Notes under the pieces: model-generated
Told to the model about the DNA's origin: nothing
Seen by the model: only the letters and a program-made list of their open reading frames with translations
The model's database searches: none
In this document: one piece after another, positions 1 through 64,000 of the stretch
Numbering within the stretch: position 1 is the stretch's first letter
Layout: each line of letters opens with the position of its first letter
Position numbers and translations under genes: made by a program
From: Negaprion brevirostris
Taxonomy: Eukaryota
Length of the DNA: 64,000 nucleotides
Direction: 5' to 3'
Assembly (NCBI GenBank): GCA_030324005.1
Contig: JARDVH010000084.1
Location: 22,031,423 to 22,095,422 of the forward strand

Positions 1-600
1 CTTATCAAACGCCTTGCTGAAGTCCATGTACACTACGTCCACGGCACTTCCTTCGTCAATGTGTTCAGTCACATTATGTATTTACAGAACCTGTTTGGAT
101 TCTCCTTTGCTTTATCTGCCAAAGCAATCTCATGTCCTTTTTTTGCCCTTCTGATTTATCTCTCACCTCTACTCCCACACCCTCTGTACTCTTCAAGGGA
201 TCCACTTGATCTCAGCTGCCTATGCATGTCATGTGCCGCTTTCTTTTTGACCAGGGCTTCAATGTCCCAAGTCATCCAGGGTTCCCTATTTCTGCCAGCC
301 TTGTCCTTTACTGTAAAAGGGATGTGTTTACTCTGAACCCTGGTTAACACACTTTTGAAAGCTTCCCACTTACCAGCTGTCCTTTTGCCTGCCAAGAGAC
401 TCCCCCAATCATCTTTTGAAAGTTCCTGTCTAATACCATCAAAGTTGGCCTTGCCCCAATTTAGAATTTTAACTTTTGGGCAAGACCTATTGTTTTCCAC
501 AGCTATTTTAAAACTAATGGAATTATGGTCACTAGTCCCTAAGTGATCCCTCACCAACATTTGTGTCAATTGCTCTTACTTATTTCCCAAGAGGAGATCA
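1..600 (-). mobile_element. CR1/HER1-like LINE ORF2 fragment
   Basis: minus translation DHLGTSDHNSISF...LNWGKANFDGIR; RT motif VDVVYMDFSKAFDK at 1-45. Confidence 0.88.
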
Positions 601-603
601 AGT

Positions 604-690
604 CTTTCTCTCTCTCTCTCTCCCTCTCCCTTTTTTTCTCTCTTCCTTTTTCTCCCTTTCTTGCTCACTCTCTCTCGCCCCCTCTCCATC
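604..690. repeat. CT-rich microsatellite / low complexity
   Basis: (CT)n and pyrimidine run. Confidence 0.75.
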
Positions 691-1320
691 TTGCAATGGG
701 GTCTACCAGGCAGTCGCGTCTAATATCCCTGGATTTACCTGAAGTCCCAGTTTCATGTCACTTTTTCATTGGGGACTGCTTGTAGCCTCGGCAATGGCCA
801 TCACTTAATAGTGGTGCTACTAGTATTACACCTTTCTTGGACAGGGCTTCCAGATGTGGTGGAAGTTCCACTCTGAAGCAATTAAGGCCGTCCCCGTGTA
901 ATATCACTTTGGGGCGGCCGGGTTCCTAGCTGGCACAGTGCTGACGGACTTTTTTATGCTTGAACCTGGCTGTAAGTGTTGCACTGTTGTTTTTTTTTTG
1001 TTCTGTGTATGTACACTGGAGTTGTGTTCCCTTTTTAAATTAGGCTGGTTTCTTCAGCCTTAACGATAGTTAGTTAAAAATCACTCCTTCATGGCACTCC
1101 TGTAAGTCATGGTCCCAGCTCTTTAAAGTTTATTCATTAGTCACAAGTAAGGCTTACATTAATACTGCAATGAAGTTACTGTGAAATTCCCCTTCTTCCT
1201 TTTTGGGTGTTGTATCTCTCCCATTTAAATATGTTTTCATCATTCTCGCCTCAAAAACCAATTCTTCATCTCAATGTCCTTACAAATTACTGTCCCCATC
1301 TCCAATCTCCTATTGCTGTG

Positions 1321-1722
1321 TGTCAGCTGTGGCTCATTTGACTCATCTCTGTCTTACGGTGTAAGGTTCAAAATCCACTCTGGTATTGAAGAATTACTGC
1401 ACTGTTACAGATGCTGTTATTCGGATGAGTTGTTAAACAAATGCTCCACCTGCTTGTTCAAGTGAACCTAAAAGGTGCTATAGCATTATTTTCAAGACTA
1501 GAAAGGAGGTTAAACCAGTGTCTGGTCCAATATTTATCCCTCGTTCAGCATCATAAAAACAGAATATCCGACCATTTTCACATTTCTGTTTATAGGAGTT
1601 TGCTGTGTGCAAATAGTTTGCTACATTTTCTACAATAGTGACTTTGCTTCAAAAAGTATTTAATCAGCTGTAACACACATTAGGATGTCTAGTGATTGTG
1701 AAAAGCACAATATAAGTGCAAG
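1321..1722 (+). mobile_element. Old DeuSINE (SacSINE1-like)
   Basis: Deu-domain-like TTCGGATGAG..TTAAAC and CCAATATTTATCCCTC motifs; tail ...ATATAAGTGCAAG. Confidence 0.7.
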
Positions 1723-2570
1723 GCACCAAAAACTAGCATGCAGGTACAGTGTATAATAAAGAAAGCAAATGAAATGTTGGCATTTATAACTAAAGAAACA
1801 GAATACAAAGGTAGGGAAGCGTTGTTACAACTATATGAGGCATTGGTGAGGCCACACCTGGAGAATTGTGCACAGTTTTGGTCCACTTACTCGTGGAAAG
1901 ATGCAATGGCATTGGAGGCTGTTCAGAGGAGGTTCACTAACTTAATTCCAGAGATGAGGGGTTTGTCGCATGAAGAGAGATTGAACAGTTTAGGCCTATA
2001 CTCTCTGGAATTTAGAAGAATGAGGGGAGATCAAATTGACGTATACGAGATGGTGAAAAGTATGGATAAAGTCGATGTGGAGCGGATGCTTCTGCTGGTG
2101 GAGCATTCTAGATCGAGAGGTCATAGTCTTAGAATAAGGGGTAGCAAATTTGAAAGAGTTGAGGAGAGACTACTTCTCTCAAAGGGTTGTGAATCTGTGG
2201 AATTCGCTACCCCAAAGCGCGGTGGATGGTGGGACAGTGAGTAAATTTAAACAGGAATTAGACATTTTTAATTGGNNNNNNNNNNNNNNNNNNNNNNNNN
2301 NNNNNNNNNNNNNNNNNNNNNNNNNNNNNNNNNNNNNNNNNNNNNNNNNNNNNNNNNNNNNNNNNNNNNNNNNNNCCAAAGCGCGGTGGATGGTGGGACA
2401 GTGAGTAAATTTAAACAGGAATTAGACATTTTTAATTGGTAGTGGATTGAAGGGTTATGGGGAGAAGGCAGGAAAATGGGGATGAGGAGCATATCAGCCA
2501 CGATCGAATGGCGGGAGTGGACTTGATGGACCGAAATGGCCTAATTGTGCGCCTCTGTTATGAACTTATG
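1723..2570 (+). mobile_element. CR1/HER1-like LINE 3' end (spans a gap)
   Basis: LYEALVRPHLENCAQFWS, LEAVQRRFT, LYSLEFRRMRGD; 3' UTR follows. Confidence 0.9.
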
Positions 2571-4849
2571 AAGTATTTTATGTTAGAATATTTAAATCAG
2601 CGTCCCTCCGTGTCAGTTTTAGTTCTAAGTGCTGCTGATCAGATTTTCCCAAATTCAGAAAAATCCAGATAGGAGGTGCTGGAGGAATGTACTTTTTAAT
2701 CCTGTGGATTAGGAACCCCGGTGTGTCTTCCCTTCTCCCAATCTCTCCATCCCTTGCCATAAACGGCAACTCTGTCACACCCACCCTGTCCCCATCTTAA
2801 CTTCCACGAAATCCTGATGTGTAGCTTTCTAGCTCCTACTTTCTGGGTTTCTTCCCATAGTTGACAGCTTTGCAGCATTCAATTTGGTCATCTCACAAGG
2901 AAGACCTAGAAGAAAAAACAAAATTTCCCTGTTAAATTCAAATGACCATTTTTGTCCCAACTTTGCCAGGTTTTTCTTGCGCTTCAGCACTCCTGTGCAT
3001 CCTCTACCTTTTTAATTGCGGTCAACAGTTCCTAGCTCTTGCAAGCAACCTGAATATTTCAGTAAAATATTGGTGTCCTAAAAAGTAGAGTTACTAAAAG
3101 TAAAAGTATAAATGAGAGAACTTGCATTTATATAGCACCTCAAGTGTCCCAAACTATGTTTCATCCAATAACTTACTTCTGTAATCTAGACACTGTTGTA
3201 TTGTATGTAAAATAATCAGATTTATATTCAGTAAGTCATGACTGCACAGAGTGGCAGTGTGGTGATCGTGGACTTTGCAATAATCAGCAAACTGAATAGA
3301 TACCAGATAATTCTGATTAGGAACAAAATGTGTGCAGACAGAAAATACGTATTTCATCTTCCGTTTCTCCAAAACCATAAAATTGTATTTAAAAATTAAA
3401 ATTATATGATCAGTGGTACACAACCCATATTTTGTTGCCTGTCTTAAGCAGTATTTTTACTGATACAGCTTAAATGATTGAGAAATGGGTTTCTGAAAGG
3501 TGGCATTGTCATCAGACTGTCAAATTTGCATTTTTTACCAAAGAATTAATACCCAGAAATTTTCTCATTGGAATGTTAGAAATTCTTATTTACTTATGGA
3601 ATTTGAACTTCTTCCCAAAATTGGCTATATTTTTACATGCACTGTAACATTGTAGAATTGGCTGCTTGTCGTCAGAAACAGTTTATATTAACTAGTAATT
3701 TATCTTTTTCAAAATATTGTGCATCTCAGTGATATTTTTCAATGTTCCAGCTACAAAATAGTTAACTAAGTAGGTCCAGAAGTAATTGTTTTAACTAAAT
3801 TACTAGTCAGCCATTTACAGTGATTAGATTATCCCTCCAGAAAATATCCCAGTCAGTATTGGTTATTTATATTCACGCATTCTTTGAGATGTTGACAGTA
3901 CTTGACAAATCAAGGATAGAGATCATCTTGAGCTGGTCTATTTGTGACTGCTGATTTGATAAATGTGCTTTCATGATTGGGTGAAATTTTCAAAATATAA
4001 CAGCTTCTAACCCAGGTTCTTAATCTGCGCGTGGAAAACATAACTCTGAGTCCATGCTGAATGAAGGGTATCTGGAAAATTCATTAATTTTGGAAATGGG
4101 TTTTTCAGCAGGTCCTGCTGGACATAAGGTTTGGTGACCCAGATTGTCTCAACAACAGTGCATTGTGGGGAAAATGAACAAATTCAATAAACTCATCAGT
4201 GAGACCTAACTGACCGTTGATCTGCAGTTAAACACTAGCACTTTGAAGGCTTGTGGAGATGAATGTGTACAATTTCACCTCTATTACCCCCTGAGCTCAA
4301 ACAGGTTATTTTGCTTGTCAAGGTTATGTTTTTGAATTTAAACACTAAAACAGTAAAGTCTGTCATTGAGGAAACCACTGTGGCTGTTAAACTCATTTTA
4401 ATACAGAGTGATGTATATTACATGCTCTCTCAAGTCCTTTCTATACAAATATTTAATGTGAAGTCATTTATCTGTATGTGCTCAAATATGAGCTTCATGG
4501 TGTGAAAAGTACTGATGATTTCAGTTGTCAAAAATGTTTTCCTAATTAATTTGGGAGTGGAGAGAAAGAACATCTTCCAAATGTTTTCATTAATTTCTAT
4601 AAGTGAAACAAACCCCTTATGGTTACAAAAATGAAGGCGTGTGAAATGAAAGTATAAATATAGTGTCAAAGTTGAGCAGGTTATTGCAGTTTTGGGCCAT
4701 TACCCTTAAAATGGTCATATTGGGTATAATGAACTAAAATTCCAACAAACCAACAAAAAGAAATTTTTCTGTAAATTGTTAATAGTTCTATGAGGTGCGT
4801 TTATTTTTGTTAACAAAGCAACTTATTTAGTGCATTTAAAATAGAAACA

Positions 4850-6430
4850 TGTTATAAGAGAGAAGAGCATAATAAAATGGTCTCCAAGCTAAACAGGTAG
4901 ATGTTAGGAGCTGGGTCTCTTGTGGGTTTTAAGGTGGATCTTAAAGGCGAAGAGGCTGAGAGATTATGGAAGGAGCGTGGGGATTGAAGGTGTGACTGCA
5001 AAGTGGGACATAGGAGGAGGGAGATAAATAAGGCCATAACTCAGAGCATTTGAAAAGTTTGGAGCAGGTTGTGGTGATGAAGAGGTGGGAATCATGAAGT
5101 GCTTCAAAAGATGAGATTCTTAAATAGGAAGCTTTGGGCTCTGGTATGATGTAGGATGAGCAAAATAAAAAATGAACAGAACTTAATGCAGACAAGAAGT
5201 TAGCAGCAGGGTTCGGATGAGCTGTATTTCAGTGAAGATGGAGGATAGAGGGTCCAGCCAGAAGACCATTGCCTCCTCCAGTTTTGAATTTTCCAAAGAC
5301 AAAGTTGGGTTGATGCAGACTGTATTGAGGAGATAAAAGTAAGCAGTGTTTGGACAACCTGTGTGGTGCAGAATTCAGCTTGGATTCAGATGTGATGCTG
5401 AAGTTATCATCAATCTGTTGCAATCAGAGATGGAGATGGTGCCTTGAGGAAGGTAGTTGAACTAGGATTTGTTGCAAGGGCCAGAAGTATTGACTTTTTT
5501 TTCAATATTACCTGGAGAAAATTGGTGTTCATCCAATATTGGATAGCACAGAAATAATAACTGACTGGAAAGATTCATACAAGTGGTCACAGTAAATACA
5601 GAGTGACAACAAGCCATTCCAGGACTATGGAGGGAACAAGGAAGTTGGAGATGGAACAAATGAGGTTCCAATTGTTAGACTATTGCTTGCAAGGGCAACA
5701 GCATTGAGGAGGAAAGGGATGTGAACAGCTTCTTAGGAGAGGGAACCATATACAATGTCAGCTGGAATGGGATGTTGTAAGAGTTGTAATTGATTTAGCA
5801 GAAATTGTGTCAGGGAGATTGACACTTAGCAAGGATGTTGGTATACAGCAAGAGAAACTGAAGAACAATATGAATTTAATATTTATGCAAATAGCTTAGA
5901 AAAGGTTGGGCTTGAAGGGCAAAAGGAAGAGGCAGTAGAAGGGTAGGTGAAGTGAAAGTGCTTCACACGTTGGTGTGGAGGGAGTCATTGAAAAGAGGTA
6001 TATGAAGATGGTTTGTAATTGAGAAAAAAAGCTCGGTGCTATCTTTACTCTCCAGAATAACCCTGAAGCAGTGGATGCTTTGGGTAGAGGAGAATGAGGC
6101 CTAACGGGGCTTGATCTGTCTGGGCAGATTTTGTAATGGCTAAACTACTCGTATTCAAGGTACAGTGTGGTTTGCATACTTTTGAGCAAAGATGGATCAG
6201 AGTAAAGATTTAACTGAGGACAAGGATGGGACCCATGATAGGCTTTTCAGAGAATGCCCAGAAAATAGGCGTGGTTGTTAACTTATCCAAAGTTCTTTCA
6301 AGCTTTGGATGTTAGAAAGACAATAAGGAAGAAAGCAGGGGAGTAGTGATTGATTGGAATAGAAAGTGGAAGATGGGATAATTTATTTGAAAGGGGGGTG
6401 GAAAGGGAATAAATGGAAGAGCCTGACAGC
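4850..6430 (-). mobile_element. Highly decayed L2-like LINE
   Basis: purine-rich strand; left end resembles the 37300-37810 copy; no intact ORF. Confidence 0.45.
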
Positions 6431-6529
6431 CAGCAATATTTCAACGCAAAATGTGTAAGATGACCCAGGAGGTAACTGCAAAAATTCTGAAATTAACTAT
6501 AATGCTGATAATCACCTGTGTTTTAACAG

Positions 6530-6718
6530 AGGAACAGCTGCCTCATGGATTCCCCACCATTGACATGGGCCCACAGCTGAAGGTGGTGGAACGGACCCGC
6601 ACTGCAACAATGCTCTGTGCTGCCAGTGGGAATCCAGACCCTGAAATCACATGGTTTAAGGACTTCCTGCCAGTGGACACTAGCAACAGCAACGGACGAA
6701 TTAAACAACTCCGATCAG
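6530..6718 (+). CDS. PTPRF: Exon, Ig2 N-terminal half ([63 protein letters not shown])
   Basis: ttttaacAG acceptor, AG|GTAAGA donor, 189 nt, phase 1-1; near-identical to LAR-RPTP Ig2. Confidence 0.96.
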
Positions 6719-7924
6719 GTAAGATGTTTCGTACCAGCTATTTATTGGTCTGTTTGCTTGTGCGGAGGTTGGTGTTTAGTATGAAGCTAGATACTTGTTT
6801 TTGTGCATTTTGTTTTCTAATTATGTTTGATATTATTCAAATCAATTTTGATCTATTTGTTTTAAATAGACAGCATTAGCCATTTTTACAGTCCATGCAT
6901 TTGATTGTTTACCTGACAGTCTAAGAAGGTACATCCAGTGATGTCAATATTTTATTCCTTGTCCACCGGAAGTGAGCAAAGGTGAGAAGTTCCCTCTGAA
7001 AATTGTCTAAGCAGTGGAGAATTATCGTTGCGTTTTGTTTGCCTCCTCTGTAACTGATGTATAATGGCAATCAGTAATGATTTAACTGAGTTTTGATACA
7101 GAATTAATGGTCTGCTTGCCCAATAACTAGTTAACTTATCATATTTCCCAGAAGCAGCTTTCAGTTCTTAAAAAGTGATAGATAGTTGATGAATCAAATC
7201 CTATTTATGTTCATTTTTTTGGAGCACGCTTGACACGTGAGGCAATCTATCACAATGTTTAACTCTTTTAATGCAAGATGTTTGGAATTTATGTCCAATA
7301 TGGAGGTTATACTCTCTTCCTGTAGAGGCACTTAGCCAAGTGAGGAATGTTTAAGTGCAGGTTAGCAGAGCTAAGTATTTGGGAGACCAGCTGTCCATGG
7401 GGATAACTTAAATTTTAATCAGCTAGAACTGTGCAGTTTGTCAGAGTAGATTGCCTTTTCGGCTATAGACTATGTGTCAGTTCCATTGGTGAGCCTGGCT
7501 GTTTAACCAACAATGCCAATGTAACTGCCTGGCTCAAGTATTCAACTACTATGTTTATCACATAGTGGACTTGTTTCTGAACCTTAGTTGTTATGCTTAT
7601 CCTCTTCAATCCACCTTGACTCCAAAGGGATCTACCTACATTTCTTCCCCACTCTTTTCAAAGTGGCGAGTTCTGTGCTGTTGTATTAATAATGCCGAGA
7701 AATAGTTAAAGCTATGTTTCCATTGAAAAATAATTGTGGGCAAAACTAGAGACCATCAGTGTAAGATAAACATAAAGAAGTCAGATAGAGAATTCAGAAA
7801 ATGTGCCTTCACCAAGAGAATTGTGAAAATGCTGGACTCTATACACAGATAGTAGTTGAGATGAGCACTCCAGGTGGAAGCTGGGTATGTACGTGAGAGA
7901 CCAGGAAAAAAATGCAAAGTCTGA

Positions 7925-8131
7925 GGTCACGTACCAACTGACTCAAAAACAGCTTCTTCCCTGCTGTATTCAGACTTTTGAATGGATCCACCTTGCACTA
8001 AGTTGATCTTTCTCTACACCCTAGCTATGACTGTAACAGATCTGCACTCTTCCCTATGTACGGTATGCTTTGTCTGTATAGCATGCAAGAAACAATACTT
8101 TTCACTGTATACAAATACATGTGATAAATCA
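7925..8131 (+). mobile_element. Rex1/Babar-like LINE 3' end fragment
   Basis: AAAAACAGCTTCTTCCCTGCTG (KNSFFPA) C-terminal motif followed by a 3' UTR ending ATAAATCAA. Confidence 0.6.
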
Positions 8132-10059
8132 AGGAATAGAAGGTTTTGCTAATGTGTTGGATGAGAGGATGCTTCAGTGATGAATTAGTTGAGAAGAAGG
8201 AACTGTTTCTGTGCCAGAGACTATATAATTCTGTGCTTAATGTGCAAGCTAAATGTACTTGCCATGTGAAATAAATCTCCAAAAGATTCCTTTCTCATTG
8301 GTATCTCAGACCAATTTTGTAGATCTCCAGAAAAAGAGATATTTTCCCCATGATTAATGCTGATTATTGATTTTTATATTTGATTTCAGAGGTTCAGTTA
8401 TGAAGACATTCACTGTATCAGGTGTCTATATAGGAGGTGCTCAAAAATTGTTCAGAAATAAATAACCATTGTTTAATTGCTGTTCTGAAAGGGTAACCTT
8501 TCTCTTAATATGTTGAAAGAAAAAAAGGAAAGATGAAAGTTAGCTTCGTATCTGAAATGGTGCATTTTCCAGCTGTTATGGAGAAATATGTTTTGTATTT
8601 TGGTTTCAATTTGATCGTCTCTTTGCAAATATACAAATGCAAATAAACACAGGCACTCATTATCAACAGTTTGAGTTTATAAAAAATTTTGTTTTTTGGT
8701 TAGGTGGTGGTGTGCAATACATTCAAAATGAATACAAATATTTATAGCGATGGTTTATGGTATATTGTAGTTACAGAATCCCTCAATCGTTTTTAATAAT
8801 CTTGTGGGGGAATATGAACAGCCTAATCTTTAAGTTCTTAGATGGCTGGGCATCATTTGAAAAATGTTCTAATTTTAGTAGCAAACTTTATACAATTCTA
8901 CTTTTAGCTTTGGTTGGGTGTGTCTATGATACGTAGTTCTGTCAATGTATATGGTCAGACAATTAATTCCTATAAATCTTACACACTAGAATGGAATGCA
9001 GATTTTAGAACGATCAGGAACAGACTAGCTGAGGTAAAAGGGAAAGAGATATTTGTATAGAAGACTGTAGATTGTTTTGTTTGAGTAAGGAATTGTATGG
9101 TTGTATGAAGTTACATCAAGTATACAGCACAGAAATAGGATGCCCTGCCTACATTATACTGGTGTATGTAAGCCCCCTCATGTTGTAATTTACCTCATTG
9201 TGTATTCTTCTATTCCTTTTTCCCTTGTGCCCTTATCTAATTTTCTCTTAAATATATCTATGCTACTTGCCCCAATTAAGTTGGAACATTCTACCTTCAT
9301 ATCAGTGTTTGGGTGAATAAGTTTCTCCTGAATTTCCTTTTGGGTTTACACATAACTATCTTTAGATTTATGACCTTCTGCTTTGGACTTACTTTAAGGT
9401 GGAAACATTTTCTCCATATCTATCAAACTCTTAATATGATTTTTAAAACCTCTTTCTTTTTTAGAGAGACAAGCCCAACCTTTCCTGGTACATGTTTTTC
9501 ATCAGTTCTAATGCCATCCTCATGAATCATTTTGCCACTTTTTTATTGCTTCTATAGCCTTTTCATAACATGGACCAGAACAGTGTAGAATTCTCTCAAC
9601 TGTGGCTTCAACAAGTGTTTGATACAAATTTGATGTTAACTTCAATACTTTTCAGTTCCATCTATTGTTGCAGAATGTATGTGTGGGGAAGACTTCCTCA
9701 AATTTCAAAATGCCATTGATAAATGAATTGGATTGGGCATGAGCTAAATTGAAAGAGGCCTTTTGAAAAAACTGATCAGAATACGTGAAAATAGATTAAG
9801 GAAGCATTAAGAAAAGCCAGGGTGTATTAAAGAATCTCAATTTTAAAAAAAGTAAAGCATCTTACATTTAAAAAAACTTGCTGATGAAATGAGCAATGTT
9901 ACTAGCAACCTGCTTTCTACTGTGCCCTTATTGTGCACAGCCCAATCATTTAGGTGCCTTTCCTGTCTTTGCACATGCATGGTAATTTTAAAGGACTAAC
10001 TTGTGCATGGCCTGCCAGGAAATTATGGATTGCTACGCATCTTGGAGAGAACATTGGTC

Positions 10060-11990
10060 ACTGCCAGATCAGCAATTTGTTGTTCGTTTCAAATTGATCT
10101 TGAGAAGCTGCTAATGAGCTGCTGCCTTGAATTGCTGCAGTCCATGTGGAGAAAGCACTTCCTCAATAGCGTTGAGGTTCTAGGATTTTGATCCAGTGGT
10201 GGTGAAGTAATGGCCATATATTTCCAAATATATGTAGGAGGTGAAGGCAGTGGCTGTGTTGTAATAACATTGGTTTAGTTATCCAGAGGCCCAGGCTGTT
10301 GCTGTAGGGATACAAGTTCAAACCCCATCAATAAATTAACAATTCTGGAATTAATATCTACTCTCAGTAACAATGACCATGCAACTATTGATTATGGTTA
10401 AAAACCTATGCTTTAGGGAACAAAATCTGCCATCCATACCTAGTCTAAACTAGATATTATTCCAAACCTAAAGCAATGTACTTTACTTTTAAATGCCCTC
10501 TGAAATGACCGAGCTATTCAGTTGTTGCTGTTAGGTATGGAATTGCAGAACTTTGACCCAGCAATGAGGAAGTTAAGGCGATATAGCTGTGTGACTTTAA
10601 GGGGAGCTGGTTCCCATGCACCTGATCTTTTTCTTGGAGGTAGTAGTCAGATTTATAATGGTGCTGTTAATGAAACCTCAGCACATGTTGCTGCACTGCA
10701 TCTCGTGGTGGGTTCACACTACTGCCGATATGGATCGATGATGGAGTGAATGAATGTTTAAGGTGGTAAATATTTACCAATCGAGTGAACCAATCTGAGC
10801 TGGATGGTATCAAGTTTCTGGAGTGTTGTTGAAGTGGAATGCATCCAGGCAAGCAGAAAGGATACTATTACGCTCCTGCCATGTGTCTTGTAGATGGTGG
10901 AAAGAATTTTGGGAGTCAGGAGGTGAATCAATTCCTATAGAATAGCCATCTCCTCATTAGTTTTTATAGCCATTGTATTTGTCCAGTAAAACTTCTGGTC
11001 ACCAATGGTTCCCCCAACCAAAATGTATATTTTGATGGATTCAGCAATGGAAACACCCTTGACTGCCAAGGAGGGATGGCTAGTGTCACTTGTTGGAGAT
11101 GGTCATTGCCTTGCATTTGTGTGGCATGATTGTNNNNNNNNNNNNNNNNNNNNNNNNNNNNNNNNNNNNNNNNNNNNNNNNNNNNNNNNNNNNNNNNNNN
11201 NNNNNNNNNNNNNNNNNNNNNNNNNNNNNNNNNTTTTGATGGATTCAGCAATGGAAACACCCTTGACTGCCAAGGAGGGATGGTTAGTGTCACTTGTTGG
11301 AGATGGTCATTGCCTTGCATTTGTGTGGCATGATTGTTACTTGTTACTAAATCAACCCAAACCTGAAAGATGTCCACAATTTTGTTCCACACAAACACTG
11401 CTTCATTATCTGAGAAATTGGGTGGAACTGGAGACTGTGCAATCATCAGCAGACATTGTCACTTTTGTCCCTACGCTGATCATTGATGAAGCAGCTGAAG
11501 ACATTGGGTCTAAGTCCTTACACGAGGAACTCCTGGGACTGAGATGATTGATCTTCAACAGCAACAATGACAACCATCTTTCCTTGTGCTAAACATGAAT
11601 AACTATTGGAGAGTTTTCTCCCTGACTGTCATTGACTTCAACTTTACTTAATTTTCTTGATGCCGCACTCGGTCAAAATTTGCTTTGACACTAAAGACAG
11701 TTACGCTTACCTCAAGTTCACTCATTTGTCAATGTTTGGACCAAGGCTTCATTTCACTGCAGTTTGATACAATTGAGTGGCCTGTTAGGCTGTTTCAAAT
11801 GGCAGTTAAGTGTCAACCATATTGCTTAGAACTTAGAGTCGCAAATAGGTCAGACCAGATAAAGATATCAGATTTCCTTCCCTAAAGGATACTTATGAGC
11901 AAAATGTGTTGATGTGACAATCTATAGTTTTAGGTTCACCTTTATCAATGCCAAATTTTTATTCAAGATTTATTTAACTGACTGACTTTA
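10060..11990 (-). mobile_element. Decayed CR1-group LINE with an embedded + strand tRNA-SINE (about 10245-10520)
   Basis: RT remnants ADDCTV and LDLILTN-like on the minus strand; SINE shares sequence with 28020-28340. Confidence 0.55.
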
Positions 11991-12044
11991 AATTTTCCAG
12001 CTGCTATAAGAGGATTTGAACTTGATCATTAGGGTGTTTGAATT

Positions 12045-12197
12045 AGAACATAAGAACATAAGAAATAGGAGCAGGAGTAGGCCATCTAGCTCTTCGAGCC
12101 TGCCCCACCATTCAACAACAACATGGCTGATCTGAAGTGGATCAGTTCCACTTTCCCGCTTTCTCCCCATAACCCTTAATTCCTTTGTCTGTCAAAA
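12045..12197 (-). mobile_element. CR1-like LINE 3' tail running into a gap
   Basis: AGAACATAAGAACATAAGAAATAGGAGCAGGAGTAGGCC octamer tail and stem-loop. Confidence 0.8.
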
Positions 12198-12981
12198 ANN
12201 NNNNNNNNNNNNNNNNNNNNNNNNNNNNNNNNNNNNNNNNNNNNNNNNNNNNNNNNNNNNNNNNNNNNNNNNNNNNNNNNNNNNNNNNNNNNNNNNNNNN
12301 NNNNNNNNNNNNNNNNNNNNNNNNNNNNNNNNNNNNNNNNNNNNNNNNNNNNNNNNNNNNNNNNNNNNNNNNNNNNNNNNNNNNNNNNNNNNNNNNNNNN
12401 NNNNNNNNNNNNNNNNNNNNNNNNNNNNNNNNNNNNNNNNNNNNNNNNNNNNNNNNNNNNNNNNNNNNNNNNNNNNNNNNNNNNNNNNNNNNNNNNNNNN
12501 NNNNNNNNNNNNNNNNNNNNNNNNNNNNNNNNNNNNNNNNNNNNNNNNNNNNNNNNNNNNNNNNNNNNNNNNNNNNNNNNNNNNNNNNNNNNNNNNNNNN
12601 NNNNNNNNNNNNNNNNNNNNNNNNNNNNNNNNNNNNNNNNNNNNNNNNNNNNNNNNNNNNNNNNNNNNNNNNNNNNNNNNNNNNNNNNNNNNNNNNNNNN
12701 NNNNNNNNNNNNNNNNNNNNNNNNNNNNNNNNNNNNNNNNNNNNNNNNNNNNNNNNNNNNNNNNNNNNNNNNNNNNNNNNNNNNNNNNNNNNNNNNNNNN
12801 NNNNNNNNNNNNNNNNNNNNNNNNNNNNNNNNNNNNNNNNNNNNNNNNNNNNNNNNNNNNNNNNNNNNNNNNNNNNNNNNNNNNNNNNNNNNNNNNNNNN
12901 NNNNNNNNNNNNNNNNNNNNNNNNNNNNNNNNNNNNNNNNNNNNNNNNNNNNNNNNNNNNNNNNNNNNNNNNNNNNNNNNN

Positions 12982-13080
12982 GGGTAGGGCCTGGGTGGGA
13001 TTGTGGTCGGTGCAGACTCGATGGGCTGAATGGCCTCTTTCTGTACTGTAGGGTTTCTATGATCTATGATCTCCTATGAT
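12982..13080 (+). mobile_element. HE1-like SINE 3' tail
   Basis: GGGCTGAATGGCCTC...CTGTAGGG..TCTATGATCTATGA. Confidence 0.75.
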
Positions 13081-14809
13081 GATTTGATCCCCTTTTTTTC
13101 TTCCCTTTCTCTTCCGTCCCCAAAGCCCAGAAAGTTACTTTGGTTATTTTATTTCCCTCTGCTTTATCCTCCCTCATAAACTTAAACTTAAATTTGAACT
13201 CTTGAACTTGAAATTGTGTGATCAATTGATGTTAGGTTAAGTTTTCTTAGTGATATTTCTCTTCCCACCCACCATGCTGGTAATAGACCATATTATTTGT
13301 AACTAGTTTTTCCTGTGTGCTGGAGCCCTATTAAGCAATCCGTTTCTCCTCCTAACTAATTCCTTTGTTTAAATGCAGTTACGTAGTTCATTTGGAGTCC
13401 TGACTTCATTGAAGTTTGTTGACTTCCACGTAGATAATTGTCAAATGTTAGTAATGCCTTAAAAGACAGCAGAATGTGTTATAATGATTGCATGATGTTA
13501 GTTTGTATGTTCCAATTACAGCAACTAGAGTGAGTATTGATATTGGCTGATGCGCCCATTTGATTTTGAGGCTAAAGTTAAATGGTTGCAAGCAGCCACC
13601 TAGAAAATGTGACTCTTGGAGCATATTTATTGAATCTGCACTTTGTTTTTATCAGAGCAAGAAAAGGCTTTTAATGTTAAAGTATCGAGAGCCAGCCACT
13701 GTTGCACTTATGTAAACATTGACATATGTGAGTCATCAGGTGTTTAGTTTTCAGATCCAGTATAATTTCTTGATCTGCTATAATCATAACGTATGATAGA
13801 GATGGTGGTTCTTTAAAATGATTGGAATTACATAAGCGTTAAATGCTATTTTGTTTGTCAGTTTAAAGATGGAGAATCACACTAGTTAGTTATTATGCAG
13901 TTGCTCAGCAAGGTTGTAATATTTAAGTGTGTAAGGTATTTAACAACATCTAATGCCTATTTTGATGAATATATATAACATATACTACGAATATTAGGAT
14001 TGATCTAATCTTTTTCATCTTGTCCTTGATGGGCTTCTGTTTGACAATGAAACTGTACATGCTAACACATTCCAGGACTGGGATATGTACAAAGAAAGAT
14101 GAGAAATAACCCCCAATTCTGAATTTTGGATCGTGGAATTCAGCCTTGTTACTTTTTTCCAACTTCCATCTGTCCCAGTGGGCCATGACTCAACCTGTCT
14201 TTAATCTGCCACCAATTCTGACCTGACTTTGACTTGCTTCGTGAGATTGGGAGATGCAGAAGCACTCCCCCCAGTGGCTGCTGCTCCTGTATGCACCTTG
14301 CAGATCATTTTCTTGCAGGGGGCCATTTTCTTGGTGCTGGCACTGCTGCTGGAGCCACTGCTGCAGCAGGATGACTGGATTTTCTTGCAGGACCCTGTTA
14401 CTACTAAGGTGGCTCAGTCTTGATCCAACTGCAGTCTGCCATTCTTTTTCAAACTCTGGGCCCAGAAGGAAGGGAGATTCCAGTTGGCCATTGTCTCAGC
14501 CACATTCCACCCTCAGTAGCGTTTGCTGCTTTGTGCTGCTTCTGGCTTGGCCCACTTCTGGACTTCGATCACCGGCCACTTGGGTAGTGCCAAAGACGCT
14601 TCACTTTCTGGCCCACCGGTTCTGAGTCCCTGGGCCCAAGTTACTGTTCATTTTGGGTGGTAGCCCTGGTCAAGGGGGAACTGCAGCCAGTTACTGTTGA
14701 CAACAACAAGGAACTGAGTCCAGGGAGATTGGAGAAATCCAGCTTTGATTTTGTGCAGGAGTGGAGAATGAAGAGGGCATAAATGATTGAGGCTAGGTGG
14801 GGAGAGAGG

Positions 14810-15148
14810 GAACATAGAACATTACAGCGCAGAACAGGCCCTTCGGCCCACGATGTTGCACCGACTAATTAAAAAAGCAATGACCCTCTAACCTAAACCA
14901 ATCCCTTTCCATCCATAAACNNNNNNNNNNNNNNNNNNNNNNNNNNNNNNNNNNNNNNNNNNNNNNNNNNNNNNNNNNNNNNNNNNNNNNNNNNNNNNNN
15001 NNNNNNNNNNNNNNNNNNNNTCCACATCCTTCCTATAATGTGGGGACCAGAACTGTACACAATACTCCAAGTGCGGACGCACCAGAGTTTTGTACAGCTG
15101 CAACATGACGTTGCGGCTCCTAAATTCAATCCCCCTACCAATAAAAAA
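14810..15148 (-). mobile_element. Young CR1/HER1-like LINE 3' fragment (gapped)
   Basis: MLQLYKTLVRPHLEYCVQFWSPHYRKDV; CpG-retaining tail nearly identical to 41894-41960. Confidence 0.88.
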
Positions 15149-15714
15149 AGGGAAGTAAGGGTTATGAATGAGGGTTGGTGGAATGGGGGGGTAGGAGTGA
15201 ATGGGTCAAGTGAGTGACGTGTGTGGAGCAGAAGTGCATGATGGGACTGAGTGGGAAGGGACTGAGTGAGGAGGGAAGCGATATGAATAAATAGGTAATT
15301 GGAAAGGGCTGTGGAGTGTGTGTGGTGGTGGTGGTGAGTTGGTAAGTGGATGTCATGGGGAGAGGAGCTGATTACAATCTGTAGGTGGGTGATGAAGACT
15401 GAGACTTCTATCACCATGGAATCTGGCAAGCTTAGCTGAAACACATAAAATAACTTTACAAAACATCTTAAAGTGCGAGATGATCATATTATTATAACTT
15501 GTACGTTGATTGATAATACAGAAACTTTAATAACATTAAATGTTATTGTTTCAAGGCTGTTTTGTTTTTGCTGGGGTTTGGGATCACAATTTTTGAGATT
15601 TTTCAAAATATATTGGTTGATGGGATGTGGGTTTCACCGTCAAGACTAATGTTTGTTCTCCATCCCTAATTGCCCTCGAGAAGATGGTGGTGAGTTAAAT
15701 TGCGGTCATGCTGG

Positions 15715-16170
15715 AAATAATTTGCAAAGTGGGTTTACTCGACATTTCTGGAGTTGAGGGCTTATCTTATGAAGAAAGGGTGAAAAAGTTGGTCCTATAC
15801 CCATTGGATTAATAGAAGGTGATCTTATTGAAACATGTAAGACCTTAAGGCAATTTGATTGGGAAGATGGTGGGGGGGTGTTTCCTCTTGTTGGGGAGAC
15901 GTGATTGAAGGGATAGCTTTAAAAAAAGAGGTCTCCCCTTTAAGATGGAGACGAGAGAGTATTTTCTCTGGGGGTAGTCAATCTGTGGAATTCTATTTCT
16001 TAGAAAGCAGCTGAATTTATTCAAGGTTGAGTTGGATAAAGTTTTGAATGACAAGGGCGTTGAAGGCTATGGGGGAGCAAGTGTAGTTGAGACCACAGCC
16101 ATGATTTTATCAAATGATGAAGGCTGAAAAGGCTGAATAATTACCTCCTACTCCTAATTCCAATGTTCCG
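15715..16170 (+). mobile_element. Decayed CR1 3' end
   Basis: GLSYEERV..LVLY, GDLIETCK motifs and 3' UTR. Confidence 0.7.
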
Positions 16171-17649
16171 AAGTGCTGCCACAGTTGTTTGCTTCGCTTT
16201 GCACGTACATAATCCAGCAAGGTCACATTCTGTTGTCAGTATGGACTTCATCTTGTATTACGTGCACCAGCTGTATTGAATGTTGAAATTCTGAGGTCAG
16301 TTTGGTGATTTGATACAAATGCATTGCTCTGTCTTGGTAATGGTAGGCAAACAAAGGAAAAACTCATGTTTCTGCCCACTTGAAGTCTTGTTCCACCCAT
16401 TTGAAGTGGCCTAGAAGCTTTTGCAATTCAGTAAAGAAAATTTAAAAAAGCTATAATTACATGATTCCTTGTCACCAAAAAAAACTTTTTGGTCTTCAGC
16501 CACTATTTTTTCAGGCTTTTTTTGTCTTTGGCCAAACTGACCCCAGTATATAAATAACAATACTGGAAGGTATTTTTTCACCCCATGGGGTGAATTTTAC
16601 AGGTCAGGAAAGTAGGCAAGCTTGGATCTGTAAATTCAGGCACTGTGCCATTACTTGTCAAGGAGCTTTAAATTTCATTGGGATCATTATTTTTTGAGTA
16701 AGATGGACTCGGCTGGCCTGAGTCAGAGGGTTGGCCAAGACAGGATTTGAAGAAAACTGGATTATAATTGGGCACAGAATTATTGCTATTCTGACAAAGT
16801 TATGGCCCATTGTTATTTAATTAGCGAGCTGAAAGACTCTGTTTGTCAGCTATTCAAGTGTGACAGCTTACAGCTAAACCTCCCGCAACCTTAAAGATTG
16901 AATTCAGCAAAATTCATTGGCCTGGCGGTGGAAATTTGATAGTTGAATAAGTTGTCCAGAAATGTGTGAACTTTGAACCTGCTACCCAAATCCTCTTTGT
17001 GATATAAGTAAATGTTCACTTGTTTCTAATATGGAGATCAAAGCTATTCAGACAATTAACAGCAGCAAAATAGGCATAAAGCCATAATCCCAGTTATAGT
17101 TGTTTTTCAAAAAAAATGTGGAACTGTGACTTTGTTTATCTATTTTCTAACCTGACGTGCTGTGGCCAACTCAAATGCAGCTCCACATGAGTGCAAGTAA
17201 AATACCGACTGGAACTTGACCTCCTGGAGCTTGCAGCTTTGTGACAATTCAATACAGTGCATAGTTAACTTATTAAAATATTGAGCAAATTCCAATAATT
17301 TTTAAAACTAAAACAGTACAACAGAGATTAAAATAAATGTACAATTGTCTAAAATATAACAGATAATCTAAAACATAATCTTTGGCTGTGTGGTGTTTTT
17401 TTGATTACAGTTGAGTGAGTCTGGTTAAAAGGAGATTTTTTTTGACTCTAATACTATTTTTCAAATTGGTGGATATATCCACTTTTAGATCCTCAAATCC
17501 ATTCACTGAGCTCTGTATTATTGTTGTGAGCCTACATATTTTTAGAACTTTTTTTGAAAAAAGCAGCTAGGTCCACATTAATCTAAAAATGCTTTTAATG
17601 AGACATATGACTTTTAAAGCATGCTTATTTTGGAATAAGGTTTTATTGG

Positions 17650-17864
17650 TGTAATAGTTGCAAGGTAAAGATGACCAACTCAGCAAATAAATGAACCAGG
17701 GGTTTATTGGGAAAACAACTATATACAGGATAGAGATAGGAATGCTTCTGAATTCCATGACTCCTGGACTCCAACTCTCAAACAATCGCCTCTCCACGAT
17801 TCGCCTGATGGGTCCTGTGACCGACGATATCATCTTCACCCAAAACGAAGTGTATGTCACCACA
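17650..17864 (-). repeat. 3' LTR of the Gypsy element; PPT at 17865-17876 (AAGGGGGAGGGG on minus strand)
   Basis: TGTAATAGTTGCAAGGTAAAGATGACCAACTC...TGTCACCACA, homologous to 23386-23580. Confidence 0.85.
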
Positions 17865-18273
17865 CCCCTCCCCCTTCAATTTTTTAATTATTGTTTTGCA
17901 ATAATAAAACTATTTACAATATTAAAAAGCAAAAGTGGGGAAACTTAGTCTCTCAATCAGCAAGTCTATTGGCGATCATCTACTTCTTTCTAAAGCATCA
18001 CAATTCTTTAACAAGCGCTTCATCAGGAAGGCTTCTAGTTTGCACAGGCATTCAACTGCCTGTCAATTCTACAATTCCTGCTGGAATAGTACTTGGCCCT
18101 TCCTCAGAGTTACCAAATTCGGTTCTGTTTACCGCTGCTGGAACCACAATAGCAGGAACAGACTGATCAGTGGTACTGTGAGTGGTTCTCTTCTCCTCAG
18201 ATGGTCTGCATGCTTCATTTTCTTTCCTTGTATGCCAACTCAAAGGACACTGGACGTGTCTTTGCCATGATTG

Positions 18274-18527
18274 TGGGACGACACAGTGATCAGCGCTGCT
18301 GCCTCACAGCGCCAGGAACCTCAGTTCAATTCCCGGCTTGGGTCACTGTCGGAGTCTCCGATTTCTCCCACAGTCCAAAAGATGTGCTGGTTAGGTGCAT
18401 TGGCCATGCTAAATTCTCCCTCAGCATACCCCAACAGGTGCCAGGGTGTGGCGAATGGGGCATTTTCACAGTAACTTCATTGCAGTGTTAATGTAAGCCT
18501 ATCTGTGACACTAATAATAAACTTTAA
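18274..18527 (+). mobile_element. tRNA-derived V-SINE (HE1-like) nested in the Gypsy element
   Basis: A/B-box-like head, CCCACAGTCCAAAAGATGTG central domain, AATAATAAACTTT tail. Confidence 0.8.
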
Positions 18528-20835
18528 AAAAAATTCATTCCAGGGGTCCAGTCTGGGCCAGCATTGAAATTTCTTATATATGCTAAATCATTTACCTCAA
18601 AAACCCTCTCACCCTTTGTAGAATCATGGTATTTCTTCTGTGTGTTCTGTTTTGCCTCCCCACCAAATTTGGGAATATTAAATCAAGTCTAGTCTGAAGA
18701 CATCTTGCCATGAGCAACTCGGTGGGAGTCATGTCTGTAGTTGCATGGGGCATTGTTCTGTATGGCAGTAGGAAACGGGTCGGTTTAAGTCATAAAGATG
18801 CAGAAGATTGTTTCATCATGGCCTACTTAAATATTTGGTTAGCCTTTTAGCTAATGCATTTGAGGTCAAGTGATAGGGTGCTGTTAACACAAGCTTTGTG
18901 CCACTAGCTCGCGTAAAGTGTTGAACTTCCTCCTCAGTGAATGCAGTCCTTTTATCAGAGGCCAGTATCTTGGGTAACCCATGGGTGGCAAATGTTTGCT
19001 GCAGTTTATCTATAATTTCCAGGGAGGTGGTAGCCTTCATGTCATGTACGTCTATCCACTTAGCATGAGCATCATTAAGGATCAGGAACATAGTGTCCAT
19101 GAAATGACCCACAAAGTATACGTGGAGACATGCCCAAGGCTTACCTGGTTATTCCCAGGGGTACAACAGAGTAAACTTTACTCTGCTTGACACTGGTTAC
19201 AATGTTTGACCAGGACATCGATATCCTTGTCAATCCAGGGCCAACTCTTGTAACTTAGTGGCAACATTTTCATTTCTGAGGTGCACACAGTGCAATTCTT
19301 GCAACAGCATCCTTGCAGGAACAGGGAAAACTATGCTAATTACCCATAACAGAACTCGATCCTTTCAAAATAACTCACATTTTCTGAGACAAAATGGTCA
19401 AAATTGCATGAACTTATTGTAATGGAAACTCTGAAGGACTATACATTTGCCCTTAGACAGTGAGGGATTTTTTGGATCCATACTTGTTGTGTTGAAGCAG
19501 GTATCGTATACCAGAAGTTGAGGATGAGGATGATTTCTTTTGGCACCAGTGGTGGTGAAATTGTCTATGGCAAAGGAAGCTGACTTAATGCATCTGCCTT
19601 GCAATATGGGTGCCAGGCTCATGTTGGAATGCGTAATTGTAGGCCACTAGGAGCAAAGGCCATTGTTGGATCCTAGCTGACACATTGGGCAGAATGGCCT
19701 TGTCCTCTGAATAAGCCCACAAGTGGTATATGATTGGTAACAATGTGATGTCCGTAGACGAATTGACAAAACATTTTCATTCTGTAAATAATGGCCAAAC
19801 CTTCCTTTTCTATTTGAGAATAGACTATCTCAGCATCAGAGTGTTCTAGAAGCATAAACAATACTTCTCTCCACACCATCTTCCATTTTGTGGAGCAGTA
19901 CTGCTCCTATCCCACAGGGTGAAGCATTGCAGGTCAGAACTATTTCATTCAAGGGATCAAAATGAACTAAAAGGTTTGATGACAGCAATCCTAATTTATT
20001 TGTTCAAAGGCTTCTTTTTGAGATTCGCTCGAATACTACCCTGCACTTTCTAAGAAACTTGTACTAGCAATGTGATAAGACTGGGGATGATTTGGCCATA
20101 ATAATTCATCATGCCTAAAAAAGATTTTAGTTCTGATATGTTTCTGGGTGCTGGAGTTTCTTTGATTGCCTTAATCCTTCCCTCTGTAGGATGAAGTCCC
20201 TGTGTGTCAACTTAAATCCAAGTGAAGTGACTTTGTGAGCTTGAAATCTTTTGCCTTATTCCTGCTTTTTTTAAATCTCTGTAGGACTTCCTCAAGATTT
20301 GCTAAATATTCTTCCTCAGAATCTCCTACAATTGACATGTTGTCTAAATAGACCAACACCATGGGAACATCCCTTTCACAAGGTTTCCAATGTCTGCTGG
20401 AATATCGTGTGCATGCTGAAAATACTCCGAATGGCACTGGGTATATTGAAATAAGCCTCTATGGGTGTTGATTGTTATGACTTCCCTTGATGCTTTGTTA
20501 AGCTCCATCTGCTGGTAGGCTTGGCTCATGTCAAGCTTTGCACAAGTCAAAACATCCCAGTTAATTTGGCATATCTGTCTTCAATTCTAGGTATTGGGTA
20601 CCAATCCAGTTTGGCAGCTTTATTAATTGTCATCATATAATTGCCACAGATTCTGTCAGTCCCATCTGGCATAACCATGGATACAATGGGGGCAGCCCAC
20701 TCTGGGAACTGCACAGGCTTAATTATTATTCATATGTCTTCCAGCTGCTTGAACTCAGTTTCTATTTCTTCATGTAAAGGTAGGATACTGGACAAGCTCT
20801 GAAGAACTTGGGTGTTGCCTGGTGCTGTTGTTGTA

Positions 20836-22640
20836 CACAGAACAGTACAGCACAGAAACAAGCCCTTCGGCCCACCAAGCATGCGCTGATTATGTTGTTT
20901 TACTTAGACCAACTGCCCATTTCGCTCTATATCCTGTCTGTTATGTGCCTATCCAGATAAACCATAAATGTCGCTAACATATCTGCCTCAACCGCCTCGA
21001 TTGGCAGAGCGTTCCAGGCTCCCACTTATCCTCTTGTAAAAAGACTTGCCCTGCACATCGATCTTGAACATTTCTCCCCTTACCTTGAGCTTGTCCCCCC
21101 CACCCTATTATTTCATAAACTTCTATCAGGTCCCCCCGCAGCCTCTGCCTTTCCAGGGAGAACAATCCCAGTTTATTCAATCTCTCCTCATAGTTAATAC
21201 CCTCTGTACCAGCCTTTTCTGCACTCCCTCCTAGGCCAGCACGTCCTTCTGGTACTGTGGTGACCAGATTTGAACACAGTATTCCAAATGTGGCCGAACA
21301 AATGTTTTATGTAATTGTAAATAATTTGCCAACTTTCATAGCTGATGTCCCAGCTGATGACGTATGCTTTCTTCAACACGTTCTCCATCATTGCTGCCAG
21401 TTTTGAGGATCTGTAGACCTGTACTGTCAGATTTGTGTGTCTATGCTCCTGGTGGTTCTGCCATTTATTTTATAACTGAATTGGATCCACCAAAATGCAT
21501 CACCTCACATTTGTCCAAACTAAATTCCATCTGTCATTTCTCCGCCTAATTTCCCAGCCTATCTAAATATCCTGCTATATCCTCTGACAATCTTCATCAC
21601 TATCCACAACTCCAGCAATCTTAGTATCATCTGCAAATTTGCTAATCCGACCAGTTGTTTTCTGCCAAGTCATTTATATATATTACAAACAACAGAAGTT
21701 CCAGCACTGATCTCTGTGGAACACTACGAGTTACAGACCTCCATTCAGAAAACACTTTCCCACCACTACCCTCTGTCTTCAATGGCCAAGCCAGTTCTGA
21801 ATCCATCTAGCTAGTTCACCCTTGATCCTGTGTGATTTAATCTTTTGTACCAACCTACCATGAGGGACTTTGTCAGATGCTTTACGAAAGTCCATGTGGA
21901 CAACATGTGCAGTCCTTCCCTCATCAATCATTTTGGTCACGTACTCAAAAAACTCAAAATCAAATTAGTGAGACATGACCTCCCTCATACAAAAACCATG
22001 CTGTCTGTCGCTAATAAGACCATTCAGTTCCAAATGTATATAGATCCTATCCCTAAGAACCTTCTCCAATAATTTTACTATAACTAATCTATAATTACCC
22101 AGGTTATTCTTGCTACATTTCTTAAATAGTGGGACAACATTGGCTATCCTCCACTTCTCTGGGTCCTCACCTGTGGCCAATGAGGAAACAAAGATTTCTG
22201 TTAGAGACTCAGCAATCTCCTCGTTTATCTGTCTGGGATAGATGCCATCTGGATCTAGGGATTTGTCTACCTTAATGCTTTTTAATACACCAACACTTCC
22301 TCCCTCATACTGGTGACTTGCTCTAGAGGGTCTACATACCCCTCCAGTACACTATCAATCAACATGTCCCTCTCCTTTGTGAATACCAATGCAAAGTACT
22401 CATTAAGGATCTCACTCACTTCCTTTGGTTCCACACATAATTTCTCTCCTTTGTCCTTGAGTGGACCAACTCTTTCTCTAGCTACTCCCTTGTTGTGAAT
22501 ATATGCATAAAATGCCTTGGGATTTTCCTTAATTCTGCCTGCCAAGGACATTTTGTGACCCCATTTTCCCCCCCAACACCTCTGTTTGATATCTTTTATA
22601 TTCTCCCTATATTCTTCAATGCTTCATCTGTTTGTCCCCA
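20836..22640 (-). mobile_element. 5'-truncated CR1/HER1-like LINE nested in the Gypsy pol
   Basis: minus ORF fragments IKENPKAFYAYI, PEKWRIANVVPLFKK, LGLFSLERQRLRGDLIEVY; CR1-type 3' tail near 20840. Confidence 0.88.
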
Positions 22641-23385
22641 GTATTTTCAAGGTTTCTCCAGTATAATGGCCATCTTAGACATTGTGCTTTTTCATTTCAA
22701 GGGCTGGACCCCATCTTGCAAATATCAATATGTCTGGTCTCCTAAGACAGTGGCAGAGGCTTCTGTGTCCACTTCTGTACTTAATGGCCAACCATTCATT
22801 ATTATCATTATCACAATTATGGATGACTTGTTTACTTCAATAAACTTCAATTCTGCTGCTAGTATTTTTTGTATATTGAGGCTATTCATACCACAAACTA
22901 ATTTACATCCCAGCACATTGTTGGGTGTTGATGTGCATTCACACTGCTCAGCCAGTTGCCTTAACTCTACCGTGAACATCATCTCCCTTGGGTTTCTCAT
23001 TGTTGAATTAAATTGGTATCACTGCATAATCACTGATGGTTTTGGGTTGTGGTGTTCCTTAATGCAATGAGTTGCTCACAAGCTTTTGTATCGGGTACCT
23101 CTGGGGAGGTCAGATTTCAAACAAGATTGTAAATCTGAGCCCCACATGTTGGTAGATGGATGACCCTTTCTGCTTTTCCTCCCCCTGATTTCATTGGCCT
23201 TATCAGAGATACTAAACATATTGGACCCACTGTTCCATTTCAGGGCCAAGTTGTTCTCATTTCTCAATCAGTGGCATTTTGGCACTCAGGTTGTCACAGC
23301 AATGGTTTTCAAGGGTGTTCAATACAAGGACCACACTCCCAATTTATGGCAGATGACAGAAAGGGCTCCAATTTACTTTGCAGGA

Positions 23386-23580
23386 TGTGATCGCTGCGAG
23401 GTAAAGATGACCAACTCGGCAGATAAACTAACAAGGGGAAGCAACTATATACAGTACAGAGATGAGAATGCTTCTGAACTCCACGACTCTCACTTCGCTG
23501 ATCAGTCACTTCGTTGAGATTAGTATGATGGCTCATGTGACCCCGATAACATCCTGCAAACAAAAGGGCATGTCACCACA
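23386..23580 (-). repeat. 5' LTR of the Gypsy element
   Basis: TGTGATCGCTGCGAGGTAAAGATGACCAACTC...TGTCACCACA; outer flanks ATTGG (17645-17649) and GTTGG (23581-23585) form a 5-bp TSD with one mismatch. Confidence 0.85.
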
Positions 23581-24403
23581 GTTGGTGATATGGTTTTATG
23601 TTCTTATTAGGATCTAACCCTACCAAATTACAAATGTATAGGCCATTTTGATTTTAATACCCTCCTCTAATCTTTTCTTAAAGTCACAGATTTATGCTTG
23701 GTCCTGCTACTTTCTACCAACTTGTTCAAGTGGCCAATCTTCAAGTGTGAAGCGAGACAGTAATTATTGGAAAGCTACTGAACAACGACAGCACCATAAA
23801 AATGATCCTGTCTCTGATCAGCACTTTCATTATTCTGTGTCTATATTGTAGAACAGTTAGGTATGAGAATCTCTCATTTTCTCCTTACCACTTACTGACT
23901 GTTGCTTTAGAAAATGCAGGGAATTAATATAATTGGACAATGTAAAGTATTGGGCACTACTACTACTACTGAGTTTTAAAATAATAGTTAGTCTGCTACA
24001 TAATAGAATGTTCTTAGAAATCAGACATTGTAATTTTTAGAGAATTGTTGCATATACAGCAGTGTGCAATTATTTCAAAATATTTTGTACATTGGGGGAG
24101 GGAAAGCTAACAACTGGTAAATCATTAACTGCATTTTAACAAAGATTTTTGTCCTGTATAATTTAAGTTTATTAAAATTTCTCTTAGCTAACTGGCATGC
24201 AAAGATTTGGCCCACACTATTCTTCCTTGGCACAGGCTGTATGGTGGCACGTTTGTTAATTCTTAACCACTTGTTTGAGAAAAGGGACTCTTGTTCAGTG
24301 TGATAGCTCGATTCATGCAGGTGCATCCTGAGTTGTAACACTTTTTTAAAAAAAAAGACACGAGATATGCATTCACCAATCTGTAGTTTTGTAGTTCAGA
24401 ACT

Positions 24404-24692
24404 TGAATATTGTTGAAAAGAGGGACTTGTTGCCGAAATGTTTTGTCTTGCTCTCATCAGGACCAGTGTAAGAATGGCAAATTTCAAAGGGTCACCACAA
24501 TTGATGACAACTATTCTCATCTACGTGAGAAGAGGGTGTTTGCTTGTCAAGTCATCTCTGGCTGAGTAATTACCATGGAGTAAACATCCTTTTATCGTTT
24601 TTAATTTATTCTGATGGTTTGAAATTTGGCATTCTTGTGCTTGTGCTATAGAATGAAGATGAAAAGCTTGTATCGCTTTCCAGCAATATTCA
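24404..24692. mobile_element. About 290-bp element with long imperfect terminal inverted repeats (Penelope-derived or MITE-like)
   Basis: arms 24404-24488 and 24618-24692 are reverse complements (TGAATATTG...AAGAATG.CAAATTTCAAA); CTGATGA on the minus strand of the left arm. Confidence 0.65.
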
Positions 24693-24799
24693 CCATGCTT
24701 TTATGTTAAATCCTTATCTATCAATAGTTTTAAAGAGTCTCACATGGCATGGTGTGTCCTGTTTAATTCTGTTTTCTGTCTCTCAGTTGAACTTCTCAG

Positions 24800-24808
24800 A
24801 ATCCTTTG
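24800..24808 (+). CDS. PTPRF: 9-nt microexon meA3 (encodes ESF)
   Basis: pyrimidine tract ...cttctcAG|AATCCTTTG|GTAAGT; phase 1-1; same position and size as PTPRD meA3 (ESI) and PTPRS ETF; 553 nt upstream of meA6. Confidence 0.78.
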
Positions 24809-25361
24809 GTAAGTGCTTGGTGTTCAGACTACAGTATGCATAAAAGCAGTGGTGCATGACATTCTTCTACTAACTGAGGCATACCCTTACCATGTCTAAT
24901 ATCTAGGCTACGTGTCACAGTGTAAAAACTCATAATAAACCTTGACCAAATGATACATCCCTCTTGCTGTCCAGGAAAAGGTTTAAAATCTGATGCAATG
25001 GTTGACATGGTGTTTAAGTAAAAAGGATGAAAGAATATGAACCTTTTTCCCTAATATTCTGCCTGCAACGCAGTGCTGTCTGTGTGATTTACTCGCTGAG
25101 GACTGATTGTTAACCCCGAACTTTTACAAGTCCAGGCACTTACATGGATGCTGCACTGCTGAGGACAGCTTTACTAACCTTCCTAAGGAATTGCTCTGAC
25201 TTGTTACTTTGCATCAGCCTTTTCTGTTGCTTAAAAAGAAATATATATATATATTATATATAATAATCTAATTCTTTTTTCTTTTGGTTTTCTTTTTTTT
25301 TCTTTCTCTCCTGTACTAATGCTTCTCTTTAATCTTATTTGCATTCAAATTACCTCACCAG

Positions 25362-25379
25362 GTGGTACACCAATCAGAG
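25362..25379 (+). CDS. PTPRF: 18-nt microexon meA6 (encodes GGTPIR)
   Basis: long T-rich tract, TACTAAT branch-like motif, TGC at 25340, accAG|GTGGTACACCAATCAGAG|GTAAGA; peptide matches the known meA6. Confidence 0.93.
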
Positions 25380-25404
25380 GTAAGAATGCTGAACGTGCTC
25401 AGAA

Positions 25405-25422
25405 TCATCATCCTCACTCCAT
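25405..25422 (+). promoter_or_regulatory. YCAY cluster just downstream of meA6 (candidate NOVA enhancer)
   Basis: TCATCATCCTCACTCCAT, four YCAY in 18 nt. Confidence 0.55.
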
Positions 25423-26820
25423 TTTCCCTTTCCTCCAATGTTCTCATTTCCTAACATTCTCTTGACCCCAACATTTTGCTTTGCCCATCTTTCCCTTTCT
25501 CTCATTCTCAAACTACTCCCCCACCCCCCCATCTGTTTCAACTTTTCAGTGTATATAGTGGTTTTTGTTCTTTTTGTTTATATATACCTTTTTTTACACA
25601 AAATGGACACAAATGATCATTTGTCGGAACCACTTAATCACTTGAATAAAATCAGATGAACACGTGTATTTAGTGCTGTGCCTGAATCTGGTTCTAGTGT
25701 GTAGAAAATGAATGTCTCCAGGAGTACTGACCCTTAAAATTATGAAAAAAAGCTGATATTCGTTAGAATTGCTGCAAAATTTTATGGCTTGATCACATCA
25801 TCATAAATCAAACCTCCATGATTTTTGACTCTGATCAGCTAATATAATTATATCACACTCTGGTTTTCAAGCTATGTTCATTTGCTTACCGTACAAATCA
25901 ACAATTTAACTTTCAAACATACATGTTAGGGGAAGAAGAAGAGTATTTCACAAACATGGAGTTTGAAGGTTAAAGTTAGTTTATTTTCCAGTGTCTCTTA
26001 TCTGGTCATTGTGCAAATGAATGTGAACCAAGGCAAATTTGTAATCTAGGAAAAAAACATCCCTCTTCAAAGAGTGGTAGACAGCAGTTCTCAAACAGAG
26101 TCAACACTGATAATCTGCCATTCAAATCAGTAATGTTCAGGTGAAATTGATTCTGTTTTTATTAGATGGTGTATTTGTTTGTCTGGAGTACTCTGCATTC
26201 AGTAAAGCAATAGATGTTTCAGGCCGTTGTCAGCTTTTGAGAATATAACAATATTGCCTTCACTGAATTATGGATTTAAAATCTTCATGGGGGTGTAACA
26301 ATCTACGAACTTGGATGCTTCAAACATTGTAAAATTTGGTGTCACGATTTAAGTTGTCTGTGTTCACTTTTTAATTGATGTAGGCAATAAAGGCATGTTG
26401 AAATTACATCAAATATTCCAATTCCTCCACTCCCTGCCACACACTCCCATACTTCCTTTTATTGCACCTACTGAGATGTAAATGGATATATTGTTTTCCT
26501 TCCAGATTCGTACAATTTTTACTTGTAACATTGGACCCCATCGAGCCCTTCCAGATAGGTTAGCCCCAACACTTCCACACTGTCACATCTATGAACCTGT
26601 ATCAGATGCTTCTCTTCACCTGATCCCCAAATTCACCTCTCAATTCTAAAATTCCTGCTGGCAAATCCTAAACAAATAGTTTGTATACATTCTTTCTCCC
26701 TGTACTATTCACAAAACTCCTCCCTAACTATTTTGAAATCTTCAGCCCATGGCAGAAAAATCAAGTGTTTGGTTAAGTATGGGGAGCACTGTGCTAATTC
26801 AGGAAGACCTGGTTAACACA

Positions 26821-27346
26821 TAGATCATAGAACCCTACAGTGCAGAAAGAGGCCCTTCGGCCCATCNNNNNNNNNNCATTGTTGTAAGACCTTATCTGAG
26901 CGGTACGGTGGCACAGTGGTTAGCAATGCTGTCTCACAGCACCAGGGATCCCAGTTTGATTCCCGGCTTGGGTCACTGTCTGTGCAGAGTCTGTACGTTC
27001 TGCTTGGGTTTAGAACCCTACAGTGCAGAAAGAGGCCCTTCGGCCCATCGAGTCTGCACTAAACACAATCCCACCCAGGCCCTACCCCCATATCCCTATA
27101 TATGATACCCACTAATCCCTCTAAGCTACGCATCCCTGGACACTAAGGGGCAATCTTAGCATGGCCAATCAACCGAACCCGCACATCTTTGGACTGTGGG
27201 AGGAAACCAGAGTACCTAGAGGAAACCCTCGCAGACATGAGGAGAATGTGAAAACTCCACACAGACAGTGACCCGATCTGGGAATCAAACCCAGGACCCT
27301 GGAGCTGTGAAGCAGCAGTGCCAACCACTGTGCTACCGTGCCGCCA
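26821..27346. mobile_element. Cluster of HE1-like SINEs: minus tail 26821-26866, plus head 26899-27003, full minus copy 27011-27346
   Basis: tRNA-like heads GGCACAGTGGTTAGCA...GTTTGATTCC, V-domain, CR1-shared tail. Confidence 0.88.
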
Positions 27347-27349
27347 AGT

Positions 27350-27960
27350 CAATGAATTTTAATGCAGAAAATGTGAAGTGATAAATTTTGGAGGGAGTCT
27401 AAAAAGAGCAAACTTGGACTAACCGTTAAGTTTTTAAAATGTGAAGAGGCGATACTTAAAGGTTTAGACTGGAAATCTTTAAAAGTTAGAGGACACATTA
27501 ATGCACTTTTCAAGACATGCATATTGGATCCTAGTTTTTTCAATAAGATGTATAAAGTGCAAAAGCAAAAGGATGATGCAAAACCTATATAAATTATTGA
27601 CTAGGCCACAGTTAGTGTATTGTGACCCAAGAATATGGAGAGGTTACAAGAGAAGTGCTAAACTGGTGACTGATTAATGCCTTCAGTTAAAGGCAGAGTT
27701 TTTAAAAAAAACAGACTAGGGCTTTTTTCATTAAAAGAAATGTGCCAAGGAAGGTTTGAGCGGGGTTTTAAAGTAATAAGGTAATTGAGGCAAAACTATT
27801 TCCACTAGTTGGCATAAATTAGTGGAACTACCAAGAGAAGAATGGAGGAGATATTTTTGTGGAGGGTTTATTTGGACTCAGAACATATTGCTGCCAGTAG
27901 TGATAAATTACAATACATAGTAACTTTAAATTTAGAAGTAGATTAATATTTGAAAATTAA
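27350..27960 (+). mobile_element. Very decayed CR1 3' region
   Basis: FNAENVK/LYKLLTRPQLVYC-like remnants. Confidence 0.5.
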
Positions 27961-28019
27961 AATTACAAATTAAAAAGGCAAAGAAAAACAAGCACAATTG
28001 GGTAAGAGGCCTATATTAA

Positions 28020-28340
28020 TAGGAGACAGTGGTATTTTTGCTGGCCCAGTAATCCAGAGACCATGGATGATGTATTGGCGACCTGGGTTTGAATCTCACC
28101 TTGGCAGATGGTTAAATTTTGAATTCAATATAAACAAAAACTGGAATTAAAAGTCTAATGATGACCATAAAACCATTGTTCGATTGTCATAAAAAACCTA
28201 TCTGGCTCACTAATGCCCTTTAGGGAAGGAATTTTATCTACATGTAACTCGAGATCCACAGCAACGTAATAGACTTTAAATTGTCCTCAGGATTGGGCAA
28301 TAAATGCTGTGGTTCAGTCACTGATGCCCACATCCCAGGA
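28020..28340 (+). mobile_element. tRNA-derived SINE of a second family
   Basis: AGTAATCCAGAG...GGGTTTGAATCTCACC head; related copies at 10245, 53405 (minus) and 63155. Confidence 0.7.
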
Positions 28341-31300
28341 ATTTAAGTTTTAAAAATTGAGCTTCCTGTTCCCTCAGGCCAACAATCGTCACATTGGGTC
28401 TCCTGCCCTTTTCTAAACCTGCAATTGACATCCGTTTTTTCCATATTACTTGGGCTCTATTGATTTTTTTTTTGAATGTGTTGTTTCTAATACATTATTT
28501 AACTAGTCATTTGAGTTGTATCAAATATCGCTTCCTTCCAATTTGCACAGCTGATAGGTCACTACTTTCAACTGTCTTTGTTTACTTGCAGCTCAATGTG
28601 TTTGAGGTAATTCCAGTGTTTTTATGCCTCCAGATAGGTTAGTGGCTTAGGTTGTTTGCACATCCAAAATGTGTACAGCAATTCACTCTGTGGCCACAGA
28701 TATACTTCACCTCTGGTTTTACCAAATTATTGGATGAACTTTGCATCATGAACAGCCAGCGGGTGGTGGAGTCAGGGAAGTGTTGGGGCAGGGAAGAGGT
28801 ACTGGACTAAACTAAATATGCAATTTGTGACAATGATGTAATTTTCTATTTCGTTATTGGGGTCAAGCGCCACTGCTCTGTCTCCTGGTGACATTGAAGG
28901 TCTAGGCACTGGAACCATTCAATCATTGACTGTACTTAATAAAACTAAGCATTACTTCAATTAAACCATCCATTTCATTAAATCATTACAAAATATTTCT
29001 CATATTTGAATTTTAAAAAAGAATTGAAATATGCTTTACATGAATTAAAATTTATCCTGTTTAAATTAAGCAGAAACTATTTTAAAAGGACACATACATA
29101 TATAGATGAAACTACTATAATAATATTACTAGCCCATTTCTTTGCTGTTAATTAAGTTATTTTCAATCTAAATAGAATTTTAAAACCCGTAATGATAAAG
29201 GGTAGATTAAGGATGATAAATTCCAAGGTTCTTAATGTGTGTTTTTAACATGTATAAAAGTCACTCATTCTATTGTTCTAGAAGTTGCAGTATCCTCACC
29301 TGGTAGCCCCGTGCAGGCTGTATTTGTAAACAAACAAAGGAAAAGTGATTATTCATAAAATTTGGCCAAACGATATCATCTTCAGACATTTAGATAGAAT
29401 ATTTATTTTATCTGGGAAATTGCTTGGTTAATGTAATGGTGCGAGACTTAAGTTGACCATACAAATAATAAACTTCTTACTTTCTTGTTAAGCAGGGATT
29501 TGGAGAGAAGTGAGAGCTGTGAATGGTTTCTCAAATGTGTTGATATCAGTGATTATTGCGGGCACAGCTAAGTAGTGAACATTTTTCATTTATGTGAGGA
29601 AGTTTCTAATTCCAATGTTTTCTGGTCATGATATGGGCCCTGAATGGGTCCACTTCTGTATTGTTAACTCCTGCATGTGCACTGAAGGAATACCTCAAAG
29701 CACCTGAACAATATAAAGTTAATGAATTATGGGCTACACCATTAAGTGTCAGCAAATCATTTATGTTTCAGTTCACATTCAACAAAATGGAAAGGGGGGG
29801 ATTTTGGGTTGATGTTGTGGTTAACTACATCCAATTCTTTCACTTTTAGGATGTTATTTTTAATCCAGCCAGAATGATAGGAAGAGAGTGTCCTTTCTCT
29901 ACCAATGACCAACATCCTACATGCAAACAGTTGCATCCACAGCTCAAAAATTGCCAATGTTAGCCCAAATCTGACGGTCTTTAGATACAAGGTGACTGAT
30001 TTGAGAATGCAAAGGTCTCATTGATAAAGTTTTGCGATGCTTTAAACTACATCCAGATTTTAATCTGAGTACTTGAAGCTGGCCACAAATGTCAATAATG
30101 GAAAATACTATCATGTCCAACATTTCCTACCCCTTGATGAGCATAAGATGGTTTATTGAGCTGAACTGCTTTGTTTACCCTGTTTGATTTCAGTAGCATT
30201 GCCTAGTGTTCATACATAAATTTTTTATATATGTCCAAGGATGCATGGTATATGCACGTTTGTTTTTAACAATAAATGCATGCCAAAAGTTGTTTGACAA
30301 TGATTTGAACTTTTCCAAGTAAATCTTGACACCTAAAAAGTAAATTTAAAGTAATTTTTGTAGCTTTGTCCTGGTTGGGCCACTAGCAGCTGAGTTAGTC
30401 TTGTCAATGCATCACATTGTTTCCAGATTTGATTTTTACTTCTGCTTCTTTTGGGGGTTGTTGACTATCTTTATGTAAGNNNNNNNNNNNNNNNNNNNNN
30501 NNNNNNNNNNNNNNNNNNNNNNNNNNNNNNNNNNNNNNNNNNNNNNNNNNNNNNNNNNNNNNNNNNNNNNNNNNNNNNNAAGTGCAGCTTATGTGGGGCA
30601 TTACCTTCAGGATACTGCAGCTTCCTTCAAATTGCTGTTCTAGCAATTCATATTTATTTTTAAAAGTCTGAATTTGCACTTTAATGGAATTCATCCTGAA
30701 TATATTTGAATTTAATATTTTCAGTATTACGTGTTAGGTCTTTCTGCGTCTGGTCCTGACCCTGCTAATTTTTTGTTTGAAACATTCTGGATAACTTTTT
30801 CACCATGTGTTCTGAGCTGGAACCTTTTGTCGGCTTGCTATTGGTCACCAGCTCTGCCATTTTGGACTTGATGAATCCTACTTCTCATCCGTCTGATGAA
30901 ACAAAATAATCAATGCTTTAGTTCCAAGATGCTTGTGCATGTTCGAATGTCTCGTTTACACGATAAGAATTGTAAAATAACATTCCCCCAAAAAGTGTTA
31001 AGACTTGTTAAACCCAAATGGCAGGATGAATGAGTTCACCAGAAGTTTCTTCTTCTTATAGTAGTCACACAGTTGCAGTATATTATAGTTGTTTTATTTC
31101 CTAGAGCTGCAGTTTCCTTTTTGTTGTAATTTTTATGGTGTTAGTAGAATGTTCCAGTGATCTAGTTTGTTGAATTTACAATATATTATGATTCAAAATT
31201 AGTAAATTCCTACTTCATGAGCCTAAACATGTGCATTTTGCAAAGCTCACACTCAGTTTTGTGATAATGTGTTATCGTGTAGGGCATTTCTGGCTATCAA

Positions 31301-33258
31301 TGGGATAGAATTTAAATCATTAGGAGCTGTGTTTGTTCAACAACATACTGGGCTCCTTTCCTTTAAAAAATGGTTAGGTATATAATGAGTTCTCACAGTC
31401 ATCTGTTTTCAGAAATGATAAGTTTATGGTTATTTATTTCAAGTTTCAAGAAAATATCACAATTGATACTGCATCCAGTAGTACATGGATGCTATATACC
31501 AGGATTTGATATAGGTAGCCTTTCTAACAATGCAGGTTGTGAATAATGCATTGCTTTAGCTTTCTTTTGTATATTCTTCGCTTTACACTTTCAGAATAAG
31601 ACTAACGATCAGGCAAAAATCCAAAAAGAAAATTTGTTTATAATTCTTCGCAAACTCTGTCAAGATTTGATTTTCAGGATTTTAAATACAGTCCCTAAAA
31701 AGGATACTGCAGCTTAAGTGAACCAGAAGCATTTCAATACATCCTAAAACTAAAACAAGCTTGGTTTCTGATTTGGGATATATGTATAAGATTATTTCTG
31801 AGCCTTTAATGTGGGCACATGGACAATGCAATATGTTTCTGTTAAATCCATTTGTAACATGCATCATTTATTAATTTAAATTTTTAATTATTTTAACATC
31901 AGTAAAGAGATTTTAAAATAAATAGCAACTGCTATTGAGGAAGACTTCTTATACCTGACAAGTGATCAATTTTTCTTCACTTGGAGAATAAATCCTGTAT
32001 TTCACAGGCCCTCAGAGTTGTCCCTATATGACTAGATGCTATATAAGTTATTAAAATGTTAATTTTGTCTATATTAAATAGAATAAACCTGCATAAAATA
32101 TTGACTGCTTTTACTAATGGTAGAATAATTTGGTCACAGGGTTTAAATGGCGATTTGAAATATAACCATCTGTAACAATGTTTTTGTTGATTAGATGGTT
32201 GGGTTAATCCCTGAAGACTGCTGTTCTCGCCAAATTGCAAACACTACAGTCATTATTTTCTTTATTGTACTCTTGGGCTACATTTTCTTAAAAGTTCAAA
32301 AGACACTAGCATTCCACTCAGCAAAGCCAGCCTGCATTTCGTGGTACAATTTGCTTCCGCCTGTGATGTATTGATGAAATAATTTTGTTTTGTGTGAAAC
32401 AACCCTCTGGCCATACAGATTGAATTAAAGTGTTTTCCTTAGGTTCTTGAATAAAGCTGGATGCCCAACCTGCCAGCTTCTGTTGTACATTATGTGAAAC
32501 ATGGTGAGAGGCAGAAAAGTACAATTTTACCCAAGCCTTTTGTCGAAAGTTTCTTGAAGTAATGTGTTAGCTGTCAAAATCCAGCTGCGTATTAAGTGCA
32601 AACTGTTAATTCTGAGGTTCTCAATTGTTGGATGCAGCATGTGCATAACCTTGCAGACATCCTCATTAGCAGAGCAATAAGTATAGCACTCTTCACAGAT
32701 TTTATGCAACTGCATGAATTTCTTGCTTATTTAGCATATAAGGGTTGAGGCAATAGCCACTGCATGCACTGGAGTAGGGAGTGAAGCACCAGGCATGTTA
32801 TGTTAACAAAAATTCTTTCATGTTTATGCTGTCAGGTGAAAACCAGTCTGGCATTGAATTGCGAAGCTGATAGAGGGTTACTGGTGAAATGGAATCCTAT
32901 TTCAAGATCAGCTCAGTTTCATGAATACCTAATAGCGTGTGATTTTTTTTACATTAATCCTTAAACATACTACTTTAATGTTCTTCACAAAAGTTAAATA
33001 ATTGTAGGTTCAATATCAGTTTTTAAACAGAAGATATTAGCCCAAGGGTGCAATAAAATATCAGTGAAATATGTGTGTTTTCATTTCATTCTTTCATACT
33101 TTGGGGGAAAAAGATAAAGGGGAAACTTGTGCATTTTGCATTTGAAAACCACCATGTTCTGTTCCATCACATGATTTTTCTCACCTTTTCTGTGTCTCAG
33201 ATCCGGATAGCTTGTTGTTGGATCAAAAATAACCAGAGCTGTCTTTGTTTTTATACAG

Positions 33259-33369
33259 GAGCCTTGCAAATTGAGAACAGTGAGGAATCTGACCAGGGCA
33301 AATATGAATGCGTATCAACTAACAGCGCTGGAACACGTTACTCTGCTCCAGCCAACTTGTACGTCAGAG
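33259..33369 (+). CDS. PTPRF: Exon, Ig2 C-terminal half ([37 protein letters not shown])
   Basis: ttatacAG acceptor, AG|GTAGGA donor, 111 nt, phase 1-1. Confidence 0.96.
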
Positions 33370-35279
33370 GTAGGAAGTGGACTTCTTAAACTTGTTCTGC
33401 ATTTCAATTTGTTGATGTAATTGTTTAATTTGTGGGAGACATTTTCTGGACTGCTGTATATTTAATTTAATCTTTTTGTTCATTCCAATGATTGAATTCT
33501 TTTTATGTTATGAATTGACTCACATTTTCTACATGTACAAACACAGGATACCAAGGCCATCTCCATCAAACACCTGTAAAATAGGTTCCTTTCTCTGTTC
33601 TAAGCAGCCTGAATATTGTTTAAATCAAAGGTGCAATGTTTCAATCTTTTGTTTTTTTGCTCTTTGTTGCTTTTTCTCTCCTGAGGTTTCTATTTTATCA
33701 AATGAAGATCAGACTGGAGACTTTGTCAGGATACCAGCTTTCTAAAGTTTCCAGGCATATGTTGGTAATGTAAATGATGAATAGCTTCCATTTAAAAACT
33801 TTATCCCTTCAAAGTGAGTGTTTAATATTTTTGCTAGAGCTTCAATTGTATTATTATTTTCCCTTTATTATACGTGGGCTCTGCTAACAACATTTTTAAT
33901 TGGGTGCACTTATTCCGTTTGATTTGGATAGAAACTTTTAAATTTAATTTTAAGAATCATCACATATGCTTCATCCTATGCTTTATGTAAACAAAATTCC
34001 CAAATGCAATCAAAAATTTGAACTTCAAGAATGTGGGAAATAGCAACAGTAAAGAAAGTTAGGCAGCAATTTTGTTCTGCTTAGTACCTTGTTTACACAT
34101 ATAAATGAAGCAGCAGCAGGCAAAACATGGTTTTAGTTTCCCTTATCCAGTTCAAACTGATTAGAGGTAATCTGATTGTCCTTGGGGTGGGAGATTCTAA
34201 GTGCCCAGAGGCTGCTTCTAAATAGAAGGTAGCTGAAAGTATACATATGTCTTGTGATTGGGATTGTTGTTGGTGCAGGCTTGAATGGCCTTCTGCACTG
34301 TAGGGATTCTATGATATTATTGGCAATAACGTGGTTTCCTGACCTTCCTGTACAGTATATGCTCTGCTCTGTGAAGAGCCTTTAGGCATTGTAATTCTTT
34401 ATTCATGGGGTACTTCTGGGGTACAGACTGGGGTGGTGGGGTGCAACTGGAAGAAGGAATTGCTTCCCAAAGAATTGTGATGGGATTGGTGACATGCCAT
34501 TATCCGGCCACGACGGCCAGGACTGCAGATCAAATCCTGCCAGAACTTCAAAATTTACAGATGGCACACAACTTGAAAGCATTTTGAATGGGAGGGGGCA
34601 GTGATAGACTTTTAAAATGTCCTTCTCATGAGTTTTGCTGTTAAATATATCACTATAACATACATAGTATATATGGATTGTGGTCAGGTCCAATGTCAGT
34701 ACCTGGATAGGTTCTTTCTTGTTGTGTTCAGTTTTAAGCTTTAGATCACACTAATGTATCCTATTTGGTAACAATGGACATCTGGGCACCTCGATAGTGT
34801 TCTTTTAGGTTGCTTAAAAAATAATGTTTGCTATTTAAAAATGGTTAGTTTGACAAAATTCAATCAATTTCAACTTACATTGACTTCTCGCATCTAAACC
34901 AAATTGCACTTGACTGAATAATCTTTCTCTTGCCCCACTACTGCATTCAAGTCACCCATGATAATTGTCATTGGCTCACCTGGTTTACTTCAGAATTTCT
35001 TTGATGTTAAAACAGAACTTTTCTATATCTTCATCAGTAATCTTACATTGGAACATAGACCTGGCTCGCATTGATACTGAAAGGCTTTCCTTCTAACTTC
35101 ATAAACAAATCTGCTTTTTCATCAAAACGATGACACCATACTTATGCTTCCAACATCCTGAATAAACCATGACATGCTATGCTACTCATAAACCACAGCT
35201 ATCTATTACTAGTCAGTCTGACCTTGCTCATACCAAAAATATCAATGTTCATATCTGTCATTTCCGATTGCCGCAGCCC

Positions 35280-36710
35280 CTCTAACATCCTTTTCCAGGG
35301 TATTTGCTTACTCTCAAAGTTATTGCCATTAACAACCTTATTGTAGATGATCGGATGGGTGTCCTGACTTTAGCCGAAGCCTGGATCCTACGTACTAACG
35401 TCAGCCCCTTAATGTAGCCTCCCTACCTAGCTATACTTTCCAGTGTCTGTAGAGTTCAACCATTATGGCGCTTCTATCAAGAAATCAATAATTGTTTACT
35501 TCATTTATGTTTCTGTATGACTCTTTGATCCTCAGGTCACCTACAGTTGCATTTTTAAACAACCGGTTTATGTACCTTTGTCCTTCCAGTCAACACAGCA
35601 GTTCAGCCATTGATTGGCTCAGCCACTCTTTCTCCCCCATCTTGAATCAGGTTTCACTCCCTGGTGCCACAAAAGATCCAAATATCCTCTGTTACCATGT
35701 TATACTTTTTTCCTCCTTGTCCTCGGGTGGCACAGTACTGCCTCAAAGTGCCAGGGACCCAGATTCACTTCCAGTTTGGGTGACTGTAATGCGTGGAGTT
35801 TGCATGTTTTCCCCGTGTTTGTGTCGGTTTCCTCCGGGTGTTCCGGTTCTGCAGTCCAAAGATGTGCAGGTGAACCGGCTGTGTTAAATTGAGCCTTAGT
35901 GTTGGGGGATTAGCAGGCTCAATGTGCCAAATGGCCACCTCCTGCACTGTAGGGACTCTTTGATCTTCTCGTCTTCTGTTATTCGTACCAGTGGAACTGT
36001 ATTCACTCGGTACATCCACATCTTTAACACATCCAACCAGCTCCAGAGCAACTCCAGCATTAACTTATCGTTCTACTGCTGGAATATTAACCCTAAAGGC
36101 CTCCCCCCTCCCCAAAAAAAGGATCTACTCTTGGATTTCTTTTCCTCCACCTTAATGGTGGATCTTTTTGTAGCTTCCAAAGACATAAGGACAACTTCCA
36201 CATATATGCTGACAATATTCATCTGTAGCTCTGTACAGCTTCTGCAACTCTTCAACTATGCACCACCTCCTTGTCCAGTATCTGATTGTGATGGATGAGC
36301 TGCAGTTTCCTCCTTTTAAACATTGGAAGCTAAAGTTCAATCTGAATGGTCTACTCCTAATTAGTATGTTCATATAATCCCATCAAACTCCTTACTTTTC
36401 CCTGGCTACTGCCTTGGGTTGAGCCACCAACATATACCCTTGAAACATTGCCTTCCTCTGCCTCAGCTTGTGTGCTGCTGAAACTCTTAATCATGCCTTT
36501 GTAACACTCAAATTCAACTGTTGCAATGCTGCCTTGGCCAGTCTCCCATCCTCCACCCTCCTGATTTCTCACCAATGATGCCCTTTCTTGCTGACCAACT
36601 TTGACTCCTCATCTGCCATAGGCTCCAGTTTAAAATTCCCATCCTCATGTTTAACTCGCTTTCATAACTTTGCCTCTTACTGTCTCTGTACCCTACACCA
36701 TCTTTTTGAC
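35280..36710 (+). mobile_element. Decayed L2-like LINE interrupted by an HE1-like SINE at 35725-35965
   Basis: endonuclease-like VLTLAEAW; pyrimidine-rich strand; FKIPILMF-like C-terminus; SINE head and V-domain. Confidence 0.5.
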
Positions 36711-36720
36711 TACTGCTTGA

Positions 36721-36815
36721 GCTCTGACAGAGGGTCATCCAGATTCGAAACATGATTCCCTCTCCACCGGTGCTGTCAGACCTGCTGACATTTTCTAGCA
36801 TTTTCTGTTCTTGCT
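36721..36815 (+). mobile_element. Penelope-like terminal repeat fragment with a degenerate hammerhead core
   Basis: CTGACAGAGGGTCATCCAGATTCGAAAC followed by GCTGTCAGACCTGCTGA..TTTTCTAGCATTTTCTG. Confidence 0.55.
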
Positions 36816-37299
36816 TCAACTACTCCATTCCACCATCTCAGCTGAAGGAATCAACATGGATGCTAATTAGACAGCATAACTGGACTATTTACAAAGGACA
36901 ACCAAACTGCTGTTTTGTCCTCCTTTTAATGTGTACATTGTTAAATGTTGATCTGACATTTTGTAAAACCAGCAGCATATTAGGGTAATTAGATGACAGG
37001 TTGACTAACTACAATGACAGTTGGCTGACTGACGTAATGCATTTATCAAACAAACAACCTTCTGGTGTACCTCTGCTTTCAGCCTCTTTGTGAGCTTACT
37101 CGCTTATTTGAACTTTTTGCAAAAGAAACTAAGCATAATTTATTCAAGATTTCTTAAGTCCAAAATTTGATATAAAATAACATTTAAGCAAAATAAATTT
37201 CACTTCTTAATGATGACTGAGTTACAGGTTGTTAATTTCACCCTTTGTTCTGGTTCCTGTTTTAGACAAAAAAAATTATAAATTAAACCTGTGACAAAT

Positions 37300-37810
37300 C
37301 AGCAACTTTTTAACTTAACAAAAGATCCCAAAGTGCATCAGAAGAGCATTTATAAGCGCAATGTGATACTGAGCCACATAAGGAGCTATTAGATCAGATG
37401 ACCAAAAGCTTAGTTAAAGTGATATATTTCAAAAAGTGCCTTAAAGAAGGAAAATGAGATGGAAAGGCATAGGGAAGGAATTCCAGAGCTTACGGTCTAG
37501 ACAACTAGATGCACAGTCACCAATGATAGAGCAGTTATAATAAAAGCAAATACTGTGGTGGAGCAATTATAGTTGGGAATGCACAAGAGGCCTGAATGAG
37601 AGAAGTGCGGATATCAAGAGAGTTGTGGCATTGGACGAGATGTGGATGGGTGAGGCCATGATAAGATTTGAAAGGAATGATTAGGATATTAAAATCAAGA
37701 CTTTGCTTGACTGGGAGTCACTGTAGCTCTGACTACAGACATAATAAGGAAACAGGACTTCCTGTGAGTTAGGACATGACAGTAATGTTTTAGATGACCA
37801 CAATTTTAAG
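37300..37810 (-). mobile_element. L2-like LINE 3' end
   Basis: GAGCCACATAAGGAG...GACCAAAAGCTT...GGAATTCCAGAG pattern. Confidence 0.6.
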
Positions 37811-38597
37811 GAGCTCATAATTTGAAACTGAAAGGAAATTTTAATCTTCATTTACTGAGGCGGTGTTGAGACTAAAAGGTTTTGTCCTTTGGTTGAATCA
37901 ATTTTTTGGTTTCTACATCATATTGTTAGCATCCCTTATCAATGACCATCATTCTTGCTTTGGAGAACTTGTGGACTTGGAGATAAAAAAAACTTACTAT
38001 CTGATTAGTATTACTAATGATCAATGTTTTCATGATTTAAAAGCTAGTTGAGATCAGCTATGTAGTGGTGATCTGCCTAATGGCAGGGCTGCTGCTCATC
38101 TCCACATCTCACAGGCGTATGCTTTCAACAATGAATCGTAAATTGGTCTTATTGTTTATTATCTTGTCAAGCCACTAAATTCAGATTGCTTCTTTGAGTC
38201 ATTTACACCTTTCAAATGGCCTCCAAAAGACTATTTTTATGGTTAGTGTGTAATTGACAGCAAGCATGCAATACTGCTACTGGCACATTATTACACAGGA
38301 AAGAGCTGCAATCCCAAATGGCACGTTGGCCCTAGGTTGGCCATCAGAAGTAGCACAAAGAAGTGGGCAGTTTCTATTTGTCTTTCAGTTGAAGCAGTGA
38401 TTTGCTGGTGGGGTTAATTTGTAAATTAACAAAGTGACATTCAGAACTTGAAAGTCTATTGATGTTCTATGGTGCAGCAGCAATATGCTGATGTCATTTA
38501 AAAAGATACAGCATCCGCAATAACTTGTTTGTGCAGTGTACACAAACTACTTGTCCAAAGATTATAACATAGTGACCTGGAGTTTATGGTCAGTATC

Positions 38598-38915
38598 ATA
38601 GAGGCATAGAGGATTACAGGTTGGAAGCAGGCCTTTCAGCCCAAATTGTCCATGCTGACTTTTTTAAACCTTTAAGTTAGTCCCAGTTGTCCGTGTTTGG
38701 CCCATATCCCTCTATACACATCTTAACCATATAACTGTTTAAATGCTTTTTAAAAGACAAATTACAGCCTTTACTACGACCTCTGGCAGCTTGTTCTAGA
38801 CACTCACCACCCTCTGAGAAAAAATTGCCCCTCAGGAATCTTTTGTATCTCTCCCCTTTCACTTTAAGCTGATACCATATTGTTTTAGACTTCCCAGTGA
38901 CAAAACAGGAGCTTT
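38598..38915 (-). mobile_element. CR1/HER1-like 3' end
   Basis: LKVKGERYKRFLRGNFF and tail. Confidence 0.8.
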
Positions 38916-40169
38916 TTACTGGCCTCAAAATAAGTCTCATTGAGAGATCCAGCGACCTCTCTCTCTACCAAAAATTTAATCTCTAGTGTCATTTAGTAGC
39001 AATGCACCTGATTGCAGCATTCTACACTGGGCATTCCCAAAGTGGAGCCAGAGAAACGACGTCATCAAATAGTTCAAGCCAAACACTGAAGGATTTCCAC
39101 AAGGTCCACAAACAGGAAACAAACGTCAGTAAAATAAAATCACTTAATCTGCATGGGCAGATTTGATTTGCTTCCCCCTTTTATTAACAGTGGTGTGCTT
39201 TGCAACCCTTTTTGATGTGATTCCAATTTACCATTAATGACCCCACAGCAAACTCAAGATGGGAAAAATTCAGAGGATTAATTTATTTACAAGCGCTCAA
39301 AATACAGTAGGGGGAGGTTGCCATGCAATCCCCTATGCATTCGTACAGGAGGGATAGAGAAAAAAAGATGTACAGGGCACAAAAACCACCAGAAAATAAT
39401 TATTGTTTTGCTTGAGTGCACTATCCGTATCAAAGTCCAATGATGAATTCCTTTACAAAGGTTAGCAGGCTGAATTGCTGCTGGATAATTAACTTTTTCA
39501 GTAGAGATGATCTCCACAATGATATAGGTCACACACAGATGAATCCTCCTTGTAGGTAATCATGTGGAAAGTCAACCCCAGTGGGGAGGGTGGGCAGGCA
39601 TTCAGCCGGACAGGGTTCATTTTCTGTACTGCTGCTAGGTAGTTGGAAAAATGGCAGACTAAGGTTTTTCAGTACCACAAGGCAACATAACTGGTTCCAC
39701 TAGCTAGGAGTTTACATGACTCACACCACATGAGTCCCACCTCTCCATTTCAGCATTTACAAAGAATGTTTGACAAAGTTGTTAATGTTCTAACCATTAA
39801 ATTTTAGAAGAGATGTTGTGGGGTCCTAGTTGACAAATCTAATCCGATGGCAAGGCTTGGCTTATGAAATGTAGATGGTCTTTATATAATTCCTTTTGAA
39901 TTTGGTCTCTTGAGTCCGGTGTGAGGTGGAGTCATTAGGCTCTCTTCAGAGGTAACTGAGGCATCAGTTTCTACAAAACTGTCATCTTAGCTGGTATTGT
40001 TTGAGGGTTGCAGGTATTTTAAAAAGCCAGTTTTTAAAATTTTAGAAATTAGCCATGAAAATGTAGAAATTTGTAGAAATATAGAGTGAAAGGTTCTAGT
40101 CCCCTGACAATTCTGAAAACAAAACTTTTAGAACATTTTGTTAAAGAAAACAAATGTATTATTTATTAT

Positions 40170-40500
40170 GGGTGGCACAGTGATTAGCATGGCTGCCTCA
40201 CAGCGCCAGGGACCTGGGTTTGATTCCAGCCTTGGGTGACTGTGTGGAGTTTACATGTTCTCCCCGTGTCTGCATGGATCTCCGGGGATACTCCAGTTTC
40301 TCCCACAGTCCAAAGATGTGCAAGTTAGATGCAGTATCCAGGCTAAATTACCCCTTAGTGTATCAAGATGTGTGGGTGAGATGGATTAGTTGTAGGGATA
40401 GGGCAAGGTGGTGGGCCTGGATGAGATGCTCTTTTGAAGAATTGGTGTAGACTTGATGGGCTGAATGGTCTCCTTCTGCACTGTAGGTATTCTATGGATT
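40170..40500 (+). mobile_element. Full-length HE1-like V-SINE
   Basis: tRNA head, V-domain, CCTTCTGCACTGTAGG.ATTCTATG tail. Confidence 0.88.
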
Positions 40501-41729
40501 TAACAGCAATTACTAAATTATTTTTTCAAGACCAGTTCAGTTGTTCATCAATCTTTATTAAAATCCAGCCCAGTAATTCAGGTAAGTGTTCGCATTATAG
40601 TGAGCCCTTTTAGTGTTGTTTGGATAATTTAAACAGCCAATAGCAAATTTAGTCATTTTCTATATTTAACCCATGTGGTATGATTTTCAGAAAGAAGTCC
40701 ATGGTCCAATGAACAGCAGTTTCCTGGCTCCATCGATGCTAGTCTGTTTTCCTTCTGTATGGAAATACGTGATTTTTGTCAGTACTCAGTTACTAAATCT
40801 GGAATAAAGTCTACAGTAATGGTTATTAATATTTTACAGAATTTAATCTAAATAAGCCTAATGATCATCACAGTTCAGATTGCTGTAATCCAACAAATAG
40901 AAAATTTCCCAAGACCTACCAGTTTTTTTTCTCCTCCCCACAACAACCTACTTGAAGGACACACTCTCTTCTAGGCTGTCTTAAAAATTTACCCCATTTG
41001 CCACTGATGCACAGTGTTGCATTGAGACCATCTACAAGTTGCACTTATCAAATCTTTTTTGACAGCACCTCCCAAATCCTTCATTGTTGATGGATCAAAT
41101 GCTGGAACAGCCTACTGAACACCATTGTGGGTTCAGTACATCTCACACTCTGCAGTGGTTGGTGAAGGTTGCTCATTGCAACCTTGTAAGAAGTCTCAAC
41201 ACCAGGCAACCTTCTCCAGGGCAGTTGAGGGTGAGCAATAAGTACTGGTTTTGCCCTGGAATTTGCATTCCTTAAAAGAATTAAAACAAAACTTCTCCAC
41301 TTTTTGCAACATTTATTTACCACAACAATTAGCTTGTTTTACTCATGATAGATATTTTAATTCAATAATGTGTTTATTCTGTTGCAAACTGTTGCTTCAT
41401 GTCATCACCTTAGTTGCTATTGGAAAACATCAAATTTATATTTAGTTCTATATTTGCATCATCTTTATGGTGGTGTTAATCTCCTTTATCATTTCAAGCA
41501 TTGATAATATATTCCATTGCAAAAACCCTTTCTAATTATATGTATAATCACTATTAACCAGAGGCCAAATTTCCAACCCTTTGGCCAGTTCAACCAGATT
41601 ACTGTTTTGCATTCAAGAGATTGTTTGTTTTAATGCAGAAGCCCAAATCTTCAAAATTCCACATCTTCTTCCATTTTCTCCATGTTGTCTTAAAATTGAT
41701 TTTTGTCCTCCTAGGGAGGAAGCAGCTTG

Positions 41730-41965
41730 ATAGAAACCACACAATTCCTACAGTGCAGAAGGTGGTCATTTGGCCCATCGAGTCTTCCCCAACTGTCTTA
41801 GAGTGTCTTAACCAGGGCCACCCTATGCCCTTTCCCTGTAACCTCTTGCATTTACCCCGCTAGTCCCCTAACCTACACATTTTGGCCGCTTTAACATAGA
41901 ACATAGAACATTACAGCGCAGAACAGGCCCTTCGGCCCACGATGTTGCGCCGACCAGTTACAAAA
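41730..41965 (-). mobile_element. SINE tail plus young CR1 tail entering an assembly gap
   Basis: CCTACAGTGCAGAAGG..GGCCCATCGAGTC; AACATAGAACATAGAACATTACAGCGCAGAACAGGCC. Confidence 0.75.
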
Positions 41966-44065
41966 NNNNNNNNNNNNNNNNNNNNNNNNNNNNNNNNNNN
42001 NNNNNNNNNNNNNNNNNNNNNNNNNNNNNNNNNNNNNNNNNNNNNNNNNNNNNNNNNNNNNNNNNNNNNNNNNNNNNNNNNNNNNNNNNNNNNNNNNNNN
42101 NNNNNNNNNNNNNNNNNNNNNNNNNNNNNNNNNNNNNNNNNNNNNNNNNNNNNNNNNNNNNNNNNNNNNNNNNNNNNNNNNNNNNNNNNNNNNNNNNNNN
42201 NNNNNNNNNNNNNNNNNNNNNNNNNNNNNNNNNNNNNNNNNNNNNNNNNNNNNNNNNNNNNNNNNNNNNNNNNNNNNNNNNNNNNNNNNNNNNNNNNNNN
42301 NNNNNNNNNNNNNNNNNNNNNNNNNNNNNNNNNNNNNNNNNNNNNNNNNNNNNNNNNNNNNNNNNNNNNNNNNNNNNNNNNNNNNNNNNNNNNNNNNNNN
42401 NNNNNNNNNNNNNNNNNNNNNNNNNNNNNNNNNNNNNNNNNNNNNNNNNNNNNNNNNNNNNNNNNNNNNNNNNNNNNNNNNNNNNNNNNNNNNNNNNNNN
42501 NNNNNNNNNNNNNNNNNNNNNNNNNNNNNNNNNNNNNNNNNNNNNNNNNNNNNNNNNNNNNNNNNNNNNNNNNNNNNNNNNNNNNNNNNNNNNNNNNNNN
42601 NNNNNNNNNNNNNNNNNNNNNNNNNNNNNNNNNNNNNNNNNNNNNNNNNNNNNNNNNNNNNNNNNNNNNNNNNNNNNNNNNNNNNNNNNNNNNNNNNNNN
42701 NNNNNNNNNNNNNNNNNNNNNNNNNNNNNNNNNNNNNNNNNNNNNNNNNNNNNNNNNNNNNNNNNNNNNNNNNNNNNNNNNNNNNNNNNNNNNNNNNNNN
42801 NNNNNNNNNAGGTTTAACTTTGGAGTGTTAGCTTTTTGGGGAGGGGGAAAGCCCTCTGGACAGGTTTGCCAACTCTGTTTGAGGGGAAGGTTAGTAAAAC
42901 TGGAATATCAAAGAAACAAACATGGATTTTTTGGATTTTGCCTCTATGCATATAGTATTGGACCCAATGATGCTGAACCATTCAGTTACAGTTCATGGTG
43001 TTTCTGCTGAAACTATGAAGCCCTAAGTGCATTGTGATGTGGCTTTAAAGGATAAATATCCAAATACTTGTTTTGCTCTGAATTAATTTTCTTCATTTCC
43101 TTTGTCTCGCATCTCAATTTTGCCTAAACCTTTTGCCCTCTGAATTTTCAGTTTTCTTTTGTTGCCAACATTTGGACTAAAATAACTATAGTAACCTGGT
43201 TCAGAAAAAAACAGTGTTTCTATTGTGTGTGTATTCATGTCACAAATTTGCTTGCCATTAACAATGATTCTATCCTGTCGTGCTTGTCAAAACAGAATCA
43301 ACGTGCTGAACAAACTGACCAAAGTTTCTTTTATTACATTTTCATTTCATTCAGTATTTAGTACTGCAATTATGCGAAGGGCTAGGAAGTGAAGTAGAGT
43401 AAAGCAAAACACAGTATATAAATGCAACTACAAAACGCTAGAAGTTGGACGTGAGTTCCAAGTACGATCAACACTGTCCCACAGTGGAATTCCAATCAGT
43501 ATTGAGTCCTTGCAAATACCTGTAATATATTATTCTATCAAGAAAATTGGGACAAATTTATTTCAAACTTACTTTAAGCAATTAGGAGAATTGTGTAGTT
43601 ATAGTTTTAATTGTCGCCTAGTGTTCTGTGCTCTGAGGTCTTTCTGAATATGTGCTAGCCTGATTTTGTGCTGTATATGAATTCCATCTATGATTTCTAA
43701 CTGTGGAGACCACGACAACACTTCCCAGCCTGGGCTTGATGAACTCATTTCAATACTGTTCTTTCTTCCAACAAATGTGCAGCGACGATGAAGTGGAATG
43801 TCCTCAAGTGCAGAATTGTGTCTTTTTTAGGGGTGTGACACAGAATGTCATAATAACAAGAAGCATAATCTTGTGCTGTGCGTGTGTGTCTGGTTTATGA
43901 ATGTGCATATGTGAAGCTGAAAAACCACCACACTATTGTCTTGTTCTTTCAGTTGCTGTGAGGATTAATGAAGCCTGGCCCGTTTTTACTCTCTATGTTT
44001 TTCCTTGTCTTTTTATTCCCTCCTCATCCTCATTGCACTCTACCATCAAACCCTTCATCTCTCAG

Positions 44066-44077
44066 ATCAGCAAGAAG
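44066..44077 (+). CDS. PTPRF: 12-nt microexon meB (encodes DQQE), Ig2-Ig3 linker
   Basis: pyrimidine-rich tract with TGC, ctctcAG|ATCAGCAAGAAG|GTTGGT; phase 1-1; size and position of meB (ELRE in PTPRD/PTPRS, DQRE in PTPRF as I recall). Confidence 0.85.
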
Positions 44078-45894
44078 GTTGGTCTCTTTCACTTCTTATC
44101 CACCTACGCCACGCCAAATGGACTGCCCTATAGTGAAACAGAGGAGAGTTGGGGTTTCTGGCTCCCTGCCAGACATGGCCTAGCCCCTACCTGTTGGAAT
44201 CTAATGACTTTCTGCTTAAGTGTCTTTAAAACCTCGTGGAAGTGTCAGCGTGCTGCATGTTAATGTTTGTTTCTGTTCTCCATCACTGGCTCTGTTCTGT
44301 GCCATGAGGAGAATCTTATCCTCTCTGCTTCTTTCATAGTTGGTAGCTGTAGCCCTAATATTTTGAAACTGTAACCCCAATTTTACTTTCAGCTTTCAAA
44401 ATTGTTCAGATATTTGTTCAGATGTCATACTTGGTAATCACAAATTTTCAGATTTTGTGAATTGAATCGTCCATTCTTCAATTATGTTGTGTCTTAAAAT
44501 ATACGGTAAATTTTATCTTTTTCGAATATTTAGTCAATCTTAAAAAAACATATCTATGTTAGACACAAATTACTTTATAAATACCTATGGGTTGGTATTC
44601 TAGAATATTAAAATTGTCAATCATTCATATATAATGAAGTGACAATGTCTAGAGTAAATAACAACAGAGAATGCTGTGTACACTTGGGAGATTAGTCAAT
44701 ATCTGTACAGACAGAAGGAGATACTGCATCCGCAGTATTTTGCTTTAGTTGTGTCTAAACTGGAGCTTTTACCAAATGTAATTTGCTGTAACGTTACAAA
44801 CTGTAGTGGTTAAGAAATAATTACTTTTTGTTTGAAATGTTGCCCTTCCCTAGTACAAATTCACTGGGGTTTACTGAAATTCTAATTGATTTTAAGATAG
44901 CTAGGATTTTCAATAGTCTCCCACTCCAGTTCTCTTTATGCACCATTTTATAAAACAGTTAAAAAAAAATTTCGCAAGGAGTGAGATGTTATTATGATCC
45001 TTGATTGGAATGTTCAAATCTAGACTCAAACTCAGTTTTGAGCATATCCATGGATTCAGAATGAGTTTGCTTATTTTCAGACATCTCAAGTTTTGGTTTG
45101 CACATTTACATCGGAGGATGTTTTGATCGGATCCTGTTTCAGATACCATTATTAACCGTTTGTATGTCCTCTGGATGTAATGCAAGAGCTGGGGCAGGAG
45201 AGAATACTAAACTGTACATACAGTTGAAAAGAGCCAAATTAGGGAAAATTCTGTTCTACTATTTCAGACTCCTCTCTCCAAAGCTCCAACAATACAAAAC
45301 CCTCTGCATCAATGTTACTGATATTTTTCCAGATAATATTTTGGCTAAATTTTGTGGGACTGTTGTGCCCTAAAATTGAAAGGCTAAGACTCAATGTTTT
45401 GTACATCATAGCTCATACATGTTCTCTTCTCTCCCACGTTTGCTCTTGATAGAAGCAAACTGCCCTCCACAGCAAATATGTTTTTGGTGGGGAGGAGACA
45501 CATAAAACATGACGGGAATAGGCCATCACCTTCTCACCCACTCCTGACTGAGTCTCCATAATACAGGGACTGCCCGCCCTTGCCTTCTGAGGCCCTTAAA
45601 TGGCCAANNNNNNNNNNNNNNNNNNNNNNNNNNNNNNNNNNNNNNNNNNNNNNNNNNNNNNNNNNNNNNNNNNNNNNNNNNNNNNNNNNNNNNNNNNNNN
45701 NNNNNNNTTCTCACCCACTCCTGACTGAGTCTCCATAATACAGGGACTGCCCGCCCTTGCCTTCTGAGGCCCTTAAATGGCCAATTAAATGTAAAACATC
45801 GCCTTGTTTCGTCTCACCGTAGTGTGAGAAAATGAAGGAGCAAAATACAAATGACGGCAAAATTGGTTAATTGTCCACTTTGGAACCTCCAAAC

Positions 45895-46098
45895 TTTTCA
45901 GGGTGGTGGGTGCATGGAATCGGCTGCCAGAGGTGGTGGTGGAGGCGGATTCGATAGGGTCTTTTAAGAGACTTTTGGATGAGTACATGGGACTTGGTAA
46001 GATAGAGGGTTATAGGTAAGCCTAGTAGATAGAGATATGTTCGGTGCAACTTGTGGGCCGAAGGGCCTGTTTGTGCTGTAGTTTTTCTATATGTTCTA
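45895..46098 (+). mobile_element. CR1/HER1-like 3' end
   Basis: RVVGAWNRLPEVVVEA..SFKRLLDEYM; GGGCCGAAGGGCC stem; TTCTATATGTTCTAT tail. Confidence 0.85.
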
Positions 46099-49000
46099 TC
46101 ACTGCAGTTAGTCACGCTCAACCCATGTCAGGATATCTTTTGGATTTAATTTTGGAAAGTGAAAGTGATACCAACTTTTTTAAGCTTATTTTATCCTCCC
46201 ACTTGAATCATTTGCAACATCAGTTAAACACATTTACTCCATTAGGGCAAAGCAAAAATCATGGGCATTAAACCTTTCCTTGAAAATTGGTTTGGAGGTC
46301 ATTGGAGGAATGATATTGGTCTGATTCAAAAACATTAAACAATATCCACTACCAACATGAAAGAGACAGAAAAATTAATAAATGTTGTATGTTAATGCTG
46401 CAGTAAACATGAGTCAGAGCACGTTGCATTATTAATTATTTTTTCCCTCCCTTTGTTTCTTCCTTTGTGAATTTGAGGATAATTTTTATTTTTTTTATGA
46501 ATTCTTGCATGCTGTCCTTGGAAGAATTTGGATCTTACCCTCGCATACTGACTTGCATTTCATTTTATACATGACATCCAACAAATGGAAACATCACCAA
46601 TGCTGCAGTCTCCATTTAACAATGTTCAGAAGAGATTGACTGATGTCTGGTTTTGATATTACTACCAATACTGATAGCTGAAACCTTCACATCAGTCAAC
46701 AAGGTTAAACAGAAAAGGAAAAGGTGGTGCAGGATTGAAAGATTTGGAAATGAAAGGCTCCAGCTGCATTGCAATGATAAACTTGTCATTTGTATTTGAA
46801 AATATAATCTGGTTTGTTATACTAGTCTTTTGGGGCAAAAGCTTCCACTGAGTGCTTCTGTTGATTGAAGCAGTTTCAAAACCATTGAATCTTATCCTTT
46901 TTTGGCCAAAATTTTAAATTAGTTTCAAAACAATTTGGCTCCCTTGGTCCTTTATGCAGAATGCCATGATTGGCTATAAGCAAAGTATTGGTATAATAGT
47001 GCCACCAGTATCAGTAGAACCTGAATTTAAGTGGAACTGGGATGGATGCAAAAAAAATTCTAATGTTGAAACCGATTGGTTAATGATGCGATGATTTGGA
47101 CAACGTATGTTATGTTAGCAGATAGCAACTAGCATTTAAGAGTAATTACTAAGAGTTGAGGAGATGTCATTGTGCCCAGCTAGATTAAACTGTTTACTCA
47201 ATATCTTTGATTCGATGGATAGTTTTATGAATAAAATGTAATATTTATAATTTAGTCAGCTGCTGCGTTGCATGTTTGCCTACTCAATGCGTGCTGTCGT
47301 TTGTAGATAAGTGAAACAATGGACAGAATTCTCCCAAAAAATTCCGAACTTCATAATGGCAAGAATAATGGAGTGACCCAAGCCAGTGTCTGTGGTGTGC
47401 TCTGCATTGTAATTCTCCCACACTAAAACCACTTTGTTGGAGAGTTGGGAGATTCTCACCTCTGAGTGTTTGGGTGCCATTTTGCAAGGGCACCCCGATC
47501 TCAAAGTGCACTGAAAGACCCCCTCGTGCACCCACGGATATTGGGATTTCCTCTCTCTCCCCCTTCATAGCCCCCCTATCATTGCTCCTGCTCAGGCCCT
47601 ACCGCCTCAGCGCAACTGTTGGCGCACTGGTAGTACCCAACTGGTATACTGGTAGTACCAACTATCATCACCAGCCTGTCCAGTGGGCACTGCCCATCCA
47701 TACCCCCAATCTCCCCAGGCTTCAATGGCCTCCAAGCCCCCCTGGCGTGACCATTGTGCCAGGTCTCTGCTTGTGGACACCAGTAGCCTTTATCTTCAGT
47801 CTAACTTTTGTGGTGGGAAATTGAGATTATTTTCATGAATTGTCATATTAAGTGACACTTTGATTGTTCCGTGTGATTGGTGGAAATCCAAAGGTGCCTT
47901 ATAAATATAACTTTATTGATTAAAAAAATTGAGGAACTGTCAGNNNNNNNNNNNNNNNNNNNNNNNNNNNNNNNNNNNNNNNNNNNNNNNNNNNNNNNNN
48001 NNNNNNNNNNNNNNNNNNNNNNNNNNNNNNNTAAGCTGCTATATTTTGAGAACATAAAAGGCACCAAATGAAGAGAAAAGAACTTTTGTGGTAGTTACAT
48101 TTCCTTACACTGGTAAAAATGAAGAACCATGTTTGTATGGAAATAGAATTTGAATACCCATCCCCATTCCAAAACTAATATCTTGTGTTTGTGACAGTTC
48201 CATTGCTAACATAGGAAGGCAAAACTATGCACCCGACATTAAGTGTGAAATTGTATGGCATGCTTTATTCTAGTGCATGTCTATTGGTTTTGTATGTGTG
48301 AAGGTTTGTGCAAACCATTTTGTTTCGCATTTGACTGCAGCAGCTCTTTCTTCCTTCTTACTCTGTCTGGTTCATTGACTTTTCCTTACATTAACCTGCA
48401 TGAGAGCTGTAAGCCTGATGCATGCTGATTGAATGTAAGCACACTGCGTTTTAAGCTTATGAGCCAAGCTTTTGCAAATTGGTCACTGCAAGTTTTCGGT
48501 GCAGTGGAAACAAACTCCCCATTATCAACTGTTTACCCAAAAGCTATTATTTTAAAAAGTGGTGTTTCATTTCTGTAAAACAAGACTGATGTGGTCAGAA
48601 TTTAATAGTCTGGAGATGTTCAGTTTGATAAATCGCCATCATGTTGAAACCATTTCCATTCTCATGAGTAATGGCGGAGTTATTCTAACTACTTGCACAT
48701 TAAATAGTAATGAAACGAAACAAAACATCCAGTCTGGAGAACAACAGTCAAGCTTCATAACACTGCAGCTAATCTAAGCCACTCTAGTCTTAAACAGATA
48801 AAATACCTTTGGTGATCATTATGATGTTGCATGAATAATCCAGGTCATGGTATTGCAGGGCACTGTAGCACTAACAAAATGGCATTCACATGTACTGAAG
48901 AATATTTTTGTCCGAGAATATACATCAGTTAACTACATTCCAATGGTACAGAGCTATCTATCATGAAATTTTACTTGCAGTATATTAGCTATTATATCTG

Positions 49001-51512
49001 GTGTCATCAGGATTGGATTAACAGAACATTTGTGATTTTTAAAGAGTATGTTGGCATAAGATCCCAAATTGCAAAATTGGCAGTTGCAAGAACCCCAAAC
49101 ACCACCCACCTACCCAAATACCCAAAAGAGTATTTCTCATCATGTTTGATTTTTCTCCCATTGCAGCTTGTAGTGAAGGATGGTCTGGACTGGGTGATTA
49201 ATTCACAACATGTATTGTCATTTTGTGAATAGCCAGCAGTGGCACAGTTTCAGCAGGGTGAGGTATACAGTTCTTTTTTTCTCCCCTCTTCCTATCCTGA
49301 GACACAGAGGACCATGCAGGACTATAGCAGTCTTGGAAAGAACGATTCGCATGAAATTAGCTGAGCTGGGCAAGGTCAGGTGATGAATACTTTTGTAACA
49401 AAGACAAACCAACAAGTAACCTAGTCCTGGTACTTGTAGTACTTGCATACCTGATTGATATGTGCTGTAGCCCATATTGCACTGACCTTGACTGACTATT
49501 TGCCAAACAAAATTATGTTGGAAATTTTACTCTCCAGGAAAGATAGCAGTGCATAATTTTACAAGGGCATTATGATTACACGAATATTTCTTATATAAAC
49601 ACTGCACCAACCTTAAATGTAACCATTCAAAAGCAAAACCAAATTACATTTGAGAGTAGTTTTTTTTACATTTAGCTAATGGTTTGAGTTACAATTACAG
49701 TGTGTAAAATTGAAAGAACAAAATTTTCTCTGGCCCACCTTGCTGGTTTCCNNNNNNNNNNNNNNNNNNNNNNNNNNNNNNNNNNNNNNNNNNNNNNNNN
49801 NNNNNNNNNNNNNNNNNNNNNNNNNNNNNNNNNNNNNNNNNNNNNNNNNNNTTCCAAGGTGCTCATGATTCATAACAGATTGACTTCCATTGTACTTGTA
49901 AGATTAACAATATCCTGTTAGATAATAATGCACTTTGTACCATAATCACCTTTGAGTATTTGTCAAGATTTGGTTGTAATACAAAATAAGCTGTGTGATT
50001 GGAGAGAGTTTTTGTACATTATGACCTGGCAATATTGAAAATGTTGGGTAAAGAAGCTTCAGCAACCCACCAGCCAACAAAATCTCCTCTTCCCCTTGTT
50101 GCTAGCCTTCCATTTGATTCCTTCCAATGTTACAGTTTGAATTTGGTATATTTGAATTGATATATTATTTTTTATTTCTAATTAAAATCTAATTTGACAT
50201 TTTTCCCAAGTGAACTCCCACATTCTGTGACAGATATTTTTAAATAATGCCTGATGTTAAAATTAAAAGCAATATAAAATTTGAAGGGATTTTCAAATTT
50301 CTGTTTTTAAAATACAATTTGAAAAATCACATGCATTATTCAATATATTGGTCAAGTATTTATTTAGTGTTACGTTACTATACTTCAGAAGGTTTTGTTA
50401 CCAATTTAATTATGTAACAAAATTTGAGAACAAAATTGTGTTGCAGAAATCTTACCTTTTGGTAGAATTTGTCAAGGCATGTATTTTGTTGATAATTGCC
50501 GTGACGTTTTAAAATATAACTTTTGAGTCATGCATTTTTAATTTTATGGGGTTTCTTTTACATAAATTTGAGAAGAACATAATGCATACGTAGTAGTGAA
50601 CAATCATGCTTCTTGTTTCTACTGTTTGCTGTTCTTCACAAGTGTTTAGCCCTGTGAACAGTGTAAAAATGATACTAAAACCTGTCCAGGAAGAACTGGG
50701 CTGTTCTGCATTCTGGGTTTGGAGAAATGATACATTGTTGTCTTCCTCATTACATGTTCTTACGCTTGATGCCATAAATGAAGCTTATGGAAGGATTATC
50801 ATGCTGCTATGCTTATGATATGAGAGCGGACATTGTCCCTGCAGCTCCACATGAGAGTTATCAAAGTTAGCTTAGCTGCCTAGAGTTTAATTACTTCCCT
50901 ATGGACAATATAAATTGGTGTGCAAATCACCTGGATCACTCTGGCATTTTCCCATTGTCAACGCTCCCTCTCATTGTATACAGCAGGGTAAACTGAAAAA
51001 AAGAGAATTAGAAATAATTTACATATCATTTGTTGTTTTTACCATATGATCAAAACAGACCACTGCAACATATCGATTTATGCAAAATTGAGAGGACTCC
51101 CTAATATTTATTATTGCCGTTTTAATTTAAGTAGTCATGGCTTAAAAGGATAGCAACTTTACTTTTTGATCCATTTTCTTTTTTAAATACAGTTTATGAT
51201 TCAGATGCAGGCTGTGTTTTCTTTTGCTCAATCACATATAACCAAATGGAGGAAAGTCTGTTTTGTGCTTCTGTTTTCTCATGCAGGTTTAAGTTACAGC
51301 ACACACTAAATACTGTTGTCTGGTGCTTGCATTATTTAAGCATCGGCCATATAGATTTTATTTTTATTATCGCAGTTTACTTTCAAAATGAAGCAGCTGA
51401 CATTAACCTGGTACCTTGGTGTGGTGGGTGGATGTGGCTTGTGAGCCCTGCATGGTAATAGTTGAAATACTTTTAATATCTTTGATACTACCACATATAT
51501 CTTCCTTTTCAG

Positions 51513-51782
51513 TGCGCCGAGTTCCCCCTCGGTTCTCTATCCCACCCACTAGCCATGAAGTGATGCCAGGGGGCAGCGTTAACCTCACCTGTGTAGCTGT
51601 GGGGTCACCCATGCCCTATGTGAAATGGGTGACTGAAGCAGTAGAACTCACTTCAGAAGAGGACATGCCTATTGGACGGAATGTTCTGGAGCTGGTTAAC
51701 ATTAAAGAATCTAAGGGCTACACGTGTGTTGCCATGTCTTCACTGGGTGTTATTGAGGCAACGGCACAAATAACAGTTAAAG
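51513..51782 (+). CDS. PTPRF: Exon, Ig3 domain ([12 protein letters not shown]...EATAQITVK)
   Basis: cttttcAG acceptor, AAG|GTAAGT donor, 270 nt, phase 1-1, both Ig cysteines present. Confidence 0.96.
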
Positions 51783-52253
51783 GTAAGTCATACAGTTACC
51801 TGACCTAATTAATTAGGCGAATACATTGTTAATATTTATTTTCTCTCTCCTTGTTCCCTTCACTCTCAAAAAATGGGTGTGTTACATCTGTTGTCCTATT
51901 CATCTGTGCCCAAAAATAACTTTCTCAATAGATTCACAGAAATATCTCCTAATCAAATTGACAGTGTGTGAATGTCTTCTTTCTGAGTTCGGTTTGTTCT
52001 TCTTAATGTCCTGAAGGCAATATTTGTCTTTTGAATATGTTGTTATTGTAATTTGGCAGCAAATGTTGCCTGTGATTTAAGGTGCATTATGTATTTTTCA
52101 CTTCCCTCATTTGCTGCTAACAACTAGATTTTAAAATTTGATTGGTCAGTTGTTGAGTAATTGAAGTGCAAAATGTGTTTACTTAGTTACTCAGCTTATT
52201 CGTTTGTAAGTTTATGTTGTGCTTTCTGATAACTCACTATTTATGCATCCTAG

Positions 52254-52835
52254 CTTTACCAAAGCCACCTACAATGACAAGCGTTACAGAGACAACTGCT
52301 ACCAGTGTTACACTGACATGGGAATCAGGAAATAGTGAAATGATACCATACTATGTGATTCAGTATAAACCAAAATCCTCTGATGGAGCTTTCGAAGAGG
52401 TGGATGGAGTCGCCACCACACGATACAGTATTGGGGGTCTCAGCCCATACTCGGAATATGAATTCCGAATCATTGCAGTAAACAATATAGGCCGAGGCCC
52501 TCCCAGTGAAATAGTCGAAACCCGGACAGGCGAGCAGGCTCCATCCAGCCCACCTTTAAAAGTTCAGGCACGCATGCTGAGTGCTAGCACAATGTTAATC
52601 CAGTGGGAGGAGCCAGAAGAGCCAAATGGACAAATTCGGGGTTATCGGGTTTATTACACTACAGATTCTCGACTTCCCCTGAATATGTGGTACCTACATA
52701 ACTTGGATGACAGTCGTCTAACAACCATCGGTAGCTTAATAACTGACACCACGTACAGCATCCGAGTGTTGGCATTCACTTCGGTGGGGGATGGACCAAC
52801 ATCTGAAATTATACAAGTTAAAACAAAACAAGGAG
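52254..52835 (+). CDS. PTPRF: Exon, FNIII-1 and FNIII-2 (ALPKPP...IQVKTKQG)
   Basis: atcctAG acceptor, GAG|GTGAGT donor, 582 nt open frame, phase 1-1. Confidence 0.96.
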
Positions 52836-53404
52836 GTGAGTTACAAGACTTCCTTACTGTGGCTGTATAACAAATTCCATTTTGAAAATCAAATGAATTA
52901 AAATGAGTTGTCTCAATAGAGCTCTGTAAATTCCTGTTTTAACAATTAATCCCTAGGAAAATGATATTAGGGTAGCTTATAGTATATATACCCATATAGA
53001 CTATAGTTTTACCTAAGTTTACATAAAAGGTATGAAAATCTCTTCTGACATCAGAAGTCCCACGTGAAGTAAGTTCGGTCTAGTTTCAAGCATGTAACTC
53101 TCTACCACTAAACTAATCACAATTGTATCAATCATCTGGATTTTTGTGGAAATTATACTGTTATAGTAGTGGGTTTTNNNNNNNNNNNNNNNNNNNNNNN
53201 NNNNNNNNNNNNNNNNNNNNNNNNATTGTTCCTAGTTTTAGTTTTAAGTATCTTTGAATGCTTCAATTTTGTTTATCAATTCTTTATGTTGCTTCTTCAG
53301 ATGTAGAGGACTCATTTTTGGTGTGCCTTCATGGGTATTCGCAGACCAATCATACAAATTATTCTTCTTAATAAGTACGCTTAGCCATTAAGTTAATAGA
53401 CTTT

Positions 53405-53740
53405 TTTTTGTTCACTCATGAGTTGTGGGCATTGTTGTTTGGGCCAGCACTTATTGCCCATCCCTGAGCGCACTTAAGAGTCAACTACATTACTGTGGAT
53501 CTGGAGTCATGTGAAGGCCAGACCAGGTAAAGACGACAGACTTCCTTCCCTGAAGGATATTAATGAACTAAATGGATTTTCCCAACAGTCAACATTAGTT
53601 TCACAGCCATTGTTAGACTTTTAATTCAGATTTTTATACAATTCAAATTTCATCAACTGTCAGGTGGGATTCAAACCCCCAGAACATTATCTTGGGTCTT
53701 TGGATTACTAGTCCAGTGACTATATTATTGAGCCACTGTG
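53405..53740 (-). mobile_element. tRNA-derived SINE of the second family
   Basis: reverse complement of the 28020-28340 type (TGGATTACTAGTCCAGTGAC, GGGATTCAAACCC). Confidence 0.7.
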
Positions 53741-53865
53741 TAGGGAGTTACACGCACTGATTTTAAATGGATTGGAATTTTATACAGTTTATACTAAAAG
53801 ATTGAATATAGGGTTGTTTCCTTCACTGTAAACAATTGTTTACTCTGGATTTGTTTCCTCTTCAG

Positions 53866-53999
53866 TTCCAGCTCAACCAGCTGAGTTCCAAGCTGAAGCA
53901 GAGTCTGATACCAGCATTGCACTTTCCTGGGTGTTGCGTCCGCAAGAGAAAATTATCAAATATGAACTAATATATTCTGAGGGCATCGATGGCAAAGAG
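53866..53999 (+). CDS. PTPRF: Exon, FNIII-3 N-half (VPAQPAEFQAEAESDTSIALSWVLRPQEKIIKYELIYSEGIDGKE); absent from the ORF track
   Basis: tttcctcttcAG acceptor, GAG|GTATGT donor, 134 nt, phase 1-0. Confidence 0.94.
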
Positions 54000-54139
54000 G
54001 TATGTTGGAGTTCAAATTTATAGAAGAATGAATCATAAGGGAGCATGCAAGACTCTAACTGAGTTAGTCAGTAACAGATTTATGAACGATCTCTGTAGTG
54101 TTTTGCACCATTTCAGTGTAATTTAGGGATTAAACAACT

Positions 54140-54511
54140 GCCTTGCTTCCGTCTTATCTATGTCCTTCATAATCTTGTATGTTTCTATAAGATCTTCCCT
54201 CATTTTTCTGAATTCCAATGAGTATAGTCCCAGTGTACCCCATCTCTCCACATAAGCCAACCTCTTAACTTCTGAATTAACTTAGTGAATCTCCTCTGCA
54301 CCCCCTCCAGTGCCAATATAAAGTAAGGAGACCAAAACTGCACACAGTACTCCGGGTATGGCCTCACAAGCATCTTATACAGTTGCAACTTTACCTCGCT
54401 GTTTTTAAACTCCATCCCTCTAGCAATGAAGGACAAAATTCTATTTGCCATCTTAATTACTTGCTGCACCTGCAAAACAGCTTTTCGTGATTCACGTACA
54501 AGGACACCCAT
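54140..54511 (-). mobile_element. CR1 RT C-terminal fragment
   Basis: LQLYKMLVRPYPEYCVQFWSPY, LEGVQRRFTKLI. Confidence 0.85.
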
Positions 54512-55694
54512 AATTTAAATAATAAATGATAAACCTCTGAAGAAAAATGTTGCAGGAATTTAATGTAATTTTAAATAAAAGCTTTGTAATCTTACTGAAG
54601 TTCATGAGGATTGTAAAATAACAGTGAATATTACTTTGCTTCTGATCTGTTTAATAAAACAATGGGCCCAGATTTCAATTACTAGATTGTCAAGAGACCA
54701 GATGTATGACCAAGGTGCACATCGTCCCAACAAACCTCCCTGAAGTTTGAACTTCCAATGGGCAAATCCCATGCTTCCCAGGACCCACAATGGAAGTCTG
54801 CAACTCTGAGTTGGAATTGAAGACTTTGGACAGATCCGTGTAACTTGCCCAGGATAGTTAGGAAAAATCCTACACTAATTACTGGGTATCTACAGAACAG
54901 ACTCTCAAATCACATGCACTGACCCCTTGACTACCTCTCCTGGCCCAACTCACCTCACCTGCCTGCCACCTACCACCCTATCCATTCAGTCGCATTCACG
55001 CTGGGCATTTAATCTCATAGTACAATAAGTGCCATAAAACAGACCATTTCTTAGCTTGCTACAGTGCTGTGTTAGAGTTCTCCAAGGGATGCTATGCTCC
55101 CCAATTCTGGAGAAACCGGGCAGAGAAGACCTGGTAAGAACGTAGAGCAGTGGCAAAAATTCAAGCACTTGGAAGAGATACATAGTTCAAAGGAGTGGTC
55201 ACACTTCATCAAATGGATTCTTTTTAATATGAGGATGGTGTGCTAAACACAGCAAATACAATTGGCATGCACTTAAATTTTGCAAAAACCTTTGACAGTC
55301 TTCCATCTTGGGGACTAGTAGCTCAAGGATGAAACCATGTGACTGGAGGTTAAGCTGAGTAAATCATTTAAAAGGAGGACAGATTTTAATATAAACTTTT
55401 ATTCCTATTAGATTTAGCATTTATTATCTGTTTTCCTAGGTTTCAGAAGCTAAATTAGGTGTCATGTAATCTATATACCTGTAGTTCAACCAAATACAGA
55501 AATTATTGGCACTAAAGAATTATCCACATAATCCAAATCCACCACTTACACTAAATACATGTAAGAATTTGTTAAACTAATATTCTAATTGTACTTTGGC
55601 ATGTGCAACGTAGGGGCAAAGAAAATCCCAGCTAAGGGCAATAGATCAATGAATGCTTTCAAAATTTATTTCATTTTTGTTATATAATTTACAG

Positions 55695-55839
55695 GAACAA
55701 GTAATCTTTGACCCTAAATCATCGTACACGGTGGAAGGCCTGAAGCCAGACAAAACGTACTACTTCTGTTTGGCTGCACGCTCAGAGCACGGTTTAGGAG
55801 CATATACACAAAAAATTTCTGCAAAAACCATGCAATCTA
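55695..55839 (+). CDS. PTPRF: Exon, FNIII-3 C-half (EQVIFDPKSSYTVEGLKPDKTYYFCLAARSEHGLGAYTQKISAKTMQS)
   Basis: tttacAG acceptor, CTA|GTAAGT donor, 145 nt, phase 0-1. Confidence 0.94.
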
Positions 55840-58300
55840 GTAAGTGTTTAAATCTCTATTATGGTTGTATTGGTTGCAAATGTAAAAGGCGCAGTGAATA
55901 GGATGGGTAAACCATTGGGATTTGGCANNNNNNNNNNNNNNNNNNNNNNNNNNNNNNNNNNNNNNNNNNNNNNNNNNNNNNNNNNNNNNNNNNNNNNNNN
56001 NNNNNNNNNNNNNNNNNNNNNNNNNNNTGGCAGTACTTTTCAAGCTTGTTTATTGAACAGAATTTCAATCTTGGTGTCTTAGGAACCACTCATTAATAGT
56101 TGAATAATTATTCTATTTGCATCAAATAATTTCATGTCAAAAAATAAAAATCTAAATGACAGTGTTTCATTAAATATTGCATCAAAAGTAGAAAAACTGT
56201 TAATGCTACACTATAGTGAATGCACTTTAATGACATATTAAAACATATTTAGAACGAATGTAACACATTCCAAACCAACTGTTCTATTGCTTTTTGATGT
56301 TCACAATCTTCAGATTGTCATTTTAATTTGGTTTATCCAGATCTGTCATTCTGATATAAAGACTGAGAATAGGTATGGCAGGAAACAACGAAGTGTATAA
56401 TTTGCTAAGATTGTCACATTTTATATACACTTTTATGTATGACTGTTCCTGGTGTGTTATCAACGATTGCGTAACTTTTGTGTGGATGGAGTTACCTTTT
56501 CATGTCCAATAGTTGCCTTGGCTAGAGGTCATTAGCATTCACAAGCTATACTAACAATAATTTTCCTTAGTTCTGTATTTGAATTGAGATAAATAGGGAG
56601 GAAAATCTTTTTACCCGAAAAGTGCTTGTGATCTGCAACTCAAAGCCTGAAAGGGTGGCAAAGCTAATTGTGGCTTTCAAAAGTCACCTCAACAGCATTG
56701 CTGACATCAAGCACTGAAAGGGGCCTGTGCGCTGCTGATAAAATTCCAGTGCATTGCCAGAACATTGGATCATTACCGAGTTAATTGATGACCAGCTACT
56801 ACAAGGTCGGAGCATGTCGAGAAGCACTGTGTTCCAAAATACAATTACTTCCAACTCCAAAGCCATTGCCACAGGGCTGAACGAATTCCAGCTTCGGAAT
56901 CTCCTGCACCATGATCACCTCACTGTCCATTTACATCCTACCACACACTCGACTCCATTACAACGCCAAGCTCTTACTCTTGACTCGTATCCTTTTTCTC
57001 CAGCCTGCCTTGTTCTTCACAGAAGAAGGTAGCAATCGGACTTGTATGTCCTTTCATAGCTGTTGCATCAACAAAGACTTGTCTATTACTTTATTATTGT
57101 GATTGAATCTTATTTTGAACAATAGGTATTTCAGAGGGGGAAAAAACTCTTAATGGTTCAGAAGACAATTTGTGAGAATTATGTGGATCCAGAGCCCAGA
57201 TTGCTCAATCACGATAATGGGGTGATGATGCAGTTTTCCGTTATACATGTGGATGTGGGCATTTTTAATAAAACTTATTCAAAAAATGTGATTTAAAAGC
57301 ATGACAGCAGAGAGTCAACAGGGACATTCTGATTTCTGGAGTTTGAGTTGCATTTAAATCTTTTTTCCCAGTCATTTTTATTAAAATATTCTTGAAACAT
57401 TCTATTGGTTTGTTCGCTGACTCAAGTTTTCTCCAGGCCTCTGTTCTTTCTGCAATTCTGCTACTTCTCTAGATCAGTGGTTCCCTCAACTAGTCATCAA
57501 ACTACATCTGCTTTCCCCTTTAAACCGATCCTCATTCATGCAATAAAATTGTTGAAACAATATATTTGTTTTCCTTTATGACCCCACAACTTTCTTGCAA
57601 AACTACAAGTTTATCTACAAGTTACAAGTCCAACCACCCAACATTTTACTTCTGGCTCCAGGCACAGGCCTACAGATACCTCTATTGTGAGACATCTTAT
57701 GATCTCTTAAGCCAAGTCTCAAATTGCATCCATTCCTGAAAGGCCCATTTCTTTTTCATGACTCTTTGCTGTTTATAAAGGCGACATCTTTCAGCTCTTG
57801 AATATTGCTCATTTATTTAGGAACACGCATGGGAGATGATCTATGGCAGGAAACACTTCTATTCTTAGTTCCAGAACTGGATCAAAGTAGGAACTGTATG
57901 ATTTATCCTTTTGAGCTACTGAAGAGGCTTATATAGCCTTTTTTCTCTTTCTGTTATTCTATTGTCTGTTTGCCATTGCTTCTTTCAAGTGTTTTGCCTC
58001 AATCTTCAAGCCTCCATTTATATCCTGCACATACTTTCTGCTTGTGTTGCATCCTTACAATGTTGAAATCATGTCAGTTCTTAATATAACATTGTTTTTA
58101 ACTCAAAAAAATTAGAATTTCTTGCCTCTCTCAGTATCTTATTCTTCCTCCAGGTTGGTAGAATATACAGTGTCAAGTTGGCATCACCTGAGTACTTACT
58201 ACTTCATTTATCTTGATTTCTCTCATTTCACAATTTTACAAATTATTTTTAAAGTTTCCTGTTAGTGGCCAAGTATGTGCAATGAAAGAAAAGATTGAGA

Positions 58301-58481
58301 GTGGGATTTGTAGCCCTTCCTGCCATTGGGATCTTCCAGTCCCACCAAATACGAACCCCAGCAGCAAGACAGGTGAGCCACGCAAAACGCTGTAGACATC
58401 AACAGGACTGGAAGATCCCACTGGGCCAGCCATGGTGAGCCACCTCTGCTACTGGAAAACACACTGGGGGGAAATTCCCAC
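58301..58481. mobile_element. MITE-like hairpin element
   Basis: GTGGGATTT...AAATTCCCAC termini; perfect internal 16-bp inverted repeat 58327-58342 / 58405-58420. Confidence 0.6.
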
Positions 58482-59255
58482 CCCCAATCGCTAGTTCTTT
58501 AGGATAATGGAAGGCAGGCAGTGAGCAATGGGATTGCTGGCACCTAAAGCTGAGTTGTAAATCAATATCTAGCTGTAATCAGTGAGAAGTTGGCATTTCT
58601 AAATTTGAGGACTGTCATTTCCTGATACTTAAAAATTTACATGCATGATTGAGGGCAAACCTATTATCATGCCTTATCCTGGAATATTCCTTTGAGATAG
58701 TGAATGGTGCAAATTAAACTATGAACATTCCCGATGTAATGGTATAATGGAGAGATGGTATGGCTTGCTTAGCTCACAGGTCCTTCCCAAGTTTGGACAC
58801 AGTTAGAATTAATAGTATACTATCAAAATGGAATACCACAAAGTTGTTGCCTTGCTGTGGCCCACGCTCAACTTTGGAACATGCCAGCTAAAGAATATTA
58901 TTCCACTTTTTTATTACCATGGCCAGGCTTGTTAGCCTTGTTAAGATTTGCGATTAATTGCATTAAATATACATAGAATATTTACATTTCTATAATCAGT
59001 GCGCTGAATCATGCTATTTAAACTTCAAATAAAGTTCAGAATAATTAATGATGCATTCTCTACAATTAAGGTAGGTATGTGGCATGAAAGTTCAACGCTT
59101 ATTTTCTGTATTCTTTATCCTACCATAATCATTTTTACTGTATTTATGCATGATTGAATGTTAACATCTAAGTTTAAAATTTTTTAAGGTTTGAATTGTG
59201 TTTTAATTTTTTTGTTGTCAGCATGCTTTTTTTGTTCTAGTATGTATTTTTAGGT

Positions 59256-59311
59256 TCATCATTTGACTTCTTATTTCATTCATTATCCTTCATACCCCTC
59301 CATTTATTCAC
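59256..59311 (+). promoter_or_regulatory. YCAY cluster in the FN4 exon acceptor (candidate NOVA silencer)
   Basis: seven YCAY tetramers in 56 nt immediately before the AG. Confidence 0.6.
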
Positions 59312-59314
59312 TAG

Positions 59315-59620
59315 CCCCCTCCGCCCCACCTCAAGATGTCCATGGATTCTCCATCAGCTCTACCAGCATTCGGGTAAGTTGGCATCCACCGCCAGCAAAC
59401 AGTCGTAACGGTGTCATTACCAAATACTCCATTGTATATCAGGCGGTGGATAGTGAGGACAACGTGAAGCATGTTTTGGACAACATTGAGGCAGATGCAA
59501 CCAGCTCACTAATTGAGGACCTGGAGAAATGGACTGAATATCGGGTGTGGGTAAGGGCTCACACCAACGTTGGGCCGGGTCCGAAGAGCACACCTGTGAA
59601 TGTCCGCACAGATGAAGATG
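59315..59620 (+). CDS. PTPRF: Exon, FNIII-4 (TPSAPPQDV...VRTDED)
   Basis: ttcactAG acceptor, ATG|GTAGGT donor, 306 nt, phase 1-1. Confidence 0.95.
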
Positions 59621-61737
59621 GTAGGTCATTTGAAAATGAAGTTAAATGCCTTCTAATGTTGTGGTACCCCTTTCACCAACTTCTTCATGAAGACAAAAAT
59701 TTTACAAAATATTTCAAAGACGTGATTGAAATTCAGATGGAAAGCTGCTATAATTTCTGCGATTGTTTGTTTTATTGTAAAAGTTAATTGTATTTTTATG
59801 CAATAAAATGCATATGAATATTTTCAGTCACAATAAATATTTTATTTCAGGCATCTTCATGCAAATTGTATTCAAAACAATTCTGTGTAAGTAATGACCA
59901 GGCTATTAGCAAAGGGGTACCACAGTTCCTTATGTAGAAATTACAGTAATTACATCCTCAATTGTTTAAAAAATACATTTCTATGTTTCTTCATAAATAT
60001 GTTCATATATACTTGCACGAATGAATCTCACCCACCAAAATGACAAAGACAACTTGATCCGTGGCAGTCCAGTAAGTGTGTTGATTCAATTTCCATTGAA
60101 AGTGATGAGGGTAATAGATGAACTTGAAACCTTGTCCCCCACTTTGTCCTTGATGTCTGATCTTTTCAAGGTGGCCCACCTGAATAGAAAGTAAATTCTA
60201 ATATGGTTTCAAAATTCATCTTGAGAATTGTGATTTCCAGAGCTTTTGAATGTTTGTTTAGCTTTATTTACTTTACCTTTTCCTTATGGAATAAAGAAAC
60301 TGGAAAAGCACCAGTCTGTCTGTCTGTCTGTTCCTGAAAACTAATACCTCTCAATCATTCACTTTTTTCAATGACTATCCAATTCTTTCTTGAGCTTTAT
60401 TACACCATGTGCCTTCTTAGTCAGTACATTGCTGATAATCATCACCTCCCGTATCCAGCAGTTAAATATTTCTGAACCTTCCTTTCTTAAGCTTGTGAAC
60501 GTACTCCTCGATTCTAAACTTTGTGGTGATTTCTAACATTCTTCAGGGTTTATATAATTTTCTCCTCAAGAATGCCTGGATAATGTTATATTTTAGCTTT
60601 CTCTTCCCCAGTGTAATTAACTTGAAGCTTACCAGCTTCCTGAGATTGATCTCAATTTTAGTTACCAAGCAAAGACTGAGAGTTCCTTGTTCTTGTTGGT
60701 GATGATGAAAAGGTGTATGGGTTGGAATTTTAGAAGATAGTTGTTAGTGGGGGGAGGGGGTGGTCAAAAGCCAGAGTCATCTTGGCATCTTGCTAACCAG
60801 AAACATGATTTTCTCTGGTGTAGTTGGTTCCAAGCATTTTTCTTGCTTGGTTACTTTATATGCCACCTTTAAGAATTTTCAATGGTGTCAACGTTTGTTT
60901 TCACGCTGCTGCATATGATCTTCCTTTTAATACTTGTAATGTTTCTTGCTAACCTAAGCTTCTTTCCTAGCTCTTGTGACTCGTTTCTTAACCTCCTTTA
61001 CCTTATTCATCTCAGTTACACCACCATGCATATACACTAACAACTAATTTACTGACTAAATTTATGTCCTCCTCTCGTGTTTTCCCACATCTTTGGCTGG
61101 TAGAGTTCAAAATTACCCTTTTCTTTACTGTTAGTTAAAATTACCATTTGAAACTTGTACTGATTTCCATTCTAATTACTGAATAAATCCTGATATTAGG
61201 TATTGTCATTCCTATAGGACTACCTTCTATCTTTGTCCTAATATTGAATATGTATCTCCCAGCATGTTCTATTCTGATTTCATATAAGGTTGTTTAGTAG
61301 TTTATGAAAATATTGTATTTCAACTACGGCTTTGTACATATAGAGGACAAATTATGCTTTATATTGAACTTTGGAGCTACGTTGAAAACCGATTAATGTG
61401 AATTCTTTATAGAGAATTTACTGGTGCTTAAATACATGGAAAGAGAAATTCTATTTCCCAATTCAATTTTTAAAGATTTTTAAAAATTCTTTCATGGAGT
61501 GAGTGTCATTTTCAAGGCCAACATTTATTGTCAATCCCTAATTGTCTTGAAAAAGTGTTGGTGAGCTATTAACTTTGTCTAGCTACATGTCAAATGTTTA
61601 CAAATTACTCTCAATCAGTTTAGCTTTCATGGTGGCTGTCAATAATATGCAACAGTGCAAGATAACATTACACCATAAATATTACACAATGCAGTGAATG
61701 ATTCCCAAAGACACATTAAATTGATGAACTTAAAATT

Positions 61738-62500
61738 CCACCAGACTGATTCCTGGGATGGCAGGACTGACATATGAGGAGAGATTGAGTCAGTTAGAAT
61801 AGTATTCACTGGGGTGCAGGAAGAGTAGGGGGGGATCTCATAGAAATCAATAAAATTCGAACAGATTAGGCAGGTTGGATGCAAGAAGGATGTTCCCTAT
61901 GGTTGATGTGTCCAAAACCAGGGTGACAGTCTGAGGACACAGGGTATACCATTTGGGATAGAGATGAGGAGAAATTCTTTCACCCAGAGAGTGGTCAGCT
62001 TATGGAATTCACTTCCACAGAAAGAAGTTAAAGCCAAAACATTGAATATTTTCAGGAAGCAGTGGGTGGCACGGTGGCACAATGGCTAGCACTGCTGTCT
62101 CTCAGCACCAGGGACCCGGATGTGATTCCCAGCTTGGGTCATTGTCTGTGCGGAGTCTGCGTGTTCTTCCTATGTCTGCTTGGGTTTCCTCCAGCTGTGC
62201 CAGTTTCCTCCCACAGTCTGAAAGCAATGCTGGCTTGCTGCATTGGCCATGCTAAATTCTTCCTCAGTGTACCTGAACAAAAGTGTAGCAACTAAGGGAT
62301 TTTCACAGTAACTTCATTCAGTGTGAATGTAAGCCTATTTATGACTAATAAATAAACTTTAGGTGTAGCACTTGAGACAAAAGATATGGGGGGGGAAACA
62401 GGGTCAGGCCATTGAGTTGGATGATTAGCTATGGTAATGAATGGCAGAGCAGACTTGAAGGGATGAATGGCCGCCTCCTGCTCCTATTTTCTATGTTTCT
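61738..62500 (+). mobile_element. CR1 3' end interrupted by an HE1-like SINE (62064-62360)
   Basis: TRLIPGMAGLTYEERLS, EMRRNSFTQRVVSLWNSLP; LINE resumes at TAGGTGTAGCACTTG after the SINE tail. Confidence 0.85.
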
Positions 62501-63154
62501 TTGTAACTGTTTAGTTATCATATCTGGAACCACATAGCACCCCCTACTGACAAAAAGGTGGATGTCTTTCATTCTCTATCCATTTCCTGATGTCGCAAAA
62601 TTTTGAGAGCAAAATTGGTGTTCAGAACTGTACTTTAGGGGATCTGCAGACTCAAAGGTGAAAGTAACTTTGGGAGTTATCCAAAGTAATTGCTAATTAG
62701 TTAGATTGTTCTTTAAGGGTAAATCAGGTACAGATGTTTTAATTCACTATAGGTGCAAAGCAGGCATTTTTTGCTGACACGAGGTAATGAGATTCTTGTA
62801 CACCTAGTTTCTTAGACAACATCAGCTGCTCAGTAGCTGGTCTGTCTAAAAACTGATATCCAGCTGTTATTTTGAACAGACCCGGAACACAGCAAAACAT
62901 GTTAATTTTGTGTTAAGTAGAAAATGCTCCAGATCTATTTGTAGAAGCAACAACTACATGGCAATTAATGTTAGGTGCTAGCTGTTTTATTGGAAGCAGA
63001 CCTGCATTTAAAAAATTTTATATGATAAAGTAGGGGAGTTCTTTACAAAGCTTCATAAAAAGACATTGCAATTGCTCTTCTGGTAAATGTGCCATGTAAT
63101 GTAAAACAGTCATACAAAGACTAGCTCACAAGTCACAGTAATGGTTGGGTGACT

Positions 63155-63320
63155 GTTGCATAGCACTAGTGTCACTGGACTAGTAATCCAGAGGCCCAGG
63201 CTAATGGTCTGGGGACATGGGTTCAAATCCCACCATGGCAGCTTGTGGAATCTATATCAAGTTAACAAGATCCAGTGATGGTGACCCTGAAATCATCATT
63301 GATTGTTATATAACCCATCT
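63155..63320 (+). mobile_element. tRNA-derived SINE of the second family, 5' part entering a gap
   Basis: GTCACTGGACTAGTAATCCAGAGG...GGGTTCAAATCCCACC. Confidence 0.75.
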
Positions 63321-64000
63321 NNNNNNNNNNNNNNNNNNNNNNNNNNNNNNNNNNNNNNNNNNNNNNNNNNNNNNNNNNNNNNNNNNNNNNNNNNNNNNNN
63401 NNNNNNNNNNNNNNNNNNNNNNNNNNNNNNNNNNNNNNNNNNNNNNNNNNNNNNNNNNNNNNNNNNNNNNNNNNNNNNNNNNNNNNNNNNNNNNNNNNNN
63501 NNNNNNNNNNNNNNNNNNNNNNNNNNNNNNNNNNNNNNNNNNNNNNNNNNNNNNNNNNNNNNNNNNNNNNNNNNNNNNNNNNNNNNNNNNNNNNNNNNNN
63601 NNNNNNNNNNNNNNNNNNNNNNNNNNNNNNNNNNNNNNNNNNNNNNNNNNNNNNNNNNNNNNNNNNNNNNNNNNNNNNNNNNNNNNNNNNNNNNNNNNNN
63701 NNNNNNNNNNNNNNNNNNNNNNNNNNNNNNNNNNNNNNNNNNNNNNNNNNNNNNNNNNNNNNNNNNNNNNNNNNNNNNNNNNNNNNNNNNNNNNNNNNNN
63801 NNNNNNNNNNNNNNNNNNNNNNNNNNNNNNNNNNNNNNNNNNNNNNNNNNNNNNNNNNNNNNNNNNNNNNNNNNNNNNNNNNNNNNNNNNNNNNNNNNNN
63901 NNNNNNNNNNNNNNNNNNNNNNNNNNNNNNNNNNNNNNNNNNNNNNCTAAGAAATTGCCCCTTAGTGTCCAGGGATGCATAGGTTAGAGGGATTAGTGGG

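What the first reader, a model, noticed from the sequence alone, without database searches (positions are those of the whole stretch)
24800..24808. A PTPRF-type gene retains the 9-nt meA3 microexon (ESF)
Seen: AG|AATCCTTTG|GTAAGT after a pyrimidine tract, phase 1-1, about 0.55 kb upstream of meA6. Known: meA and meB inserts form the splice code that controls binding of LAR-RPTPs to IL1RAPL1, IL-1RAcP, Slitrks, TrkC and SALMs. PTPRD has ESI+GGTPIR and PTPRS has ETF+ESTPIR, while mammalian PTPRF is described, as I recall, with only the 6-aa meA. Inference: the pre-duplication gene had both meA parts, and this cartilaginous-fish LAR kept the full A9/A6/A3 repertoire. ESF is intermediate between ESI and ETF.
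Basis: partly seen in the sequence, partly recalled or inferred. Interest (0 to 1): 0.72.

Follow-up and report, generated by a model that had tools for sequence, protein, structure and literature searches.

The report
Shark LAR keeps ancestral nine-base exon
A shark's LAR (PTPRF) synapse-adhesion gene carries a nine-base stretch between splice signals that is letter for letter the same in its two sister genes, so it likely still makes a three-amino-acid insert that human LAR is reported to lack.

Summary
Observation confirmed: AG|AATCCTTTG|GTAAGT at 24800-24808, phase 1-1, 553 nt before meA6. The splice signals alone are not beyond chance. The conservation is: the 17-mer occurs exactly 3 times in the 2.69-Gb genome, once in the same Ig2 intron of each LAR-RPTP paralog, although fourfold sites between paralogs are only 30-39% identical. 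All three copies also keep a downstream TGCATG...ACTAAC pair. The gene is PTPRF by tree, best hits and a KDM4 neighbour. ESF is better read as the ancestral meA3 than as an intermediate: all three shark paralogs and bichir/teleost PTPRD have it. Not shown: inclusion in mRNA. Four RNA contigs gave only the meA-less join (uninformative). None of 233 readable PTPRF proteins has ESF, and in four species whose PTPRD models carry ESF (17 of 45) PTPRF has 0 of 28. A PTPRF-only upstream AG may weaken the acceptor. Verdict: a real, selected, probably minor microexon; the 'full A9/A6/A3 repertoire' is likely but unproven. New variant of a known kind.

The parts
6530..6718 (+). Constitutive exon, first part of Ig2 (…RIKQLRS), phase-1 donor upstream of meA
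   Evidence: covered and spliced at both ends in 4 of 4 contigs
24785..24786 (+). Extra AG 13 nt upstream of the meA3 acceptor, only in PTPRF; its use would give a 22-nt frameshifting exon
24800..24808 (+). meA3 microexon AATCCTTTG (ESF), phase 1-1
   Evidence: identical exon and splice sites in both paralogs
24853..24858 (+). TGCATG (RBFOX-type motif, name recalled) at +45; at +59 and +69 in the two paralogs
24869..24874 (+). ACTAAC (QKI-type motif, name recalled) at +61; at +76 and +85 in the two paralogs
   Evidence: pair found behind 1 of 943 donor-like sites, this one
25362..25379 (+). meA6 microexon (GGTPIR), with UGC at -22 in all three paralogs
   Evidence: same 18 letters as zebrafish ptprfa meA (PMC12626420 supplement)
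33259..33369 (+). Constitutive exon, second part of Ig2 (GALQIE…NLYVR)
   Evidence: its first letters follow exon 6530-6718 directly in 4 of 4 contigs
44066..44077 (+). meB microexon, here coding DQQE instead of DQRE
51513..51782 (+). Ig3 exon
52254..52835 (+). FN1-FN2 exon used for orthology (ends inferred from phase and from the paralogous exon)

Best explanation
This is the meA3 homologue in a shark PTPRF (LAR) gene, identical to the 9-nt exon of its PTPRD and PTPRS paralogs, and it is likely still spliced into a minority of transcripts, where it would add ESF to the Ig2 loop alone (A3) or before GGTPIR (A9). Shown: sequence, frame, identity across the three paralogs, conserved downstream motif pair, PTPRF orthology, and that both meA exons can be skipped. 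Inferred: long purifying selection, hence use; an ancestral two-part meA (ESF + GGTPIR) in the gene that gave rise to all three paralogs; later loss or silencing of meA3 in PTPRF on the way to mammals; separate control of the two parts (downstream RBFOX/QKI-type motifs for meA3, SRRM3/4-type UGC for meA6). By analogy with mouse PTPRD, A9 would raise affinity for IL1RAPL1 about fivefold over A6 when meB is present, and A3 alone would not bind it.
For: 17-mer found 3 times genome-wide, only in the homologous intron of the three paralogs. Fourfold sites between paralogs are near saturation: 31 of 87, 23 of 77, 32 of 83 identical; nine neutral letters would stay identical with p about 1e-4 to 2e-5 per pair. 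TGCATG then ACTAAC lies behind meA3 in 3 of 3 paralogs and behind 1 of 943 donor-like sites in the background set, that one being this exon. The same exon appears as ESF or ESFGGTPIR in 17 of 130 readable chondrichthyan PTPRD database models. Orthology: FN1-2 exon 95-96% to named shark PTPRF, 74% to shark PTPRD; trees put the window among chondrichthyan PTPRF (100/98) and F against D at 100/100 and 96/92 with the third paralog included; a KDM4 gene follows on the same strand about 157 kb past the window. Affinities: PMC4423211 Table 2, A9B+ 0.15 uM, A6B+ 0.81 uM, A3 not detectable.
Against: No transcript with the exon was seen. 0 of 119 readable chondrichthyan and 0 of 114 other PTPRF proteins carry ESF. 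In the four species whose PTPRD models contain ESF (17 of 45), PTPRF has 0 of 28, of which 12 have GGTPIR; the X1 isoforms of S. canicula, A. radiata, R. longicauda and C. punctatum have GGTPIR only. A 40-residue ESFGGTPIR query gave 119 carriers among its top 120, all PTPRD, where a PTPRF form should have scored 98-100% (only cluster representatives are searched). The PTPRF acceptor has a 12-14 nt insertion with a competing AG and lacks the nearer ACTAAY of the two paralogs. Its flanks are less conserved (z 2.0-2.3 upstream, 0.3-2.2 downstream) than D versus S (3.8, 6.9), though meB shows the same order. No second chondrichthyan PTPRF intron could be read.
Confidence: 0.68

Rival explanations
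1. The exon is a true meA3 homologue but is now vestigial or nearly silent in PTPRF: kept by selection until recently, now rarely included, an early stage of the loss completed in mammals.
For: 0 of 28 PTPRF models against 17 of 45 PTPRD models in the same four annotated species; PTPRF-only insertion with an upstream AG; loss of the nearer ACTAAY; weaker flank conservation; no PTPRF+ESF among the top 120.
Against: Exon, both splice sites and both downstream motifs are intact. Annotation of 9-nt exons is patchy even for PTPRD: none among the listed Stegostoma, C. punctatum, Rhinoraja, Hemitrygon or S. torazame models. PTPRF has an 18-kb upstream intron and no known protein to guide annotation (inference).
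Confidence: 0.21
2. The site works mainly as a poison exon: the upstream AG gives a 22-nt exon that shifts the frame and would send the mRNA to decay, tuning LAR levels.
For: The upstream AG follows the stronger pyrimidine tract (0.80 against 0.70); both 22-nt forms reach a stop in the next exon.
Against: The extra AG is absent from both paralogs; the nine coding letters are the conserved part; no read supports the 22-nt form.
Confidence: 0.07
3. The identity among paralogs comes from gene conversion or an assembly error, not from selection.
For: All three synonymous positions of the 9-mer are identical, while meA6 differs at synonymous sites between paralogs; the assembly has gaps and one misplaced PTPRD exon.
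Against: The copies lie on three different contigs, and the identity breaks within a few letters on either side.
Confidence: 0.03
4. A chance AG-9nt-GT motif in a long intron.
For: 20 comparable motifs on both strands of this intron.
Confidence: 0.01

Closest known systems
Mammalian PTPRD meA3 (ESI) / meA6 (GGTPIR) / meA9
   Same: Two separate phase-1 microexons of 9 and 18 nt in the Ig2 loop, same order; ESIGGTPIR aligns residue for residue with ESFGGTPIR (PDB chains; PMC4423211, PMC8711739 passages).
   Different: Here the host is PTPRF; third residue F instead of I; the upstream intron is 18 kb (1.1 kb in this shark's PTPRD); inclusion not shown.
Fish PTPRD meA9 (ESFGGTPIR) in database models of sharks, rays, bichir and teleosts
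   Same: Identical peptide; the shark PTPRD exon has the same nine letters and splice sites.
   Different: Annotated only for PTPRD among the proteins seen, never for PTPRF.
Mammalian and zebrafish PTPRF meA (18 nt; GGSPIR or GGTPIR)
   Same: Same gene and same meA6; the zebrafish ptprfa exon equals the window's meA6 in all 18 letters.
   Different: Described as a single 6-residue insert (PMC6078854, PMC4881023; treated as one event in PMC10883964); no 9-nt part reported in what I read.
Human PTPRS meA (ETFESTPIR)
   Same: Nine-residue, two-part insert (PMC6078854; meA1/meA2 forms in PMC10883964).
   Different: This shark's third paralog has ESF + GGTPIR, so the human ETF and EST look derived.

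Membership tests
PTPRF (LAR) ortholog | Groups with vertebrate PTPRF, not PTPRD, in a tree | tested here: met
   Ig3-FN2, 23 rows, 100/100; no PTPRS rows; Ig2-Ig3, 20 rows with this genome's other two paralogs, 96/92; unrooted
PTPRF (LAR) ortholog | Closer to PTPRF than to PTPRS and PTPRD of mammals | tested here: met
   FN1-2 best-domain scores against PDB chains: PTPRF 304-307 bits, PTPRD 278-282, PTPRS 271. Ig3 could not be tested: no PTPRF chain with Ig3 was listed
PTPRF (LAR) ortholog | Tandem KDM4A neighbour | tested here: met
   Best matches of a bird KDM4A lie on the same contig and strand just downstream; the other two paralogs face KDM4 genes tail to tail. The human layout is recalled; one search found no paper stating it
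LAR-RPTP meA3 microexon | 9 nt, phase 1-1, between the Ig2 exon and meA6, frame-preserving | tested here: met
LAR-RPTP meA3 microexon | Homologous to PTPRD meA3 | tested here: met
   Identical exon and splice sites and shared downstream motifs; PTPRD models carry ESF
LAR-RPTP meA3 microexon | Can be skipped | tested here: met
   4 of 4 contigs of close relatives join the flanking exons directly
LAR-RPTP meA3 microexon | Included in PTPRF mRNA | tested here: inconclusive
   Not seen in 4 contigs of unknown tissue, which also lack meA6; absent from 233 readable PTPRF proteins
LAR-RPTP meA3 microexon | Changes IL1RAPL1 binding | not testable with these tools
   Known for mouse PTPRD only (PMC4423211 Table 2)
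SRRM3/4-type neural microexon | UGC near the acceptor | tested here: not met
   meA3: none within 40 nt in PTPRF and the third paralog, one at -34 in PTPRD; meA6: UGC at -22 in all three. The motif is present in only 74-79% of SRRM3/4 targets (bioRxiv 2024.09.17.613571 passage), so control by SRRM3/4 is not excluded
RBFOX/QKI-regulated cassette exon | Conserved downstream UGCAUG and ACUAAY | tested here: met
   3 of 3 paralogs; the assignment of the motifs to these proteins is recalled
RBFOX/QKI-regulated cassette exon | Binding and response to the factors | not testable with these tools
   Needs a minigene or knock-down
Poison exon | Used acceptor gives a premature stop | tested here: inconclusive
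   The 22-nt form gives a stop in silico; its use is unknown and the AG is not shared with the paralogs

The most novel reading that the evidence does not exclude
The jawed-vertebrate ancestor had three LAR-RPTPs with one identical two-part meA code (ESF + GGTPIR), the parts switched separately (RBFOX/QKI-type elements for A3, SRRM3/4 for A6). Shark LAR still makes A9 and is a strong IL1RAPL1 receptor, and in this shark its meB has lost the Slitrk-binding arginine. The ligand preferences of the mammalian paralogs then arose mainly by losing or silencing microexons after duplication, and the conserved TGCATG-ACTAAC pair is the unidentified control element of meA3.
Probability: 0.3. Interest if true: 0.7.

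Novelty: new variant of a known kind. Interest (0 to 1): 0.5.

Why it matters
The meA code is the textbook case of a splice code for synaptic partner choice, and LAR is described as the paralog with only the short meA. A selected meA3 in shark PTPRF settles the direction: meA3 was lost from LAR, not gained by PTPRD/PTPRS, and ESFGGTPIR is the likely ancestral insert. The motif pair shared by three paralogs with saturated synonymous sites gives a concrete element to mutate, where a 2026 paper (PMC13080001, abstract passage) calls the regulation of these microexons largely unknown. It also shows that standard annotation may miss 9-nt exons. It does not reveal a new mechanism.

Tried and rejected
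RNA: no holder is on record as RNA (14 holders guessed as RNA). Four runs laid on the upstream exon each gave one contig with the meA-less join and neither microexon; tissue unknown and contigs drop minor forms, so this says nothing on meA3. The microexon region itself was not covered with reads, so inclusion stays open. Fourth paralog: an FN1-2 exon on contig C59 looked like one but is 99% identical to shark PTPRD and has no other LAR exon in the 200 kb read, 39.5 kb of it N; rejected. Splice-signal strength as proof: rejected. Ig3 against PDB does not separate the paralogs. In one search one ESF carrier (P0338) was scored 'F' only because it lacks Ig3; by name and Ig2 residues it is PTPRD. 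Shark PTPRS models were not retrieved, so that annotation control is missing. Literature: searches found no report of a 9-nt meA in PTPRF, no occurrence of ESFGGTPIR, and no paper holding all of Ptprd, microexon, Rbfox and Quaking. Supplements of PMC7821500, PMC13281805 and PMC12868881 gave nothing relevant; one supplement of PMC10883964 is a picture and unread; the 2011 J Neurosci cDNA survey was not held. Earlier findings of this scan: none. No fold or complex was predicted, as no natural PTPRF A9 sequence was on hand.

Full report
Observation. The window holds exons of a LAR-type receptor phosphatase from the first half of Ig2 to FN4 on the + strand. The Ig2 intron runs from 6719 to 33258. 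At 24800-24808 the sequence reads ttctcag|AATCCTTTG|gtaagt, and meA6 (GGTPIR) follows at 25362-25379. Read from the window's own exons, the A3, A6 and A9 forms keep the frame and insert ESF, GGTPIR or ESFGGTPIR after RIKQLRS. The signals by themselves are ordinary: 13 similar motifs lie on the + strand and 7 on the - strand of this intron.

More than chance. The genome holds two other genes with this Ig2 exon pair, on contigs C42 and C150. Both carry the same nine letters between AG and GTAAGT, upstream of an 18-nt GGTPIR exon. The 17-mer occurs exactly three times in 2.69 Gb, at these three sites; the reversed control occurs zero times. Composition predicts 0.63 copies genome-wide and about 3e-6 in one such intron. 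Neutral sequence between the paralogs is close to saturated: fourfold sites agree in 31 of 87, 23 of 77 and 32 of 83 cases. Behind the exon all three genes keep TGCATG followed by ACTAAC (+45/+61 in the window, +59/+76 and +69/+85 in the paralogs). In the background set of 943 donor-like sites the pair is found once, behind this exon. The exon and its control elements have therefore been under selection for most of the time since the paralogs split (inference).

Which gene. The FN1-2 exon is 95-96% identical to named shark PTPRF proteins and 74% to shark PTPRD. Against PDB chains it scores best with PTPRF. A tree of Ig3-FN2 (23 rows, no PTPRS) places the window among chondrichthyan PTPRF at 100/98 with F against D at 100/100. 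A tree of Ig2-Ig3 with the two other paralogs gives 96/92; C42 is identical to catshark PTPRD and C150 is a separate branch. C150 is taken as PTPRS by elimination and by its EETDQG and AGVRYS residues. A KDM4 gene, the best match of a bird KDM4A, starts about 157 kb past the window on the same strand, while C42 and C150 face KDM4 genes tail to tail; that this mirrors the human layout is recalled. The organism is a shark by these similarities.

What is ancestral. Human meA is GGSPIR in LAR, ETFESTPIR in PTPRS and ESIGGTPIR in PTPRD (PMC6078854, passages). In this shark all three genes encode ESF + GGTPIR. ESFGGTPIR is also the PTPRD insert in shark, ray, bichir and teleost database models. The simplest reading is that ESFGGTPIR is ancestral, ESI and ETF are one-residue changes, and PTPRF lost meA3 later. 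Zebrafish ptprfa and ptprfb and mouse Ptprf are listed with an 18-nt meA only (PMC12626420 supplement rows; a selected list, so not proof of absence). I could not read a bony-vertebrate PTPRF intron, so the date of the loss is open.

Is it used? Not shown. Four runs from close relatives (three studies) each gave one contig that joins the upstream exon straight to the 33259 exon. This shows the gene is transcribed and both microexons can be skipped, but the contigs lack even meA6 and say nothing on meA3. Database evidence leans against abundant use. Of 519 proteins gathered, 241 are PTPRF by Ig3-FN2 score; 233 have a readable site, 58 have GGTPIR, none has ESF. Chondrichthyan PTPRD has ESF in 17 of 130 (the split into groups is by identity threshold). 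In the four species whose PTPRD models have ESF (17 of 45), PTPRF has 0 of 28 (isoforms are not independent and not all were seen). A 40-residue ESFGGTPIR query returned 119 carriers in its top 120, all PTPRD, but only cluster representatives are searched. Against over-reading this: ESF is missing from the listed PTPRD models of several other sharks and rays too, and these are other species than the window's. The PTPRF acceptor also differs from its paralogs by a 12-14 nt insertion with a second AG; using it would give a 22-nt exon and a stop in the next exon. PTPRF flanks are less conserved than the D-S pair, as they also are for meB.

How it most likely works. Shown: a frame-preserving cassette in the Ig2 loop with an exact-consensus donor. 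Inferred: inclusion in a minority of transcripts, helped by the downstream motif pair (RBFOX- and QKI-type, names recalled), whereas meA6 has the UGC at -22 typical of SRRM3/4 targets and meA3 lacks a near UGC in two of three genes (bioRxiv 2024.09.17.613571, passages, notes UGC is not strictly needed). Separate control fits reports that the two parts vary separately in mouse PTPRD (PMC10883964 and PMC8711739, passages). From mouse PTPRD, A9B+ binds IL1RAPL1 at 0.15 uM, A6B+ at 0.81 uM and A3 not detectably, IL-1RAcP cares little which meA is present, and the contact residues are mostly conserved among the three receptors (PMC4423211, passages and Table 2). So A9 would make shark LAR a better IL1RAPL1 partner. 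meA lies away from the Slitrk, TrkC and SALM5 interfaces (PMC6078854, PMC4437028, passages).

Novelty. My searches found no report of a 9-nt meA in any PTPRF, within a library that lacks most subscription papers. Microexon atlases that include elephant shark (recalled, not seen) may list it. Papers were read as passages or supplement rows only, none in full. It is a new variant of a known kind: a known exon in a paralog described without it.

Verdict. Real and selected (about 0.95); still spliced in at a useful level (about 0.68); interest 0.5.

Noticed in passing
window 44066-44077: The meB exon, recognised by strongly conserved flanks, codes DQQE; all 16 PTPRF database proteins with meB have DQRE and 140 PTPRD ones ELRE. 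The third arginine contacts Slitrk2 and R236E abolishes binding (PMC4437028). It could be a lineage change, an allele or an assembly error.
   Followed up: partly
L010:1550-1640; L011:1386-1490: The PTPRD and PTPRS meA3 share a longer downstream block with a second, nearer ACTAAY that PTPRF lacks.
   Followed up: partly
L011/L012 (G000:C150), meA exons: The third paralog (likely PTPRS) encodes ESF + GGTPIR, not the human ETF + ESTPIR, so the human PTPRS insert looks derived in both parts.
   Followed up: partly
G000:C59:80149074-80149655 (L016): An isolated FN1-2 exon, 99% identical to shark PTPRD, with no other LAR exon in the 200 kb read around it; the PTPRD gene on C42 gave no match for this exon. 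Probably an assembly misplacement.
   Followed up: yes
G000:C84:22278893-22280181: Inside the KDM4 locus two adjacent matches cover residues 543-968 of the query without introns (53-62% identity, stops inside), besides separate exons for the same residues; possibly a processed partial copy or an assembly artefact.
   Followed up: no
protein names: Many shark PTPRD isoforms are named 'phosphatase S' in the database, and some PTPRF isoforms 'S-like'; names alone are unreliable for paralog assignment here.
   Followed up: partly
window, several introns (e.g. 1702-2244, 18816-19906, 21779-22623): Broken ORFs that look like reverse-transcriptase or integrase pieces of retroelements (resemblance recalled, not tested).
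   Followed up: no
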